Of a stretch of DNA of 59,660 bases, positions 1-59,660 are shown one piece after another. The DNA comes from Candidatus Pacebacteria bacterium CG_4_10_14_0_8_um_filter_42_14 (GTDB taxonomy: Bacteria > Patescibacteriota > Microgenomatia > UBA1400 > PJMF01): the NCBI GenBank assembly GCA_002784625.1, contig PFLP01000027.1, positions 1 through 59,660 on the forward strand, read 5' to 3'. The notes under the pieces were generated by a model. That model saw only the letters and a program-made list of their open reading frames with translations. It made no database searches and was not told the origin of the DNA. Position 1 is the stretch's first letter; each line of letters starts with the position of its first letter. Position numbers and translations under genes: made by a program.

Positions 1-100
1 ATGAATCAATGGAAAGTAACTAAAAAACCAACACAAAAGTTTACTTAACCCTAAAAATATTCTAGTAGCTCTGACTTTATTTGTTATAGCATCATTTTTA

Positions 101-1438
101 TTGCCCAGCGTGGCTCTAGCTGCAGATCCCACAGTAACGCTTTCTCCAGCATCAAGCACTGTTTATCAGGGTCAAACATTCACGGTCAATGTGGAGTTAG
201 CCGCAGATAGCAACAATCATTCAGAAACAACTTTTACAGTCGCTTTTGATAAGGCAGTACTTCGACTCGATTCTATTTCACAGGGTTCTTTATATTTTAA
301 TCAGGTAGCTAACACAATTGATAACGTTACAACTGGGACTGGAACCGCAACTTACAACTTCTTCGGTGGCTCACAAAGCACTTCTGGAACAGTGGCCACA
401 CTTCAATTTACCGCTCTAGCGACTGGTACTGGCTCACTGACTTTTACAGGAACTAATCAAGTTTTAAATAGCGGAAGTACAGCTTTTGCTAGTTCAGTCT
501 TCACAGGCTCTGCATTCACCGTCAATGCTCCACTTTCAGCATCAGTGTTGACGCTTTCATCAAGCTACGCCGACTGGTCTCAAGGTGATTCTCAGACAGT
601 CACTATTGCTTTGGATACGCAAGGAAATCAAGTCGCTGGCGTCGATATTGATTTAACATTTAATCCTGCTGTGCTCCAGATTACCAATACTAACTGGGCT
701 GGGTTATTCCCTAATCAACAAGGTTTAACTTTCAATAATTCAACCAGAACCCTTTCAGTTTCTGGAGTAGTAAATGAGGGTTCTCCATACAATGGTCAGG
801 GCACAGTTCTTACCATTACATTTCAGGCTTTAGCCATCGGATCAACAAACATTGATTTTGCATGGACAAGTGGGCTGACTACAGACACCAATATTGTTGA
901 TTACAATAATGCCAACATAGATATGCTTTCAAGTGATCCAGCGGCTCTCGTGATTACTGTTTCATCTGGTGGAACCCTAGACTTTACTTTTGGACTTCTA
1001 GATTTTCTTGGTGATTTAACCACAAAAACTGGAACCCTAAAAGTTTCTGGTCCAAACGTCACGACTAATTGGTCAAGTCCAGCTCAATCAGGGACGATTC
1101 CTAACCTGCTTGGAACAATTACTAGCCACGCACTGGGAACATTTACTTACGGCGTTGCTTATGATGTGATAATCGCAGTTCCAGGATATTTAAAGACCAA
1201 GCAAAATGACACCATCACCTCGGGTTCTAATCCAGTCTCTGGCACTATGGACTTTGGAGATCTAACACCAGGAGACTCTAACGGCGATGGCGTGAACAAC
1301 TCTTTTGACCTTTCCTCAGTGTTTGGTCAATGGGACAGTAGCTTCAGCACCAATGCTGATTTTAATGGAGATGGTACGGTCAACACCTTCGATGTGGCGA
1401 TCCTCTATCAATATTTCAATTTAGTCGATACAATCTAG
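101..1438 (+). CDS. Secreted protein with two cohesin-like domains, a beta-sandwich linker region and a C-terminal type-I dockerin (true start uncertain)
   Basis: Two cohesin-like segments: TVTLSPASSTVYQGQTFTVNVELAAD..AFDKAVLRLDSISQGSLY and VLTLSS..GDSQTVTIALDT..LTFNPAVLQITN. The C-terminus has duplicated Ca-loop repeats DSNGDGVNNSFD and DFNGDGTVNTFD. A signal-peptide-like hydrophobic stretch is in frame upstream of the tracked TTG start. Confidence 0.7.
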   Translation: MPSVALAADPTVTLSPASSTVYQGQTFTVNVELAADSNNHSETTFTVAFDKAVLRLDSISQGSLYFNQVANTIDNVTTGTGTATYNFFGGSQSTSGTVATLQFTALATGTGSLTFTGTNQVLNSGSTAFASSVFTGSAFTVNAPLSASVLTLSSSYADWSQGDSQTVTIALDTQGNQVAGVDIDLTFNPAVLQITNTNWAGLFPNQQGLTFNNSTRTLSVSGVVNEGSPYNGQGTVLTITFQALAIGSTNIDFAWTSGLTTDTNIVDYNNANIDMLSSDPAALVITVSSGGTLDFTFGLLDFLGDLTTKTGTLKVSGPNVTTNWSSPAQSGTIPNLLGTITSHALGTFTYGVAYDVIIAVPGYLKTKQNDTITSGSNPVSGTMDFGDLTPGDSNGDGVNNSFDLSSVFGQWDSSFSTNADFNGDGTVNTFDVAILYQYFNLVDTI

Positions 1439-1444
1439 CGCATA

Positions 1445-2134
1445 ATGCGTCACACCATACTAGCTTTAATTGCTTTGTTGAGCGTAGCGGTGAGGCCTGT
1501 CTTTGCCGCCGACATGGAGTTAGTTCTAGGTTCAGAACCTGCCGCGGGAGATACTTTTTCAGTAGATGTAAAGCTTGACACAGTTAGCGAAGACACGATC
1601 GGCACAGATTTACTTATTAAGTTTGTACCTTCTCAACTAGAGTTTTCAGAAATCCAGCCAGGAGAGCTTTATGCCAACTATCACGAACCTCGTCTAGATT
1701 TAAAGGCTGGTACTATTCGCTATTCTGGAACGGCAGATAGAAATACTCCTTTTAATGGCTCGGGAACATTTGCTACTTTAGTCTTTAAAAAGCTCTACGA
1801 CGCTCAATCTGTGCTTCCTCCCTCAGAGTCAGGAGACAAGCCACTGGTCGGTCTATTATGGGATCGAGATGCTACAACTGACACTAATGTGGTTTCTCTT
1901 GGGGGTCAGGAAATTCTTTATACTGCTCCTTCTGTTCGTGTCGGTGGAAATGTTCTCGGAGTTGCAGCCGTTGGTGAAGGTCCAGAAAGCGACTTCGGTT
2001 TGTTGCAGGCGACAGCTACGCAGATGCGCTCAAAATACTTATTGATTGGCGCGATTGTGGCTGCTCTGGTAATTCTTATTTTACCAATTCTTATTCGTAG
2101 GAGATCAAAAGAGGATGAGGAAACGCAAGAGTAA
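1445..2134 (+). CDS. Membrane-anchored cohesin-domain protein (signal peptide, one cohesin-like domain, C-terminal TM helix plus RRRSK stop-transfer)
   Basis: N-terminal ILALIALLSVAVRPVFA signal. Cohesin-like GDTFSVDVKLDT..IKFVPSQLEFSEIQPGELY. C-terminal LLIGAIVAALVILILPILIRRRSK. Starts 6 nt after the previous gene. Confidence 0.65.
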   Translation: MRHTILALIALLSVAVRPVFAADMELVLGSEPAAGDTFSVDVKLDTVSEDTIGTDLLIKFVPSQLEFSEIQPGELYANYHEPRLDLKAGTIRYSGTADRNTPFNGSGTFATLVFKKLYDAQSVLPPSESGDKPLVGLLWDRDATTDTNVVSLGGQEILYTAPSVRVGGNVLGVAAVGEGPESDFGLLQATATQMRSKYLLIGAIVAALVILILPILIRRRSKEDEETQE

Positions 2135-2146
2135 GGGAGAAGTGAA

Positions 2147-2446
2147 ATGAAGGGATTCATAGAATTTATTCGCGAGCGAGGCGTCATGGGTCTGGCTGTT
2201 GGTTTTATTTTAGGTGGCGCCGTTTCTAAAGTAGTGGCCTCACTCGTCACAGACATCATCAACCCTATTTTAGGGGTGATTCTTGGGGCTGCGGGGAATC
2301 TGACTTCAGCTTACCTAGCGGTTGGCCCAGTTAAAATTATGTGGGGAAATTTTGTTTCCGTACTCATCGATTTTATAGTGATCTCCATGGTTGTTTATTT
2401 CGGCGTCAAAGGTCTTAGACTCGACAAGTTAGACAAGAAAAAATAA
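2147..2446 (+). CDS. mscL: Large-conductance mechanosensitive channel MscL (short form, 99 aa)
   Basis: FIEFIRERGVMGLAVGFILGGAVSKVVASLVTDIINPILG matches the MscL N-terminus/TM1. A second TM and a KKK tail follow. The C-terminal helical bundle seen in longer MscLs is missing. Confidence 0.85.
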   Translation: MKGFIEFIRERGVMGLAVGFILGGAVSKVVASLVTDIINPILGVILGAAGNLTSAYLAVGPVKIMWGNFVSVLIDFIVISMVVYFGVKGLRLDKLDKKK

Positions 2447-2450
2447 TTTT

Positions 2451-3941
2451 CTAGGTAGTTTCGTAGATTATCTGACAAAGATCGGGGTTTGGTTCAATCC
2501 AAGTCTTATCTTTTTGGAGTAGCTCATCGAATGAGGATGGACCCCAACTGCCAGCGGTATATGGCTCTGGCATAAAGGTTGGCCCTTTAAGTAGCCGTAG
2601 CAGTGGCTCTACGAACTTCCACGACTCCTCAATACCCACAGCTTCTGGAAAAAACATTGGATCACTACTAATTGCATCATAAAGAAGCTTTTCATACGCC
2701 TCAACTAACCCTGAGTCTTGATTGGAGTTGTAACAGAACTGCATCGGCACTGTTTGCAAATCTAATTTAAGGCCAGGCTTTTTGACATTAAAGCGAAAAA
2801 TAATTCCTTCATTTGGTTGAATTCTTAAAGTCAGGACGTTGGGGGGCTGAGTTCCTCCCAATTCGGAGAACATCTGGTTTTTTGGTTCTTTAAAAACTAT
2901 TGTGATTTCGCTGACAGCTTGGCGCATTCTCTTGCCGTGGCGAAGATAAATTGGCACCCCTCGCCAGCGCTCAGAATCGACTTCGCACTCGACGGCGATA
3001 GCAGTTTCTGTGATAGAGCTTCCGGGGATATTTGCTTCCTGTTTGTAGCCTGCCGCGGGAGAGTCATTAATCGTTCCAGATTCGTATTGTCCGAAAAATG
3101 CTTGGAGACGACCGTTTTTCTCAGTGATGTGAAGGTTTGAAAGCAGCTGTCTTCGTTTCAATCTTACGGCCTCCGCAGAGAGATGTTCTGGTTCTTCCAT
3201 CAGAGTCGTAGCCAGCATTTGGAGGACATGGTTTTGGAAGTAGTCTCTAGTAGCACCAGTTTGGTCATAGAACGCAGCCCGTTCGCCGATGCCCATAGTT
3301 TCAGTGGCTGTGATCTGGATATTATCAATATGCTTGGCGTTCCACATGGTCTCGAATAAACCATTTGCGAAGCGAAATGCTAATAAGTTTTGGACGGTTT
3401 CTTTGGCGAGAAAATGGTCAATGCGATAGATTTGGTCTTCTCGGAAAGTTTGCAGCAGCTCTTTGTTTAGCTGTCTTGAACTTTCTAAATCGGTACCGAA
3501 GGGTTTTTCTAAGAGCAGTTTCGTCCAACCGCACGAGCTATCTTGTAGCTTCTCGAGTCTAATGTTTTTTACCACCTCTGTGTACAGACTGGGCAGAGTC
3601 GCCACATACCAGAGATGATTGCCGCATGTTTTTCGACCATTGTGGAACTTGTTGATATTTTTAAATGTCTGTTGGTCTGAAACATCCCCAGAAACATAGA
3701 AAAGTGATTGACTGAAAGCCTGCCAATCCGCGTTACCCACGTCTGTATTTAGAGTCACACGAACAAAATCGCGGAATTCTTCTTGGGAAAAAGTTTTCCT
3801 GGCAATGCCGATCAGGGTGAAGTTATTTTCAAGGATCTGTTGTTTGTAAAGTTCAAACAAGGCTTTGAGAATTTTCTTTTTTGAGAGATCGCCCGTGACT
3901 CCGATCAAAAAAACAGTTAGTGGCTGGGAAATTGGATGCAT
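2451..3941 (-). CDS. zwf: Glucose-6-phosphate 1-dehydrogenase
   Basis: NADP-binding FLIGVTGDLSKKKI, EKPFG, and the active-site motif RIDHFLAKETVQN. The tracked ORF extends to a TTG at 3983. The ATG at 3941 (MHPISQPLTVFLIG) fits the family N-terminus better. Confidence 0.85.
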   Translation of the reverse strand: MHPISQPLTVFLIGVTGDLSKKKILKALFELYKQQILENNFTLIGIARKTFSQEEFRDFVRVTLNTDVGNADWQAFSQSLFYVSGDVSDQQTFKNINKFHNGRKTCGNHLWYVATLPSLYTEVVKNIRLEKLQDSSCGWTKLLLEKPFGTDLESSRQLNKELLQTFREDQIYRIDHFLAKETVQNLLAFRFANGLFETMWNAKHIDNIQITATETMGIGERAAFYDQTGATRDYFQNHVLQMLATTLMEEPEHLSAEAVRLKRRQLLSNLHITEKNGRLQAFFGQYESGTINDSPAAGYKQEANIPGSSITETAIAVECEVDSERWRGVPIYLRHGKRMRQAVSEITIVFKEPKNQMFSELGGTQPPNVLTLRIQPNEGIIFRFNVKKPGLKLDLQTVPMQFCYNSNQDSGLVEAYEKLLYDAISSDPMFFPEAVGIEESWKFVEPLLRLLKGPTFMPEPYTAGSWGPSSFDELLQKDKTWIEPNPDLCQIIYETT

Positions 3942-3990
3942 ATTCGGCTGACTAGTTGTATCGCAAAATGGCCGGTGCAGCAAGAATCAG

Positions 3991-4965
3991 CTATAAGAGT
4001 GTATCAGGATGGAAGGCTGCCCAGGCGAACCAGAAACTCTTCAGCCCTGGCAGTTCTTCTCCAGATTCTGCCAGTCGGAAAGTGAGGACGCCATTTTCAT
4101 TAGTTATTTCTATGTTCTTGTCGCCAACTACATCACCTTTTTGCTCAACTGAAATAAGATCTTGCTCTGGATAGGCTTTGGCAACGCCATCGACAACAAT
4201 TCCATAGACCCTAGCCTTAGGGTGGAGGCGATTGTCTAGGGGAGTAGTTTCGAAATAGGGATCGGCGCTGTCCTCATAGGAGTCATATGGAGATTTTGTG
4301 TAGTCGATTTCAAAGCCAGTTTTCCTAGATAACACTACAGAATCAGGGAAAAATTCCTGTGCTTTTGTCCAAGAAAGTGGTACTAACTTTAGTTGATTGA
4401 GGACTTCTCCTCTTTTTGCAGCTGGACCCGTGATTCCTTGGCCAGTGAATTGTTGCCACAGGTCGCCTTCATAACGATCGTAGAGAATTAAATTAGAGTT
4501 AAAAAGCTTTCCTGAAACGCCAAAGGTGGTGGTGATTCCGTCCACTTTGCGCTCAAAGGCAATGGCTGAGCCAGAAAGGGGACTAAACGTGACGGCAATA
4601 GGCTCTGAGGAAATCACATCATTTACCACCTCATGCCAACTAATAATTCTTTCAGGGTAAATTTTGCTTTCGCCATTTCGAGAAAGGACAAAAACTTTGT
4701 CGCTGTCACTAAGCCAGTTGCTCGTCTCGTCAATTGACTCAAATTGAGGTTGATCTATAGATTTAATACAATCTTTTTCTTCACAGCCATTCTCGAGTTT
4801 TTCAATTGGAACTATAGCGCTGGCTGGATCGAGCTGAAGGTTCACTTCTTGGATTACTTCCGATGGCTTCTCAGTTTCTCTGATCAGGTCGCTTGGTTTG
4901 ATAAATGTCACAGCCAGAGCAGCAAGAATACTCAAGAAAACTATAATCGAAATACTCTTTTTCAT
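3991..4965 (-). CDS. Exported DUF3179-like protein
   Basis: N-terminal signal/anchor SISIIVFLSILAALAV. The C-terminal FWFAWAAFHPDT motif and overall layout resemble the DUF3179 family. Recognition is from memory only. Confidence 0.5.
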   Translation of the reverse strand: MKKSISIIVFLSILAALAVTFIKPSDLIRETEKPSEVIQEVNLQLDPASAIVPIEKLENGCEEKDCIKSIDQPQFESIDETSNWLSDSDKVFVLSRNGESKIYPERIISWHEVVNDVISSEPIAVTFSPLSGSAIAFERKVDGITTTFGVSGKLFNSNLILYDRYEGDLWQQFTGQGITGPAAKRGEVLNQLKLVPLSWTKAQEFFPDSVVLSRKTGFEIDYTKSPYDSYEDSADPYFETTPLDNRLHPKARVYGIVVDGVAKAYPEQDLISVEQKGDVVGDKNIEITNENGVLTFRLAESGEELPGLKSFWFAWAAFHPDTLL

Positions 4966-5050
4966 TAGGGCAACAGTTTAGCCTGTTCGTATGTATTCAG
5001 GCAACAGTCAGAAGATTGCATTGAAATAACAGATCTGTTACATTCACATC

Positions 5051-6349
5051 ATGAAAAATAACAGAAATAAAAGAACTCAAGTTAACTTGATAACAGCCAT
5101 TGATGCCGAAGAGACGTTCGGAAAGAAATTTTTTTATAGACAAAAAATATACAGACTTGTGGAAAAAGGAAAATTACACGAATTTAGTCTTCGAGGTAAG
5201 TCATGCTTTATTGATATTCATATTTTGGAATCTTGCTTGGCTGACTTAGAACTGAAAATTAGTTCTAGATTTCCAGAGTTAGATTCTAATCAAATAAGAG
5301 TGTTCTTCGATAGCGTGGATGGCAAGAGAATAGTAATTGATGGGATTGGTGGAAAAGGGATTAGTGTTGACACAGACCTGGAGACCGAAGAGGATTTGTT
5401 AAAAAAATTGCAAAATATTTTAGAGTGGCTTGGTAGTGAAGCAATATACGATGAGGCTGAGGCTAGAAACGAGTTGCTGAATACTGAGGACATCCAAGAA
5501 CTTGAGGATAAAAGTCCAATCAAGTTGTTACCTGAAGAAATTATGTGGCTTAGGGTTGACGAAGAAGTAATCGAAAATGTTTCTGTAAAGAGCCTGATAA
5601 TGATAAGTTTGCCTTCAGTTGCAGCTTTTCTTGGGGTTCGTTCTGATCACCTTGCAGAGTGGGTTTCAGGCTCAACAATTAAAAATCATGTTTTAAGTCT
5701 TCATATCAAGCAATTTAATGGTACCGAAATTTCGGGACCATGGAAAAAAGGCTTTGTGAAGGGATATATTTCATTCATCCCTTTTGAATTGATTCCACAA
5801 TTTTTAGTGAGCTTTAGAGAGAGTGGTAGAAGTATCAAATATCCAGAAAAAGCAGAAATTTTATACAGTATGGCATTATCAACTTTGGAAGCTGTTGGAT
5901 TAGCAGTTTCAGGGGATAAAGATAAAGCTGCCCAGGAATTGGCAAAAGTCAGCAAGGGTTTGGGTATCGATGTAGCTGATCAGGTCATTGCAATATTTAA
6001 GCAGTATGAAACCAGAGATTTTCAGATTAAAACGACAAAAGAATTTCAGTCATTAATAAAAAAATCAGGTAAGAACTTTGCCACTACTATTGGCAGTTTA
6101 ACTATGGGCATAACAGGTAGATATCCTAATCATTGGAAGGCATTTGGTATCTCAAAGATGCTTCCTAAAAAAATAACAAGTTCTAGCAGAGAAGTTATGA
6201 GAGTTTTAGCACCAGCAGACAGTGTTGGAATGACTTTTGGAGAAAAACATTATATTAAAGATCAAAATATTGAAGAGGCCGTTAGTACGGGCAAGCAAGG
6301 AAAGAATTTTTATCAAAGATTGAAAAATGTAGGATTGCTTGATAATTAA
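5051..6349 (+). CDS. Hypothetical protein with N-terminal excisionase/MerR-like helix-turn-helix
   Basis: Long intact ORF. The N-terminus AIDAEETFGKKFFYRQKIYRLVEKGKLHEFSLRGKSCFID resembles Xis-type HTH. The rest is not recognisable. Visibly A+T-richer than neighbouring genes. Confidence 0.55.
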   Translation: MKNNRNKRTQVNLITAIDAEETFGKKFFYRQKIYRLVEKGKLHEFSLRGKSCFIDIHILESCLADLELKISSRFPELDSNQIRVFFDSVDGKRIVIDGIGGKGISVDTDLETEEDLLKKLQNILEWLGSEAIYDEAEARNELLNTEDIQELEDKSPIKLLPEEIMWLRVDEEVIENVSVKSLIMISLPSVAAFLGVRSDHLAEWVSGSTIKNHVLSLHIKQFNGTEISGPWKKGFVKGYISFIPFELIPQFLVSFRESGRSIKYPEKAEILYSMALSTLEAVGLAVSGDKDKAAQELAKVSKGLGIDVADQVIAIFKQYETRDFQIKTTKEFQSLIKKSGKNFATTIGSLTMGITGRYPNHWKAFGISKMLPKKITSSSREVMRVLAPADSVGMTFGEKHYIKDQNIEEAVSTGKQGKNFYQRLKNVGLLDN

Positions 6350-6427
6350 CAATAGGATGAACAAATCTGATTTTATTTATGGCTAATTCGCCACAGTTAA
6401 GAGTAGAATTGGATTAAATAGTTACAA

Positions 6428-6892
6428 ATGATAAATATCCGCCAAGCCACCATCCAAGATTTAGAAAAAATTCTTGAACTTAATCAAAGAGTGATGGCGA
6501 AAATTCCAAGTTTTGATGAGGACCTCGTGCCCAATTTTACTTTAACTCCACAGGGAAAGAATTACTTTAGAGAAGATATCACTAGGCCAGAATGGTGTTT
6601 TTTGATTGCAGAAGAGGGTGGCCGAATAATTGGATACACCAATGGTGGACTGATCGATTTTCTTCATAGAAAAAGCAGATACTTTGAAATTCAGAACCTG
6701 GGCGTGATTCCAGAAATGCAAAGAAAAGGATTGGGAAAACAACTTTTAGAATCTATCACTTCATGGGCAAAAGAGCATGGATATCAGAAAATCTACCTTA
6801 ATTGTTACGCTGCGAATGAAGAAGCATTGAGTTTTTATAGAAAGAATGGATATCAAGATATTGATGTATGTCTTGAAAAAAAGATTGAGTAG
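6428..6892 (+). CDS. GNAT family N-acetyltransferase
   Basis: Acetyl-CoA binding motif A: LGVIPEMQRKGLGKQLL, followed by ANEEALSFYRKNGY. Confidence 0.8.
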   Translation: MINIRQATIQDLEKILELNQRVMAKIPSFDEDLVPNFTLTPQGKNYFREDITRPEWCFLIAEEGGRIIGYTNGGLIDFLHRKSRYFEIQNLGVIPEMQRKGLGKQLLESITSWAKEHGYQKIYLNCYAANEEALSFYRKNGYQDIDVCLEKKIE

Positions 6893-6945
6893 CGATCCTC
6901 TACCCCCGCTTTACAACTCGCCCCATCATTGAGATCATAGTTGCC

Positions 6946-8256
6946 ATGCGCTTGCCCTTTCGCTCAAAACGTTTTTCTATCCTTTTAGGACTGATATTTA
7001 TTTTCGCCCTTGGTTTTTCCACCGGCGCCTTTACTGCCTTGAAGGGCTGGCTGCCCGAGGTTCCTTGGAACAAGGAAGAAGTCCAGCAGTCACCATACGT
7101 GGCTTTTCTACTCGAAACATACGATTTGATTAAAACAGAGTACTGGCAAATGACACTTGATGATCAACTGGCAAATTTGTTCCAGAAAGCAACGGAGAAG
7201 GTGCTTGGTGGCACTTATGAACTTGAGACCAAGGATCGCGCCGGACTCGAAAAAATGTTGACTCAGGTTTTGAGCGAGAAAACTGATGAAGAGAAAAATG
7301 ATTTAGTTCCTCAGATAGCTGACGTAGTTATGGTGAATCTTCAACCATTGGGTAGAAGTCGCTTGCTTGGAAAAAAACAAACCGAAGAAATTTATAACAT
7401 GGTTGAGAATAAAGATCCTGAGAGTAATCAGCTGGCTGCGCTTGGAGTAGACGAAACAGCGGATGATTCGACGGTTGCTTCGGCATACGAAGATAAGTCG
7501 GCAGAGGTTGAGTCATCAGGCGCTACTCCAGAGGAAAAAGCGGCGGAAATGGTGAAGCTTGATAGAGCCTTTCAATCGCTTGATACCAAGTCTGAGAGGG
7601 AGAGGTATATAGAGACTGGGGTCGAGACGACCATTCAGCCAAAAAAGATTGGGGCTGATGTTTATTATCTCCAGCTGCAGTCATTTTCGGCGACTACCTA
7701 CGAGGACTTAGTTCAGACTTTCCAAAACACGCCACCAACAGCGCAGCAGACAAGCCTAATTCTTGATTTAAGAAATAATCCCGGTGGATTTATTGACGGC
7801 CTGCCATATGTTTTGGGGGCTTTTTACGGTGAAGACACTCTTTCTCATCAGATGTTAAAGCAAGGCAATAAGAAGGACTTTAAAACCAAAACTCCAAAAA
7901 TTCCCCAGTTAGCACAGTTTAAAAAAATCTTGATCTTTGTAAACGAGGCTACGGGCTCATCTGCGGAAGCAATGACAGCCTCGCTGAAAAAATATAATGT
8001 TGGCTTAGTCGTAGGTGTGCCAACTCGTGGTTGGGGAACGGTTGAGAGAGTGATGCCGTTGAAATCAACTTTTGATGATCAAAAGTTTTCCTTACTCTTA
8101 GTCGAAACTTTGACTTTACGAGATGACGGTATCCCCATCGAAGGCAGTGGCATTATTCCAGATATTGATATGCGATCCAAAACTTGGAAAACAGATTTGC
8201 TTGGATACTTTAATCAACCCAGTTTGGTTACAGCCGTCGATCAATTATGGAAATAA
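6946..8256 (+). CDS. S41 (C-terminal processing peptidase) family protein, atypical: no obvious PDZ domain, J-like insert, catalytic Lys position substituted
   Basis: N-terminal TM/signal. S41 motifs LILDLRNNPGGFIDG and VNEATGSSAEAM..GVPTRGWGTVE, where canonical S41 has TFGKGTVQ. Confidence 0.7.
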   Translation: MRLPFRSKRFSILLGLIFIFALGFSTGAFTALKGWLPEVPWNKEEVQQSPYVAFLLETYDLIKTEYWQMTLDDQLANLFQKATEKVLGGTYELETKDRAGLEKMLTQVLSEKTDEEKNDLVPQIADVVMVNLQPLGRSRLLGKKQTEEIYNMVENKDPESNQLAALGVDETADDSTVASAYEDKSAEVESSGATPEEKAAEMVKLDRAFQSLDTKSERERYIETGVETTIQPKKIGADVYYLQLQSFSATTYEDLVQTFQNTPPTAQQTSLILDLRNNPGGFIDGLPYVLGAFYGEDTLSHQMLKQGNKKDFKTKTPKIPQLAQFKKILIFVNEATGSSAEAMTASLKKYNVGLVVGVPTRGWGTVERVMPLKSTFDDQKFSLLLVETLTLRDDGIPIEGSGIIPDIDMRSKTWKTDLLGYFNQPSLVTAVDQLWK

Positions 8257-9174
8257 TTGCATAAATTGTTGTTCAATCTCAGGGGCAAGATCATTAATGT
8301 GAAAGCCGATAAAGACGATTGAGTTTTCCATATTTTTTTGTTCATTCTCGGCTTGCACATAGGTTGTCCTGGCGCCGACAGTGTTAAGGATATTTAATCC
8401 TTCGCCCTTCAGGTTAACCATGCCTTTAATGCGAAAAACAGATTTTGGTAATTGCGAAATCCAGTCGCTAAGTGCTTGTTTCTCTATTTCTCCTTTGCTT
8501 TTTAGATGGAATGATTCGAGTCCGTCCTGGGTGAGGTGATGACTGTGATCTTGTTTAATCTCTAGTAGTTCTTCTAGTTCTTTTGAAGAAACACCGAATG
8601 CGAGGGTTGGGTCAAGAACTCCTTCAGGAGCTTCGATGATCGGGGAGTGATCGTTTAGTTCTCGAACATAGCCAACCACGCGTTTTTTCTGCTCGAGTGA
8701 CGAAAGCTCTATTTTATTAAAGACAATTAGATCGGTGAATTTAGCCTGGTTTTTAGCAGTAATACTAAGATCTTTATAGCCTTCGAACTGTGTTGTATCG
8801 ACGATACTGATGACGCCGTCACGAACTAGCTTGGGGTGGTTCTGAATCATTAGAGCTATGGCGGAAGGATCAGCAGCACCCGAAGCTTCGATGATGATTC
8901 GATCAGGTTTAAATTTTTCTGAAATTTCATCGATCGCTGCGATAAATGGGCCGACTAGAGTGCAACAAATACAGCCGTTGAGAAGCTCTCGGGTGGCAAT
9001 GTGTTTACCCTTCATAATTTCGGCGTCGATATTTTCAGAGCCGATTTCATTTTTGATATAAATAACTTGTTTACCATTGGTTTGGAGCTCATCAATGAGT
9101 TTAGAAATAATGGTAGTTTTTCCAGAGCCTAAGAAACCGGTAAAGATAGTTGTTGGAATCATCCTAAAAAGCAT
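8245..9174 (-). CDS. COG0523 (CobW/YjiA/ZigA-type) metallochaperone GTPase
   Basis: P-loop GFLGSGKTT, the CXCC metal motif NGCICCTL, and a C-terminal CobW_C-like domain with the short His-rich patch DHSHH. Confidence 0.8.
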   Translation of the reverse strand: MLFRMIPTTIFTGFLGSGKTTIISKLIDELQTNGKQVIYIKNEIGSENIDAEIMKGKHIATRELLNGCICCTLVGPFIAAIDEISEKFKPDRIIIEASGAADPSAIALMIQNHPKLVRDGVISIVDTTQFEGYKDLSITAKNQAKFTDLIVFNKIELSSLEQKKRVVGYVRELNDHSPIIEAPEGVLDPTLAFGVSSKELEELLEIKQDHSHHLTQDGLESFHLKSKGEIEKQALSDWISQLPKSVFRIKGMVNLKGEGLNILNTVGARTTYVQAENEQKNMENSIVFIGFHINDLAPEIEQQFMQLFP

Positions 9175-9187
9175 ACCACGATGTGTT

Positions 9188-9946
9188 TTATCTTAAAGAC
9201 GCCCGAATAAATCTGTTTCTCTTGAATTGGTCCGTGATAAATTCTAAATTCCAGTCACTCAAGAACTCGCTCATCGCTTCTTTTGTATGTGATTCATCGA
9301 CCTCCAAGAGAACCACGCCATCAGGTTGAAGGTGATCGGGGGCTTGCTTCAATAATTGGCTGATTAGTTTTAGGCCGTCATCGCCTCCGTCGAGCGCAAG
9401 ATGAGGCTCGTGATCACGAACGCTTGGATCGAGGGACTTAAGTTTACCAGAAGGAATGTATGGCAAGTTGGCTATGATGACGTCTAATTGCAGAGTTGGC
9501 TTGGCTTTGTTCAAGAGATCACTTTGCAGAAATGATAGCTGGGGAAGAAGTCCCAGAACTTGATAAGCATTCCGTTTGGCGATGGCAAGGGCGTGTGGAG
9601 AAATGTCTGTGGCCAAAAACTTAATTCTGTCTATTTCAGCGACTAACTTGTGCAAAACTGAAACAGCTATGGCACCACTACCAGTACCAACTTCGGCAAT
9701 AGAGACAAAGTCGATAGCAATGCTTAATTTTTTGTTTATCTCAGCTAGAGCCAGCTCGACTAATTCCTCGGTTTCAATTCTCGGGATCAGCGCATCTTTG
9801 GTCACTTGCAAAGCTAAGTCGCGAAATTCGGCCACGCCAGTGATGTGCTCGACAGGTCTGGTATCAGTTGGGGAGACACGAACTGGTATAGGTGAATACC
9901 GAGCTAGATGGGTTTGCTCACGGGGTGATAGTACTCTAGTGCTCAT
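9188..9946 (-). CDS. prmC: Release-factor glutamine N5-methyltransferase PrmC/HemK
   Basis: PRIETEELVE, SAM-binding EVGTGSGAIA, and a catalytic tetrapeptide present as NLPY instead of NPPY. Confidence 0.75.
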   Translation of the reverse strand: MSTRVLSPREQTHLARYSPIPVRVSPTDTRPVEHITGVAEFRDLALQVTKDALIPRIETEELVELALAEINKKLSIAIDFVSIAEVGTGSGAIAVSVLHKLVAEIDRIKFLATDISPHALAIAKRNAYQVLGLLPQLSFLQSDLLNKAKPTLQLDVIIANLPYIPSGKLKSLDPSVRDHEPHLALDGGDDGLKLISQLLKQAPDHLQPDGVVLLEVDESHTKEAMSEFLSDWNLEFITDQFKRNRFIRASLR

Positions 9947-9958
9947 AAAATGATGGCT

Positions 9959-10072
9959 TTAACCACCAAATGGGTTGAAAGAAAAAATGAGGCTGGCTAC
10001 ATAAAGAATTGCAGCAAAAAAGATTGTCGCTAGCGCAATAACATAAGCGTATGGAGCTCTAAACCACTGCAT
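9959..10072 (-). CDS. Candidate 37-aa hydrophobic small protein (MQWFRAPYAYVIALATIFFAAILYVASLIFSFNPFGG)
   Basis: ATG-initiated ORF absent from the track because it is too short. One predicted TM helix. Ends 12 nt upstream of the prmC start. No clear Shine-Dalgarno. TATACT lies just upstream. Confidence 0.25.
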   Translation of the reverse strand: MQWFRAPYAYVIALATIFFAAILYVASLIFSFNPFGG

Positions 10073-10096
10073 TTAAGCAGTATATCATGTTGCCCG

Positions 10097-10105
10097 TGCT
10101 AGAAT
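10097..10105 (+). promoter_or_regulatory. Extended -10 promoter element TGCTAGAAT; predicted start falls at or near the yqeY ATG (possible leaderless mRNA)
   Basis: TGnTAnAAT match ends 6 nt before the ATG at 10112. No Shine-Dalgarno in between. Confidence 0.35.
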
Positions 10106-10111
10106 ATCGCC

Positions 10112-10546
10112 ATGACCATTCAAGACAAACTAATCTCAGATATGAAACAAGCGATGAAGAGTCGTGATGCCGTCACCCTTTCTGTGGTGCGCTATCTTCG
10201 CTCCGCAATTAAGAATGCTGAAATTGATGCAGGAGAGCTTAGTGAACAAGCCGTCATAGCGATAATAAAAAAACAAATCAAGCAAGCTGATGAAGCTATC
10301 ACCGAGCTCGAGAGAGCCGGTCGCAGTGAGTTAGTTGCTGAAGAAACAGCTAAGAAAGCTGTGCTTGAGGCATATGTACCCGCCCAGATGGACGAGGCTG
10401 CGGTTCGCGCTTTGATTTTAGAAGTCAAAACAGAAACCGGCGAAACTAATCCTGGCAAGCTAACGGGTCTGGTGCTCCAGCGAAGCGGTGGCTTGGTAGA
10501 TGGAGGTGTAGTCTCAGCCCTTATTAGATCTGAATTTTCACAATAG
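10112..10546 (+). CDS. yqeY: GatB/YqeY domain protein
   Basis: The N-terminus LISDMKQAMKSRDAVTLSVVRYLRSAIKNAEID is typical of the YqeY family. Confidence 0.8.
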   Translation: MTIQDKLISDMKQAMKSRDAVTLSVVRYLRSAIKNAEIDAGELSEQAVIAIIKKQIKQADEAITELERAGRSELVAEETAKKAVLEAYVPAQMDEAAVRALILEVKTETGETNPGKLTGLVLQRSGGLVDGGVVSALIRSEFSQ

Positions 10547-10549
10547 CTT

Positions 10550-11194
10550 ATGCATCAGAGAACAATCGGAGAGATCCTGGCTGAGGAGAGAACAAAGCAC
10601 CACATCAGCATTCCAAAACTTGCCGCCAAAACACGCATTCGTCAGTCTTACATTGTTGCTTTAGAAGAAAATAAATTTGATCAGCTTCCCGCCGCAGTTT
10701 TTGTGAAGGGTTACATCAAAACATTTGGTCGAGTTTTGGGCTTCGATGATCGGCCGCTTCTGGCCTTACTGCGTAGAGATTTTAAAGAAAGCGCTGAAGG
10801 CACCTTGATTCCCAGAGAATTTATCGCTCCAACTTTGAAGCGCTTCAGACAGCCCAGAGCCATCACTACGGCGATAATTTTGCTAGTTTCACTATTTAGC
10901 ACCATATTTTTCTATGTTCTTTTCCAGTGGTATCAGTTACAAAAACCGCCTGAGATTTTCCTGATCTCTCCAGAGGATGCGAGCGTGGTGGGACCCACGG
11001 TTGTTGTTAGGGGCACGACTGATTTTGACGCAGTACTGACAGTTAATAGCCAGCCGGTTGCCTTGCAGCCAGATGGCTCTTTCGAGACTACAGTTCAGTT
11101 CGTTACAGAGGGCGTAGTCACAGTGGTGGTTGAAGCTCAAGATAAACAAGGTAAGATCAGCACTGAGGTTCGCCAGGTCCAAGTGCAGTTTTAA
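10550..11194 (+). CDS. RodZ-like HTH membrane protein
   Basis: HTH_25-type N-terminus ISIPKLAAKTRIRQSYIVALEENKFDQLPAAVFVKGYIKTFGRVLG, one TM helix, and a C-terminal beta-rich domain. Confidence 0.65.
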   Translation: MHQRTIGEILAEERTKHHISIPKLAAKTRIRQSYIVALEENKFDQLPAAVFVKGYIKTFGRVLGFDDRPLLALLRRDFKESAEGTLIPREFIAPTLKRFRQPRAITTAIILLVSLFSTIFFYVLFQWYQLQKPPEIFLISPEDASVVGPTVVVRGTTDFDAVLTVNSQPVALQPDGSFETTVQFVTEGVVTVVVEAQDKQGKISTEVRQVQVQF

Positions 11195-11237
11195 GGCGAT
11201 GTTGTATAGTGAAGTATAATCAAAATAAGGAGTAATT

Positions 11238-11504
11238 ATGGAACTTGTCCCAACAGTATTTGCAGTCGTTCTCGTCATACTTGCCATCGTGCTAAGTGTG
11301 GTCGGGGTTCAGATGGTTTTAGTTTTGGCTGAACTGAAGCGAACTTTGCAAAAAGTAAACAACGCCGTGGAAACTGCTGAAACCAAAATATCTGGTCTGA
11401 TGCAGCCTTTGCAACAGCTGGGTGGAGCAGTCAGCGGTGTCAAAACAGGTCTAAAAGTATTCGAAGCATTCGTTGGTTGGATAAACAAAAATAAAAATGA
11501 GTGA
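11238..11504 (+). CDS. Small membrane protein, DUF948-like (N-terminal TM plus coiled coil)
   Basis: TM helix VFAVVLVILAIVLSVVGVQMVLVL followed by the helical segment LAELKRTLQKVNNAVETAETKI. Confidence 0.45.
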   Translation: MELVPTVFAVVLVILAIVLSVVGVQMVLVLAELKRTLQKVNNAVETAETKISGLMQPLQQLGGAVSGVKTGLKVFEAFVGWINKNKNE

Positions 11505-11808
11505 TCATGAATCCGGCCATTTCTCTACGGGATTTTCTCTCGGATTATTAGCTGGCGCAGCGGGCTATTTTGTCTTTGGTACAAACAAGGGAAAAGAATT
11601 TCGCGTTGAATTGTCAAAAAAATGGCAAGAGGCAAAAAAAGTCGCCGCTGATGAGTGGCCAAAAGAAGCTGGGGCAGAGACGATTGGTGACTTTTTAAAG
11701 ACCATGATTACTCAGATTTCTAGTGAAATTGCTGATTCGACTGGGTCAAAAAAACATCCAAAGCGCAAAAAAAAACCAACAAACAAAAAACAATTTAAAG
11801 GAATTTAG
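11497..11808 (+). CDS. YtxH-like small protein
   Basis: GFSLGLLAGAAGYFVFGTNKGKEFR matches the YtxH Gly-zipper N-terminus. 8-nt overlap with the upstream gene. Lys-rich C-terminus. Confidence 0.5.
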   Translation: MSDHESGHFSTGFSLGLLAGAAGYFVFGTNKGKEFRVELSKKWQEAKKVAADEWPKEAGAETIGDFLKTMITQISSEIADSTGSKKHPKRKKKPTNKKQFKGI

Positions 11809-11809
11809 T

Positions 11810-13675
11810 ATGACCCCTGACGAACTTCGTCTCGCTTACCTTGACTTTATGGAGAGTAAGAAGCACGCTATTGTGCCGTCCTCTTCGATAGTGCCAGAGA
11901 ATGACCCGACCACTCTTTTTACTGGTTCGGGAATGCAGCCGATGATTACCTACTTACTTGGAGAGACACATCCGGAAGGCACTCGTATTGCTAACAGTCA
12001 ACGCTGTTTCAGATCCCAAGACATCGAGGAAGTTGGTGATAATCGACATACAACATATTTCGAGATGCTGGGGAATTGGTCTTTTGGGGATTACTTTAAA
12101 AAAGAGCAACTCAGTTGGTTTTTTGAGTTTCTGACGAAAAAAGTTGGTTTAGACCCAGAGAAATTATTTGTCACGGTCTTTAGAGGTAATGATAAACTTG
12201 GCATTGGCAAAGACACTGAGTCTGTCAAAATTTGGCAAGAATTGTTCGCAGAAGTTGGCTGCACAGTTGAGGACGTTGATTTTTCAGAGCGCGATGGTAT
12301 GGGCGATGGCCGAATTTTTTATTATGACGAAACCAAAAATTGGTGGTCCAGAGCTGGAGTGCCTAATAATATGCCAGCCGGAGAGCCCGGTGGTCCGGAT
12401 AGTGAAATGTTTTATGACTTCGGTGCAGAGCGCCAGCTTCACGAGAACTCTGAATTTGCCAAACTTCCCTGTCACGTGAACTGCGACTGCGGCCGTTTTC
12501 TAGAGATCGGCAACTCAGTTTTCATGCAGTATCTGAAACAAGCGGATGGATCCTTTACGGAGTTACCACAGCAGAACGTCGATTTTGGCGGGGGCTTAGT
12601 GCGTATTGCGGCGGCCCAAAACAATGATCCAGACGTTTTTGTCACTTCATTTTTTACTCCAATAATTGCCAAACTTGAATCTATTACTGGTAAAAAATAT
12701 GGAGAATCAGAAGAGGTAAAATACGCATTTCGAGTCATTGCCGATCATGTTTGTGCGGCAGTTATGCTTGCTAGTGACGGAGTTTTTCCTTCTAATAAAG
12801 AGCAGGGCTACTTTTCTCGCCGTCTGCTTCGTCGCTCGATCAGATATATTCACACCATCGGTTACGATGAGCCATTTTTGGCCGAGTTGGTCGATGTTGT
12901 AGCCGAGATTTATGGCAAAGCATACCCTTCGATTCTGAATGGGCTGCCCCAGATTAAAGCTAGCTTCACTGCCGAAGAGAAGAAATTTCAAAAAGCTCTG
13001 GCTAAAGGTCTGAGGCACTTCACGGATTTAAAAGTAATTGATGGTGAGTCTGCCTTCGCACTTTATGAAACTTACGGCTTTCCTTTTGAACTTACCCAAG
13101 AGTTAGCTGTAGAGCGTGGCATTACCTTAAAGCAAGCTGACTTTGATGCCGCAAGAGATGCGCATGCCGCCAAATCTCGCCAAGGATCAGCTGGGAAATT
13201 TAAGGGTGGACTACAAGACACCAGCGAAATTGCTACAAAATATCATACAGCTACTCACTTATTGCACGCGGCTCTGAGAAAATTGCTCGGTACTGGTGTG
13301 CAACAGAAGGGCTCGAATATTACGGCGGAGCGATTACGCTTTGATTTTTCGTTTGAGAGAGTTTTAACAGCTGAAGAACAGAAAACTGTGCTAAATCAGA
13401 TTTTGGAGTGGATAGATAAAGAATTACCAGTCACTAAGCAAACGATGGAAAAAGAGGCGGCAATAAAATCTGGAGCAATTGCTTTTTTTAGCCAAAAATA
13501 CCCAGACCAAGTCAGTGTTTACACAATCGGTCTCGATCCAGAAAGCGACTGGATCTCAAAAGAGCTTTGCGGTGGACCCCACGTGCAAAACACCAAAGAA
13601 ATTGGAAAGTTGACAATTCTTAAAGAGCAGGCTGTCGCGGCTGGCGTTCGCAGAATGTATCTACAGCTAGTGTAA
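11810..13675 (+). CDS. alaS: Alanine--tRNA ligase, compact form (621 aa) ending right after the editing domain
   Basis: [38 protein letters not shown]-type N-terminus, [14 protein letters not shown], and editing motifs [11 protein letters not shown] and CGGPHV. The tracked ORF start at 11723 overlaps the upstream gene. The ATG at 11810 fits the family. Confidence 0.9.
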   Translation: [621 protein letters not shown]

Positions 13676-13753
13676 CTCTAGCCGAAGAGGCAATAATTTG
13701 CTTTAATGGAGGTGCAAACATCTATTAGGTGTTTCTGGTTGTAGTGGAATAGT

Positions 13754-15928
13754 ATGCAGTTATCAAATCTTTTTGCTGAAGCAAAAAAAACAGGTGAAAA
13801 ACAGGTGCTTTGCATCAGTATTACTGATGCTAGCATTCAGTCGTTGTTCGTGAGTGTCAGTGGCAAGGTTGTAAGGGTTCGCTCCCAGTCCCCTCGACTG
13901 CATTACTCAGATGTGAATGCTTTGATTGTCAAAACTGACGAATCGCTACAACAGCTCGGCCAGGAATCGGAATCAGTCAGTGAAGTAGTTTTTGGACTAG
14001 AGCGCAGCTGGATCTCAAAGGGAGATATCGCCGAAAAGCATAAACAAACTCTCGAGCGCTTGATGAAAGATCTGTCACTGAAGCCGATAGGCTTTGCCGA
14101 TCATACGGAGGCATTAGCCCAGCACTTTTTAGTTTCTCAGCCACAAATTCCCAGGGTCCTGGTTTTGATTAGTCAATCTTTAGTTACAGTGGCATTGCTT
14201 GATCAGGGTTCTTTGCTGGCCGTTCAAGATATTGGTCACTCGGATGATATTGTTGCCGATATTACGGAGGGCCTAGCAAGATTGAAACCAGAGAATGGAT
14301 ATTTACCTTCGAAAATAACCGTAGCTTCGTTTTTACTTCCAGACGAAGAAGTTTTGGCAGCTCAACAAGAACTCCAGGGTGCGGACTGGCAACAGCAAGG
14401 TTTTTTCTTACAAGTCCCCGTGGTCGAGCATTTGGCAGAGGTTGAAGCACTTCAATACTTGGCTATTCAGGTAGGCTCAGTTGCGCCCCAGCAATCAACG
14501 TCTGCTTCAGAAGAAGAGATAGCTCTGCCTGTCGCCGTTGCCGAAGTTCCAGATAAAGAATTTGGTTTTTCTCCTGCGGAAGTCTCTAAGGTTCATTCGA
14601 GTGAGGAAGCGCAAGAAATTGAGGATGCCCCAAAGTCGTTTGGCATACCGATCATCGCCAAGCGTTTGTGGCAACATTCAGACAACATTGACAGCCCCAC
14701 CGGAGACGAGCCAGATGAAGATTTTGATGAATTACCAGCCAGAACCAAGACTAAGCACAAACCTCATAAGTTCGCTATTATTGGAGTGATTGCTGGCTTA
14801 GTAGCCTTATCCATAATTGCTGTAGTTGGCATTACCTTCTTTAGTACCGCTTTGGTTAGTATTACTCCGAAGGTGGTGATAGTCTCTAAGGAGGTTGATA
14901 TTGCCCTTGATTCTTCGATTGCAGCGACCGATACAGAAGCAAGTGTAATAAAAGCCGAGCAGTACAGCGAGGAATTCACGAACGAGCGTTCTGCAGATAC
15001 CAGTGGAATTTCACTAGTTGGAGATAAGGCCACGGGCACGGTGACAATTTTTAATAAAACTGAATCCGACAAAACATTTGAGTCAGGAACCAGCCTTAGT
15101 GTCGATACTTATAACTTTGTAACAACTGAGCAAGTTACCGTTCCTGCCGCCCAAGTAAGTACAAAAGATGGTGGTGCCGGGGAAGTTAAAGATTATGGTC
15201 AGAAATCTGTATCTGTAGCGGCGGCGGCGATAGGAGCAGACTCCAATTTATCCCAGGGTACTGAACTTACCGTGGCTTCTTTTGCAACTAGCAGTTATAC
15301 AGCGACAGCATCACAAGCATTTTCTGGAGGAAGTAGCCGTGAGGTACGTGTCGTTTCGGCAACCGATTTGGAAGTTTTACTTTCGGAAGCAAAAGCGGAG
15401 ATTCTTAAGGAGGCTGGCACAGCTTTTTCTAAAGAATCAGGATCCGGAAAATATATTTTACCTCCGCAGCAGCTAACAATTACATCTACGACATATGATT
15501 CAGAAGAAGGTGACGAAGCTGAGGCTGTTTCTTTGACGCTCATTGCTGAAGTCCAGTCACTGTCATATTCAAAAGAAGATTTAATGCCAGTTGTTAAAGA
15601 AATTCTCCGGTCAGAAATTCCAGAGGGATATGAGCTTATTGATTCTGATCCACAACTTTTATCTGCTCCAGCGAAAGACATAGATTTAACGAAAAAGATT
15701 TCCCTGACTGTGAACATGAGTGCTAAAGCTCAGGCAGTGATTGACCAGCAAGAAGTTTTGAAAGTTGCCCAGGGAAAAAAGAGAGCAGAGGCAGAACGTT
15801 TATTACTTGAAAAATTTCAGATCCAGTCAGCTACGGCCCATCTACAACCCAGCATTATTAATTCCTTTTGGCAAAACTTACCAAAATCTACAGATCGCAT
15901 GAAAGTAGTCGTCGAGTCTTCACTATGA
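13754..15928 (+). CDS. Bitopic membrane protein: degenerate FtsA/PilM-like actin-fold N-domain, acidic linker, one TM, large extracytoplasmic C-domain
   Basis: The segment LKPIGFADHTEALAQHFL..VLVLISQSLVTVALLDQGSLLAVQDIGHSDDIVADITEGL follows the FtsA/PilM pattern, but the DxGG phosphate motifs are lost. TM helix FAIIGVIAGLVALSIIAVVGITFF. The C-domain is Thr/Ser/Val-rich. Confidence 0.6.
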   Translation: MQLSNLFAEAKKTGEKQVLCISITDASIQSLFVSVSGKVVRVRSQSPRLHYSDVNALIVKTDESLQQLGQESESVSEVVFGLERSWISKGDIAEKHKQTLERLMKDLSLKPIGFADHTEALAQHFLVSQPQIPRVLVLISQSLVTVALLDQGSLLAVQDIGHSDDIVADITEGLARLKPENGYLPSKITVASFLLPDEEVLAAQQELQGADWQQQGFFLQVPVVEHLAEVEALQYLAIQVGSVAPQQSTSASEEEIALPVAVAEVPDKEFGFSPAEVSKVHSSEEAQEIEDAPKSFGIPIIAKRLWQHSDNIDSPTGDEPDEDFDELPARTKTKHKPHKFAIIGVIAGLVALSIIAVVGITFFSTALVSITPKVVIVSKEVDIALDSSIAATDTEASVIKAEQYSEEFTNERSADTSGISLVGDKATGTVTIFNKTESDKTFESGTSLSVDTYNFVTTEQVTVPAAQVSTKDGGAGEVKDYGQKSVSVAAAAIGADSNLSQGTELTVASFATSSYTATASQAFSGGSSREVRVVSATDLEVLLSEAKAEILKEAGTAFSKESGSGKYILPPQQLTITSTTYDSEEGDEAEAVSLTLIAEVQSLSYSKEDLMPVVKEILRSEIPEGYELIDSDPQLLSAPAKDIDLTKKISLTVNMSAKAQAVIDQQEVLKVAQGKKRAEAERLLLEKFQIQSATAHLQPSIINSFWQNLPKSTDRMKVVVESSL

Positions 15929-16896
15929 GTGTTAAAAAAAAGCCTGCCCACAAACCAGTCGATCAGAAAAAATTAATTGAACTGTATCGTAAAGCGTTAC
16001 TTAGTGGCATGTCTTTAGACAATCTCGAGTCGAGTATTGAGCGTCATCTTGAGCGTCTTCAAGCTACTGATTCAGTAGAGGCAGATGAGCAGCGCGCAGC
16101 CATCGTCGAGATAAAGCAACAATTACCACTCGTCGTCAGAGTTGGCGCCGCGCTTGTGCCAATTGTGTTAATTCTCGTTGGAGTTGGTTTGGTTGGGAGC
16201 GCAGTGGTTCCAATCGCCGGTCACTACATCACCCAGGTGTCACAGCTACAAGCTGCCCAGCTTACCTCGCCAATTCCAGAGGAAGAAGTGATGGAGCTTA
16301 CTCCAGTGACAGTGACAGATGTCTCAGAATCTCGTCGTTCATCGGGTGGATTTGCATTTGAGCCCGAGATAGTTGACGTCGAACTTGATTACACGAATCT
16401 TCAAAATTGGTTCACAGGTGTTGATATTCCCACCCTCGCTACTGGCAAAAACAGCGATGGTCAGGTCGAGTACACGATAGACATTCCCAAGCTAAAAATA
16501 TTTGGAGCCAAGGTTGTGGCGGGTGGCACAGATCTTAGCAAGGGTATTATCGCCTACGAAGGCACGGCGCTTCCAGGAGAGTTTGGCGCGCCTGTCTTGT
16601 TTGGTCACTCTACGAACAGAGCTTTTTATAATCCTAGCGAAAAAAACTCCCGTCGTTATATGTCGATTTTCAGTTACATCATGACCCTTGATAAAAATGA
16701 CGAGATAATTATTTCCATGAACGATGGAATTAAATACACCTATGTTGTGCAGGAAAAGACGGAAGTTAAACCCACAGATGTATATATTCTGACACAAAAA
16801 TATGACTCTAAAAGTCTGAAGCTTGTTACTTGTACGCCAGAAGGAACTTATTTGCGCAGAGGAGTAGTGACTGCCCAGCTGGTTTCGCAGAGTTAG
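15925..16896 (+). CDS. Sortase family transpeptidase (membrane anchored)
   Basis: Catalytic triad context VLFGHST, LKLVTCTP and RRGVVTA. N-terminal TM helix. The ATG at 15925 overlaps the upstream stop (ATGA). Confidence 0.8.
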   Translation: MSVKKKPAHKPVDQKKLIELYRKALLSGMSLDNLESSIERHLERLQATDSVEADEQRAAIVEIKQQLPLVVRVGAALVPIVLILVGVGLVGSAVVPIAGHYITQVSQLQAAQLTSPIPEEEVMELTPVTVTDVSESRRSSGGFAFEPEIVDVELDYTNLQNWFTGVDIPTLATGKNSDGQVEYTIDIPKLKIFGAKVVAGGTDLSKGIIAYEGTALPGEFGAPVLFGHSTNRAFYNPSEKNSRRYMSIFSYIMTLDKNDEIIISMNDGIKYTYVVQEKTEVKPTDVYILTQKYDSKSLKLVTCTPEGTYLRRGVVTAQLVSQS

Positions 16897-16897
16897 T

Positions 16898-17308
16898 ATG
16901 ACAAAACAATCAACCCTTGGCATTGATTATGGCGTAAAACGAATCGGCGTTGCGGTCAGTTATCATTCACTGGCAGAACCTTTAAAAATCGTCCCTCACG
17001 GCAACGCAGTTTTTGCAGATCTACAACGAATTATTGACGAGCATAACGTTGGCTATCTTGTATTTGGAATTTCAGATGGTGAGATGGCGGAGAAAACCAG
17101 AATCTTTGCGGAAAAACTCAAGCTAGTAACAGGCCTGCCGTTGGCGTTTATAGACGAGGCTTACAGTTCTAAGCAAGTGCATGAGAAGATGAAAATCAAG
17201 CGTGGCCCGAGAGCCTCACAACATAAGCCAATCGATCACTATGTGGCTGCAGAGCTTCTACAAGAATGGTTAGATAGTAAGTTACTGCAGGAAGAACGCT
17301 ATGCCTAA
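16898..17308 (+). CDS. ruvX: Putative pre-16S rRNA nuclease / Holliday junction resolvase-like YqgF
   Basis: LGIDYGVKRIGVAVS N-terminus and the DEAYSS motif. Confidence 0.85.
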   Translation: MTKQSTLGIDYGVKRIGVAVSYHSLAEPLKIVPHGNAVFADLQRIIDEHNVGYLVFGISDGEMAEKTRIFAEKLKLVTGLPLAFIDEAYSSKQVHEKMKIKRGPRASQHKPIDHYVAAELLQEWLDSKLLQEERYA

Positions 17309-18278
17309 TGTGCTTTTTAGTGAGTTTGGTCTGATGGGCATCGGATTAGTTTTGATACTTGTCGCGGCCGAGCTGCTCTTAAGTTTGAGCAAACAACTCG
17401 CTGCTCGTTTTAGATTGTCACCACTAATTGTTTCGCTGATTATTGTGGCCTTTGGTACGAATTTACCAGAGTTAGTCGTATCCATTGCTTCTATACAACA
17501 AGGAGAAGCTGGATTAGCGTTGGGAAACTTGATTGGTAGTAGCGTGGTGAATATTACCCTAGTCTTTGCTGTCGCCTCCTTATTTAATTCTGTAAAACTA
17601 GGAAACACAAAAACACAAAAAAATGGGCTCATTCTTCTAAGTTGTGTTGTCATTTTTGTCACAACTCAGTTTCTTGGAGTTCCTGCCAAAATTACAGCCT
17701 GGCTGCTACTCGGATCAACTTTAGTAGCAGTTACCTATCAGCTGCTTCTGGGTATTAATGGCAGAAAAGCAGAGGATCGTGTTTTTATGCAGCTTGTTGC
17801 CAAATTAAGAAAAAGAAAAAAAGTTCAGCCGTTGTTAAAGCAAATTATTTATGCCGTACTGGCAGCCGCTGGACTCTGGATGGGAGGCTCGCTTACTGTG
17901 GCAAGTGTAACTAGAATATCGGATATCATTGGAGTTAGTACAACTTTTATTGGATTAACCATAACTTCATTAGCAACGACCTTGCCAGAATTGCTCACGG
18001 TGCTTACCGCGAGTGCTCACAAAGAAAATAAGGTTGTGATTGGAACGATTATTGGAAGCAATATTTTCAACCTTACTTTATTTCCAGCCATCATTTTTGG
18101 TTTTGCAGGATCCGTATTAATTTCCTGGGTAGAGATAGGTTTACTTCTAGCTGTTACCTGCGTATTTGTTTCGATGTTATTCTATTTTAGAGGAAAAGTT
18201 GTTAATAAATTTGCTAGCCTAGGACTTCTAAGTCTCTTCTTTGTATTTATTGCCACTACTTTGTATTTACAACCATGA
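17301..18278 (+). CDS. CaCA family sodium/calcium exchanger-type membrane protein
   Basis: Alpha-repeat motifs GTNLPELVVSI and ATTLPELLTVL. Polytopic. Confidence 0.75.
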   Translation: MPNVLFSEFGLMGIGLVLILVAAELLLSLSKQLAARFRLSPLIVSLIIVAFGTNLPELVVSIASIQQGEAGLALGNLIGSSVVNITLVFAVASLFNSVKLGNTKTQKNGLILLSCVVIFVTTQFLGVPAKITAWLLLGSTLVAVTYQLLLGINGRKAEDRVFMQLVAKLRKRKKVQPLLKQIIYAVLAAAGLWMGGSLTVASVTRISDIIGVSTTFIGLTITSLATTLPELLTVLTASAHKENKVVIGTIIGSNIFNLTLFPAIIFGFAGSVLISWVEIGLLLAVTCVFVSMLFYFRGKVVNKFASLGLLSLFFVFIATTLYLQP

Positions 18279-19642
18279 AAAAATCAATTCAACTTCAAAC
18301 TCCTCCGAGCCTTTGGCGTAATCTTGGTCCATCGTTTATTTTACTTGGACTAGCGCTGGGAAGCGGGGAATTGATTCTTTGGCCGTATCTTGCTGCGAAC
18401 TGGGGGCTGGGTTTGCTTTGGGGAGCCCTACTTGGGATTTCCCTTCAGTATGTTCTAAATACAGAAGTGATGAGATACAGTCTTGCTTGGAGTGAAAGCG
18501 TTTTTGTTGGGTTTCGAAGATTGTCAGTTCTGATTCCAACCTGGTACATTCTTTCGACAGCAATTCCATGGTCTATCCCTGGTTTTTCATCAGCGGCCGC
18601 AGAAATTGTCCACAAGCTTTTACCAATACTTCCAGCTTCATGGATAGCTATCACTCTGTTGCTCTTAGCAGGATTTATTTTGTCGGTTGGAAAATCACTT
18701 TACTTGACAATGGTTCGTTTTCAGACTGTGGTGATTTTGGTGGGCATGGTGATTATTGTGGCTCTGGTTTCAATGTTTACCAGTCTCAGCGACTGGCAAC
18801 TAGTGGGTTGGGGCATACTTGGTAATGGTGGTTCTTGGTGGTTTTTTCCAGCTGGAGTTCAGTTGACGGCTTTTCTAGCGGCATTTGCATATGCTGGCGC
18901 AGGTGGCAATCTAAACCTCGCCCAATCTTTTTATATCAAGGAAAAGGGTTTTGGCATGGGTGTTTATGCCGAGAAAGTGGGCAGCGTGCTGAGAGGTACT
19001 CACGAGGAAACAGCACTTAGGGGCAAAACCTTTTCGCAAACACCAACCAATATGCGAAGATGGAAAATGTGGTGGCGACACGTAACCACAGAACACCTGC
19101 TCATTTTCTGGTTGCTGGGTTTCGTCACCATAGTTTTACTTTCAGTTCTCTCATACGCGACAGTCTATAGTCATGCGACTGAATCTGGTTTGTCATTTCT
19201 CTATGCCGAGTCGGCAGTGATTGGTGATAGTGCGGGAAACCTGGTGCGTATTGGTTTTCTTTCGCTAGCGGCCATGATGTTGTTCTCAACCCAGCTTGGA
19301 GTCTTGGAGTCATCAGCGCGAATTATTTCAGAAAATATTGTGCTTCTAACTAAGTGGAGAAAAAACAAAGCCGACGTTACTGCTAGTTTTTCCATTGTTG
19401 TTTGGGCGCAAATAGGTATTGGAATTTTGGTCTATGCTCTTGGCTTTACCGAACCTAGAGTACTTATCACTTTATCGGCGATTCTTAACGCGGCCGCCAT
19501 GATGGTGTCGTTTATCCTGATTGGAATATTGAACAAAAAGCGCTTGCATCCAGCCCAACAGCCACATATTTGGCGAACAACCTTTTTGATTCTTGGGGCG
19601 GCCTTCTTTGCCTTACTGTTGGTCTTGACGGTTTTTTCCTGA
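18275..19642 (+). CDS. Nramp-related polytopic transporter lacking the canonical DPGN motif
   Basis: LGPSFILLGLALGSGELILWPYLAANWGLGLLWGALLGISLQYVLNTEVMRYS parallels Nramp TM1-TM2. About 11 hydrophobic segments. Confidence 0.5.
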   Translation: MKKSIQLQTPPSLWRNLGPSFILLGLALGSGELILWPYLAANWGLGLLWGALLGISLQYVLNTEVMRYSLAWSESVFVGFRRLSVLIPTWYILSTAIPWSIPGFSSAAAEIVHKLLPILPASWIAITLLLLAGFILSVGKSLYLTMVRFQTVVILVGMVIIVALVSMFTSLSDWQLVGWGILGNGGSWWFFPAGVQLTAFLAAFAYAGAGGNLNLAQSFYIKEKGFGMGVYAEKVGSVLRGTHEETALRGKTFSQTPTNMRRWKMWWRHVTTEHLLIFWLLGFVTIVLLSVLSYATVYSHATESGLSFLYAESAVIGDSAGNLVRIGFLSLAAMMLFSTQLGVLESSARIISENIVLLTKWRKNKADVTASFSIVVWAQIGIGILVYALGFTEPRVLITLSAILNAAAMMVSFILIGILNKKRLHPAQQPHIWRTTFLILGAAFFALLLVLTVFS

Positions 19643-19676
19643 GTTAAGTAACAATTATTTGTAATATACTGCTCCT

Positions 19677-20639
19677 GTGAAAAAGTTTTTTGTTTTCTTG
19701 CTCTCTCTAGTTGCTTTGCTTATTGTCGTAGCTGCAGGTCTGGGTCTTTATGTCAGACAAGCACTGCAACCGGTTTCGTCTGATACTACTGAAATGAGAT
19801 TTGTGGTTACCCGTGGACAAGCTATTTCAAACATTGCCTCAAATTTACAGGAAGCAGGGCTGATTCACTCTGGCCAAATTTTCTCCTGGTACGTTCGCCT
19901 TAATAAAATTGATAAAAAAATTCAGGCAGGCTCATTTACACTTTCCGCATCACAATCTTTTCTGGAAATCGCCCAAGCATTAACAGAGGGTACGGAGGAT
20001 GTTTGGATTACCTTGCTTGAAGGTTGGAGAGTGGAAGAAACTGCTGATTATCTTGAAAAATCAGAGTTAGACACTTTCAACAAAGCTGACTTTCTCGAAC
20101 TTTCTGCCACCAGTGAGGGTTACTTATTCCCCGACACCTATCTGGTCCCCAGAGAAATAACCGCTGAAGCTCTTTACAACTTATTCACCAGGACTTTTGA
20201 AAATAAAGTTGCTACTGAGTTTGGAGATCTTGACCAAGCTGACTTGAAGCGCTTAGTTATTTTAGCCTCCCTGGTTGAGAGAGAAGCTAGAGGATTCACC
20301 CAAATGCGTCATGTGGCGGGCATACTTGAGAATAGATTGGAGATTGGCATGGCCTTACAAGTCGATGCCACGCTTCAATACATTCGGGGGGAAGTTAATG
20401 GTAAGTGGTGGTCGCCTCCTAGATCAGAAGATAAAAAACTTTCTTCACCATACAACACTTACGAAAACCCTGGCTTGCCACCATATCCGATTGCCAATCC
20501 GGGGCTAGACGCCTTAAAGGCAGCTTACGATCCTTTGCAAGTTGACGATCTATATTATCTTCATGCTCCCTCAGGAGAAATATATTTTGGCGAAACGCTC
20601 GAAGAGCACAACCAGAATATAAGCAAATACTTGCGATAG
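19677..20639 (+). CDS. mltG: Endolytic murein transglycosylase MltG (YceG-like)
   Basis: GTG start. N-terminal TM helix. LEGWRVEE, LASLVEREA and YNTYENPGLPPYPIANPG. Confidence 0.85.
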   Translation: MKKFFVFLLSLVALLIVVAAGLGLYVRQALQPVSSDTTEMRFVVTRGQAISNIASNLQEAGLIHSGQIFSWYVRLNKIDKKIQAGSFTLSASQSFLEIAQALTEGTEDVWITLLEGWRVEETADYLEKSELDTFNKADFLELSATSEGYLFPDTYLVPREITAEALYNLFTRTFENKVATEFGDLDQADLKRLVILASLVEREARGFTQMRHVAGILENRLEIGMALQVDATLQYIRGEVNGKWWSPPRSEDKKLSSPYNTYENPGLPPYPIANPGLDALKAAYDPLQVDDLYYLHAPSGEIYFGETLEEHNQNISKYLR

Positions 20640-20650
20640 CTATTTTTTTA

Positions 20651-20659
20651 TGCTACAAT
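20651..20659 (+). promoter_or_regulatory. Extended -10 promoter element TGCTACAAT upstream of the rpoB leader
   Basis: TGnTAnAAT match 12 nt downstream of the mltG stop, preceded by a T-run. Confidence 0.35.
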
Positions 20660-20682
20660 TCCAGATTCAGCGATAGACAGTC

Positions 20683-20793
20683 AAGGAGCGGGGTTTTTTT
20701 GCAGACAACACAACAACGTCTGACAGTCACACAATAACTGCCAACAACACGAGATAACAGATGTCGTGTTTTTTTTGTGTGTCCCGCCCGCTC
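20683..20793 (+). promoter_or_regulatory. Candidate structured leader / attenuator upstream of rpoB
   Basis: AAGGAG (20683-20688) is followed by a TTG-initiated 12-codon mini-ORF at 20699-20737 (MQTTQQRLTVTQ). Hairpins CAGAC/GTCTG (20702-20722) and ACACGA/TCGTGT (20747-20769) plus T8. A long-range GC stem pairs GAGCGGG (20686-20692) with CCCGCTC (20787-20793). Confidence 0.3.
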
Positions 20794-20829
20794 TATATAA
20801 AAAATAAAGCGCATTAGTGCGATAGGGAG

Positions 20830-23800
20830 ATGCTTATGTCACATTCACTTCGTCAAAACTGGGGTCTTTCTCATGGCACTTTGCCTGAGCTCGACTTGGT
20901 AGGACTCCAAGTCGCAAGTTACCAACAGTTTCTCGACGAAGGTATTCGTGACAGTATCCAAGAAATCTATGGTGGGGCAGGAGTAGAGGACTACACTGGT
21001 AAAAACTGGTCACTTTCATTCAACAAACATCACTTTGGTCAACCAAAGTTTACGATTAAAGAAGCCAAACAGAAGGGTTTGTCATATGACATGCCACTTT
21101 ATGCAGAGGCAAAACTCAGCAACAAAAAAACTGGCGATGTAAATGTTCAAGACGTGTTTTTGGGTGATATTCCTAAAATGACGCCAATTGGCACTTTTAT
21201 CATCAATGGTATCGAGCGCGCAGTCGTCACTCAGCTGGTCAGATCACCAGGTGTGTTCTTCTCAGGTGATACCGACGCCACCACAGGTCGCCAACTTTAC
21301 CAAGCAGAGTTAAGGCCAAAACGTGGGTCGTGGCTTGAGTTTTCAGTTGGCAAAAAGAATGTCATCAGTGTCAAGATCGACCGCAGACGCAAAATTCCTG
21401 TCACCGTGCTCTTGAGAGCCATTGGCTATAGTTCAAATGAAGAAATTATTGAGTTACTCAAAGATGCTATTGAGCAAGATGAGCTCGACCTAATTGATAC
21501 TACTTTTTCCAAAGACTCCACACGCTCACAGTCAGAGGCCCTTATCGAAATTTATGAAAAAATGAGACCTGGTGAGCCAGCCGTCTTGGATACCGCCCAA
21601 GAATACGTTAAACAAATTTTCTTTGATCGCAGACGATATGATCTCGGCAAAGTCGGTCGATATAAACTTAATCGAAGACTTAATCTAAAAGTTTCAGAAG
21701 ACACCATCGTCCTCACACCAGAAGACGTTGCTAATACAGTTAAATACCTTATTTTGCTCCAAAATGGCAAAGGTAAGGTTGACGACATCGATCACTTAAG
21801 CAATCGTCGAGTTCGCCAGATCGGTGAATTAGTCCAAGAATCAGCTTTCCGTATCGGCCTAATTCGTTTAGAGAGATCTATCCGTGAGAAAATGTCTTTG
21901 ACAAAAACTGACGAGACTTTGACCCCAGCAAGTTTAGTAAATGCTCGCCCTCTTATCGCTACAATTTCAGAATTCTTCCGTCGCAATCGACTTTCAACAA
22001 TTCTTGATCAAACTAATCCACTTGCTGAGATCGACAATCTCCGTCGCTTGTCAGTCATGGGTACTGGCGGTGTTACTAGAGAGCGCGCCTCATTTTCTAT
22101 GAGAGACATCAATGCTTCGCAATACTCGAGAATTGACCCAGTTCGCTCCCCAGAAGGTCCAAACATTGGTCTAGTTACCTACTTCTCTTTATACGCGAGA
22201 GTTAATAATTTCGGTTTCCTTGAAGCTCCATATCAACCAGTCGTTAAGGCCGGTAAAAAAATGAAGGTCATTGACGAGATCGTCTATCTTTCCGCCGATG
22301 ATGAAGAAGATCGAAAGATCACTCATAGAAGTATCGCCATCAGTGATACAGGAATCATTCAGGATGATTGGGTTCCAATTCGATTTGCTAACAGCTTTAT
22401 TGAAGGTCCTGTCGAGGAAGTTGAGTTCATTGACGTTGCTCCTCGCCAAGTTATTGGTACCTCTGCTTCGCTGATTCCATTTATCGCTCATGATGAAGCT
22501 AATCGTGCCTTGATGGGTACCCATATGCAGTGTCAAGCAGTGCCATTGATCAAGCCAGATTCTCCAATTGTTGGAACAGGCATGGAGAGAGAAGTCGCTA
22601 TTGCTATGCGGCACACAGTAACTGCTAATCACGGCGGATCGGTTTCTTACGTCGACGGAAATAAAATTGAAATTACTATTAGCCCAACCGAACTGAAGCA
22701 AGCACAAAAAGCCGTCAAGGACGAACTTTCCGTTATTTTCGGTGACAAAGAAATCTATGAGATTGCAAAATTTGTTCGTACTTCACAAAGTACTTGCTAC
22801 TCACAACGCCCAATCGTGGCTCTTGGACAAAAGATTAAAAAAGGTGAAGTTATCATTGATGGTCCATCTTCCGATCAAGGTGAGCTAGCTCTTGGTAGCA
22901 ATGTTGTCATCGCTTATAGTTCCTTTGACGGTCTAGGTTACGAAGATGCTATCGTTATCTCCGATCGACTCGTCAGGGAAGATGTTCTAACTTCGATCCA
23001 GATCAGTGAGTATAAATCAAAGGTCATGGATACCAAACTCGGACCGGAAGAATTGACCAATGATATTCCAAACGTTTCTGAGATTTTCCTTGGCAATCTA
23101 ACTGAAGAGGGAATTATTAGAGTTGGCAGCATTGTTAATGCTGGTGATATTCTCGTTGGCAAAATTGCTCCAAAGGGAGAAACAGAGCTTACACCTGAAG
23201 AACGTTTACTTCGAGCAATTTTCGGAGAAAAATCTCGAGAAGTTCGCGATACCTCACAGCGAATGCCACATGGTGAGTCCGGAACAGTTATTGACGTTCA
23301 AGTTCTCGATACGGCCCTGGGAGACGAATTAGATCCAGGCACAATTAAAGAAGTCACTGTTAAAGTCGCTCAGATGAGAAAGATCACCGTCGGTGACAAG
23401 CTCGCCGGTCGACATGGAAACAAGGGCGTCATCTCAAAGATCGTTCCAGCAGCAGACATGCCTCATCTTGAGGATGGCACTACTGTTGACGTGATTATCT
23501 CGCCACTTTCAGTGCTTGCTCGTATGAATCTTGGTCAATTGCTTGAGGCTCACGCGGGTTGGGCAGCTAAAGTACTCGGTTACAAAGTCGCTGTTCCAGC
23601 CTTTGAACCATTCGAAGAGCAAAAAATCTGGGACGAACTTAAAAGAGCTGGTTTGCCTGTCTCTGGAAAAGCTCAGCTTTATGATGGACGAACTGGAGAA
23701 GTATACGGTGAGCCAACTACTGTCGGTATTGGTTACATCTTGAAACTCACCCACATGGTTGAGGACAAGATGCACGCTCGATCCACTGGTCCATACTCGT

Positions 23801-24297
23801 TAGTTACTCAGCAACCACTCGGTGGTAAAGCCCAAATGGGAGGTCAGAGACTTGGAGAAATGGAAGTCTGGGCCCTGGAAGCGCATCGCGCAGCTCATAC
23901 ACTCCAAGAAATGCTTACCATTAAATCAGATGATGTAATTGGTCGAGCCAAAGCATTCGAAGCTATTGTTAAGGGCGAAGAAATTCCAGCCCCAACAGTG
24001 CCAGAATCCTTCAGAGTGCTCATGAGAGAGTTGAATTCTCTCGGAGTAGACGTTGTTCCACATGGCGCAGAAGTTATCGAGGAAGAAACTTTATTTTCAG
24101 CAACAGGAAAAACTAGCGCTGGAGATGACGACGACGAGCTCGATGATGAACCAAATGAAGATGACACAACTGATTCCACTGATGACGCTGATGGCGCAGA
24201 CGACGAAGAAGTGGAAGAGCCAAATTTGACAGAAGATGTCGAAGACAGCGAAGAAGATGAGGCGGTATCAGAAGATAGTCAGGAGACCGAAGATTAA
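20830..24297 (+). CDS. rpoB: DNA-directed RNA polymerase subunit beta, with a roughly 70-aa acidic C-terminal tail
   Basis: Full-length match to RpoB motifs (GTFIINGIERAVVTQLVRSPGVFF, GRHGNKGV, MVEDKMHARSTGPYSLVTQQPLGGKAQMGGQRLGEMEVWALEAH). A second ATG at 20836 is better spaced from the GGGAG. Confidence 0.95.
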   Translation: MLMSHSLRQNWGLSHGTLPELDLVGLQVASYQQFLDEGIRDSIQEIYGGAGVEDYTGKNWSLSFNKHHFGQPKFTIKEAKQKGLSYDMPLYAEAKLSNKKTGDVNVQDVFLGDIPKMTPIGTFIINGIERAVVTQLVRSPGVFFSGDTDATTGRQLYQAELRPKRGSWLEFSVGKKNVISVKIDRRRKIPVTVLLRAIGYSSNEEIIELLKDAIEQDELDLIDTTFSKDSTRSQSEALIEIYEKMRPGEPAVLDTAQEYVKQIFFDRRRYDLGKVGRYKLNRRLNLKVSEDTIVLTPEDVANTVKYLILLQNGKGKVDDIDHLSNRRVRQIGELVQESAFRIGLIRLERSIREKMSLTKTDETLTPASLVNARPLIATISEFFRRNRLSTILDQTNPLAEIDNLRRLSVMGTGGVTRERASFSMRDINASQYSRIDPVRSPEGPNIGLVTYFSLYARVNNFGFLEAPYQPVVKAGKKMKVIDEIVYLSADDEEDRKITHRSIAISDTGIIQDDWVPIRFANSFIEGPVEEVEFIDVAPRQVIGTSASLIPFIAHDEANRALMGTHMQCQAVPLIKPDSPIVGTGMEREVAIAMRHTVTANHGGSVSYVDGNKIEITISPTELKQAQKAVKDELSVIFGDKEIYEIAKFVRTSQSTCYSQRPIVALGQKIKKGEVIIDGPSSDQGELALGSNVVIAYSSFDGLGYEDAIVISDRLVREDVLTSIQISEYKSKVMDTKLGPEELTNDIPNVSEIFLGNLTEEGIIRVGSIVNAGDILVGKIAPKGETELTPEERLLRAIFGEKSREVRDTSQRMPHGESGTVIDVQVLDTALGDELDPGTIKEVTVKVAQMRKITVGDKLAGRHGNKGVISKIVPAADMPHLEDGTTVDVIISPLSVLARMNLGQLLEAHAGWAAKVLGYKVAVPAFEPFEEQKIWDELKRAGLPVSGKAQLYDGRTGEVYGEPTTVGIGYILKLTHMVEDKMHARSTGPYSLVTQQPLGGKAQMGGQRLGEMEVWALEAHRAAHTLQEMLTIKSDDVIGRAKAFEAIVKGEEIPAPTVPESFRVLMRELNSLGVDVVPHGAEVIEEETLFSATGKTSAGDDDDELDDEPNEDDTTDSTDDADGADDEEVEEPNLTEDVEDSEEDEAVSEDSQETED

Positions 24298-24314
24298 CTA
24301 ATTGAGGCACAACT

Positions 24315-27300
24315 ATGAAAAACATTATTGACTTTACCGCACTTGAAATCAGAATCGCTTCTCCAGAAGTGATTAAATCTTGGTCTTTTGGAGAGGTTCG
24401 CAAACCAGAAACAATTAACTATCGTTCCCTTAAAGCCGAAAAAGATGGTCTTTTCGATGAGAAGATCTTCGGGCCTATGAAGGATTACGAGTGCTACTGC
24501 GGAAAGTACAAGCGCATCCGCTATAGAGGTATCATCTGTGATAAATGTGGTGTTGAAGTCACCCAGTCAAAAGTTCGCCGTGAGCGCATGGGTCACATTA
24601 CCTTGGCCGCTCCAGTGGCTCATATTTGGTTTTTCAAAGGTGCCCCTTCGAAATTATCACTACTTTTAGATATTTCTCCTAGAAATATTAACTCCATCAT
24701 CTATTTCTCCAAGTACATCGTTCTTGATGTTGATAGTGATGACAAAGTCAAAAACATGGATCAACTCAGTGTTGATTTAGTTACTGCGACTGATGAGCTT
24801 AAAGCTACCGCTAAAGATCTAATCGAAAAAGAAGCCGAGGCTCTTATTGTCGGTACAGCTACTCTCAAAGAGAAGGTTTCTAATAAAGAAACTCTTCAGC
24901 TAAAAGTGACAGAGCTTCAGCTTAAGGCAAAGAATAAAGTCGCAGCCCTCAAGAAACAACTTGATACCCAGAACGAGCAAACTGAGGAAATCTATAAAGC
25001 CTTGAGAACCATGCTCAAGAAAATTGACAAGGGCACAATTCTTTCTGAAGATGAATATCTTAAACTCGACGAGTACGGAGTTGCTTCGCACCTTCGTGTT
25101 GGTATGGGCGCAGAGAGTCTTCTCGAATTAGTTCATGAGCTAGATCTTGATAACCTAATTGAGTTTTTACGAAAAGAAATGAACGAGACCAAGGGTGCTC
25201 GAAGAATTAAGGCTATTAAGCGTCTTCGCGTTGTCGAAGGTTTGCGTAAGGCTCAGATCGATGCTTCTTGGATGTTTATGGCTATCTTGCCAGTTATCCC
25301 ACCAGATCTTAGACCTATGGTTCAGCTCAGTGGTGGTCGTTTTGCTACCTCTGATCTTAATGACTTGTATCGTCGTGTAATTAATAGAAATAATCGCTTG
25401 AAGCATCTGATTGAACTCGGTGCTCCTGAAATTATTCTTCGCAACGAAAAACGCATGCTTCAGGAAGCTGTCGACTCTTTGATTGATGGCACTCAGGCTC
25501 GTCAGTCTCGACGTCGAGCAACTCGTCGACCTCTGAAATCACTGAGCGAAATGCTCAAGGGTAAGCAAGGTCGATTCCGTCAGAATCTTTTGGGGAAACG
25601 TGTTGACTACTCAGGACGATCAGTTATCGTTGTTGGTCCAGAATTAAAGCTTAATGAGTGTGGTTTGCCAAAAGACATGGCGCTTGAAATTTTCAAGCCT
25701 TATGTTTTGCGCGAACTTATTATTCATGGTACCGCACCAAACGTTAAGAGTGCCCGTCAGCTTATCGAGCGACGAGAGCCAGAAGTTTACGATATTCTCG
25801 AAGACGTTACTAAAAATCATCCAGTTATTTTGAATCGTGCACCAACGCTGCATAAACTTGGTATGCAGGCATTTTACCCAATCTTAATTGAGGGTAATGC
25901 CATTCGCTTGCATCCTTGCGTTTGTTCTGGCTACAATGCTGACTTCGACGGAGATCAAATGGCTGTTCACGTACCTTTGACTGTTCAGGCACAGGCAGAA
26001 GCACGCGATCTGATGATGGCTACTCATAACTTGCTGAAACCAGCAAATGGTGAACCTATCACGATCCCTAATAAAGAAATGGCTATGGGTATTTACTACC
26101 TAACTTTGGTGAACGCTGCTCGTGAAAAATTCACACACATCTTTGCCAGCGTCGAGGAAGCAATGCATGCTCATCAGACTAAGGTAATTACTCAGAGACA
26201 GCTCATTACGGTTCGATTCGAACACAACGGCAAACTTGAGCGAGTCGAGACAACCATCGGAAGATTAATGTTTAATGCTCTTTTGCCATCGAGCTTTGAG
26301 TACATTAATGAAGAGGTTAATTCTCAGCGTATTAAACAGATCATTACCACGGCTATCGAGAATCACTCACAAGAAGAGGTTTCTACTCTGATTGACGCTA
26401 TTAAAGATCTTGGTTTCAAAGCTGCAACAGATTCAGGTCTCTCAGTTGCTGTTACCGACTGCGAAATGATCGCTGAAAAAGCTGGAATTATCGTTTCTGC
26501 TAACAAGCGCGTTGAGTTAATTCAAGATGCTTATCAAGAAGGTTCCATCTCAGCTGAGGAGCGTAAACGTATGTCCTTTGATGTTTGGTTGGAAACAACT
26601 GAAACAGTGGCTGAAAAAACTTGGGACTCTTACTCCGAGACTAATGCCGTCAAAGTGATCATTAATTCTGGAGGTACTCGTGCTTCTAAAGATCAGGTTA
26701 AGCAGCTTGCTGCTATGCGTGGTCTCGTAGTTGATCCACTTGGAAACATCGTCGAGATGCCTACTAAGTCGAACTTCCGCGAAGGACTTTCAATTTTCGA
26801 GTATGTGACTTCAGCTCGTGGTTCTAGAAAAGGTCTGACTGACTCAGCTATCAAAACTGCTGACGCTGGTTACCTAACTCGAAGACTCTGCGACGTTTCT
26901 CATGATGTTATCATCCGTATGGAAGATTGCGGCACTGACGAAGGCATTGAGATTATTAACGACGATAGAAAAGACGTTTTCCCAATTCGTATGTCTGGTC
27001 GATTTGCCCTCAATGACATTAAAGTTGGTCGAAAAGTTATCGTCAAGGCTGGAGAAATCATCACTCAAGATCTTGGAAAAGAAATTGCAGCAGCCGGCGT
27101 AGAGCGTGTATCTGTCAGATCACCTTTGACTTGTCAGGCCGCCAAGGGAATGTGCGCCACTTGTTATGGTTGGGATTTCTCAACTCACGCAACTGTCGCC
27201 ATTGGTGTCCCAGTCGGAATCGTGGCTGCTCAATCTATCGGAGAGCCTGGAACACAGCTGACTATGCGTGTTAAGCACTCTGGAGGAATCGTCGGACTTG

Positions 27301-27995
27301 ACGTGACTCAAGGTTTGCCACGTGTTGAAGAACTGCTCGAAGCAAGAAACCCAAAGAATCAAGCTTTGATCACTGAAGCAGCTGGCAAAGTCAAAATTAA
27401 GATTAAAGACAACGAAACAACAATTACTGTTTCTGGTGATGACTCTGTTGAGTACACTGTTCCCGCTGGAACACCACTCGCCGTTGACACTGGAGATTTG
27501 GTCCATATTGGCCAGCAGCTAACTGCTGGTTCGATTAATCTTAGAGAGTATTTGCTCCTTAGAGGATTAACACCACTCCAGATGCATGTCGTTAGAGAAG
27601 TCCAGCGAGTCTATGAGTCGCAAGGTATTCCAATTCACGACAAACATTTTGAGGTTATTGTCCGCAAGATGAGTGACAAACTTCAGATCGAAGCCACAGG
27701 GGACACAAGTTTCCTGACGGGCGAGATCACCGAGCACAGCAAGTTTGTTGAGGTCAATGAAGAGACGATCGCCGCAGGTGGTGAGCCAGCGACAGCTAAG
27801 GTATTATTCCTTGGTATTACGCGCTCATCTCTCTATACGGATTCATGGTTGTCTGCAGCTTCATTCCAACACACCAAACACATCCTAACCGATGCGGCTA
27901 GTGCTGGCTCAGTTGATAATCTAGTTGGTCTAAAAGAGAATGTAATTATCGGTCGATTAATCCCGACCAGTGAGGATAGAGCGAGAATCTTGTAA
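24315..27995 (+). CDS. rpoC: DNA-directed RNA polymerase subunit beta'
   Basis: Zn-binding [25 protein letters not shown], the catalytic [12 protein letters not shown], and [15 protein letters not shown]. Confidence 0.95.
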
Positions 27996-28021
27996 CTTCC
28001 TCTGCAGAAGTCCCAGGTCTA

Positions 28022-28030
28022 TGGTAAAAT
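28022..28030 (+). promoter_or_regulatory. Extended -10 promoter element TGGTAAAAT upstream of rpsL
   Basis: TGnTAnAAT match in the 59-nt rpoC-rpsL spacer. Confidence 0.3.
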
Positions 28031-28054
28031 CGTTCCTCTGAAACTAAAAAATAT

Positions 28055-28462
28055 ATGCCAACAATAAATCAACTTATTAGAAAAGGTGGCCGCAAGCGAA
28101 AAGTGCAGCGCATTAAAGCAACCGCTCTTCGACGCAGTTTTAATTCTAATAGTGGTTCTCCGACTAAGACAAACAATCCACAGAAGCGTGGTGTTTGCAC
28201 TATAGTCAAGACGATGACTCCTAAGAAGCCTAACTCGGCTTTGAGAAAAGTCGCTCGTGTTCGTTTGTCCAACAAAATGGAGGTTACGGCCTACATTATG
28301 GGAGAAGGTCATTCTCTGGCAGAGCACAGTATCGTTCTAGTTAGAGGTGGTAGAGTTAAAGATCTTCCTGGAGTTAAGTATCATATTGTTCGTGGAGTCT
28401 ATGACACTACGGGCGTAGACGGTCGCAAGACTAGTCGAAGTAAATATGGAGTAAAGAGTTAA
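28055..28462 (+). CDS. rpsL: 30S ribosomal protein S12
   Basis: [28 protein letters not shown]. Confidence 0.95.
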
Positions 28463-28474
28463 TCTTTCAATATT

Positions 28475-28951
28475 ATGAGATCAAAAAGAGCACAAATCCG
28501 CACAGTTGAACCAGATAAGAAATACGATTCTGTCGTTGTAGCCAGACTTGTAAATTACACCATGAGAGATGGCAAAAGAAGTGTCGCTCAGAAGCAGGTT
28601 TATCAAGCACTAGAAGCGGCTTCAAAAGAAGCGAAACTCAAACCAGTCGATTTAGTGGAAGCTGTCATCGAGTCGATTTCTCCTCAAATGGAAGTCAGAT
28701 CTCGTCGTGTTGGTGGTGCAGCCTATCAGGTGCCTATGCCAGTAAGACCTCGCCGAGCCACAGCCCTTTCTCTTCGTTGGTTGGTTCTCGAAGCGAACAA
28801 GCGTCCAAACAAGCAATATCACACATTTGCTGAGAAACTTGCAGCTGAGATGCTTGATGCTCTTAATAATGAAGGTGGATCTGTGGCTCGTAAGTACTCA
28901 GCTCATCGAATGGCAGACGCAAATAAAGCATTCGCCCACTTTAGATGGTAA
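28475..28951 (+). CDS. rpsG: 30S ribosomal protein S7
   Basis: [16 protein letters not shown] and a C-terminal AFAHFRW. Confidence 0.95.
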
Positions 28952-28958
28952 ACTCACA

Positions 28959-31082
28959 ATGTCTGTTCAACAAAAGTCTATTAACGTTCCCTTAGCTCGC
29001 ATTCGAAATATTGGTATTATTGCTCACATTGATGCGGGCAAAACCACGACTACAGAGCGAATTCTTTACTTCACTGGAAAAACATACAAAATTGGTGAAG
29101 TCCACGAAGGTGCCGCTACTATGGACTGGATGGAGCAAGAGCAAGAGCGTGGAATAACCATTGTTTCTGCTGCAACCACAACTTATTGGACTCCATACTT
29201 CGATACTAATTTAGAAAAAGCTCCATATCGCTTCAACATCATTGACACACCGGGGCACGTTGACTTCACAGCTGAAGTTGAGCGTAGTCTTCGCGTCCTT
29301 GATGGAGGCGTAACCGTTCTTGATGCTAGTGAGGGCGTGCAGTCACAGTCAGAAACTGTCTGGCGACAGGCTGACAAGTACAACGTCCCTCGTATTTGTT
29401 TTGTTAACAAAATGGATAAATTGGGTGCGGACTTTGATGCAACCGTTGAGGATATCAGAGTCAAGTTTGGTGTTAAGCCAGCTCCAATGGTTTTGCCAAT
29501 GGGTGCAGAAGGCGAATTTAGAGGTGTTATCCAACTAATTGATAGAAATGCATTGTTTTGGAAAGATAGCGAAGCTGATACAGAGCCAGAGATTAAAGAA
29601 ATTCCAGAAGAGTTCAAAGAAAAAGCCGAGGCCAGTAGAGCAGCCCTAGTTGAACTTATTGCAGAAACAGATGACGCTTTGCTTGAAAAATTCTTCTCTG
29701 AAGGCGATATTTCTATAAATGAGCTTAAAGCAGCCCTAAGAAAAGCCGTAATTGAGTACAAGTTAGTTCCTGTTTATGCCGGATCTTCACTTAAAAACAC
29801 TGGTGTTCAACCTCTTCTAGACGCTGTCGTTGAGTACTTGCCATCACCAATAGATATCGATCACATAGTTGGTCTCCAACCAAAAACAGATGTTGAGTTG
29901 ACGAGAAAACTCATCCCCGAAGAGAAGTTGACAATCCTAGCTTTCAAGATTCAGACTGACCCTCATGTGGGTAGATTGACTTACTGTCGTATTTATTCTG
30001 GTGTTTTGAAGTCTGGCACTTACATTTACAATTCTACTAGAGGTAAAAAGGAGCGTGTTGGTCGTTTGCTTCTTATGCACGCTAACGAGCGCGAAGAGAT
30101 TCCTGAAGCGAAGGCGGGGGAAATCGTCGCAATCGTCGGACTTAAAGACACTAAGACTGGAGATACACTTTGCGATGAAGACAGCCAAATTATTTTGGAA
30201 GGAATCACTTTTTCTGATCCAGTCATTTCTTTAGCAATTGAACCAAAAACTAAGGCCGATCAACAAAAAATGGGTATGGCTTTGGCAAAACTAGGTGAAG
30301 AAGATCCAACTTTCAAAATTAGCTCTGATGCTGATACAGGTCAGACCATCATCGGTGGTATGGGCGAGCTTCATCTTGAGGTCATCGTTGATCGTATGAA
30401 GCGAGAATTTAATGTTAGTGCTAATGTTGGTAAACCACAAGTTGCTTACAAAGAAGCCATTACTAAAGAATCTCAAGGAGAAGGTAAGTACATTAAGCAA
30501 AGTGGTGGCCGAGGTCAATATGGTCACGTTTTATTGAAAATTGAGCCACAAGAGCGCGGCGTGGGCTACGAATTTGTAAATAAAATTACTGGTGGGACTG
30601 TTCCAAAAGAATACATTGAACCAACTAACAAAGGTATTAAAGAATCACTAGAAAGAGGTTTCTTAGCTGGATTCCAAATGGTTGACGTCAAGGTAACTCT
30701 TTATGATGGTTCGTATCACGATGTCGACTCAAGTGAATTATCATTTAAAATGGCTGGATCTCTTGGAATGCGAGAAGCAGTAAAGGGAGCAGGAATGGTT
30801 CTTCTAGAGCCGATCATGAAACTAGAAGTTTCTACTCCGGAAGAATTTATGGGCGATGTTATTGGAGATTTAGGTTCACGAAGAGCCCAAATTCAAGGCA
30901 CTACTAGTCGAGGTGCTTCGACCATTATCACTGCACTCGCCCCATTGGCAGAGATGCAGGGCTATGTTACAATCCTCAGGAGTATGACCCAGGGGCGAGC
31001 ATCAAGTGTAATGCTCCCGAGTCACTACGATATCGTTCCACAGGGAATAACTGAAAAAATTATTGCTGAGCGCAAAAATTAA
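28959..31082 (+). CDS. fusA: Elongation factor G
   Basis: [35 protein letters not shown]. The tracked ORF (28827) is an out-of-context 5' extension overlapping rpsG. Confidence 0.95.
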
Positions 31083-31142
31083 TTTCAGACACCGTGACGT
31101 AAATATGTACTAACTTGGATAAAAAACACATAGGAGGTTTTT

Positions 31143-32339
31143 ATGGCAGACGCAAAAAAATATGTTCGCAATAAGCAACATGTAAACATCGGGACCATTG
31201 GTCACGTTGATCATGGTAAGACAACCCTTTCGGCCGCTATTACCACTACTTTAGCAAAGAAATATCCTTCTGATCTTAACGTTGCTATGGGTTATGGTGA
31301 TATTGACAATGCTCCAGAAGAGGCAGCTCGCGGTGTTACGATCAACATCTCACACATCGAGTACGAAACAGCAAAACGACACTATGCTCACATTGATGCT
31401 CCAGGTCACGCTGACTACATCAAAAACATGATCACTGGTGCCGCTCAGATGGATGGTGCCATTTTAGTTGTGGCTGCAACTGATGGTCCTATGCCACAAA
31501 CTCGAGAGCATATTCTTCTTGCCAAGCAGGTTAACGTTCCAAAAATCGTTGTCGCACTCAATAAATGCGACATGGTTGACGACGAAGAGCTTCTTGACTT
31601 AGTTGAAATGGAAGTTCGAGAGCTTTTGACCAAATATGGTTTTGATGGTGACGAAACTCCAATCATTCGCTTAAGTGCTTTAAAGGCTCTTGAGGGTGAT
31701 GATGCTGAGCAAGAAAAAGTCATGGAGCTTATGAACACAGTTGATTCATACATTCCTGACCCAGTTCGAGATCTCGATAAACCATTCTCGATGCCAATTG
31801 AAGATGTCTTTTCAATCAAAGGTCGTGGCACTGTCGTGACCGGAAGAATTGAGACAGGTGTTGTTAATGTTGGTGACGAAATTGAAATCGTCGGAATCAG
31901 AGACGCTAAAAAGACCACCGTTACTGGTGTCGAAATGTTTAGAAAAATGCTTGATCGAGGTGAGGCTGGCGACAACGTCGGTATTCTCCTAAGAGGCGTC
32001 GGTAAAGATGACGTCGAAAGAGGACAAGTTCTGGCAAAGCCAGGTACCGCTACTCCTCATACAGAGTTTGAGGCAGAGGTTTACATCTTAACCAAAGAAG
32101 AAGGCGGACGTCACAAACCATTCTTCACAGGTTATCGTCCACAGTTCTACATCAGAACAACTGATGTAACTGGTGAAATTTCTTTGCCAAAGGATGTGGA
32201 AATGGTTATTCCTGGAGATAATGCTAAGATGACGGCCAAGTTGATTGTGCCCGTCGCTCTGCACGAAGGTCTTCGTTTCGCAATTCGCGAAGGTGGACAC
32301 ACCATTGGTGCAGGGGCAATCACCAAGATTTTGAAATAG
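31143..32339 (+). CDS. tuf: Elongation factor Tu
   Basis: [27 protein letters not shown]. Strong TAGGAGG Shine-Dalgarno upstream. Confidence 0.97.
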
Positions 32340-32352
32340 AAAATAAACTTGT

Positions 32353-32380
32353 CAGGCGCTCGAATAAAATCGGGCGCCTG
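32353..32380 (+). terminator. Hairpin after tuf (CAGGCGC...GCGCCTG) with a weak U-tract
   Basis: GC-rich inverted repeat 14 nt after the tuf stop, followed by CTTGTT. Confidence 0.45.
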
Positions 32381-32399
32381 CTTGTTAGCGTAGGTCTTC

Positions 32400-32436
32400 A
32401 AAATCTCGAGTAGTGCACTTTACTTCTCGAGATTTT
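32400..32436 (+). terminator. Perfect 11-bp inverted repeat AAAATCTCGAG / CTCGAGATTTT (15-nt loop), symmetric A/T flanks
   Basis: Read directly from the sequence. Immediately followed by TATAAT (32442-32447), a likely S10-operon -10 box. Confidence 0.45.
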
Positions 32437-32477
32437 ATATGTATAATCGCACCCTACGTTTAGTCGAGTAGTCAAAG

Positions 32478-32810
32478 ATGGTAAAACAACAAACAGATAA
32501 AACACAAGCTTACAAAATTCGCGTCAGACTCAAATCTTACGACTACAGGGTTATTGACGAAGCAAGTAAAAAGATCCTTGAAACAACGCTTTCTACGGGA
32601 GCACAGGTAATTGGCCCAGTGCCTTTGCCAACTCATCACAAGTCATTTACTGTTCTTACCTCACCTCACTCCGATAAGAATGCACAAGAACACTACGAAA
32701 TTCGCACACACAAGCGAATGCTAGATATCATGAATCCAACCAGTAAAACTATCGATTCCCTCATGCACTTAGAACTGCCTGCGGGAGTGTCGATTCAGAT
32801 AAAGATGTAA
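32478..32810 (+). CDS. rpsJ: 30S ribosomal protein S10
   Basis: [25 protein letters not shown], and HKRMLDI. Confidence 0.95.
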
Positions 32811-32856
32811 GGAGAAGCTTTGTTGCCCGAAGCCAATCGACAGAAAAAATTGAAGT

Positions 32857-33609
32857 ATGATCAACGATATATTTGTGACCAAAATTGGCATGACACAAGC
32901 CTGGACAACGGAAGGTAAGCGTATTGCCGTGACCCGATGTCTTGTACAGCCAAATATGGTTATCGCTACTCGACAGCTTTCGGAGAATAACTCTGCCTAC
33001 ACCTTAGAAATTGGTTACGGAAAAAAATTACTCAGAACAACAAAAAAACCACTCAGAGCCCAGTTAGCAAAGAGTGGTTTTTCAGTAGGTGTCAAAACCA
33101 TTCATGGCATAAAGGTTGACGCTTCAGAATCAGACAACATTCCCGCAGCTGGAACAACTTTAGTCGTAACTGATATTCTTTCATTAGGTGACGTTGTAAA
33201 CGTCAGAGGCACTACCAAGGGTCGCGGTTTTGCTGGCGGTATGAAGCGCTATGGCTACAAGGGTGGTCCAAAGACTCATGGACAATCAGATCGCTCAAGA
33301 GCCATTGGTTCAATTGGAGCTGGTACTAGCCCAGGAAGAGTGCTCAAGGGCAAAGGAATGCCAGGACACATGGGGGATGTTGCCGTAACAATCAAAGGCT
33401 TAACTGTCGTTCACATTGATCCTAAGACCCAAGAAGTCTGGCTTAGTGGCCCAGTCCCTGGTTCAATTACTTCTGATTTATTAATTCACAGACTTGGTAA
33501 AACCAAATCAGTTAATCTCAACTATGACGCTTCTGGAATCAAACAACCCACCGAAGAAGTTAAAGAAGAGGAAGCTAAAGAAGAAGTTTCTGAAGAAACG
33601 AAAGAGTAA
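32857..33609 (+). CDS. rplC: 50S ribosomal protein L3 (acidic C-terminal tail)
   Basis: TKIGMTQAW and GTTKGRGFAGGMKRYGYKGGPKTHGQSDRSR. Confidence 0.93.
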   Translation: MINDIFVTKIGMTQAWTTEGKRIAVTRCLVQPNMVIATRQLSENNSAYTLEIGYGKKLLRTTKKPLRAQLAKSGFSVGVKTIHGIKVDASESDNIPAAGTTLVVTDILSLGDVVNVRGTTKGRGFAGGMKRYGYKGGPKTHGQSDRSRAIGSIGAGTSPGRVLKGKGMPGHMGDVAVTIKGLTVVHIDPKTQEVWLSGPVPGSITSDLLIHRLGKTKSVNLNYDASGIKQPTEEVKEEEAKEEVSEETKE

Positions 33610-34406
33610 TGAACATTCAAAAAGTAACAGCCACTGGCACTAAATCAAACATCGTTGTAGACGCAGCAGTGTTTGGTGTTTCAGCAAATAAACAACTGCT
33701 TTCTCAAGCAGTTCACATCGCTCGTTCTAACCAACGTCAGGGTACCAGCCGAGTGAAAACTAGAGCCCAAGTTTCTTTAACTAAGAAAAAAGTCTACAAA
33801 CAAAAAGGTACAGGTAATGCTCGTCATGGTGCCAAATCTGCTCCAATTTTTGTTGGTGGAGGTGTCGCTCATGGACCAACTGGATTAGCCAATTGGACTA
33901 GATCACTTCCTCCAGCTTTGAAGAGAGCTTCATTGGCTCAAGCTTTAACTTTACAGATAAAAGATACCTATGTGGTTGATGCTCTCGCAGACTTAAATGG
34001 TAAGACAAAACAAGCAGCCGCGATTATCGCTGCAGTTGTACCAAAAGCAAAGCGAATCCTCGTTGTTCTCACAAAGCCAACAGCAGAAGCACTCAGAGCC
34101 TTAAAGAATTTGCCAAGAGTGACTGTCATCAGGGCATCGCAGCTTTCAGTTCTCCCAGCAGCTCAAGCATCAGTAATTTTGTTTACTTCAGACTCATTGG
34201 CTACAGTTACTGATCGCATCAAGAATCTTTCAGTCACACCAAAGGTAGTCGCAGAAAAACCAGCTGTTTCAACAACAAAGAAACAAGCAGTTAAGAAAGC
34301 TCCAAAAGTTGCTCCAAAAAAAGCAGCTGCAAAGAAAGCAGTTGCTCCTAAGAAACCAACGACCACCAAATCTAAGACAACCAAAAAGGTAGCCAAGAAA
34401 GCATAA
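33609..34406 (+). CDS. rplD: 50S ribosomal protein L4 (Lys/Ala/Pro-rich C-terminal tail)
   Basis: KQKGTGNARHGAKSAPIFVGGGVAHGP. TAATG overlap with rplC. Confidence 0.93.
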   Translation: MNIQKVTATGTKSNIVVDAAVFGVSANKQLLSQAVHIARSNQRQGTSRVKTRAQVSLTKKKVYKQKGTGNARHGAKSAPIFVGGGVAHGPTGLANWTRSLPPALKRASLAQALTLQIKDTYVVDALADLNGKTKQAAAIIAAVVPKAKRILVVLTKPTAEALRALKNLPRVTVIRASQLSVLPAAQASVILFTSDSLATVTDRIKNLSVTPKVVAEKPAVSTTKKQAVKKAPKVAPKKAAAKKAVAPKKPTTTKSKTTKKVAKKA

Positions 34407-34705
34407 TGCAGTCACGAATTGTTAAAAAACCAGTCATCACAGAGAAGTCATACTCTCGGGCAAAGACTCACAACGTCTATACTTTTGAGGTAGAGCCTTC
34501 TGCTGGAAAAGATCAAATTAAAGATGCAATTGCTAAACTATTTTCAGTTACGGTGGTCGATGTTCGAACTCTTTGTTATCAATCACGAACCAAGCGAGCT
34601 GGACGTCGTCGCTTGCCTAGCTCGACTGCAAAAACCAAACGAGCCTTTGTAACACTTAAGTCGGGCGAAACCATTGATCTTTTTGACTTAGGAGCACAAG
34701 AATAA
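34406..34705 (+). CDS. rplW: 50S ribosomal protein L23
   Basis: KKPVITEKS, YTFEV, and position between L4 and L2. Confidence 0.9.
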   Translation: MQSRIVKKPVITEKSYSRAKTHNVYTFEVEPSAGKDQIKDAIAKLFSVTVVDVRTLCYQSRTKRAGRRRLPSSTAKTKRAFVTLKSGETIDLFDLGAQE

Positions 34706-34712
34706 ATAAATC

Positions 34713-35546
34713 ATGTTAATAAAAATTAAAGCCACAAGTGCCGGTAGACGCAATCAATTAGTAATTGATCGCTCTGATTTGCATAAGGGCAAGCCAGAAA
34801 AATCATTACTTGCATCAGGTCACAAGAAAAGACAGGGCCGTGGCTTTAAGGGTCACATTACTGTTCGTCATCGTGGCGGTGGTGTCAAGAAAAAAATGCG
34901 CATCATTGATTGGAAGCGAGAACGTCGAGACATTCCAGGAATTGTTCAACACATCGAATATGATCCAATGCGTAGTTCCCATCTTGCTTTAGTTTATTAC
35001 CCAGATGGTGGCAAAGCATATATTATTGCTCCAGACGAACTTAAAGAAGGAGATACTGTTAATGCTGGCGCAAAGGTTGAAATTCGACCGGGTAATGCCT
35101 TACCACTCGAAAACATTCCAGTAGGTATCCCAATTCACAATTTAGAGTTAACTCCTGGAAAAGGTGCGCAGATGGCTCGAGGAGCCGGAGTTGCAGCTTT
35201 AATCCAATCCAAAGACGGTGACTATGTTACCGTTCAGCTTCCTTCAAAGGAGCTCCGTTTGCTAAAGAAGGAGTGTTTCGCTACAATCGGCCAGGTTGGG
35301 AACCAGTTTTGGAAGAATAGAAAAATTGGTAAAGCAGGCAGAAAACGATTGTTGGGAATAAGACCAACGGTTCGTGGAACAGCCCAGCACCCAGATAGTC
35401 ACCCACATGGTGGAGGTGAAGGTAGATCTGGAATTGGTATGAAATATCCAAAAACTCCATGGGGTAAGCATGCGCTTGGAACAAAAACACGCAACAAGCG
35501 TAAGCATAGTAATCGTTATATTGTTCGGGATAGACGAAGTAAGTAA
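34713..35546 (+). CDS. rplB: 50S ribosomal protein L2
   Basis: [21 protein letters not shown], and [14 protein letters not shown]. Confidence 0.95.
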
Positions 35547-35554
35547 AGAACATT

Positions 35555-35839
35555 ATGTCAAGATCAAGTAAAAAAGGACCATACGTTGACGAAAAGCTTT
35601 TGAAGAAAGTTCAGAAGCAGAAGCAGACAGGTGACAAAACCCCAATTAAAACATGGGCAAGAAACTCTGTCATTGTTCCTGATTTCGTTGGCCACACTTT
35701 TTCAGTCCATCAAGGAAAAACTTTTCCTGAGGTTTTCGTGAATGAGGCTATGGTTGGTCATAAACTAGGAGAATTTTCCCCGACAAGAACCTTCAGAGGT
35801 CACGGTCGAGTTGTAAAACGATTGCTAACAAAAACTTAA
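35555..35839 (+). CDS. rpsS: 30S ribosomal protein S19
   Basis: [12 protein letters not shown] and [16 protein letters not shown]. Confidence 0.95.
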
Positions 35840-35840
35840 T

Positions 35841-36308
35841 ATGATAATTCGAGCATCACAACAAAATACCAGACAAACACCACGAAAAGTTCGTCTTGTC
35901 GCGAATACTGTCAAAGGTATGTCTATAGAATCAGCCTTAAGACAGCTCGCTGTTATTGAGCGCAGAGCCTCCATTCTCGTTCTTAAAGTTATTCGTCAGG
36001 CATTGGCAAACGCTGAGCACAATCATGGAATCACCGCTGACAAACTAACCCTCAAATCGATTATTGTTGAAAACGGTCCTCACATGAAGCGTTTCCGCGC
36101 TGTTAGTAGAGGTCGTGCACACACAATTTTGAAGAAAACTTGTCATGTTGTTGTTGAACTAGAATCCAAAGAAAAAGAAGCTGAAGTTGAAGAAGTAAAA
36201 GAACCAGTTAAAAAAGAGATTGCAAGCAAAGCCAAAACTACAAAAACCAAAAAAACAGCCAAAAAAATAGTAAAAAAGCAGCCAAAAACTGAGAAGGACG
36301 AGCAATAA
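35841..36308 (+). CDS. rplV: 50S ribosomal protein L22 (charged C-terminal tail)
   Basis: RQTPRKVRLVANTVKG and RFRAVSRGRAHTILKKTCHV. Confidence 0.93.
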   Translation: MIIRASQQNTRQTPRKVRLVANTVKGMSIESALRQLAVIERRASILVLKVIRQALANAEHNHGITADKLTLKSIIVENGPHMKRFRAVSRGRAHTILKKTCHVVVELESKEKEAEVEEVKEPVKKEIASKAKTTKTKKTAKKIVKKQPKTEKDEQ

Positions 36309-36348
36309 CTGAACAGGCGTAGTACAATATGCCTCTCGAGAAAGAGTT

Positions 36349-36999
36349 ATGGGACAAAAAGTAAATCCAATTGGCTTCCGACTAGGTAATACATTTACCT
36401 CTTCTTCTCGATGGTTTTCAGAAAAAGCTGATTACGCCAAAACTGTTCTTGAGGATCACAAGCTACGTCAGCATCTCGAGAAAAAACTTGAAAGTGCAGG
36501 TATTGTCGATATTATTATCGAAAGATCTTTAACTAAAATCAAAGTAACCATGGCTGTCTCACGCCCAGGCGTAGTCATTGGTAAGGGTGGAGCAAATCTC
36601 GAAGACACTAAAAAAGACATTGAGCGAATTCTTAATGTTTCAAAGAGCAGAAAAGATAAGGTTAAAGTTGATCTTCGCATTGAAGAAATCGTTAAACCTG
36701 ATTTGAGTGCTAAATTAGTTGTCGAGCGTATTAGTAATCAACTTATGAAACGCTATCCTCATAGACGCGCAGTAATGCAAGCTCTTGAAAGAGTCATGCA
36801 GGCTGGCGCTGAAGGTGTCAAGATTGTTTTGTCAGGTAGAATTGGTGGAGCTGAGATTGCTCGCACCCAGAAAGTTTCTAAAGGTAGCGTACCTACTCAA
36901 ACATTAAGAGCAAACATCGACTACTACGAGAAGGGTGCTCGCACCCGATCAGGATATGTTGGAATCAAGGTGTGGATTAACAAGGGAGAGGCTAGATAA
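36349..36999 (+). CDS. rpsC: 30S ribosomal protein S3
   Basis: MGQKVNPIGFRLG, the KH-domain RPGVVIGKGG, and LSGRIGGAEIAR. Confidence 0.95.
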   Translation: MGQKVNPIGFRLGNTFTSSSRWFSEKADYAKTVLEDHKLRQHLEKKLESAGIVDIIIERSLTKIKVTMAVSRPGVVIGKGGANLEDTKKDIERILNVSKSRKDKVKVDLRIEEIVKPDLSAKLVVERISNQLMKRYPHRRAVMQALERVMQAGAEGVKIVLSGRIGGAEIARTQKVSKGSVPTQTLRANIDYYEKGARTRSGYVGIKVWINKGEAR

Positions 37000-37404
37000 A
37001 TGTTAGCTCCACGTAAAGAAAAATTCCGAAAACAATTTAGAGGTAAACGACGCGGTAATGCCGCTCGTGGTATCACTATTGCATTTGGTGATTTCGGCTT
37101 ACAGGCAACAACTAGAGGTTGGGTGTCTGGCAGACAGATTGAGGCCGCCCGCAAGAAGATTACATTTATGACCAAGCGTGCTGGTAAATATTGGGTTAGA
37201 ATCTTCCCTTCTAAACCAATTACAAAAAAGCCAGTCGGAGTAAAAATGGGTTCAGGAAAAGGCGCAGTTGAAGAACATGTGGCCGTTGTCCGACCAGGAA
37301 TGATGTTATTTGAACTTAGCGGTGTAACAGAGGAAGTGGCTCGAGAGGCTTTCCGAAAGGCTGGACATAAGCTATCGGTGCATACGGCATTTATTGAGAA
37401 ATAA
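37000..37404 (+). CDS. rplP: 50S ribosomal protein L16
   Basis: MLAPRKEKFRKQFRG and RIFPSKPITKKPVGVKMGSGKG. Confidence 0.95.
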   Translation: MLAPRKEKFRKQFRGKRRGNAARGITIAFGDFGLQATTRGWVSGRQIEAARKKITFMTKRAGKYWVRIFPSKPITKKPVGVKMGSGKGAVEEHVAVVRPGMMLFELSGVTEEVAREAFRKAGHKLSVHTAFIEK

Positions 37405-37406
37405 AA

Positions 37407-37613
37407 ATGAAAAAAGACGATAAACAAAAACTACAAGCACTTGAAGTTGGTGAACTTACCACTAAGCTGGAAGAGCTTCGTCAGGAGAATAACAAAACAT
37501 ATCTAGAACACAGAGCTGGCAAACTAAATAATCCTGCTAAATTAGCAATGCTTAGGAAAATGATTGCCCGCACAGCAACAGTACTCGGTGAAAAGATGAG
37601 ATTGGTTAAATAA
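37407..37613 (+). CDS. rpmC: 50S ribosomal protein L29
   Basis: Size, coiled-coil LEELRQE pattern, and position between L16 and S17. Confidence 0.85.
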   Translation: MKKDDKQKLQALEVGELTTKLEELRQENNKTYLEHRAGKLNNPAKLAMLRKMIARTATVLGEKMRLVK

Positions 37614-37858
37614 TGAAAGACGTTAGAGGAACAGTTACTGGCTTAAATTCGCTCAAAACAGCGCGAGTAAGTGTGGTGCGACAATGGCAGCACCCTCTTT
37701 ATGGTAAATCAGTTACCAGATCTAAGACTTATGCTTGCCAAGTTGAAGATGACATGAAATTAGAACTAGGTGATGAAGTAGTTATTAGAGCTTGCAGCCC
37801 AGTTAGCAAGACAAAGCGCTTCAAAGTGATGAGTAAAGTAGAAGAGAAGAAGATATGA
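37613..37858 (+). CDS. rpsQ: 30S ribosomal protein S17
   Basis: [20 protein letters not shown]. Confidence 0.93.
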
Positions 37859-38229
37859 TACAACTACGCTCAGTCCTTAACATCTGCGACAATAGTGGAG
37901 CCAGAAAAGTTCGCGTTATTCAAGTTCATGGTGGCTCAAAACGCCGCTTCGGACATGTCGGCGATATTGTGGCAGCATCAGTAATTTTTGCTGATCCACG
38001 GTCACAGATAAAACGTGGTGAAAAAGTCAAAGCTGTTATTGTAAGAACTCGCAAAGAATTCAGACGAGACAATGGCACTTATGTCAGATTCGATGACAAC
38101 GCGGCCGTGATTATTGAGTCCAGAAAAAATAACGTTCCCATTGGCACACGTGTTTTTGGCCCAATTGCTAGAGAAGTTAAAAACAGAGGTTTTAGCAAAA
38201 TTGCTAGTCTCGCTCCGGAGGTACTCTAA
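37855..38229 (+). CDS. rplN: 50S ribosomal protein L14
   Basis: [19 protein letters not shown] and the FDDNAAV motif. Confidence 0.95.
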
Positions 38230-38564
38230 TGAAGTTCAAAGTTGGTGATAACATTCGAGTAACTGCAGGTAAGGATAAGGGCAAAGTAGGTTCTATTGCT
38301 TCGGTTATTCCTTCTAAAAACAAAGTTGTGATCGCTGGTGTTAATGTTTATGCCAAGCATAAAAAACCTCAGCAAGGTCAAGCAGGAGAGATAGTTCGCA
38401 GAGAACGTCCGTTGCCAGTAAGCAATATTGCGATTCTTAATGAAAAAGGCGAATTAGATAGAATAGGTTACGAGCTTACAAAAGATGGCCAAAAAACCAG
38501 AATCTTTAAGAAATCTGGCGGTGTTGTGCCTGAACCAAAAATTGAAAAGAAAAAAAGTAAGTAA
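38229..38564 (+). CDS. rplX: 50S ribosomal protein L24
   Basis: KOW motif KVGDNIRVTAGKDKGKVG. Confidence 0.92.
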   Translation: MKFKVGDNIRVTAGKDKGKVGSIASVIPSKNKVVIAGVNVYAKHKKPQQGQAGEIVRRERPLPVSNIAILNEKGELDRIGYELTKDGQKTRIFKKSGGVVPEPKIEKKKSK

Positions 38565-38567
38565 GAT

Positions 38568-39131
38568 ATGATTAAGTTACAACAACACTTCTACGACATA
38601 GTGCTTCCACAGTTGCAAAAAGACTTAGGTATTTCAAGTACTTTCGCCTTACCAAGATTGAAAAAAATAGTCGTCAATATGGGGGTCAGTGATCCTCAGG
38701 AGCCCAGAGCTCGCAAAGCGGCGCTCGAAAATGTCAGTGAACAGTTTGCAAGTATTACTGGCCAGAAGCCGATCATAACCCTCGCTCGCAAATCAATTGC
38801 TAACTTTAAACTTCGTCAGGGTGACCCAATGGGCGTTACCGTGACTTTAAGAGGTAAACGTATGTGGCAGTTCTTAGAAAAGCTTCTAAGTATTGCCTTA
38901 CCAAGAGTTAAAGATTTTCAAGGTGTGCCAAGAACTGCCTTCGATGGCAATGGCAACTACAGTTTGGGCGTTCACGAACAGATAATTTTTCCAGAGGTAA
39001 ATTATGACACCATCGAGCGAATTCGTAGTTTCCAAGTAGTATTCGTTACTTCGGCAGAGAACAACGACACAGCATTCAAACTGCTTGAAGCATTAGGTAT
39101 GCCATTTATGAAAGAAACCACCAAGGAATAA
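38568..39131 (+). CDS. rplE: 50S ribosomal protein L5
   Basis: LPRLKKIVVNMGV and NFKLRQGDPMGVTVTLRG. Confidence 0.95.
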   Translation: MIKLQQHFYDIVLPQLQKDLGISSTFALPRLKKIVVNMGVSDPQEPRARKAALENVSEQFASITGQKPIITLARKSIANFKLRQGDPMGVTVTLRGKRMWQFLEKLLSIALPRVKDFQGVPRTAFDGNGNYSLGVHEQIIFPEVNYDTIERIRSFQVVFVTSAENNDTAFKLLEALGMPFMKETTKE

Positions 39132-39134
39132 AAA

Positions 39135-39365
39135 ATGGCAAAAAAATCTAAAATAGCAAAATCAAACAAAATTCTCGCCAAGCGCAAGGCATTAATAATG
39201 TCAGGAGTGACGAAACCAAACAGAGTCTCGACTCGAGGGGTGAATCGATGTAAAATAACCGGCCGACCAAGAGGTTACATGAGATACTTTGGAGTCAGCA
39301 GATTGACATTTCGTGAATTATTTAATCAAGGAAAGTTGCCTGGTGTTGTAAAGGCAAGTAAGTAG
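39135..39365 (+). CDS. rpsN: 30S ribosomal protein S14 (76 aa, intermediate length, no CxxC zinc motif)
   Basis: [35 protein letters not shown]. Only one Cys. Ends KASK rather than the usual KASW. Confidence 0.9.
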
Positions 39366-39369
39366 AAAT

Positions 39370-39759
39370 ATGACCGATCCTATAGCAGATCTACTAATCA
39401 GAATAAAAAATGCTCTTTGGGCTCGACATACTGAGCTTGAGGTGCCTTATTCTAGACTGAAACATTCATTGGCAGACATTCTCGTGGCCGAAGGTTATCT
39501 CGAGAAAGTCAGTATCGACAAAACTGGGCAGTTTCCAGTTCTTCACCTTGTTTTGAAGTACATTGGTAGAATTCCAGCTGTGAATGACGTTAAACGCCTT
39601 TCTAAACCAGGTCGTCGTGTTTATGCACCAGCTAATAAAATTCCCCAGTCACTCGGTGGCTATGGCATCACAATATTATCTACAAATCAAGGATTGCTAA
39701 CACAAAGAGAGGCTCGCAAGCGAAATGTCGGCGGCGAACTTCTTTGTCAGGTCTGGTAA
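39370..39759 (+). CDS. rpsH: 30S ribosomal protein S8
   Basis: MTDPIADLLIRIKNA and the GGELLCQVW C-terminus. Confidence 0.95.
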   Translation: MTDPIADLLIRIKNALWARHTELEVPYSRLKHSLADILVAEGYLEKVSIDKTGQFPVLHLVLKYIGRIPAVNDVKRLSKPGRRVYAPANKIPQSLGGYGITILSTNQGLLTQREARKRNVGGELLCQVW

Positions 39760-39761
39760 AT

Positions 39762-40301
39762 ATGTCAAGAATCGGAAAAAAACCAATCATCATTCCAGCT
39801 GGAGTATCAATCACAGAAGTGAAGGGTGCAGTTGAAGTCAAAGGTCCAAAGGGCATGGTTTCTGTTCCTAACGTCCAGTACATTAAATTGAATATTACAG
39901 CCGCAGAGATTGTAGTCGAGAGAACAAATGATCAAAAGCAGGCTCGCGCCAATCATGGACTTATCAGAAGTTTGTTGCAGAATGCTGTAGTTGGTGTCAC
40001 CGAAGGTTTTGTTAAAACTCTTAAATTAGTCGGCACAGGTTATCGTGTTCAGGCAAAAGGCCAGGGAATTTCACTTGCCGTTGGTTTTTCACACACAGTT
40101 GAAGTCCCAGCTAAAGATGGCTTGTCATTCAGCGTTCAGGGGAATGACACCATCGTTATAACTGGGGTTGATAAACAGCGTGTCGGCCAGATTGCTGCTG
40201 AGATCAGAAGCATCCGCCCACCAGAGCCATACAAGGGCAAGGGCGTTCGATATCAAGACGAAGTAGTAAGAAGAAAGCAAGGAAAAACTGCATCAGCGTA
40301 G
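39762..40301 (+). CDS. rplF: 50S ribosomal protein L6
   Basis: MSRIGKKPIIIPAGV and PEPYKGKGVRY. The tracked start at 39744 overlaps rpsH. The ATG at 39762 fits the family. Confidence 0.95.
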   Translation: MSRIGKKPIIIPAGVSITEVKGAVEVKGPKGMVSVPNVQYIKLNITAAEIVVERTNDQKQARANHGLIRSLLQNAVVGVTEGFVKTLKLVGTGYRVQAKGQGISLAVGFSHTVEVPAKDGLSFSVQGNDTIVITGVDKQRVGQIAAEIRSIRPPEPYKGKGVRYQDEVVRRKQGKTASA

Positions 40302-40313
40302 TTTTTACATCTA

Positions 40314-40670
40314 ATGGCTAAATCATTTCACCACCTTACTACTGCTCAACTACGACAAAACCGCGTTCGTGCTAATATGCATGGTACGGCCGAGCGTCCA
40401 AGACTTAGTGTTTCTCGATCTAATAAACATCTGTCAGTACAGGCCATCGATGATGACGCTGGAGTGACGATTGTTGGCATGAGTGACAAACAACTTGCCA
40501 AGAAAAAGACTACAAAAACCGAAGCTGGTAAACTACTTGCATTAGCATTAGGAAAAGCTTTGATTGAGAAGAAGATTAAAAAAGCATCCTTTGACAGAGG
40601 TAAAAATGCATATCTTGGTAGAATACGTTCATTCGCTGAGTCAGTAAGAGAAGCAGGAATTAAAGTTTAA
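40314..40670 (+). CDS. rplR: 50S ribosomal protein L18
   Basis: RPRLSVSRSNKHLSVQAIDD and FDRGKNAYLGRIRSFAESVREAG. Confidence 0.93.
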   Translation: MAKSFHHLTTAQLRQNRVRANMHGTAERPRLSVSRSNKHLSVQAIDDDAGVTIVGMSDKQLAKKKTTKTEAGKLLALALGKALIEKKIKKASFDRGKNAYLGRIRSFAESVREAGIKV

Positions 40671-40672
40671 TT

Positions 40673-41386
40673 ATGGCATACGAGCAAACACCACCATCAG
40701 AATTTGAAGAGAAGGTCATCCAAATCTCGCGCGTCTCCAAAAAGACGAAGGGCGGAAACAAAGTTGGTTTCTCAGTTCTTATGGTCGTTGGCGATAAAAA
40801 AGGCAAAGTTGGAGTTGGTCTTGGTAAAGCGCCAGATGTTCAGTCAGCTATGAAAAAAGGTGCAAAAAAAGCCAAGAAACGCATGATCGTCGTTCCAATT
40901 GACGGTACAACTATTCCCTTTAAATTTACCATTAAGCTTGGAGCCGGTAGGGTTATGCTCAAACCAGCCCCTAAGGGTTCTGGAGTTATTGCTGGTGGCC
41001 CAGTTCGCGCCGTGGTTGAGGCAGCAGGCATCAGAGATATTTCCAGTAAAATTCTCGGTACACAGAATCAAGCTTCAAATGTGTACGCCACATTCGCAGC
41101 CTTACAAGAAATTTCTCGTATCGTCACTCTAAAGGGTATATCCCTAAAATCTATTGCTCAGGTTGAGGCAGAAGAAGATGCAAAACTTTTAGAGGAGCAA
41201 AAGAGATTAAAGTCTGTGGCCGCTAAAGATCCAGTTGCAACTAAAAAAGTAGTTACCAAGCCAAAAAGCAAGGAAGAGCCAAAAGTTACAGCCAAACCAA
41301 AAGTTGCTCCAAAGCCTAAAACCACACCGAAAACCGCAAAAATAAAAGCTAAAAAACCAGCGGCTAAAAAGAATATAAAGAAATAA
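40673..41386 (+). CDS. rpsE: 30S ribosomal protein S5 (about 75-aa Lys/Pro-rich C-terminal tail)
   Basis: [30 protein letters not shown], and [19 protein letters not shown]. Confidence 0.93.
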
Positions 41387-41391
41387 CCAAA

Positions 41392-41841
41392 ATGTCATTA
41401 GTCTCGAAATTATTCCCAATTATCACCCGCCGCAAAAAACGACTTGGTCGCGGTTATGGTTCCGGAAAAGGTGGTCATACATCTGGTCGCGGTACTAAAG
41501 GACAGAAATCTCGAAGCGGCAGTAAAGTTCCTCTTTGGTTCGAAGGTGGTCAATTAGCCTTAATCAAGCGTATGCCAATGCTTCGTGGAAAAAGTCGACT
41601 GAAATCATTCGATCGAATTGCTATGATTACCCTCACTGATCTGAATCGCATGAAGGCTACGGATATCTCTTTTGAAACTCTAAAGCTTGAGGGCGTTGTT
41701 AGTCGTGCTGCCCGATCAGCAAAAGTTGTAAACACTGGTAAGCTTGAGAGAAAAATAACTTTAACAGGTATTAAAACTACAGCGTCTGCCCGACAGCAGG
41801 TTGAGGCGGCTGGGGGAAGCGTGGTTACTTCCACAGAGTAA
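41392..41841 (+). CDS. rplO: 50S ribosomal protein L15
   Basis: [27 protein letters not shown]. Follows rpsE directly, with no L30 gene. Confidence 0.93.
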
Positions 41842-41853
41842 TCACTACTACTC

Positions 41854-43137
41854 GTGCAAAAATTTACCACATTTCTCAAACGCCTCGCTAATACTCCAGA
41901 ACTCCGTAATAAAATTCTTTTTACAGCCCTAATCTTTTTAGTTTTCAGAATCATGGCTCACATTCCGTTGCCGGCTGTCGATATTGATCGTCTACAACAA
42001 TTATTCAGTTCTAGTCAATTTCTTAGCCTCTTAAACGTATTTTCTGGCGGTACTCTGGCTAATTTTTCTGTAGTTGCCGTGGGTATCAATCCATACATTA
42101 CCGCCTCGATTGTGATGCAACTTGGTGGCATGGTTATTCCAAAACTTAAAGAAATGCAAAAAGATGGTGAGTCTGGTCGAGAAAAAGTTAATCAATATAC
42201 TCGACTTCTTTCTGTGCCATTAGGAATAGTCCAGAGCATCTCCGTACTAGCCCTGCTTCGTTCCCAAAATCTACTAACGTCCTCAGATCCTTTGGTTCTT
42301 GGTGTGGTCATCTTGTCTCTCGTAGCTGGAGCCCTCATCGTGATGTGGATCGGGGAATTAATTTCACTTTACGGGATTGGTAACGGAATTTCTATGATTC
42401 TTTTTGCTGGCATTGTTAGTCAATTGCCCACTGCTGCCGCTCAGGTTTGGTCACTTACCTCAGCAGATCAGCTCATGACAACATTCGTCTTTTTAAGTCT
42501 TTTCTTGGCGGTAATTGGTTTTATCGTTTTTATGACGGAAGCTATCCGCAAAATTCCAATTCAGTACGCCAAGCGTACTAAGGGAAGTAGGGTCTACGGA
42601 GGTCAAACAACCCATTTACCGGTTAGAGTTAACGTCGCTGGTGTCTTACCAATTATTTTTGCAGTTTCCCTAATGTTGGTGCCTTCTTTCATTGCTAGAA
42701 TTCTAATAGCTACCGATAAAGCCAACCTAATTTCTATTGGTCAGCAGCTTACTATTTGGTTTAATCAAACCTCTGTTGTCTACATCACCATTTATTTTCT
42801 TGTTGTCTTGGTTTTCACTTATTTCTCAGCCTTGATTTTCTTTAATGCCGAAGATATCTCTGGAGAACTAAAGAAAGGTGGAGCCTTCATTCCTGGTATC
42901 AGGCCGGGCTCTCCAACTAAGAAGTATCTCGAGTTTGTAGTGACAAGAATCACCGTTGCCGGAGCACTTTTTCTTGGATGCATTGCCATCCTCCCATCCA
43001 TTGCTCAGATGTTAACGAATATCCAATCTTTGGCTATCGGAGGAACCGGAGTCCTAATTGTTGTTTCAGTTATTTTAGAGACAACAAAGCAAGCAGAGAG
43101 TATGCTCGTAGAACAGAATTACGATAGGTATATTTAA
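41854..43137 (+). CDS. secY: Preprotein translocase subunit SecY
   Basis: GTG start. [39 protein letters not shown], and 10 TM segments. Confidence 0.93.
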
Positions 43138-43170
43138 TTGGCTATTGAAGTAGCAATGAAAGACCGCACT

Positions 43171-43704
43171 ATGCACATAGTTCTAATCGGTATTCAGGGT
43201 GCTGGCAAATCAACTCAGGGTACAATGCTTTCTGAGAAGTATAATATTCCATACCTCTCATCGGGGCATATTTTTCGTGAGATGGCGAAGGAAAAAACCA
43301 AACTTGGCCGCTGGTTGAAAGAGACAATGAATTCTGGAGCTTTGATTCCAGATACCACAACTTTAGAAATTGTTTTGACCTACATAGAAAAACCAGAGTA
43401 CGCCAATGGCTATATTCTTGATGGTTTTCCCAGAACTGTGGCTCAGGCAAAAGCTTTCAATGGCAGTATTGAGCACGTTATTTATCTCAACGTCTCTGAT
43501 AAAGAAGCCTTATGGAGAATATCTGGTAGAACAGATGTTAGAGAAGATGAAACCTTGGCCGCACTTCGCAAAAGAATTTCTCTCTTTCACTCTGTGACGA
43601 CACCAGTTCTTGACTACTACAAAGACAGAGGCGTACTTCATGAAGTCGACGGTGAAGTTTCTGTTGAAGAGGTCTTTGCCCAAATAACTGCCGTCCTTAA
43701 GTAG
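43171..43704 (+). CDS. adk: Adenylate kinase, short-LID type (no zinc-finger lid)
   Basis: MHIVLIGIQGAGKSTQG, ILDGFPRTVAQA, and a LID reduced to ISGRTDVREDE. Alternative upstream starts exist at 43138 (TTG) and 43156 (ATG). Confidence 0.88.
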   Translation: MHIVLIGIQGAGKSTQGTMLSEKYNIPYLSSGHIFREMAKEKTKLGRWLKETMNSGALIPDTTTLEIVLTYIEKPEYANGYILDGFPRTVAQAKAFNGSIEHVIYLNVSDKEALWRISGRTDVREDETLAALRKRISLFHSVTTPVLDYYKDRGVLHEVDGEVSVEEVFAQITAVLK

Positions 43705-43716
43705 TTTAAGTTTAAT

Positions 43717-44469
43717 ATGGACCAACACGATCAAAAAAGAATTGTAGCTATGCGCGCTGGTGGTGCGAAGCTAGCTTTGATTCGCGAAGAACTAGTTTCC
43801 AGATCAAAGATTGGCGTTTCATTTGCTCAAATAGAAGATTGGGCTCAGAGCCTAATTGCTGAGAGTAAAGCCTTGCCAAGTTTTTCAACTGTCTCGGGCT
43901 ATGGCTGGGCCACTTGCATCATGAAAAATAATGAGCTCTGCCATGGGATTCCCACAAAGGAAAAAGTCATCGTTGATGGTGATTTGATCACAATTGATAT
44001 TGGCTTGATTAATGATGGTTTTCATCTTGACACCACTACGAGTTTTGCTGTTGGCAAGGTTCATCCAAATGTTAGCGAATTTTTGGCGGTAGGTAAGAAG
44101 AGCCTGAGAGCGGCGATCGAGCGCATCAAAACAGGAGTTAGTGTTTATGAAGTCAGCAGGGCTATGGAGAAGGTTTTGGATAAGCATGGCTTCGGAGCTG
44201 TCACCCAACTTACTGGTCACGGCGTTGGTAAAGAGCTCCACATGGAGCCCAGCATTCCTGTTTCACCTCAGAAAAGTGACAAGCGCGTTTTCCTACGCTC
44301 AGGTCAAACCATCGCCGTTGAAGTTATGTATACAGCGGGAGATCCACTATTAGTTGTGGCCGATGATGAGTGGACATACGAAACAGCTGACAACTCACTT
44401 TCCGGTATGTTTGAAGAAACTGTCTTGGTAACTGACAATGGTCCAGAGGTGCTGACAAAAGTCCCATAA
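43717..44469 (+). CDS. map: Type I methionine aminopeptidase
   Basis: Metal-ligand context CHGIP, DGDLITIDIG, TGHGVG, and EETVLVT. Confidence 0.9.
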   Translation: MDQHDQKRIVAMRAGGAKLALIREELVSRSKIGVSFAQIEDWAQSLIAESKALPSFSTVSGYGWATCIMKNNELCHGIPTKEKVIVDGDLITIDIGLINDGFHLDTTTSFAVGKVHPNVSEFLAVGKKSLRAAIERIKTGVSVYEVSRAMEKVLDKHGFGAVTQLTGHGVGKELHMEPSIPVSPQKSDKRVFLRSGQTIAVEVMYTAGDPLLVVADDEWTYETADNSLSGMFEETVLVTDNGPEVLTKVP

Positions 44470-44520
44470 TTTGTTACAATGATCGTCTGCATTAAGCCTG
44501 GAGGTTGCGCAGAAAAATTT

Positions 44521-44850
44521 ATGGGAAAAGTACAAGATCACAAGCAAGCTGAAAAAGCTCGACGTCAAGTTGACACGACAACCAATCGTTCAGCTGCCGT
44601 TGATCGTTTTGAGGTAGTTGGCTACGTTGAACAATGCTTGCCCAATACCATGTTCAGAGTCAAGGTCACAGAGTCTCCAGTCACCCAAATGGTTGGTCAC
44701 TCTCTGCTTGGAACTCTAGTTGGAAAGATGAGATTATTCAGAATTCGAGTTATGCCAGGAGATTTAATCAAGGGATATGTATCTAAATATGACCTCAATA
44801 AGTGTAAAATCACTTATAGATCAACCAAAAAAGAGATGCAGTCAATTTAA
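44521..44850 (+). CDS. infA: Translation initiation factor IF-1 with N-terminal extension and internal insertion
   Basis: LPNTMFRV, GKMRLFRIRVMPGD, and YDLNKCKITYR. 109 aa from the ATG at 44521. The tracked ORF begins at 44479. Confidence 0.85.
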   Translation: MGKVQDHKQAEKARRQVDTTTNRSAAVDRFEVVGYVEQCLPNTMFRVKVTESPVTQMVGHSLLGTLVGKMRLFRIRVMPGDLIKGYVSKYDLNKCKITYRSTKKEMQSI

Positions 44851-44902
44851 GCCTTTTCAAAATTAGCTACACCTGGTATAGTTCAGGGCTCTTGAGACAA
44901 AC

Positions 44903-45016
44903 ATGAAAGTACGTACATCACTAAAAAAAATCTGCATTAATTGCAAGTTTGTACGCCGAAAAGGCGTACTGCGTGTAACATGCACGAATCCAAAGCATAA
45001 GCAAAGGCAGGGTTAA
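44903..45016 (+). CDS. rpmJ: 50S ribosomal protein L36
   Basis: Absent from the ORF track because it is too short. Translation is [37 protein letters not shown], with the CxxC...CxxxH zinc ribbon. Confidence 0.93.
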
Positions 45017-45018
45017 TT

Positions 45019-45420
45019 ATGATCAGAATTGTTGGCGTTGATCTACCAGAAAACAAGAAGATTTTATTTGCATTGCAGAGTATCTATGGCATAGGTCCTA
45101 AGCGTGCAGAAATTGTTTTGGGAGAAGCGAATGTAGATCCACACAAAAGAACACGCGATCTTTCTGCTGATGAAGTTAATCGAATTCAGAGAAGCATTGA
45201 TAGATATCAGGTAGAAGGAAATCTTAGAAGAGAAATCAATGACAACATTGACAGACTTAAGCGCACCGGTTCCTACCGAGGCAAGCGTCTGGCCGCTCAT
45301 CTGCCAGCACGTGGACAAAGAACTCGCACAAATTCACGAAGTGCTCGCGGAGGTGGTCGTAGACGCACTGTCGGCTCAATGACAAAAGAGATGGCAGCTA
45401 AACTTGAAACTTCGAAATAA
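45019..45420 (+). CDS. rpsM: 30S ribosomal protein S13
   Basis: MIRIVGVDLPENKK and YRGKRLAAHLPARGQRTRTN. Confidence 0.95.
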   Translation: MIRIVGVDLPENKKILFALQSIYGIGPKRAEIVLGEANVDPHKRTRDLSADEVNRIQRSIDRYQVEGNLRREINDNIDRLKRTGSYRGKRLAAHLPARGQRTRTNSRSARGGGRRRTVGSMTKEMAAKLETSK

Positions 45421-45423
45421 TTT

Positions 45424-45822
45424 ATGGCAACAAAAGACACAAAAAAATCAGCGCCAGTAAAAGTGAATAAGGTTGTACCTAAGGGTAGACTTTATATCAC
45501 TGCTACCTTCAATAGTACTCTTGCGAGTATTACTGATGAGCAAGGCAATGTTTTATGTTGGTCTTCAGCTGGTGAGTCAGGTTTTTCTGGTTCAAGAAAA
45601 TCAACGCCATATGCGGCTACGATTACTGTTGAGAATGCTGTAAATAAAGCAAAAGCTTTCGGTATGCAACACATGGATTTATACATCAAAGGACCAGGCC
45701 CAGGTCGAGATGTAGCTTTAAGAGTTCTTCGAGCTCAAGGCATTAAAATTAGTCTCATTGCTGATCTCACTCCAGATCCACACAACGGTACACGCCCAAG
45801 GAAAGCAAAACACAATAAATAG
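45424..45822 (+). CDS. rpsK: 30S ribosomal protein S11
   Basis: ITATFNSTLASITDEQGN, GSRKSTPYAA, and DLTPDPHNGTRPRK. Confidence 0.95.
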   Translation: MATKDTKKSAPVKVNKVVPKGRLYITATFNSTLASITDEQGNVLCWSSAGESGFSGSRKSTPYAATITVENAVNKAKAFGMQHMDLYIKGPGPGRDVALRVLRAQGIKISLIADLTPDPHNGTRPRKAKHNK

Positions 45823-45835
45823 ATAAGAAATTTTT

Positions 45836-46441
45836 ATGTCAAGATATACAGGACCAAGAAATAAACGTGCGCGACAAGTCGGAGAAGATCTTTCTCTGAA
45901 GACTAACGCCTTGAAAACAGCTCGTCGACTTATGGTTAGACCAGGTCAGCATGGCTTGAAGCACCGTCGAAAGCTTTCAGATTTCGGTACCCAACTTCAA
46001 GAAAAACAAAAGCTGAAGTACTTCTATGGCATCACTGAGAAACAATTGAGAAGAATCTACAAAGAGGCTAGTAAGAGTACTTTGGCCACTGGTTCAACTC
46101 TTCTCTCACTCCTTGAAAGAAGACTCGACAACACAATTTTCAGATTGGGTTGGGCTCCTACCAGAGCAGCAGCTCGCCAGTTAGTTTCGCATAACCATGT
46201 TCAGATCAATGGCTGTAAACAGAATGTTCCATCTTACCAGGTTAAGGTTTCTGACATTGTTATGTTAAAGACATCAGCTACGAACATTCCAGCCATCAAG
46301 ACGAGTATGGAAGAAGAGAAAGTTTTGCCAGAGTGGTTAGAGCGCAAACAAGGAGCCGCTAAAGTTCTTCGTGTTCCAGCTCGTTCCGACATTCTCGAAC
46401 CAATGACAGAACAACTAGTAGTGGAGTATTACAGTAGATAA
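45836..46441 (+). CDS. rpsD: 30S ribosomal protein S4
   Basis: MSRYTGPRNKRARQVGEDL and the S4 domain LERRLDNTIFRLGWAPTRAAARQLVSHNHV. Confidence 0.95.
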   Translation: MSRYTGPRNKRARQVGEDLSLKTNALKTARRLMVRPGQHGLKHRRKLSDFGTQLQEKQKLKYFYGITEKQLRRIYKEASKSTLATGSTLLSLLERRLDNTIFRLGWAPTRAAARQLVSHNHVQINGCKQNVPSYQVKVSDIVMLKTSATNIPAIKTSMEEEKVLPEWLERKQGAAKVLRVPARSDILEPMTEQLVVEYYSR

Positions 46442-46509
46442 TTTAAAGTATTAACCCAGAAACAGATTCTCTCGAAAGAGAGGAGAAGAAACAAAAGGAA
46501 AAAAAGTAT

Positions 46510-47454
46510 ATGACACAAGACATCACGCACTATCCAAGCATGAATCCAACCTTTGAGGTAACTGAAGTGGTTGAAGACAGCATCAAAGCTGTCATCACCC
46601 TCGAGCCCTTAGAGCAAGGATACGGTCACACTATTGGTAATGCCCTTCGCCGAGTCTTGCTATCTTCTTTGGAAGGTGCAGCGATAACCCGAATGAGAAT
46701 CAACAACGTTGATCATCAGTTCAGCGCCATAGATGGTGTTACTGAAGATGCTTTAGAAATTGGTTTGAACCTGAAGCAAGTTCGAGTTCGTTCCGACATC
46801 AATGGCACAGGTATTCTCAACCTTTCCGTTAAAGGTCCAAAGGTAGTTACTGCAGCTGATATTGAATGTTCAACAGGCTTTTCTATTATTAACCCAACTC
46901 AGCACATCGCAACTTTGGCAAAAGGTAGCAACCTCGAAATCGAAATGACTGCGGCCACTGGAGTCGGCTATCAATTGGCCGATGATAAGCAAGCGGCCAG
47001 CATTGGTGATGTAATGCTTGATGCTTTGTTTTCACCTGTCGTCCAGGTTTCATATAAAGTTGAGTCGACTCGCGTTGGTCGCCGAACAGATTTTGATAAA
47101 CTCGTTCTTGTTGTCCAGACTGATGGTTCTATTGCTCCAATTGAAGCAACCCGAAGAGCTGCAAGAATATTATTTCGACAGTTTACCCAAGTTTACAACC
47201 CGGTTTTACCTGAGGAAAAAGAACCTGAGGAGTCATTAAGTCCAGAAGAAGCAGAAGTACTGCGACTGACTGTTGAAGAGTTAGATCTTCCAACTCGCAT
47301 AGCTAATGCTCTCCGCAAAGGTGGCTTCGCCACAGTAGGAGACCTCTCCGGTGTTCCTAAAAACACCATCGCAAAGGTTAAAAATCTTGGCGAAAAGAGT
47401 GTGGTAGTTGTTGAAGATGCATTAAATAAAAAAGGAGCTCACTTAGGCGAGTAA
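46510..47454 (+). CDS. rpoA: DNA-directed RNA polymerase subunit alpha
   Basis: GYGHTIGNALRRVLLSSLEG. C-terminal domain LDLPTRIANALRKGGFATVGDL. Confidence 0.95.
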   Translation: MTQDITHYPSMNPTFEVTEVVEDSIKAVITLEPLEQGYGHTIGNALRRVLLSSLEGAAITRMRINNVDHQFSAIDGVTEDALEIGLNLKQVRVRSDINGTGILNLSVKGPKVVTAADIECSTGFSIINPTQHIATLAKGSNLEIEMTAATGVGYQLADDKQAASIGDVMLDALFSPVVQVSYKVESTRVGRRTDFDKLVLVVQTDGSIAPIEATRRAARILFRQFTQVYNPVLPEEKEPEESLSPEEAEVLRLTVEELDLPTRIANALRKGGFATVGDLSGVPKNTIAKVKNLGEKSVVVVEDALNKKGAHLGE

Positions 47455-47476
47455 TTGCTTGACTGACAAATAAGAT

Positions 47477-48004
47477 ATGAGGCATAGAGTAGCAAAACGC
47501 AAGTTTAACCGTGACACCAAGGCCCGCAAGGCATTGATGACTGGTTTATTGCGCCAACTAGTACTACACGGAGCAGTTGTCACCACTCAAGCTAAATCAA
47601 AAGAGCTGAAACGACAAGCTGATAAGATCATTGCTCGAGCAAAAGAAGATACAATTGCCGTACGCAGATTGCTTCACCGAACTTTTGGTAAGCGAGATGT
47701 TGTTAACTCTCTTGTTGAAAGAATAGCTCCACAATTTAGTGATCGAAAATCTGGTTTCACTACCAACCGATCATTGGGTAAGCGCCGAGGAGATAACGTT
47801 GAGTTAGTCAAGATTTCGCTTTTGACCATGCCTGACAGAGTGGGAACTTTAAAGTCAGATAAGACTCACGAGCCAGTTGTGAAAAAAGCTAAGCCAGCTG
47901 CAAAACCAGCTAAGACAACTGAAGCAAAAACTGAGAAACCAGTCACAAAGAAAAAAGCCGCTCCTAAGAAAGTAACTAAGAAAGCTCCAGCGAAGAAAAA
48001 ATAA
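47477..48004 (+). CDS. rplQ: 50S ribosomal protein L17 (Lys/Ala/Pro-rich C-terminal tail)
   Basis: MRHRVAKRKFNRDTKARKAL. Confidence 0.93.
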   Translation: MRHRVAKRKFNRDTKARKALMTGLLRQLVLHGAVVTTQAKSKELKRQADKIIARAKEDTIAVRRLLHRTFGKRDVVNSLVERIAPQFSDRKSGFTTNRSLGKRRGDNVELVKISLLTMPDRVGTLKSDKTHEPVVKKAKPAAKPAKTTEAKTEKPVTKKKAAPKKVTKKAPAKKK

Positions 48005-48432
48005 TGCAAAAAACATTCATTCTAAAACCAGCAGACGTAGAGAGAAAATGGCACATTATTGATGTTTCTGGAAAGGTTCTTGGTAGAGCTGCAACAGAAA
48101 TTGCTCAACTTCTAATTGGCAAGGCTAAAAAAGAATTCACCCCTCACGTTGATAATGGAGACTGCGTCGTCGTTATTAATGCTTCTAAAGTCGAAGTCAC
48201 TGGCACGAAAATTAAAACAAAAATGTACTATCGCCACTCGAATTTTCCTGGCGGACTTAAAACAACCGATTTTGGTAAATTACTTGCAAAAAAACCTGAG
48301 CAGGTGATAGAGTTAGCTGTTCTGAACATGTTACCAAAAAATAAACATCGTTCGGACAGAATGACTAGATTAAAAGTGTATCCAGGAGCCGATCATAAGC
48401 ATCAGAGCCAACTCGGAGTGAAGGAAGCATAA
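48004..48432 (+). CDS. rplM: 50S ribosomal protein L13
   Basis: KWHIIDVSGKVLGRAATEIA and YYRHSNFPGGLK. Confidence 0.95.
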   Translation: MQKTFILKPADVERKWHIIDVSGKVLGRAATEIAQLLIGKAKKEFTPHVDNGDCVVVINASKVEVTGTKIKTKMYYRHSNFPGGLKTTDFGKLLAKKPEQVIELAVLNMLPKNKHRSDRMTRLKVYPGADHKHQSQLGVKEA

Positions 48433-48434
48433 CC

Positions 48435-48944
48435 ATGGCATTACGACTCTCAAAGAAAAAAGGACAAGCCCAAAAAGTGGTTAAGAAGATTCAACCAATT
48501 AAGAAAGCTAGGGCCGCTGCGGCATCTCTTCCCGAGCTTGATTTACCAACTGGGACATACATTGAAGGAATTGGTCGACGCAAGGTTGCCACTGCTAGAG
48601 TTCGAATTTATGAAGGAGCAACAGGTTTCTTCGTAAATGGTAAACTAGCCGAGGTCTATTTTGCCAATATCAATAACGCAGTAAAGTTATTTCATGAAGC
48701 GTTCGAGTTAACAGGAACAAAAGGTAAATTCGCCGTTTCGGCAAAAGCCTCTGGTTCTGGCGTTGCTGCTCAGCTTGACGCAGTTGTCTTAGGTTTATCT
48801 AGAGCACTAGTTAAGTTTAATCCTGAAAATCGCACTATCCTCAAAGCAGAGGGCATGTTGGTGCGCGATGACAGAATGAAAGAAACCAGAAAAATTGGTA
48901 TGGGTGGTAAAGCCCGACGTAAACGACAATCTCCAAGACGTTAG
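48435..48944 (+). CDS. rpsI: 30S ribosomal protein S9 (about 40-aa basic N-terminal extension)
   Basis: GIGRRKVATARVRI and the C-terminal GGKARRKRQSPRR. Confidence 0.93.
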   Translation: MALRLSKKKGQAQKVVKKIQPIKKARAAAASLPELDLPTGTYIEGIGRRKVATARVRIYEGATGFFVNGKLAEVYFANINNAVKLFHEAFELTGTKGKFAVSAKASGSGVAAQLDAVVLGLSRALVKFNPENRTILKAEGMLVRDDRMKETRKIGMGGKARRKRQSPRR

Positions 48945-49738
48945 CTGCTTGCGCTCGTGTAGCGCTCCAAGCATTTTTTCCAGATTATCAGGCTTACTCC
49001 TAATGACCCTACTCCAACGAGCAAGGTTCCCGCTATTTGTATTGATGGTTTTATTCCCATCAGAACTTGGGCGGGCACTGTTAGCATGAATCCGACTGGA
49101 ATAATGAAGAACAATGCAAATCTAAGCAAATCAGCATAGATGCTGATTGGAAATTTTCCCATACCTGTCAGATCTCTGTAGAGCCATACTAGGCCATCGA
49201 CTTGAGTGGTTATAATCGCAATTGAAACAATTAAGATATGCAGTGCAATTGCTATTAGTAAAGAGTTGATGCAGAGAAGTAGAAAGAGAAGCACATTTGA
49301 GATGCTCAAACTAATATCCAAAGTTGAGATAAGATAGCCGCTGACAATAGTTGCTGGTATAAGAAATATGATGTCATCTATATCGGGTTGGCCAGAAAGA
49401 ATTCTAAACAATGGGTTTAATGGTTTGATGAGGAGAAAGTCAAATTCTCCAGATCTCACTTGTTCACCAAAAGAATAGACGCCTCTCAGCAAGGCTTGAG
49501 TAGTTGAGTCAATAAAGTTGAAGACCAAGAAAAATACCACAACTTGGTCGCTGGTGTAGCCAGCGAAGGTTCGGATGTTATTTTTAATCAGAAACAAAAA
49601 TACCAACATAACTAAAAAACGGATAGTTTTTCCAGTCAGGAAAAGTGCATTCGTGGCTCGATTCACAAAAGCGATTTGTAGGGCATTTATAGCTACCTGT
49701 TTCCAAACGCGCCAGTAAACTTTAAATCTTATTTGCAT
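48941..49738 (-). CDS. ABC-2 type transporter permease (4th permease gene of the operon)
   Basis: About 6 hydrophobic segments, similar in size and topology to the other three. Abuts the upstream gene with no gap. Confidence 0.65.
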   Translation of the reverse strand: MQIRFKVYWRVWKQVAINALQIAFVNRATNALFLTGKTIRFLVMLVFLFLIKNNIRTFAGYTSDQVVVFFLVFNFIDSTTQALLRGVYSFGEQVRSGEFDFLLIKPLNPLFRILSGQPDIDDIIFLIPATIVSGYLISTLDISLSISNVLLFLLLCINSLLIAIALHILIVSIAIITTQVDGLVWLYRDLTGMGKFPISIYADLLRFALFFIIPVGFMLTVPAQVLMGIKPSIQIAGTLLVGVGSLGVSLIIWKKCLERYTSASS

Positions 49739-50530
49739 TTATTGACCCGCTGCTTGGTAACTTCGTAAGCCTTTTTTCCAGAGAAGGTGATTAATGAATG
49801 ACAGTATACCTATCCAGCTGAGGAGAACGATTGAATGATGGAGTGTTTGAGTCATGTCTAGTTTCCCGAGAAACATTTGGGTTTGCATAAAAGATAGATA
49901 GGGAAAAGGGGTAAGAAACAACATATTCTGGATAATTTCAGGCATTATGTCCAGAGGAAACAACTTTCCTGCGCTAAAGTCAGCAAAAATGAAGAACAAG
50001 AACTTCGGCCCCCAGGTTTCGGGACTCCAGAATCCAAGAGTACCAAATAAAAGAGAGAAGATGAAATTTAGTATGACTCCCCCCATTGTCCAAATGATAA
50101 AAAGTATTAATTGACCTCCTTCAGGAAAAATAAGCACAGGTTTAAACAGAAAGAAAAGAACTAAACTTTCTATAATGACAAAGAAAACATTTTTGATCTT
50201 GTCGGCGATCTCCTCTGTTGAGAAGTATGAGAAAAGTGTAATAGGTTTAAGAAGGAGGAAGCTTATTTCGCCAGAGTAGACGCGGCTCGCAAGTCCATGC
50301 AGAGATGTTGCTAATATCATTCCTTGCAGAAAAGCAGCGATGAAAATATAGGTGATCATTTGGTCTTTGCTATAGCCAAACAGATCATTGCCTTGGGCAA
50401 AAATCACATTCCACACGGTTAAAGACATGAGAGAGTTTAAGAATTGTCTGAATCTCCACAGGGCGATGTCAGCTCTATAAACAAGTCCTTTCTGCCAGGA
50501 CAAACTTAAAATTCTCAGGTATTTTTTCAC
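49739..50530 (-). CDS. ABC-2 type transporter permease (3rd permease gene)
   Basis: Polytopic. N-terminal LSLSWQKGLVYRADIALWRF pattern. 4-nt overlap with the ATPase gene. Confidence 0.65.
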   Translation of the reverse strand: MKKYLRILSLSWQKGLVYRADIALWRFRQFLNSLMSLTVWNVIFAQGNDLFGYSKDQMITYIFIAAFLQGMILATSLHGLASRVYSGEISFLLLKPITLFSYFSTEEIADKIKNVFFVIIESLVLFFLFKPVLIFPEGGQLILFIIWTMGGVILNFIFSLLFGTLGFWSPETWGPKFLFFIFADFSAGKLFPLDIMPEIIQNMLFLTPFPYLSFMQTQMFLGKLDMTQTLHHSIVLLSWIGILSFINHLLWKKGLRSYQAAGQ

Positions 50531-51525
50531 AGGTGAAGACGATTCTCTTCTCCGAATACTTCTCTGATGATTGCCTCAAGGGGTATCTCTTCTATATTAA
50601 GATCGTGAATTGGTAGGTCGGTGAGCATGGTGGCCGCACGTTTAGTTGCTTCTTTGCGAGGAACTAACATGGTCGCTGTCGAACCTGTCCAGTTCTTAAC
50701 TATTCCATATTTTTCTAACAATTTCTTTTGAACTGGTTTGCTGAAGGCTAGGGACAGAATTTTGTTTCTCGCATACTTATCAATTAGATCTGACAACTGG
50801 CCATCAAAGACCTTCGCCCCGCGGTCAATCATAATTGCTCGCTCACAAAGCTCTTTGACATCATCCATGTAGTGACTGGTTAAAATAATTGTGGCTCCAA
50901 ATTCTTTGTTATACTGCCTAATAAAATCTCTGAGTGATTTCTGCATTACCACATCGAGACCGATAGTTGGCTCATCTAGAAACAGCACTTTTGGATTGTG
51001 AAGTAGGGAGGCGATGAGTTCGCACTTCATTCTTTGACCTAGAGATAGTTTACGCACTTGGATATTGATAATGTCTTTTACATCTAGAATCTCGATCAGT
51101 GCGTCGAGAGTATTTCTGAACTGTTTTTCCGGAACTTCGTAGATAGTCTGATTTAATAAAAATGTTTCCATGGCAGGCACGTCCCACCAGAGTTGATTCT
51201 TTTGGCCCATCACTAAAGAAAATTGTTTCTGAAAAGCAGCCTGTCTTTTCCATGGGTTATATCCCAAAACTGAAACTGAACCAGAAGTTTGATAGAGCAA
51301 TCCTGACAGGACTTTCAGAGTTGTAGTTTTTCCAGCTCCGTTTTGGCCAATAAATCCAACAATTTCTCCTTGCTCGATATCGAATGAAATGTCGTCGACA
51401 GCTTTAACCGTTTCGTACTCACGATGCCAAAGGGACTCAATGGAGCCCATGAAGCCTGGTTTCTTTTTATAAACCTTAAAGTGTTTCTTTAGGTGATCTA
51501 CTTTAACTGCTGGGATTGATGACAT
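50527..51525 (-). CDS. ABC transporter ATP-binding protein (COG4586-like, with C-terminal extra domain)
   Basis: Walker A GQNGAGKTT, signature LSLGQRMK, Walker B VLFLDEPTIGLD, and the H-loop TSHYM. Confidence 0.88.
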   Translation of the reverse strand: MSSIPAVKVDHLKKHFKVYKKKPGFMGSIESLWHREYETVKAVDDISFDIEQGEIVGFIGQNGAGKTTTLKVLSGLLYQTSGSVSVLGYNPWKRQAAFQKQFSLVMGQKNQLWWDVPAMETFLLNQTIYEVPEKQFRNTLDALIEILDVKDIINIQVRKLSLGQRMKCELIASLLHNPKVLFLDEPTIGLDVVMQKSLRDFIRQYNKEFGATIILTSHYMDDVKELCERAIMIDRGAKVFDGQLSDLIDKYARNKILSLAFSKPVQKKLLEKYGIVKNWTGSTATMLVPRKEATKRAATMLTDLPIHDLNIEEIPLEAIIREVFGEENRLHL

Positions 51526-51545
51526 AGTCCTCCATTATACCTGTC

Positions 51546-52340
51546 TTAACTACCTACACTGCTGTATTTTTTGATTGCGAATGAGAAGAAGGCGTTGGCG
51601 GCTAGCCCAGTCAAGACTGCGCTGATTAGTAGCCAGAAGATGATTGTCACATTCGATTTTCCGAGTAAAACCTCGCTGGGAACTGAGGCAATTAGACTCA
51701 AAGGTAGAAGTACCGTTAAGAGCAACGAAAGAACCCCAGAGAAAGTACTCCTTGGGACTTGAAGGATGCGTCTAAATCCGGGAATAATTTGGTTGATGTT
51801 GTCAAGTTTCTCAACCCAAAATGCTAGGGTGGCAATGATAAACCAGCAGCTATACATTAGTAAGAGCCCGGAGAGCAGTAAGATTACATAAAGAAACACC
51901 CCACCAAAAGAAACGCTGATGTTGAGTTTTATGAGTGAGTAGACGATTACGCTGATGCCGATTATGAGTCTGAAAATCCCATTATAAGAATTCTCTGTAG
52001 TGGTGAGGAGGAAAATGGTGTTGACTGGCTTAGTAAGTAAGTAATCTAGTTCTCCCTTAAAAATTTGTCTAGTGTAGTTGCTCATATTTTCGAAAAAGAA
52101 TGACCAAGTAAAGGCGTCAATGATAGTAAAGGTGCCAAGCAACAGATACATCTCATACTGATTCCAACCTGCTATGTTGCCACTAACTCGCAATATTAGA
52201 GAAAAAGCAAACAAATTAAAAATTGTCCAAAGTACAGAAACGAAAGACCAGAAGAAGAAATCGCCGCGATATTCCGTCATTTTCATTAATTGAATGCCTC
52301 GAAACTTCCAAAATAAATGCCAGTATTTGCCCAAACTCAT
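51546..52340 (-). CDS. ABC-2 type transporter permease (2nd permease gene)
   Basis: Polytopic, with about 6 TM segments. Lies 3 nt downstream of the first permease gene. Confidence 0.65.
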   Translation of the reverse strand: MSLGKYWHLFWKFRGIQLMKMTEYRGDFFFWSFVSVLWTIFNLFAFSLILRVSGNIAGWNQYEMYLLLGTFTIIDAFTWSFFFENMSNYTRQIFKGELDYLLTKPVNTIFLLTTTENSYNGIFRLIIGISVIVYSLIKLNISVSFGGVFLYVILLLSGLLLMYSCWFIIATLAFWVEKLDNINQIIPGFRRILQVPRSTFSGVLSLLLTVLLPLSLIASVPSEVLLGKSNVTIIFWLLISAVLTGLAANAFFSFAIKKYSSVGS

Positions 52341-52343
52341 TGG

Positions 52344-53171
52344 TTAGCCTCCTGCTGATGCATAATGTTTAACACCTTTTTTCCAGACAAATAATACAGT
52401 CATGTACAAAGCAATGACAGACAGAGACACCATTAGCCAATCTGCCATTGTGGGCAGAGTAGCATCTTGAATCACAAATATTGGCAGGGCATAAAATACT
52501 TTGAACGGGAGAGCAAGGGTTAAAGTTCTTAGCCACTCAGGCATGAGAGGTAGGGGAATCAGGGTTCCGCTCAAGAGAGAGATGGATAGCCACTTAAAAT
52601 GAGATAGACCGCTGGCTCCCTCAAGCCAAAAGGCGCTAAGGGTGATTAGCATTGACAATAGAAGCTGTAGTAAATAGGCAATAAAGAGCAGCGTGATGAA
52701 AACTAACCAGTGGATGAGGCTTAGATTTGGTAATGAAAAAGAAGTGAACAATAATAGGAATCGATGAAATAAGATCATGATTGGAGCAAATATAATGACG
52801 TACAAAAATTTGGCAGCAACATCATTAACTACTAATTCTTTTAGATAAGAGTAGGGTTTAACAAGAAAAAAGTCGATTCTACCCATCCTAATTTCTGTTG
52901 GTCTATACTCTTCGAAATGAACGCTAGTTAGTCCTTGGATAATGATCACCAAAAAATAGAACAGCACAACGTCAGAAAAGCTTGTTTGCTGAATTTCAAT
53001 ATTGTCTCCAAAGATAGCTTTCCAGACAAATAGCATGATGGTAAACGGTAAGATATCAAGCAAAATCCAAATAATTAATTCAGTTCTCCACTGAAGAATA
53101 TTGATAAACTTGAAGCGAAGTAATTTGAGATAAGTTACGAGGGTATTTTTTATCATTAGTTGATCGAGCAT
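52344..53171 (-). CDS. ABC-2 type transporter permease (1st permease gene)
   Basis: Polytopic. First gene of the operon, downstream of the hup terminator. Confidence 0.65.
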   Translation of the reverse strand: MLDQLMIKNTLVTYLKLLRFKFINILQWRTELIIWILLDILPFTIMLFVWKAIFGDNIEIQQTSFSDVVLFYFLVIIIQGLTSVHFEEYRPTEIRMGRIDFFLVKPYSYLKELVVNDVAAKFLYVIIFAPIMILFHRFLLLFTSFSLPNLSLIHWLVFITLLFIAYLLQLLLSMLITLSAFWLEGASGLSHFKWLSISLLSGTLIPLPLMPEWLRTLTLALPFKVFYALPIFVIQDATLPTMADWLMVSLSVIALYMTVLFVWKKGVKHYASAGG

Positions 53172-53175
53172 AAAC

Positions 53176-53206
53176 TAAAAACACCCTTCTTGCGAAGGGT
53201 GTTTTC
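53176..53206. terminator. Bidirectional-type intrinsic terminator hairpin ACACCCTT-cttgcg-AAGGGTGT flanked by an A-run and a T-run
   Basis: 8-bp perfect stem at 53181-53202 with AAAA upstream and TTTT downstream. Sits between the hup stop and the ABC operon start. Confidence 0.6.
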
Positions 53207-53228
53207 TTTGTATCAATAATTATAGTAA

Positions 53229-53504
53229 TTACCAAACCTGTTTTTTAAGAGGTTTGCCTACTTTTAAGTTGACAACACGATGACTTTTGATGGTCTGTCG
53301 TTTTTTCTCATTGCCAAATGGGACAACTTGTTTGTCTTTGACAACACTTACGTAGAGCGTACCAATTCCAGAGATAACAACTTTATCTCCTTTAACTAGT
53401 GCTCGAGTAATCTCATCAAAGAGAGCGTTAACTGCGTCAGCAGATGCCTTCTTGGTAAGATGAGCTTTTTTTGCAACAACTGCAATAAGTTGTGACTTTG
53501 TCAT
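53229..53504 (-). CDS. hup: HU/IHF family DNA-binding protein
   Basis: MTKSQLIAVVAKKAHLTKKASADAVNALFDEITRALVKGDKVVISGIGTL plus a beta-arm region. AGGA Shine-Dalgarno upstream of the ATG at 53504. The tracked ORF start at 53600 is an implausible hydrophobic extension. Confidence 0.85.
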   Translation of the reverse strand: MTKSQLIAVVAKKAHLTKKASADAVNALFDEITRALVKGDKVVISGIGTLYVSVVKDKQVVPFGNEKKRQTIKSHRVVNLKVGKPLKKQVW

Positions 53505-53600
53505 GCTTTTTTCCTTTCGTATCAGCACAATAACCTGATAACGGGCCAGCAAAAACCAGTGTACTGGATGGATATACCAAGTCAAGTACTGAATCAACAA

Positions 53601-53999
53601 TTATAGGTACTTGTAGAGTTTTAGAAAGGCAATTGCAGCTCCGAGAGAATCAAAACCGACGTCTCGTAAGGTGCCATGCCTACCAAAAACAAATGATTGG
53701 TGAATCTCATCACTGGCTGCATAGAGCACGGTGAAGATCAGGGGCACAAGCCAGACAGAGTGAGAAGTATCTTGAGGTCTAGTAATTTTTTGGGCGCGAA
53801 AGAGTAGTAGATACATGATGGCGTAGGCGGTAATATGACCAGCTTTTTTAAAGAGAAAATCGGTAGTTTGGAGTGAAAAGCCAGGAATTACTTGTTGGCC
53901 AGAGACAATAAAAATTGCGATCGCCCAAATGATCACAGGAGAATAAGCAGAAACAAAAATAAAGTTTTTGTGAAGAAGTTTCATTTTCGAGCAAGCCAA
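53601..53999 (-). CDS. VanZ-like membrane protein
   Basis: Four TM segments. SDEIHQSFVFGRHGTLRDVGFDSLGA matches the VanZ signature. Confidence 0.7.
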   Translation of the reverse strand: MACSKMKLLHKNFIFVSAYSPVIIWAIAIFIVSGQQVIPGFSLQTTDFLFKKAGHITAYAIMYLLLFRAQKITRPQDTSHSVWLVPLIFTVLYAASDEIHQSFVFGRHGTLRDVGFDSLGAAIAFLKLYKYL

Positions 54000-55168
54000 C
54001 TACTGAGAGATACCAGGAAGCCTCCTAGTATAACATGGGGGAAGGGTTCACTTGATTGACTGGGAGGTTTTGGAGTCATTTCCGCCCCATCGGCTTCGGC
54101 GGTATTATTCTCTGGAAGTAGCTCAATAGAGGTGCTTTTGTAGTATGGGCGTACGAGTCGATGACTCGCGCCTAAGACTGGCGAAGTTGAATCTACAATT
54201 TTCGGAGGCGCTGCTTTATTTGTCTCAACTATTTTCTGAGTCGCCCCAGCGCTAGAGACGCTGGCTTCTTTAGAGGATGGTTTGCTATTTTTATAGCCAG
54301 GACTGGGCTCAGTCGGTTGCCACTCATTATTTAAAAGAACCAGAGACTTTCCGACTTTGCATTCTTCATATTTTGCTTTAGCAATTAACTGCCCAAAGTT
54401 AGTTGTTATAGAAAATTCATCACCGCTGTTGTTTAGAATGCTACTGGCCCACTCAAAAACTCCATAATTACCGGCTGGTATTTTTCCAGATAGGTTTCTA
54501 GTATTGCCAGAGTTATCAGTTAGAATCCAGTTTTCTAAAGTTATATCTTTTCCACTGAAAAGTTCTATCCACTCTACGTTTCCAGTATTTGGACAAGCCA
54601 TGATTTCGCTGAGACTAATTTGAGAAACATCGACGAGCTCGGTTTGGATTGCAACGGGTGTTTCTGCTGGTGGAGTCGCCTGTTCACTCTCTCCAATTAC
54701 TTCGACAGTTTCTTGGGCAAAAAATACACCAGCACTGGGAGTAGCCAGATAGACACTTGGATCAGAAAGAGAAGTCAGATTCCACGACATGCCTTTCTCA
54801 CTTGATGAGTAGCTCATTGCTGAAGCGGTAGCTTGCTGGTCGTTATAGAGAACAACAGTGTCGCCAGTGTTGTTGAGTTTGCTGCCCGAAATGGTGGCAA
54901 CGTAGGCAGTTAGGGGAGCAATCATGAGATCAGAGAATCTTACCAATAAACTCGGCTGCGAGAGGGTGTCGTAGAGACTAAATCCGCTTAAGTTGGCTGA
55001 CTGAGTAGCACTGTTGTAGATCTCAATCCATTCGGACTCGCCGGTATCAGGATTGGGATAGACTTCAGTGATTATAATTTGAGCTTCAACTTCTTTGACG
55101 ATCACTAGATAGAGAAACATGCCGCAGAGAAGCACCAACCAAAAAAGCAACCAGGGTCGAAGTGACAC
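53981..55168 (-). CDS. Membrane-anchored protein with two lamin-tail (LTD) domains
   Basis: IIITEVYPNPDTGESEWIEIYNS..LSGFSLYD and ISLSEIMACPNTGNVEWIELFSG..NWILTDNSGN. N-terminal TM helix and a C-terminal hydrophobic segment. Confidence 0.7.
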   Translation of the reverse strand: MSLRPWLLFWLVLLCGMFLYLVIVKEVEAQIIITEVYPNPDTGESEWIEIYNSATQSANLSGFSLYDTLSQPSLLVRFSDLMIAPLTAYVATISGSKLNNTGDTVVLYNDQQATASAMSYSSSEKGMSWNLTSLSDPSVYLATPSAGVFFAQETVEVIGESEQATPPAETPVAIQTELVDVSQISLSEIMACPNTGNVEWIELFSGKDITLENWILTDNSGNTRNLSGKIPAGNYGVFEWASSILNNSGDEFSITTNFGQLIAKAKYEECKVGKSLVLLNNEWQPTEPSPGYKNSKPSSKEASVSSAGATQKIVETNKAAPPKIVDSTSPVLGASHRLVRPYYKSTSIELLPENNTAEADGAEMTPKPPSQSSEPFPHVILGGFLVSLSSWLARK

Positions 55169-55207
55169 GACTTAAGTTTAAAGCGCCAAGCTTACAAGAA
55201 GCGTGAT

Positions 55208-56401
55208 TTAATAATTTACGTGAAGATAATAGGTGCTGATGCCGTCTGCTTGCTCGACTTTGACGTATCTGAGGTTGCCACCTCCACAAGCGATACTTCC
55301 TCTAGAAAGAACACCATTCTGGACTGCACGGACTCTGTAGTCTCCAGATTTACCAACCATGTCAATTCCAGTGTGAGGAGCACCACCATAAGCTCTACGA
55401 ACGCGAGCATAGTAGGTCATGCCATAACCCTGAGTGATTCTAGCAGCATCAAAAACAGGCCAGTCCCAGCCTCCCCCAAAGCCAAAAGATCCATCGGGAG
55501 AGTTGCTCCAGGCTATGTCGACTGAGGAGAGGTAGGCGGATGGATCTCTATTAACTTTATCTTTCACAACTTCAAAATGCAGATGAGTGCCTGTAGAGCA
55601 GACGCTAGATCCAGAAATAATACTGGCAATTACGTCACCTGCGGCAACATCCCCAACTTTGGATTCGCTACCTTTTCCTGCGATGATAGATTGAATGGCA
55701 TTGATTTCAGCCAGCGTTTTTGCAAGCGCTGCTTGATAAACAGATTCATTGTTTTTGGTTTCAGTTAATAAGTATTGTTGTTCAGTTCGCTGTTTGGCCA
55801 GGACATTTTGTTCTTTCTCGAGTTTTTCTTGCTTAATAGCAATTTCTTCTTGTTTCTGTTCTTTACTCGCCTTTTGTTCATCGTAAAGCAGTCGTTGCGA
55901 CTCGGCTCGTTCCATGGCAACTGCTGTTTGTTCGCGAGCTTGTTGCAAGTACTTTAGTTTGGAAAAGAATGATGAGGGAGAACCGTTTTTATCAAGAAGA
56001 AAAAGAATCGGATTAACTCGATGTTGTTTATATTCTTGCTGGACTCTCTCTACCAAGAGAGTTGTTAGCCGGTCAAGAGAAAGATTCAGGCCACCGATTC
56101 GCTGAGTAAGATCTGAGATCTGAGCCGTTAAAATTGAGATCTCAGACTCGGTTTGCTGGATCTGAATTTCTTGAATCTGTACTTTGCCATTAATGATGCT
56201 GATGGTGTTGGTGAGAGTAACGCGTTGCTGTTGAGTTTGATTTAAGTTGTCTTCAAGACATTTTTTCTTGTCTTCAAAACAAGTTAGATCCTCACCACCT
56301 GACTGACACTGAAATTCATCACAAGCGATGGCAAAAACTTCTGGAACACTGATACTAAGCGTGAATATGAGGATGAGTAAGAAGCTATATATTTTGCGCA
56401 T
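55208..56401 (-). CDS. Coiled-coil M23 metallopeptidase (EnvC/PcsB-like FtsEX partner) with M23 motifs in permuted order
   Basis: Signal peptide and a roughly 200-aa Gln/Glu-rich coiled coil. Then GTHLHFEV (aa 272-278) lies upstream of HTGIDM (aa 343-348), and the protein ends at YYLHVNY. Confidence 0.8.
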   Translation of the reverse strand: MRKIYSFLLILIFTLSISVPEVFAIACDEFQCQSGGEDLTCFEDKKKCLEDNLNQTQQQRVTLTNTISIINGKVQIQEIQIQQTESEISILTAQISDLTQRIGGLNLSLDRLTTLLVERVQQEYKQHRVNPILFLLDKNGSPSSFFSKLKYLQQAREQTAVAMERAESQRLLYDEQKASKEQKQEEIAIKQEKLEKEQNVLAKQRTEQQYLLTETKNNESVYQAALAKTLAEINAIQSIIAGKGSESKVGDVAAGDVIASIISGSSVCSTGTHLHFEVVKDKVNRDPSAYLSSVDIAWSNSPDGSFGFGGGWDWPVFDAARITQGYGMTYYARVRRAYGGAPHTGIDMVGKSGDYRVRAVQNGVLSRGSIACGGGNLRYVKVEQADGISTYYLHVNY

Positions 56402-56409
56402 CTGTCTAT

Positions 56410-57282
56410 TTATGAGCGATGGGCAAAGCGATTGACGGCAACACTACTAGCAAATGCCCCAAGAACTAAGCCGATAGCCACACCTATTCCAAGCTGTAGT
56501 AGTAAGAATGACATCGGAACTGGAAAAGAAATCATGCCAATAAAGAATGTCGTCAGAGTTGGAGTCAGGTATAAAAGAACCGCCACGGTTGCTGCCCAGC
56601 CAAGAATGGCTCCGAAAACGCCATAGAGAATGCCTTCGACGATGAACGGTTTATTGATATACCAGGCGGAGGCTCCAATTAGGCGCATGACAGAAACAGC
56701 ATACTTTTTATTGGCTGCCTTCATGGTGATAACGATGGTTATGGTTAGAAATGACACGAAGCTAAGAACTACCACATCGATCATACCGGCAGTTCTTAAA
56801 GCACTAGTCCAGTTGGCGAGTTGGTCAACTATATCCTGTTGAAAGATGACTTCGTCAACGTGGTCGGTTTTTGAAAGAGTTTCGGCGAGCTTTGTTAGAG
56901 TTCTTGGATCAGAAGCAGAGACTTCAATACTGGCTGGGAGAATGTCGGCCGTGACCAGCTCTAATAATAGGGGCGAGTCATCATATTCTTTCGCATAATC
57001 AGCCAATGCCTGTTCTTGAGTGATTAGCTTCACATCGGTGACGCTGGCGTCTTTAGAAATTTGATCTGCCAGAGCTTTAATATCCGCGGCTTCAGCGTCG
57101 AGATCGAAGAAAGCAATTACCTGAGGGGCTGTTTCGAAGTATCGGAGTACTAGGTCCGCACCAGATAGAATAAATGCCAGGCGAAAGCCAACGAAAAAGG
57201 TCACTGTCACCATCAGAAGAGCAGCCAAAGATTGATAAGGCGTTCGGCGAATAGTGGTTAGGGCTCCAGTTAGTGCGTTCAT
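56410..57282 (-). CDS. ftsX: Cell division permease-like protein FtsX
   Basis: N-terminal TM helix, a large extracytoplasmic loop, three C-terminal TM helices, and RLIGASAWYI (family pattern RLVGAT). Lies directly after ftsE. Confidence 0.85.
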   Translation of the reverse strand: MNALTGALTTIRRTPYQSLAALLMVTVTFFVGFRLAFILSGADLVLRYFETAPQVIAFFDLDAEAADIKALADQISKDASVTDVKLITQEQALADYAKEYDDSPLLLELVTADILPASIEVSASDPRTLTKLAETLSKTDHVDEVIFQQDIVDQLANWTSALRTAGMIDVVVLSFVSFLTITIVITMKAANKKYAVSVMRLIGASAWYINKPFIVEGILYGVFGAILGWAATVAVLLYLTPTLTTFFIGMISFPVPMSFLLLQLGIGVAIGLVLGAFASSVAVNRFAHRS

Positions 57283-57285
57283 AGG

Positions 57286-58260
57286 CTACTCAAGATTTTC
57301 AACTTCTACTTTTGGTTTTTTCTTGGTTTCTTTCTCTGGTTTCTTTTTATCTTCCTTTTTTGGTTTTTCTTCAACAGCATCCTTCTTCTCAGGTTCAGTC
57401 TTTTTCTTGAACTTCCCAAAAAACTTGCTAATAGAAAACGCCGGTTTTATTGGTTTCTCTTCTTTCTTTTCCTTTTGATCTTTTTTTTCTTCTTTTTTCT
57501 CGATCTTCTTCTCGACAGGTTTTTCTGCTTTCTTCTTTGGAGCTGGTTTCTCAGGTTTCACATCCTCTTTCTTTTTCTCGATAGTTTTTGGTTGTTTGGG
57601 GTTAGTGTCTTTTATGAGTGAACCAGAATCGAGAATTAAAGTGCGAAATTCTTTTTCTTCTAGTAGATCTTGATCATGGGTTGCAAAAAGAATGGTGGTA
57701 CCAAGCTCATTGATTTTTTTTAATAGCTTAACAATTCCGGTTGAGTTCTTTGCATCAAGGTTCCCTGTTGGTTCATCAGCAAAAATAACCTCTGGACCGG
57801 TTGCTAGAGCTCTGGCAATACCAACTCTTTGGGCCTCACCACCAGAAAGCTGACTAGGGAATAGGTAAGCTTTTTCAGGTAGGCCAATTAGTTTGAGCAG
57901 ATCAGTAACTCGGCGCTCGATTTCCGCTTCATCTTGACCGATGATCTGTAGAGGCAGGGCAATGTTTTCCCAGACGTTTAGTTCTGGCAAAAGTTTGTAG
58001 TCTTGGAAAACGACACCGATACGTCTTCTGAGCATAGGAACGGAGTTCTTGTTCAGGGTGTTAACAATTGTGTCAAAAAAGGTGATCTCACCCGCCGTAA
58101 TGGCATATTCTCTAATCAGCAAGCGCATAAGAGTTGTCTTGCCGCTGCCCGAGGGACCGGTGATGAAAACAAACTCTCCTGGCTCAATTAGGAAAGAAAC
58201 ACTTTTTATGCCAAAATCATCTGGGGCGAACTCTTTCGAGACACCGTTAAATCGAATCAT
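57286..58260 (-). CDS. ftsE: Cell division ATP-binding protein FtsE with a roughly 100-aa Lys/Glu-rich C-terminal tail
   Basis: MIRFNGVSKEF, GPSGSGKTT, LSGGEAQRV, IFADEPTGNLD, and ATHD. The tail starts near KQPKTIEKKKED. Confidence 0.9.
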   Translation of the reverse strand: MIRFNGVSKEFAPDDFGIKSVSFLIEPGEFVFITGPSGSGKTTLMRLLIREYAITAGEITFFDTIVNTLNKNSVPMLRRRIGVVFQDYKLLPELNVWENIALPLQIIGQDEAEIERRVTDLLKLIGLPEKAYLFPSQLSGGEAQRVGIARALATGPEVIFADEPTGNLDAKNSTGIVKLLKKINELGTTILFATHDQDLLEEKEFRTLILDSGSLIKDTNPKQPKTIEKKKEDVKPEKPAPKKKAEKPVEKKIEKKEEKKDQKEKKEEKPIKPAFSISKFFGKFKKKTEPEKKDAVEEKPKKEDKKKPEKETKKKPKVEVENLE

Positions 58261-58297
58261 ATCTGTTCCCTAGTGTAGAGAAGAAGGGGTGGGTTGT

Positions 58298-58873
58298 CTA
58301 CTCTTCAACCGGCGCTTTGGCGTCGACTTTGACAACCTCGACTCGACCGACATCCATCAGCCAACCAGCTCTTTGTGCTTTAAAGGTTTCTCCCCAAATT
58401 TTGACTTCCATACCAGCAAGCTTATCGAGGTCAGTTACAGATGAGGTCAGATAAACTGTCTGGGATGCTCCACCTGGGCGCAGGAGTTTATGAGAGCCTT
58501 CACCGTTGATTCCACCTTTTTCGAGGTAGCCTTGGGCGTCGTCTTTAAAGGCTTCAATGTCAGCGCTTCCGAAGACTTCACCAGCAAAGACTTGATCACC
58601 AGCGATTTGGGAAATTTGTTGGCCTCCTGGAAGAGTATCAGTAGAACCAGAACTGGCAGTGAGCCTGTGCGTGCCGTAGCCAGTAGTAATTCCAGCTACA
58701 ACAGCAAAGATGCTAAGGCCAATTATCATTTTTTGATTTGCTTTTTTCACAGATTTTTCCTGAACTGGTAACGGTCGCTGATTATCTGCGCCAGCTACTG
58801 TCTCGTCAACTATCGGTTGGGTCGATTCTGGAGACTCAATATTTGAATTGTTGATGAGATCAAGTTTATGCAT
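58298..58873 (-). CDS. Hypothetical bitopic membrane protein
   Basis: One TM helix (MIIGLSIFAVVAGITTGYG) after a polar N-terminus. The C-domain is not recognisable. Confidence 0.55.
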   Translation of the reverse strand: MHKLDLINNSNIESPESTQPIVDETVAGADNQRPLPVQEKSVKKANQKMIIGLSIFAVVAGITTGYGTHRLTASSGSTDTLPGGQQISQIAGDQVFAGEVFGSADIEAFKDDAQGYLEKGGINGEGSHKLLRPGGASQTVYLTSSVTDLDKLAGMEVKIWGETFKAQRAGWLMDVGRVEVVKVDAKAPVEE

Positions 58874-58930
58874 AAATTTTTTCGCTCTAGAATACTCAAG
58901 ATCAGTATAGCAGAAGCGATTGAAGTCAGA

Positions 58931-59660
58931 CTAGAGGCTCAATCCAGCCTCGATGAAAGAGTCGATGTCGCCATCTAGAACTGCGACCGTATCTGTTTCT
59001 ACTACTTTAGTGCGGACGTCCTTGACTTGCTTGTAGGGGTGAAGGACATAGTTCCTAATTTGACTGCCAAAGCTGGCATTAGTGTGTTTGCCTTTTTCTT
59101 TGGCAAGATTCGTTTCGCGACGCTGCTCCTCAAGAAATGCTAACTCTGCTTTTAGTTTCTGAACTGCGCGCTCTTTGTTCTGGACTTGAGATCTTTCTTC
59201 TCGGCAGCGAACGACAATTCCAGATGGCTTATGAGTTAATTCAACTGCGGTGTTGACCTTGTTAACATTTTGACCACCGGCTCCGCCGGCGCGAGAGAAC
59301 TGCCAGACTAGGTCATTATCATCGAGAATAATATCATTGCTTTCTTGTGGCACCGCTGGCAAGACGCCAACTAGGGCGAATGAAGTTTGTCTCAGGCTAT
59401 TAGCGTTGAAGGGACTTAATCTAACCAGACGATGCGTGCCGCGCTCTCGTCTGAGGTAACCGTAGGCAAATGGGGCTTTGACATGAAATTCTACAGCCTT
59501 GATGCCTGCCTCTTCGCCGCGAGACTCGGAGATCAGCTCGAACTTCCAACCCTTCCTTTCGAAGTATCGCGTGTACATTCTCTTAAGCATTTCTGTCCAG
59601 TCCATAGCTTCGGTTCCACCTTGGCCAGAATGAATAGAAACTAGCGCCTCAAAGGCGTCG
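58931..59660 (-). CDS. prfB: Peptide chain release factor 2 (5' end beyond the window edge)
   Basis: GGQ motif [13 protein letters not shown]. The reading frame stays open upstream of the tracked Met ([21 protein letters not shown]), matching the RF2 AGxGGTEAxDW region. The SPF region is not visible because of truncation. Confidence 0.9.

What the first reader, a model, noticed from the sequence alone, without database searches (positions are those of the whole stretch)
55208..55660. Apparent circular permutation of the M23 metallopeptidase domain in the FtsEX-linked hydrolase
Seen: the only HxH motif (GTHLHFEV, aa 272-278, nt 55568-55585) is preceded by the typical segment VGDVAAGDVIASIISGSSVCSTG. 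It lies about 65 residues upstream of the only HxxxD motif (PHTGIDM, aa 342-348, nt 55361-55375). HxxxD is followed by AVQNGVL..GGGNLRYVKVEQADGISTYYLH, and the protein stops 3 aa later. Established: in LytM/M23 domains the order is HxxxD .. Y.HL .. G..G.tG..tGpHLHFE. The upstream 240 aa are signal peptide plus coiled coil and contain no HxxxD, so this is not two tandem complete domains. Inference: the domain is circularly permuted, plausibly through duplication and double truncation. The position immediately downstream of ftsE-ftsX and the EnvC/PcsB-like coiled coil suggest it is the divisome hydrolase or activator.
Basis: partly seen in the sequence, partly recalled or inferred. Interest (0 to 1): 0.7.

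Follow-up and report, generated by a model that had tools for sequence, protein, structure and literature searches.

The report
Circularly permuted M23 cell-wall peptidase
The cell-wall-cutting enzyme encoded next to the division genes ftsE-ftsX in this ultra-small (Microgenomates/CPR) bacterium has the two halves of its M23 zinc-peptidase domain in swapped order, a conserved natural circular permutation that I found described in no paper of the searchable library and that standard structure search misses.

Summary
The gene at 55208..56401 (-) encodes 397 aa: a signal peptide, a two-helix coiled-coil hairpin, then an M23/LytM domain. In that domain the HxH segment (H273/H275) lies before the HxxxD (H343/D347) and YxH (H394) segments, and the protein ends 3 aa after H394.

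Pfam, PDB-sequence and profile-profile alignments all give two out-of-order matches. Swapping the halves in silico restores one collinear full-length match. This holds for the window protein, for 5 diverse relatives and for the family profile.

More than 800 homologues share the swapped order. In 214 domains all five catalytic/zinc residues are essentially invariant, and a family-specific Cys268/Cys372 pair links the two halves. In 77 of 80 species loci the gene follows ftsE-ftsX. The closest canonical-order relatives are Parcubacteria coiled-coil-M23 proteins with a homologous coiled coil.

Best reading: an active, FtsEX-coupled septal peptidoglycan endopeptidase with a truly permuted catalytic domain.

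Not shown:
- The 3D active-site geometry. No coordinates were available, and Foldseek found no M23 hit with a confident model.
- The evolutionary route to the permutation.
- Biochemical activity.

No description of a permuted M23 domain was found in the searchable literature. I rate it a new variant of a known kind, of moderate to high interest.

The parts
57286..58260 (-). ftsE (ABC ATPase, 324 aa, with a Lys/Glu-rich C-terminal tail)
   Evidence: PF00005 ABC_tran, E 1.4e-33. Conserved upstream of ftsX in 74/80 related loci.
56410..57282 (-). ftsX (290 aa). It has the FtsX extracellular domain and the permease domain. Its stop codon lies 8 nt before the M23 start codon.
   Evidence: PF18075 FtsX_ECD, E 4.5e-18, and PF02687 FtsX, E 6.9e-10. 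Present directly upstream of the M23 gene in 77/80 loci.
55208..56401 (-). Whole gene: secreted coiled-coil protein with a circularly permuted M23 peptidase domain (397 aa plus stop).
56330..56401 (-). Signal peptide, aa 1-24 (MRKIYSFLLILIFTLSISVPEVFA).
   Evidence: Read directly from the sequence: a hydrophobic N-terminus followed by an AxA-like site. The model shows a helix at aa 2-17. The cleavage site is an inference.
56258..56329 (-). N-terminal Cys-rich segment, aa 25-48 (C27, C32, C41, C48).
   Evidence: C41 and C48 are invariant and C27 and C32 are at least 90% conserved in 121 sequences. Function unknown.
55685..56287 (-). Coiled-coil hairpin, helices aa 39-129 and 142-239. Presumed to be the FtsX-binding module.
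   Evidence: AF2 model, pLDDT mostly 80-96. Foldseek matches: RipA N-terminal domain 6ewy (target-normalised TM 0.78), EnvC in the FtsEX complex 8tzl_E and 6tpi_A, and PcsB 4cgk. It aligns with the coiled coil of canonical P0226 at E 7e-12.
55520..55672 (-). Half A, aa 244-294. This is the canonical C-terminal part of M23 (GD-box hairpin KVGDVAAGDVIASI, SxCSTGTHLHFE, DPxxYL tail), here placed first, directly after the coiled coil.
   Evidence: Matches Pfam profile positions 62-96, 5kqb residues 85-122 and P0226 residues 374-398.
55577..55585 (-). HxH motif, H273-L-H275.
   Evidence: H273 is present in 214/214 and H275 in 213/214 permuted domains.
55457..55546 (-). Permutation junction, aa 286-315. 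The old C-terminal tail (DPSAYL) is joined through a Gly/Ser-rich linker to the old N-terminal start (GxWDWP).
   Evidence: P287, W312, W314 and P315 are conserved. In the de-permuted profile alignment these residues form the two ends of the canonical domain.
55211..55519 (-). Half B, aa 295-397. This is the canonical N-terminal two-thirds of M23 (WxWP, ITQGYGMT, HTGID, GGG strand, YYLH), here placed last and forming the C-terminus.
   Evidence: Aligns to 5kqb residues 6-79, to P0226 residues 283-364 and to profile positions 2-53 in relatives.
55361..55375 (-). HxxxD motif, H343-T-G-I-D347.
   Evidence: H343 and D347 are each present in 214/214 domains.
55220..55222 (-). H394 of the YxH(L) motif (catalytic His in canonical M23), 3 aa before the stop.
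   Evidence: Present in 213/214 domains. The C-terminus lies 2-4 aa after it in 203/214.
55598..55600 (-). Cys268 (in half A), putative disulfide partner of Cys372.
   Evidence: The C/C pair is present in 202/214 permuted domains. It is replaced by Y and S in canonical P0226.
55286..55288 (-). Cys372 (in half B), putative disulfide partner of Cys268.
   Evidence: Same evidence as for Cys268. A weak half-A versus half-B profile alignment places the two Cys at equivalent positions (not significant).

Best explanation
The gene encodes a secreted, catalytically competent M23/LytM zinc endopeptidase whose catalytic domain is a genuine, lineage-wide circular permutation.

The canonical order is [WxWP-QGYG - HxxxD - GGG strands - YxH] followed by [GD-box hairpin - HxH - DPxxYL]. 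The break falls in the short loop after YxH. The second block now comes first, fused 4-8 residues after the last coiled-coil helix. The old C- and N-termini are joined by a linker of about 30 aa. The protein ends 3 residues after the catalytic His394.

The two blocks are expected to reassemble the normal M23 active site, with zinc ligands H343, D347 and H275 and catalytic H273 and H394. A family-specific Cys268-Cys372 disulfide probably staples them together.

Functionally it is the extracellular partner of the FtsEX ABC complex. The coiled-coil hairpin would dock on the FtsX extracellular domain, and the FtsE ATPase cycle would switch on peptidoglycan cross-link cleavage at the septum during division. 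This is analogous to PcsB, CwlO and RipC, which are themselves hydrolases, and unlike EnvC, which only activates amidases.

Shown here: the permuted order, conservation of the catalytic residues, the family's breadth, synteny with ftsEX, and a homologous coiled coil in canonical relatives.

Inferred: the 3D reassembly, the disulfide, FtsX binding, ATP-driven regulation and substrate specificity.
For: Split, out-of-order HMM and PDB-sequence alignments.

De-permuted constructs give single collinear full-length PF01551 hits with higher scores, for the window protein and for five diverse relatives.

Profile-profile comparison with the canonical Parcubacteria family: de-permuted order gives one hit of 129 columns at E 5e-37, native order gives two out-of-order hits.

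BLASTP against canonical P0226 is collinear through the signal peptide, coiled coil and half B. Its alignment gap falls exactly over half A, and a second alignment segment places half A at the P0226 C-terminus.

More than 800 homologues exist. 94 clusters at the 50% identity level score below E 1e-10, and almost all listed representatives scoring better than about E 1e-11 are permuted (two multi-M23 proteins apart), with canonical-order hits common only from about E 1e-9.

H273, H275, H343, D347 and H394 are invariant in 213-214 of 214 domains. The Cys pair is present in 202/214, and the C-terminus is fixed 2-4 aa after H394 in 203/214.

The AF2 models are confident: full length pLDDT 82.8, domain alone pLDDT 84.6 and pTM 0.84. 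Their beta-strands sit where the M23 alignment predicts.

The coiled coil matches RipA, EnvC and PcsB.

The operon prfB - 191-aa gene - ftsE - ftsX - M23 is conserved in 77/80 species loci, and the gap between ftsX and M23 is 8 nt.
Against: Foldseek with the confident domain model found no M23/LytM structure in the PDB (best E 0.7). In BFVD it found only one borderline hit. Three-dimensional equivalence to M23 is therefore not demonstrated here. No coordinates were available, so ligand geometry and the Cys-Cys distance could not be measured.

The loop aa 326-339 is highly conserved but modelled with low confidence.

The canonical Parcubacteria relatives are not adjacent to ftsEX; they sit in ftsW-murG-gltX-M23. 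FtsEX coupling therefore rests on synteny within Microgenomates and on analogy.

There is no biochemical evidence of any kind.
Confidence: 0.8

Rival explanations
1. Intermolecular complementation (domain-swapped dimer). Half A of one chain pairs with half B of a second chain, so the active site forms only in a coiled-coil-mediated dimer and not within one polypeptide.
For: Half A follows the coiled coil after only a few residues. Coiled-coil proteins often oligomerise. Foldseek did not recognise the monomer model as M23.
Against: The conserved linker of about 30 aa between the halves is long enough for intramolecular assembly. The monomer domain model is confident, with pTM 0.84. The permuted module also occurs at the end of giant proteins that lack this coiled coil. 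Known FtsEX partners with solved structures use a single hairpin per chain (established knowledge, not tested here).
Confidence: 0.07
2. A regulatory pseudo-enzyme of the EnvC type. The permuted domain no longer cleaves peptidoglycan and instead acts as an FtsEX-controlled activator or scaffold for another hydrolase.
For: It has the operon position and coiled coil of EnvC. The permutation could in principle disturb catalysis. The weak NCBIfam EnvC hit covers the coiled coil only.
Against: All five zinc and catalytic residues are invariant across 214 diverged sequences. EnvC-type LytM domains have lost these residues (established knowledge). The NCBIfam EnvC equivalog scores 16.9 bits against a cut-off of 270.
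Confidence: 0.08
3. Not a real feature: a mis-assembly, a frameshift, or a chance arrangement of motifs in a degenerate tandem duplication.
For: None beyond the a-priori rarity of permutations.
Against: The same order occurs in more than 800 proteins from independent assemblies of NCBI, JGI, ENA and Logan and in 80 species-representative genomes. There is a single uninterrupted ORF. The upstream region is helical, not a degenerate half-domain. No other M23 fragment exists in the window.
Confidence: 0.01

Closest known systems
Canonical-order coiled-coil-M23 proteins of Parcubacteria (e.g. P0226, P0308; annotated 'peptidoglycan DD-metalloendopeptidase family protein')
   Same: Length of about 400 aa, signal peptide, a homologous coiled coil (E 7e-12), the shared hallmark QGYGMT..AYGGxPHTGIDM, and intact HxxxD, YxH and HxH motifs.
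   Different: Their domain order is canonical: a single PF01551 hit over 2-90/96 at 101 bits. They lack the Cys268/Cys372 pair. Their genomic context is ftsW-murG-gltX rather than ftsE-ftsX.
EnvC (E. coli / V. cholerae), the FtsEX-bound coiled-coil LytM protein (PDB 6TPI, 8TZL)
   Same: Encoded with or functionally tied to ftsEX. It has a coiled-coil hairpin plus a C-terminal LytM/M23-type domain. The full-length model gives Foldseek hits to 8tzl_E and 6tpi_A.
   Different: The EnvC LytM domain is collinear and catalytically degenerate, and EnvC activates amidases through a restraining-arm mechanism (established knowledge). Here the domain is permuted and retains all catalytic residues. The NCBIfam EnvC model scores far below its cut-off.
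PcsB (S. pneumoniae), CwlO (B. subtilis), RipC/RipA (mycobacteria): FtsEX-controlled hydrolases of monoderm bacteria
   Same: A secreted coiled-coil module followed by an active peptidoglycan hydrolase domain. The structural matches are RipA N-terminal domain 6ewy (target-normalised TM 0.78) and PcsB 4cgk. JGI names some relatives 'CwlO-like'.
   Different: Their catalytic domains are CHAP or NlpC/P60 cysteine peptidases, not M23 metallopeptidases.
Circularly permuted NlpC/P60 families (YaeF/poxvirus G6R, LRAT-like)
   Same: They are a precedent for a natural circular permutation that swaps the order of catalytic residues in a cell-wall-peptidase superfamily (PMC6403190, citing Anantharaman and Aravind 2003).
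   Different: They have a different fold and a different catalytic mechanism (Cys/His papain-like).
Hybrid-barrel/'HABAS' and GD-box domains, with topologies related by circular permutation
   Same: M23 is listed among proteins containing this four-stranded motif with a GD-box-like sequence, and three topologies related by circular permutation are described across families (PMC11515920). The break point here falls just before the GD-box hairpin.
   Different: That work describes permutation between distant families of the small motif, not a permutation of the whole M23 catalytic domain within the M23 family.

Membership tests
Peptidase family M23 / LytM (Pfam PF01551, MEROPS M23) | Significant match to the family profile above the curated threshold. 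| tested here: met
   38.7 bits against a cut-off of 28.7, summed over two stretches. The de-permuted construct scores 52.5 bits.
Peptidase family M23 / LytM (Pfam PF01551, MEROPS M23) | HxxxD motif (zinc ligands His and Asp). | tested here: met
   H343 and D347 are each present in 214/214 family members.
Peptidase family M23 / LytM (Pfam PF01551, MEROPS M23) | HxH motif (catalytic His plus zinc-ligand His). | tested here: met
   H273 is present in 214/214 and H275 in 213/214.
Peptidase family M23 / LytM (Pfam PF01551, MEROPS M23) | Additional catalytic His in the Y-x-H-L strand. | tested here: met
   H394 is present in 213/214. It aligns with the YxHL motif of 5kqb, 3slu and 5j1l.
Peptidase family M23 / LytM (Pfam PF01551, MEROPS M23) | Collinear order HxxxD ... 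YxH ... GD-box ... HxH. | tested here: not met
   The order is GD-box - HxH - linker - HxxxD - YxH. This is the permutation itself. Homology holds, but the topology differs.
Peptidase family M23 / LytM (Pfam PF01551, MEROPS M23) | M23 three-dimensional fold with His/Asp/His around one zinc ion. | tested here: inconclusive
   The AF2 domain model is confident (pTM 0.84) and has strands at the expected aligned positions. Foldseek nevertheless finds no M23 structure. No coordinates were available, so geometry and a permutation-aware superposition could not be done.
Peptidase family M23 / LytM (Pfam PF01551, MEROPS M23) | Zinc-dependent peptidoglycan endopeptidase activity. | not testable with these tools
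   This needs biochemistry.
FtsEX-partner coiled-coil cell-wall proteins (EnvC / PcsB / CwlO / RipC class) | Gene linked to ftsE-ftsX. | tested here: met
   It lies 8 nt downstream of ftsX. The linkage is conserved in 77/80 species loci.
FtsEX-partner coiled-coil cell-wall proteins (EnvC / PcsB / CwlO / RipC class) | Secreted N-terminal antiparallel coiled-coil hairpin. | tested here: met
   Helices at aa 39-129 and 142-239. Foldseek matches to RipA N-terminal domain, EnvC and PcsB.
FtsEX-partner coiled-coil cell-wall proteins (EnvC / PcsB / CwlO / RipC class) | Physical binding of the coiled coil to the FtsX extracellular domain, and ATPase-dependent activation. | not testable with these tools
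   The FtsX_ECD domain is present in the neighbouring gene. No complex prediction or experiment was possible.
EnvC proper (NCBIfam NF008644, murein hydrolase activator) | Equivalog-level profile match, and a degenerate LytM domain that activates amidases. | tested here: not met
   16.9 bits against a cut-off of 270, and the match covers the coiled coil only. The catalytic residues are intact.

The most novel reading that the evidence does not exclude
The permutation is not neutral. It rewires regulation.

The break sits in the loop right after catalytic His394, and the coiled-coil helix is fused directly to the GD-box/HxH hairpin. FtsEX-driven motion of the coiled coil would therefore be transmitted straight into the active-site strands. 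The strictly conserved free C-terminus ...H-V-N-Y-COO-, 3 aa from the catalytic His, could act as part of the gate. This would be an allosteric switch different in kind from the EnvC restraining arm or the PcsB inter-domain occlusion.

The Cys268-Cys372 staple would be the compensating innovation that made the rewired domain stable.
Probability: 0.15. Interest if true: 0.8.

Novelty: new variant of a known kind. Interest (0 to 1): 0.6.

Why it matters
M23/LytM domains are among the most studied cell-wall enzymes and regulators (lysostaphin, LytM, EnvC, NlpD, SpoIIQ). I know of no natural circular permutation of this domain (from memory), and four literature searches of the held library aimed at it found none.

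In this case the permuted form is the only version of the presumed FtsEX-coupled division hydrolase across a whole major CPR lineage. That gives three consequences.

1. It is a clean, datable example of how a catalytic domain can be re-threaded while every catalytic residue is kept. A canonical sister family in Parcubacteria is available for comparison.

2. It moves the attachment point of the regulatory coiled coil to the rim of the active site. This makes it a natural experiment on how FtsEX controls its hydrolase.

3. It exposes a blind spot in annotation. Pfam sees only two weak half-hits, NCBIfam has no model for it, and Foldseek with a confident model returns no M23 structure.

If the permutation is only a neutral topological variant, it is still a useful curation and protein-evolution case, but not a new mechanism.

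Tried and rejected
- Foldseek with the full-length model against the PDB was dominated by coiled-coil matches. It was useful only for the RipA, EnvC and PcsB resemblance.
- Foldseek with the domain-only model found no M23 hit in the PDB. In BFVD it gave one borderline hit, A0A510E7V3_3. These results can neither confirm nor refute the fold.
- tblastn of the domain against INPHARED phages found no match at E <= 1e-3, so the BFVD lead could not be followed.
- The listing of cluster members for divergent permuted and canonical representatives gave almost no names or taxonomy.
- A search for A-B-A intermediates found none among the permuted domains. Longer C-terminal tails are unrelated sequence or belong to tandem canonical proteins.
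- A test for internal half-A versus half-B similarity was not significant (hhalign E 0.037, probability 1.4%). I kept it only as a hint about the two Cys positions.
- Six literature searches (permutation with M23 or LytM, FtsEX with Patescibacteria, M23 with Microgenomates, 'duplicated hybrid motif') found no description of this arrangement.
- I rejected the idea that the RF2 gene at the window edge is frameshifted or truncated. Its reading frame is simply open to the window end.
- I rejected a second M23 copy or a stray half-domain elsewhere in the window.
Full report
**1. What is at the coordinates**

The finding lies in the 3' part of a single ORF on the minus strand, 55208..56401, which encodes 397 aa plus a stop. 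The protein has only five histidines: H127, H273, H275, H343 and H394. It has one HxH (H273-L-H275, nt 55577-55585) and one HxxxD (H343-T-G-I-D347, nt 55361-55375). H394 lies in ...STYYLHVNY*, and the stop follows three residues later.

The gene starts 8 nt after the stop of ftsX (56410..57282), which follows ftsE (57286..58260). Pfam assigns FtsX_ECD plus FtsX to the former and ABC_tran to the latter.

**2. Is the order really permuted relative to M23?**

Yes, at every level I could test.

- Pfam PF01551 matches in two stretches, and the best one places aa 251-287 on profile positions 62-96 of 96.
- phmmer against PDB sequences aligns aa 315-395 to residues 6-79 of the M23 peptidase 5kqb, and aa 248-285 to residues 85-122 of the same chain. 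The pattern is the same for 3slu and 5j1l.
- I cut the domain between aa 294 and 295 and rejoined it as aa 295-397 followed by aa 244-294. hmmscan then returns a single collinear hit over profile 2-96 at 52.5 bits. The native order gives 42.7 bits in two stretches.
- The same experiment on five diverse relatives gave the same result each time. These were 39-65% identical in the domain and included two giant proteins. Native order gave two stretches, with profile 57-96 placed ahead of profile 2-53 in the protein. De-permuted order gave one stretch over 1/2-96 and gained 9-13 bits.
- At family level, I ran hhalign between a 214-sequence alignment of the permuted domains and a 120-sequence alignment of the closest canonical family. 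Native order gives two out-of-order hits (E 8e-23 and 1.4e-13). After de-permutation there is one 129-column hit at E 5e-37 with probability 99.9%. It runs from the WxWP start to the DPxxYL end of the canonical domain.

The break point is the short loop between the Y-x-H(L) strand and the GD-box hairpin (V-x-V-G-D-x-V-x-x-G). The old termini are joined by aa about 286-315.

**3. Is it real biology?**

- The search for homologous proteins returns more than 800 hits. The best 120 are 52-94% identical. In the 121-row alignment (window protein plus these 120), 119 show HLH before H[TS]G[ILV]D (the motif scan found no H[TS]G[ILV]D in the other two), and all 121 end at ..YLH[VI]N[YF] with at most one extra residue.
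- An exhaustive HMMER scan of 1.84 billion cluster representatives found 811 proteins below E 1e-3, 94 below 1e-10 and 25 below 1e-30. I split the query into halves to check order. Of the 89 listed representatives with E at or below 7.8e-12, almost all carrying both halves are permuted. The two exceptions, P0204 and P0207, are proteins with more than one M23-like segment. Canonical-order proteins become common from E of about 1e-9.
- In 214 permuted domains, H273, H343 and D347 are present in 214/214. H275 and H394 are present in 213/214. The protein ends 2-4 residues after H394 in 203/214.
- A Cys pair (C268 in half A, C372 in half B) is present together in 202/214. It is absent from the canonical sister family, which has Tyr and Ser at these positions. 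I interpret it as an inter-half disulfide; this is an inference.
- The window holds no other M23 fragment.

**4. Taxonomy and context**

A scan of one genome per GTDB species returned 102 loci, of which 80 were kept. Most titles name only 'Patescibacteria group' or generic and apparently mis-assigned taxa. The informative ones name Microgenomates-type groups: Pace-, Woese-, Shapiro-, Beckwith-, Gottesman-, Davies-, Levy- and Curtissbacteria.

tblastn with the window's neighbouring proteins shows the order prfB - 191-aa membrane protein - ftsE - ftsX - permuted M23 in 77 of 80 loci for FtsX and 74 for FtsE. In each of the three loci without FtsX, less than 1 kb of sequence is held upstream of the match.

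**5. Closest canonical relatives**

Among the representatives, P0226 (429 aa) stands out in three ways.
- Its coiled coil aligns with ours at E 7e-12.
- It shares the hallmark QGYGMT..AYGGxPHTGIDM.
- Its M23 domain is collinear, with a PF01551 hit over 2-90/96 at 101 bits.

BLASTP of the two proteins is collinear from the signal peptide through the coiled coil into half B. Its alignment gap falls exactly where our half A sits. A second alignment segment maps our aa 252-278 to P0226 residues 374-398.

The P0226 family has 1347 proteins below E 1e-10. Where named, they are Parcubacteria (Portnoy- and Buchananbacteria, 'Parcubacteria group') and are annotated 'peptidoglycan DD-metalloendopeptidase family protein'. 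In two examples the gene sits in ftsW-murG-gltX-M23, not next to ftsEX.

The permutation therefore distinguishes the Microgenomates-type proteins from the canonical Parcubacteria ones. No species tree was built, so I could not place the event on a particular branch.

**6. Structure**

- AlphaFold2 on a 121-sequence alignment gives a full-length model with pLDDT 82.8. It has a signal-peptide helix, two long helices (aa 39-129 and 142-239) and a beta domain at aa 245-393.
- A domain-only model has pLDDT 84.6 and pTM 0.84. Its strands fall where the sequence alignment to M23 predicts.
- The only low-confidence stretch is the conserved loop at aa 326-339.
- Foldseek with the full-length model finds the coiled-coil modules of known FtsEX partners: RipA N-terminal domain 6ewy (target-normalised TM 0.78), EnvC in 8tzl_E and 6tpi_A, and PcsB 4cgk.
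- Foldseek with the domain alone finds no M23 structure at all (best E 0.7). In BFVD it finds one borderline hit (E 0.016, 161 columns).

I attribute this failure to the sequential, neighbour-separation-dependent nature of 3Di alignment when it is applied to a permuted, interleaved sheet. That explanation is an inference, and a wrong model cannot be excluded. No coordinates are exposed by the tools.

**7. Mechanism proposed**

Shown here: the protein has a signal peptide, an EnvC/PcsB/RipA-like coiled-coil hairpin, a complete set of M23 catalytic residues, and a conserved position directly after ftsX.

Inferred:
- It is exported.
- Its hairpin docks on the FtsX extracellular domain.
- FtsE ATP hydrolysis relieves an inhibited state.
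- The M23 domain cleaves peptide cross-links in septal peptidoglycan to allow cell separation.

Because the catalytic residues are invariant, it is a hydrolase in its own right, like PcsB, CwlO and RipC. It is not an EnvC-type activator; the NCBIfam EnvC equivalog scores 16.9 bits against a cut-off of 270.

The permutation moves the junction between the coiled coil and the catalytic domain. It shifts from the canonical N-terminus to the loop next to catalytic His394 and the GD-box/HxH hairpin. Whether this changes how FtsEX gates the enzyme is the most interesting open question; I give that reading a probability of about 0.15.

**8. Origin**

Duplication followed by loss of the first half B and the last half A is the textbook route to a circular permutation. 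Tandem canonical M23 proteins (B-A-B-A) exist in the database: P0213, P0260, P0251 and P0204. However, I found no A-B-A intermediate inside the permuted family, so the route is plausible but unproven.

The permuted module, including its Cys pair, has also been re-used at the C-terminus of giant proteins: P0194 (1256 aa), P0206/P0288 (894/2492 aa, with an Exo_endo_phos domain) and P0222 (2174 aa). This shows that it behaves as an independent evolutionary unit.

**9. Novelty**

Six full-text searches found no description of a permuted M23/LytM domain, or of this Microgenomates protein. They combined circular permutation or 'permuted' with M23, LytM or 'M23 peptidase'; FtsEX with Patescibacteria; M23 with Microgenomates; and the phrase 'duplicated hybrid motif'.

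The nearest precedents are:
- the permuted NlpC/P60 families (PMC6403190);
- the observation that small hybrid-barrel/GD-box motifs, of which M23 contains one, occur in circularly permuted topologies across unrelated families (PMC11515920).

The library is limited to open-access papers, so prior mention elsewhere cannot be excluded.

I classify the finding as a new variant of a known kind. It is a homologous, probably active M23 peptidase and probable FtsEX partner with a non-canonical chain topology.

**10. Verdict**

| Item | Result |
|---|---|
| Observation | confirmed |
| Permutation at sequence level | confidence about 0.95 |
| Full statement (folds as M23, active, FtsEX-coupled) | confidence about 0.8 |
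| Interest | 0.6 |

Noticed in passing
window 58298..58873 (-): A 191-aa protein with one predicted transmembrane segment and no Pfam hit lies between prfB and ftsE. A homologue is present at the same place in 72 of 80 related species loci, so it may be an unrecognised member of the ftsEX operon.
   Followed up: partly
window 57286..57600 (-), C-terminal ~100 aa of FtsE: FtsE carries a long Lys/Glu/Pro-rich low-complexity tail after the ABC ATPase domain (…PKQPKTIEKKKEDVKPEKPAPKKKAEKP…). This is unusual for FtsE. It may be a cytoplasmic tether.
   Followed up: no
window 53981..55168 (-): Directly downstream of the M23 gene is a secreted 395-aa protein with two lamin-tail (LTD) domains (PF00932, E 6.5e-21). 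It is detectable in only 19 of 80 related loci.
   Followed up: partly
proteins P0194 (aa 1101-1251), P0206/P0288 (aa 686-835 of 894), P0222 (aa 2021-2147): The same permuted M23 module, including the Cys pair, sits at or near the C-terminus of giant proteins of 894 to 2492 aa. One of them also has an endonuclease/exonuclease/phosphatase domain. The permuted domain has therefore spread to other architectures.
   Followed up: partly
BFVD entry A0A510E7V3_3: The only near-significant Foldseek match of the domain model is a viral protein fragment: 161 aligned columns, 24% identity, E 0.016. It could be a permuted M23 domain in a virus. tblastn against the phage collection found nothing.
   Followed up: partly
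window 55286..55288 and 55598..55600 (Cys372, Cys268); window 56258..56329 (Cys27/32/41/48): Two sets of conserved cysteines are present. One is an inter-half pair specific to the permuted family (202/214). A weak half-versus-half profile alignment places the two residues at equivalent positions. The other is a four-Cys cluster just after the signal peptide.
   Followed up: partly
loci L003, L007, L008, L011-L017, L042, L063: Many MAG records carrying this Microgenomates-type operon are titled Pseudomonadales, Gammaproteobacteria, Vitreimonas, Limisphaerales, Methylococcaceae, Bathyarchaeia or TM6 (CP011212). These are probably mislabelled bins or contaminant contigs.
   Followed up: no
loci L081-L083: In Parcubacteria the canonical-order orthologue-like gene sits in a conserved ftsW - murG - gltX - M23 arrangement rather than next to ftsEX. 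This suggests a different wiring of the division hydrolase in the sister lineage.
   Followed up: partly
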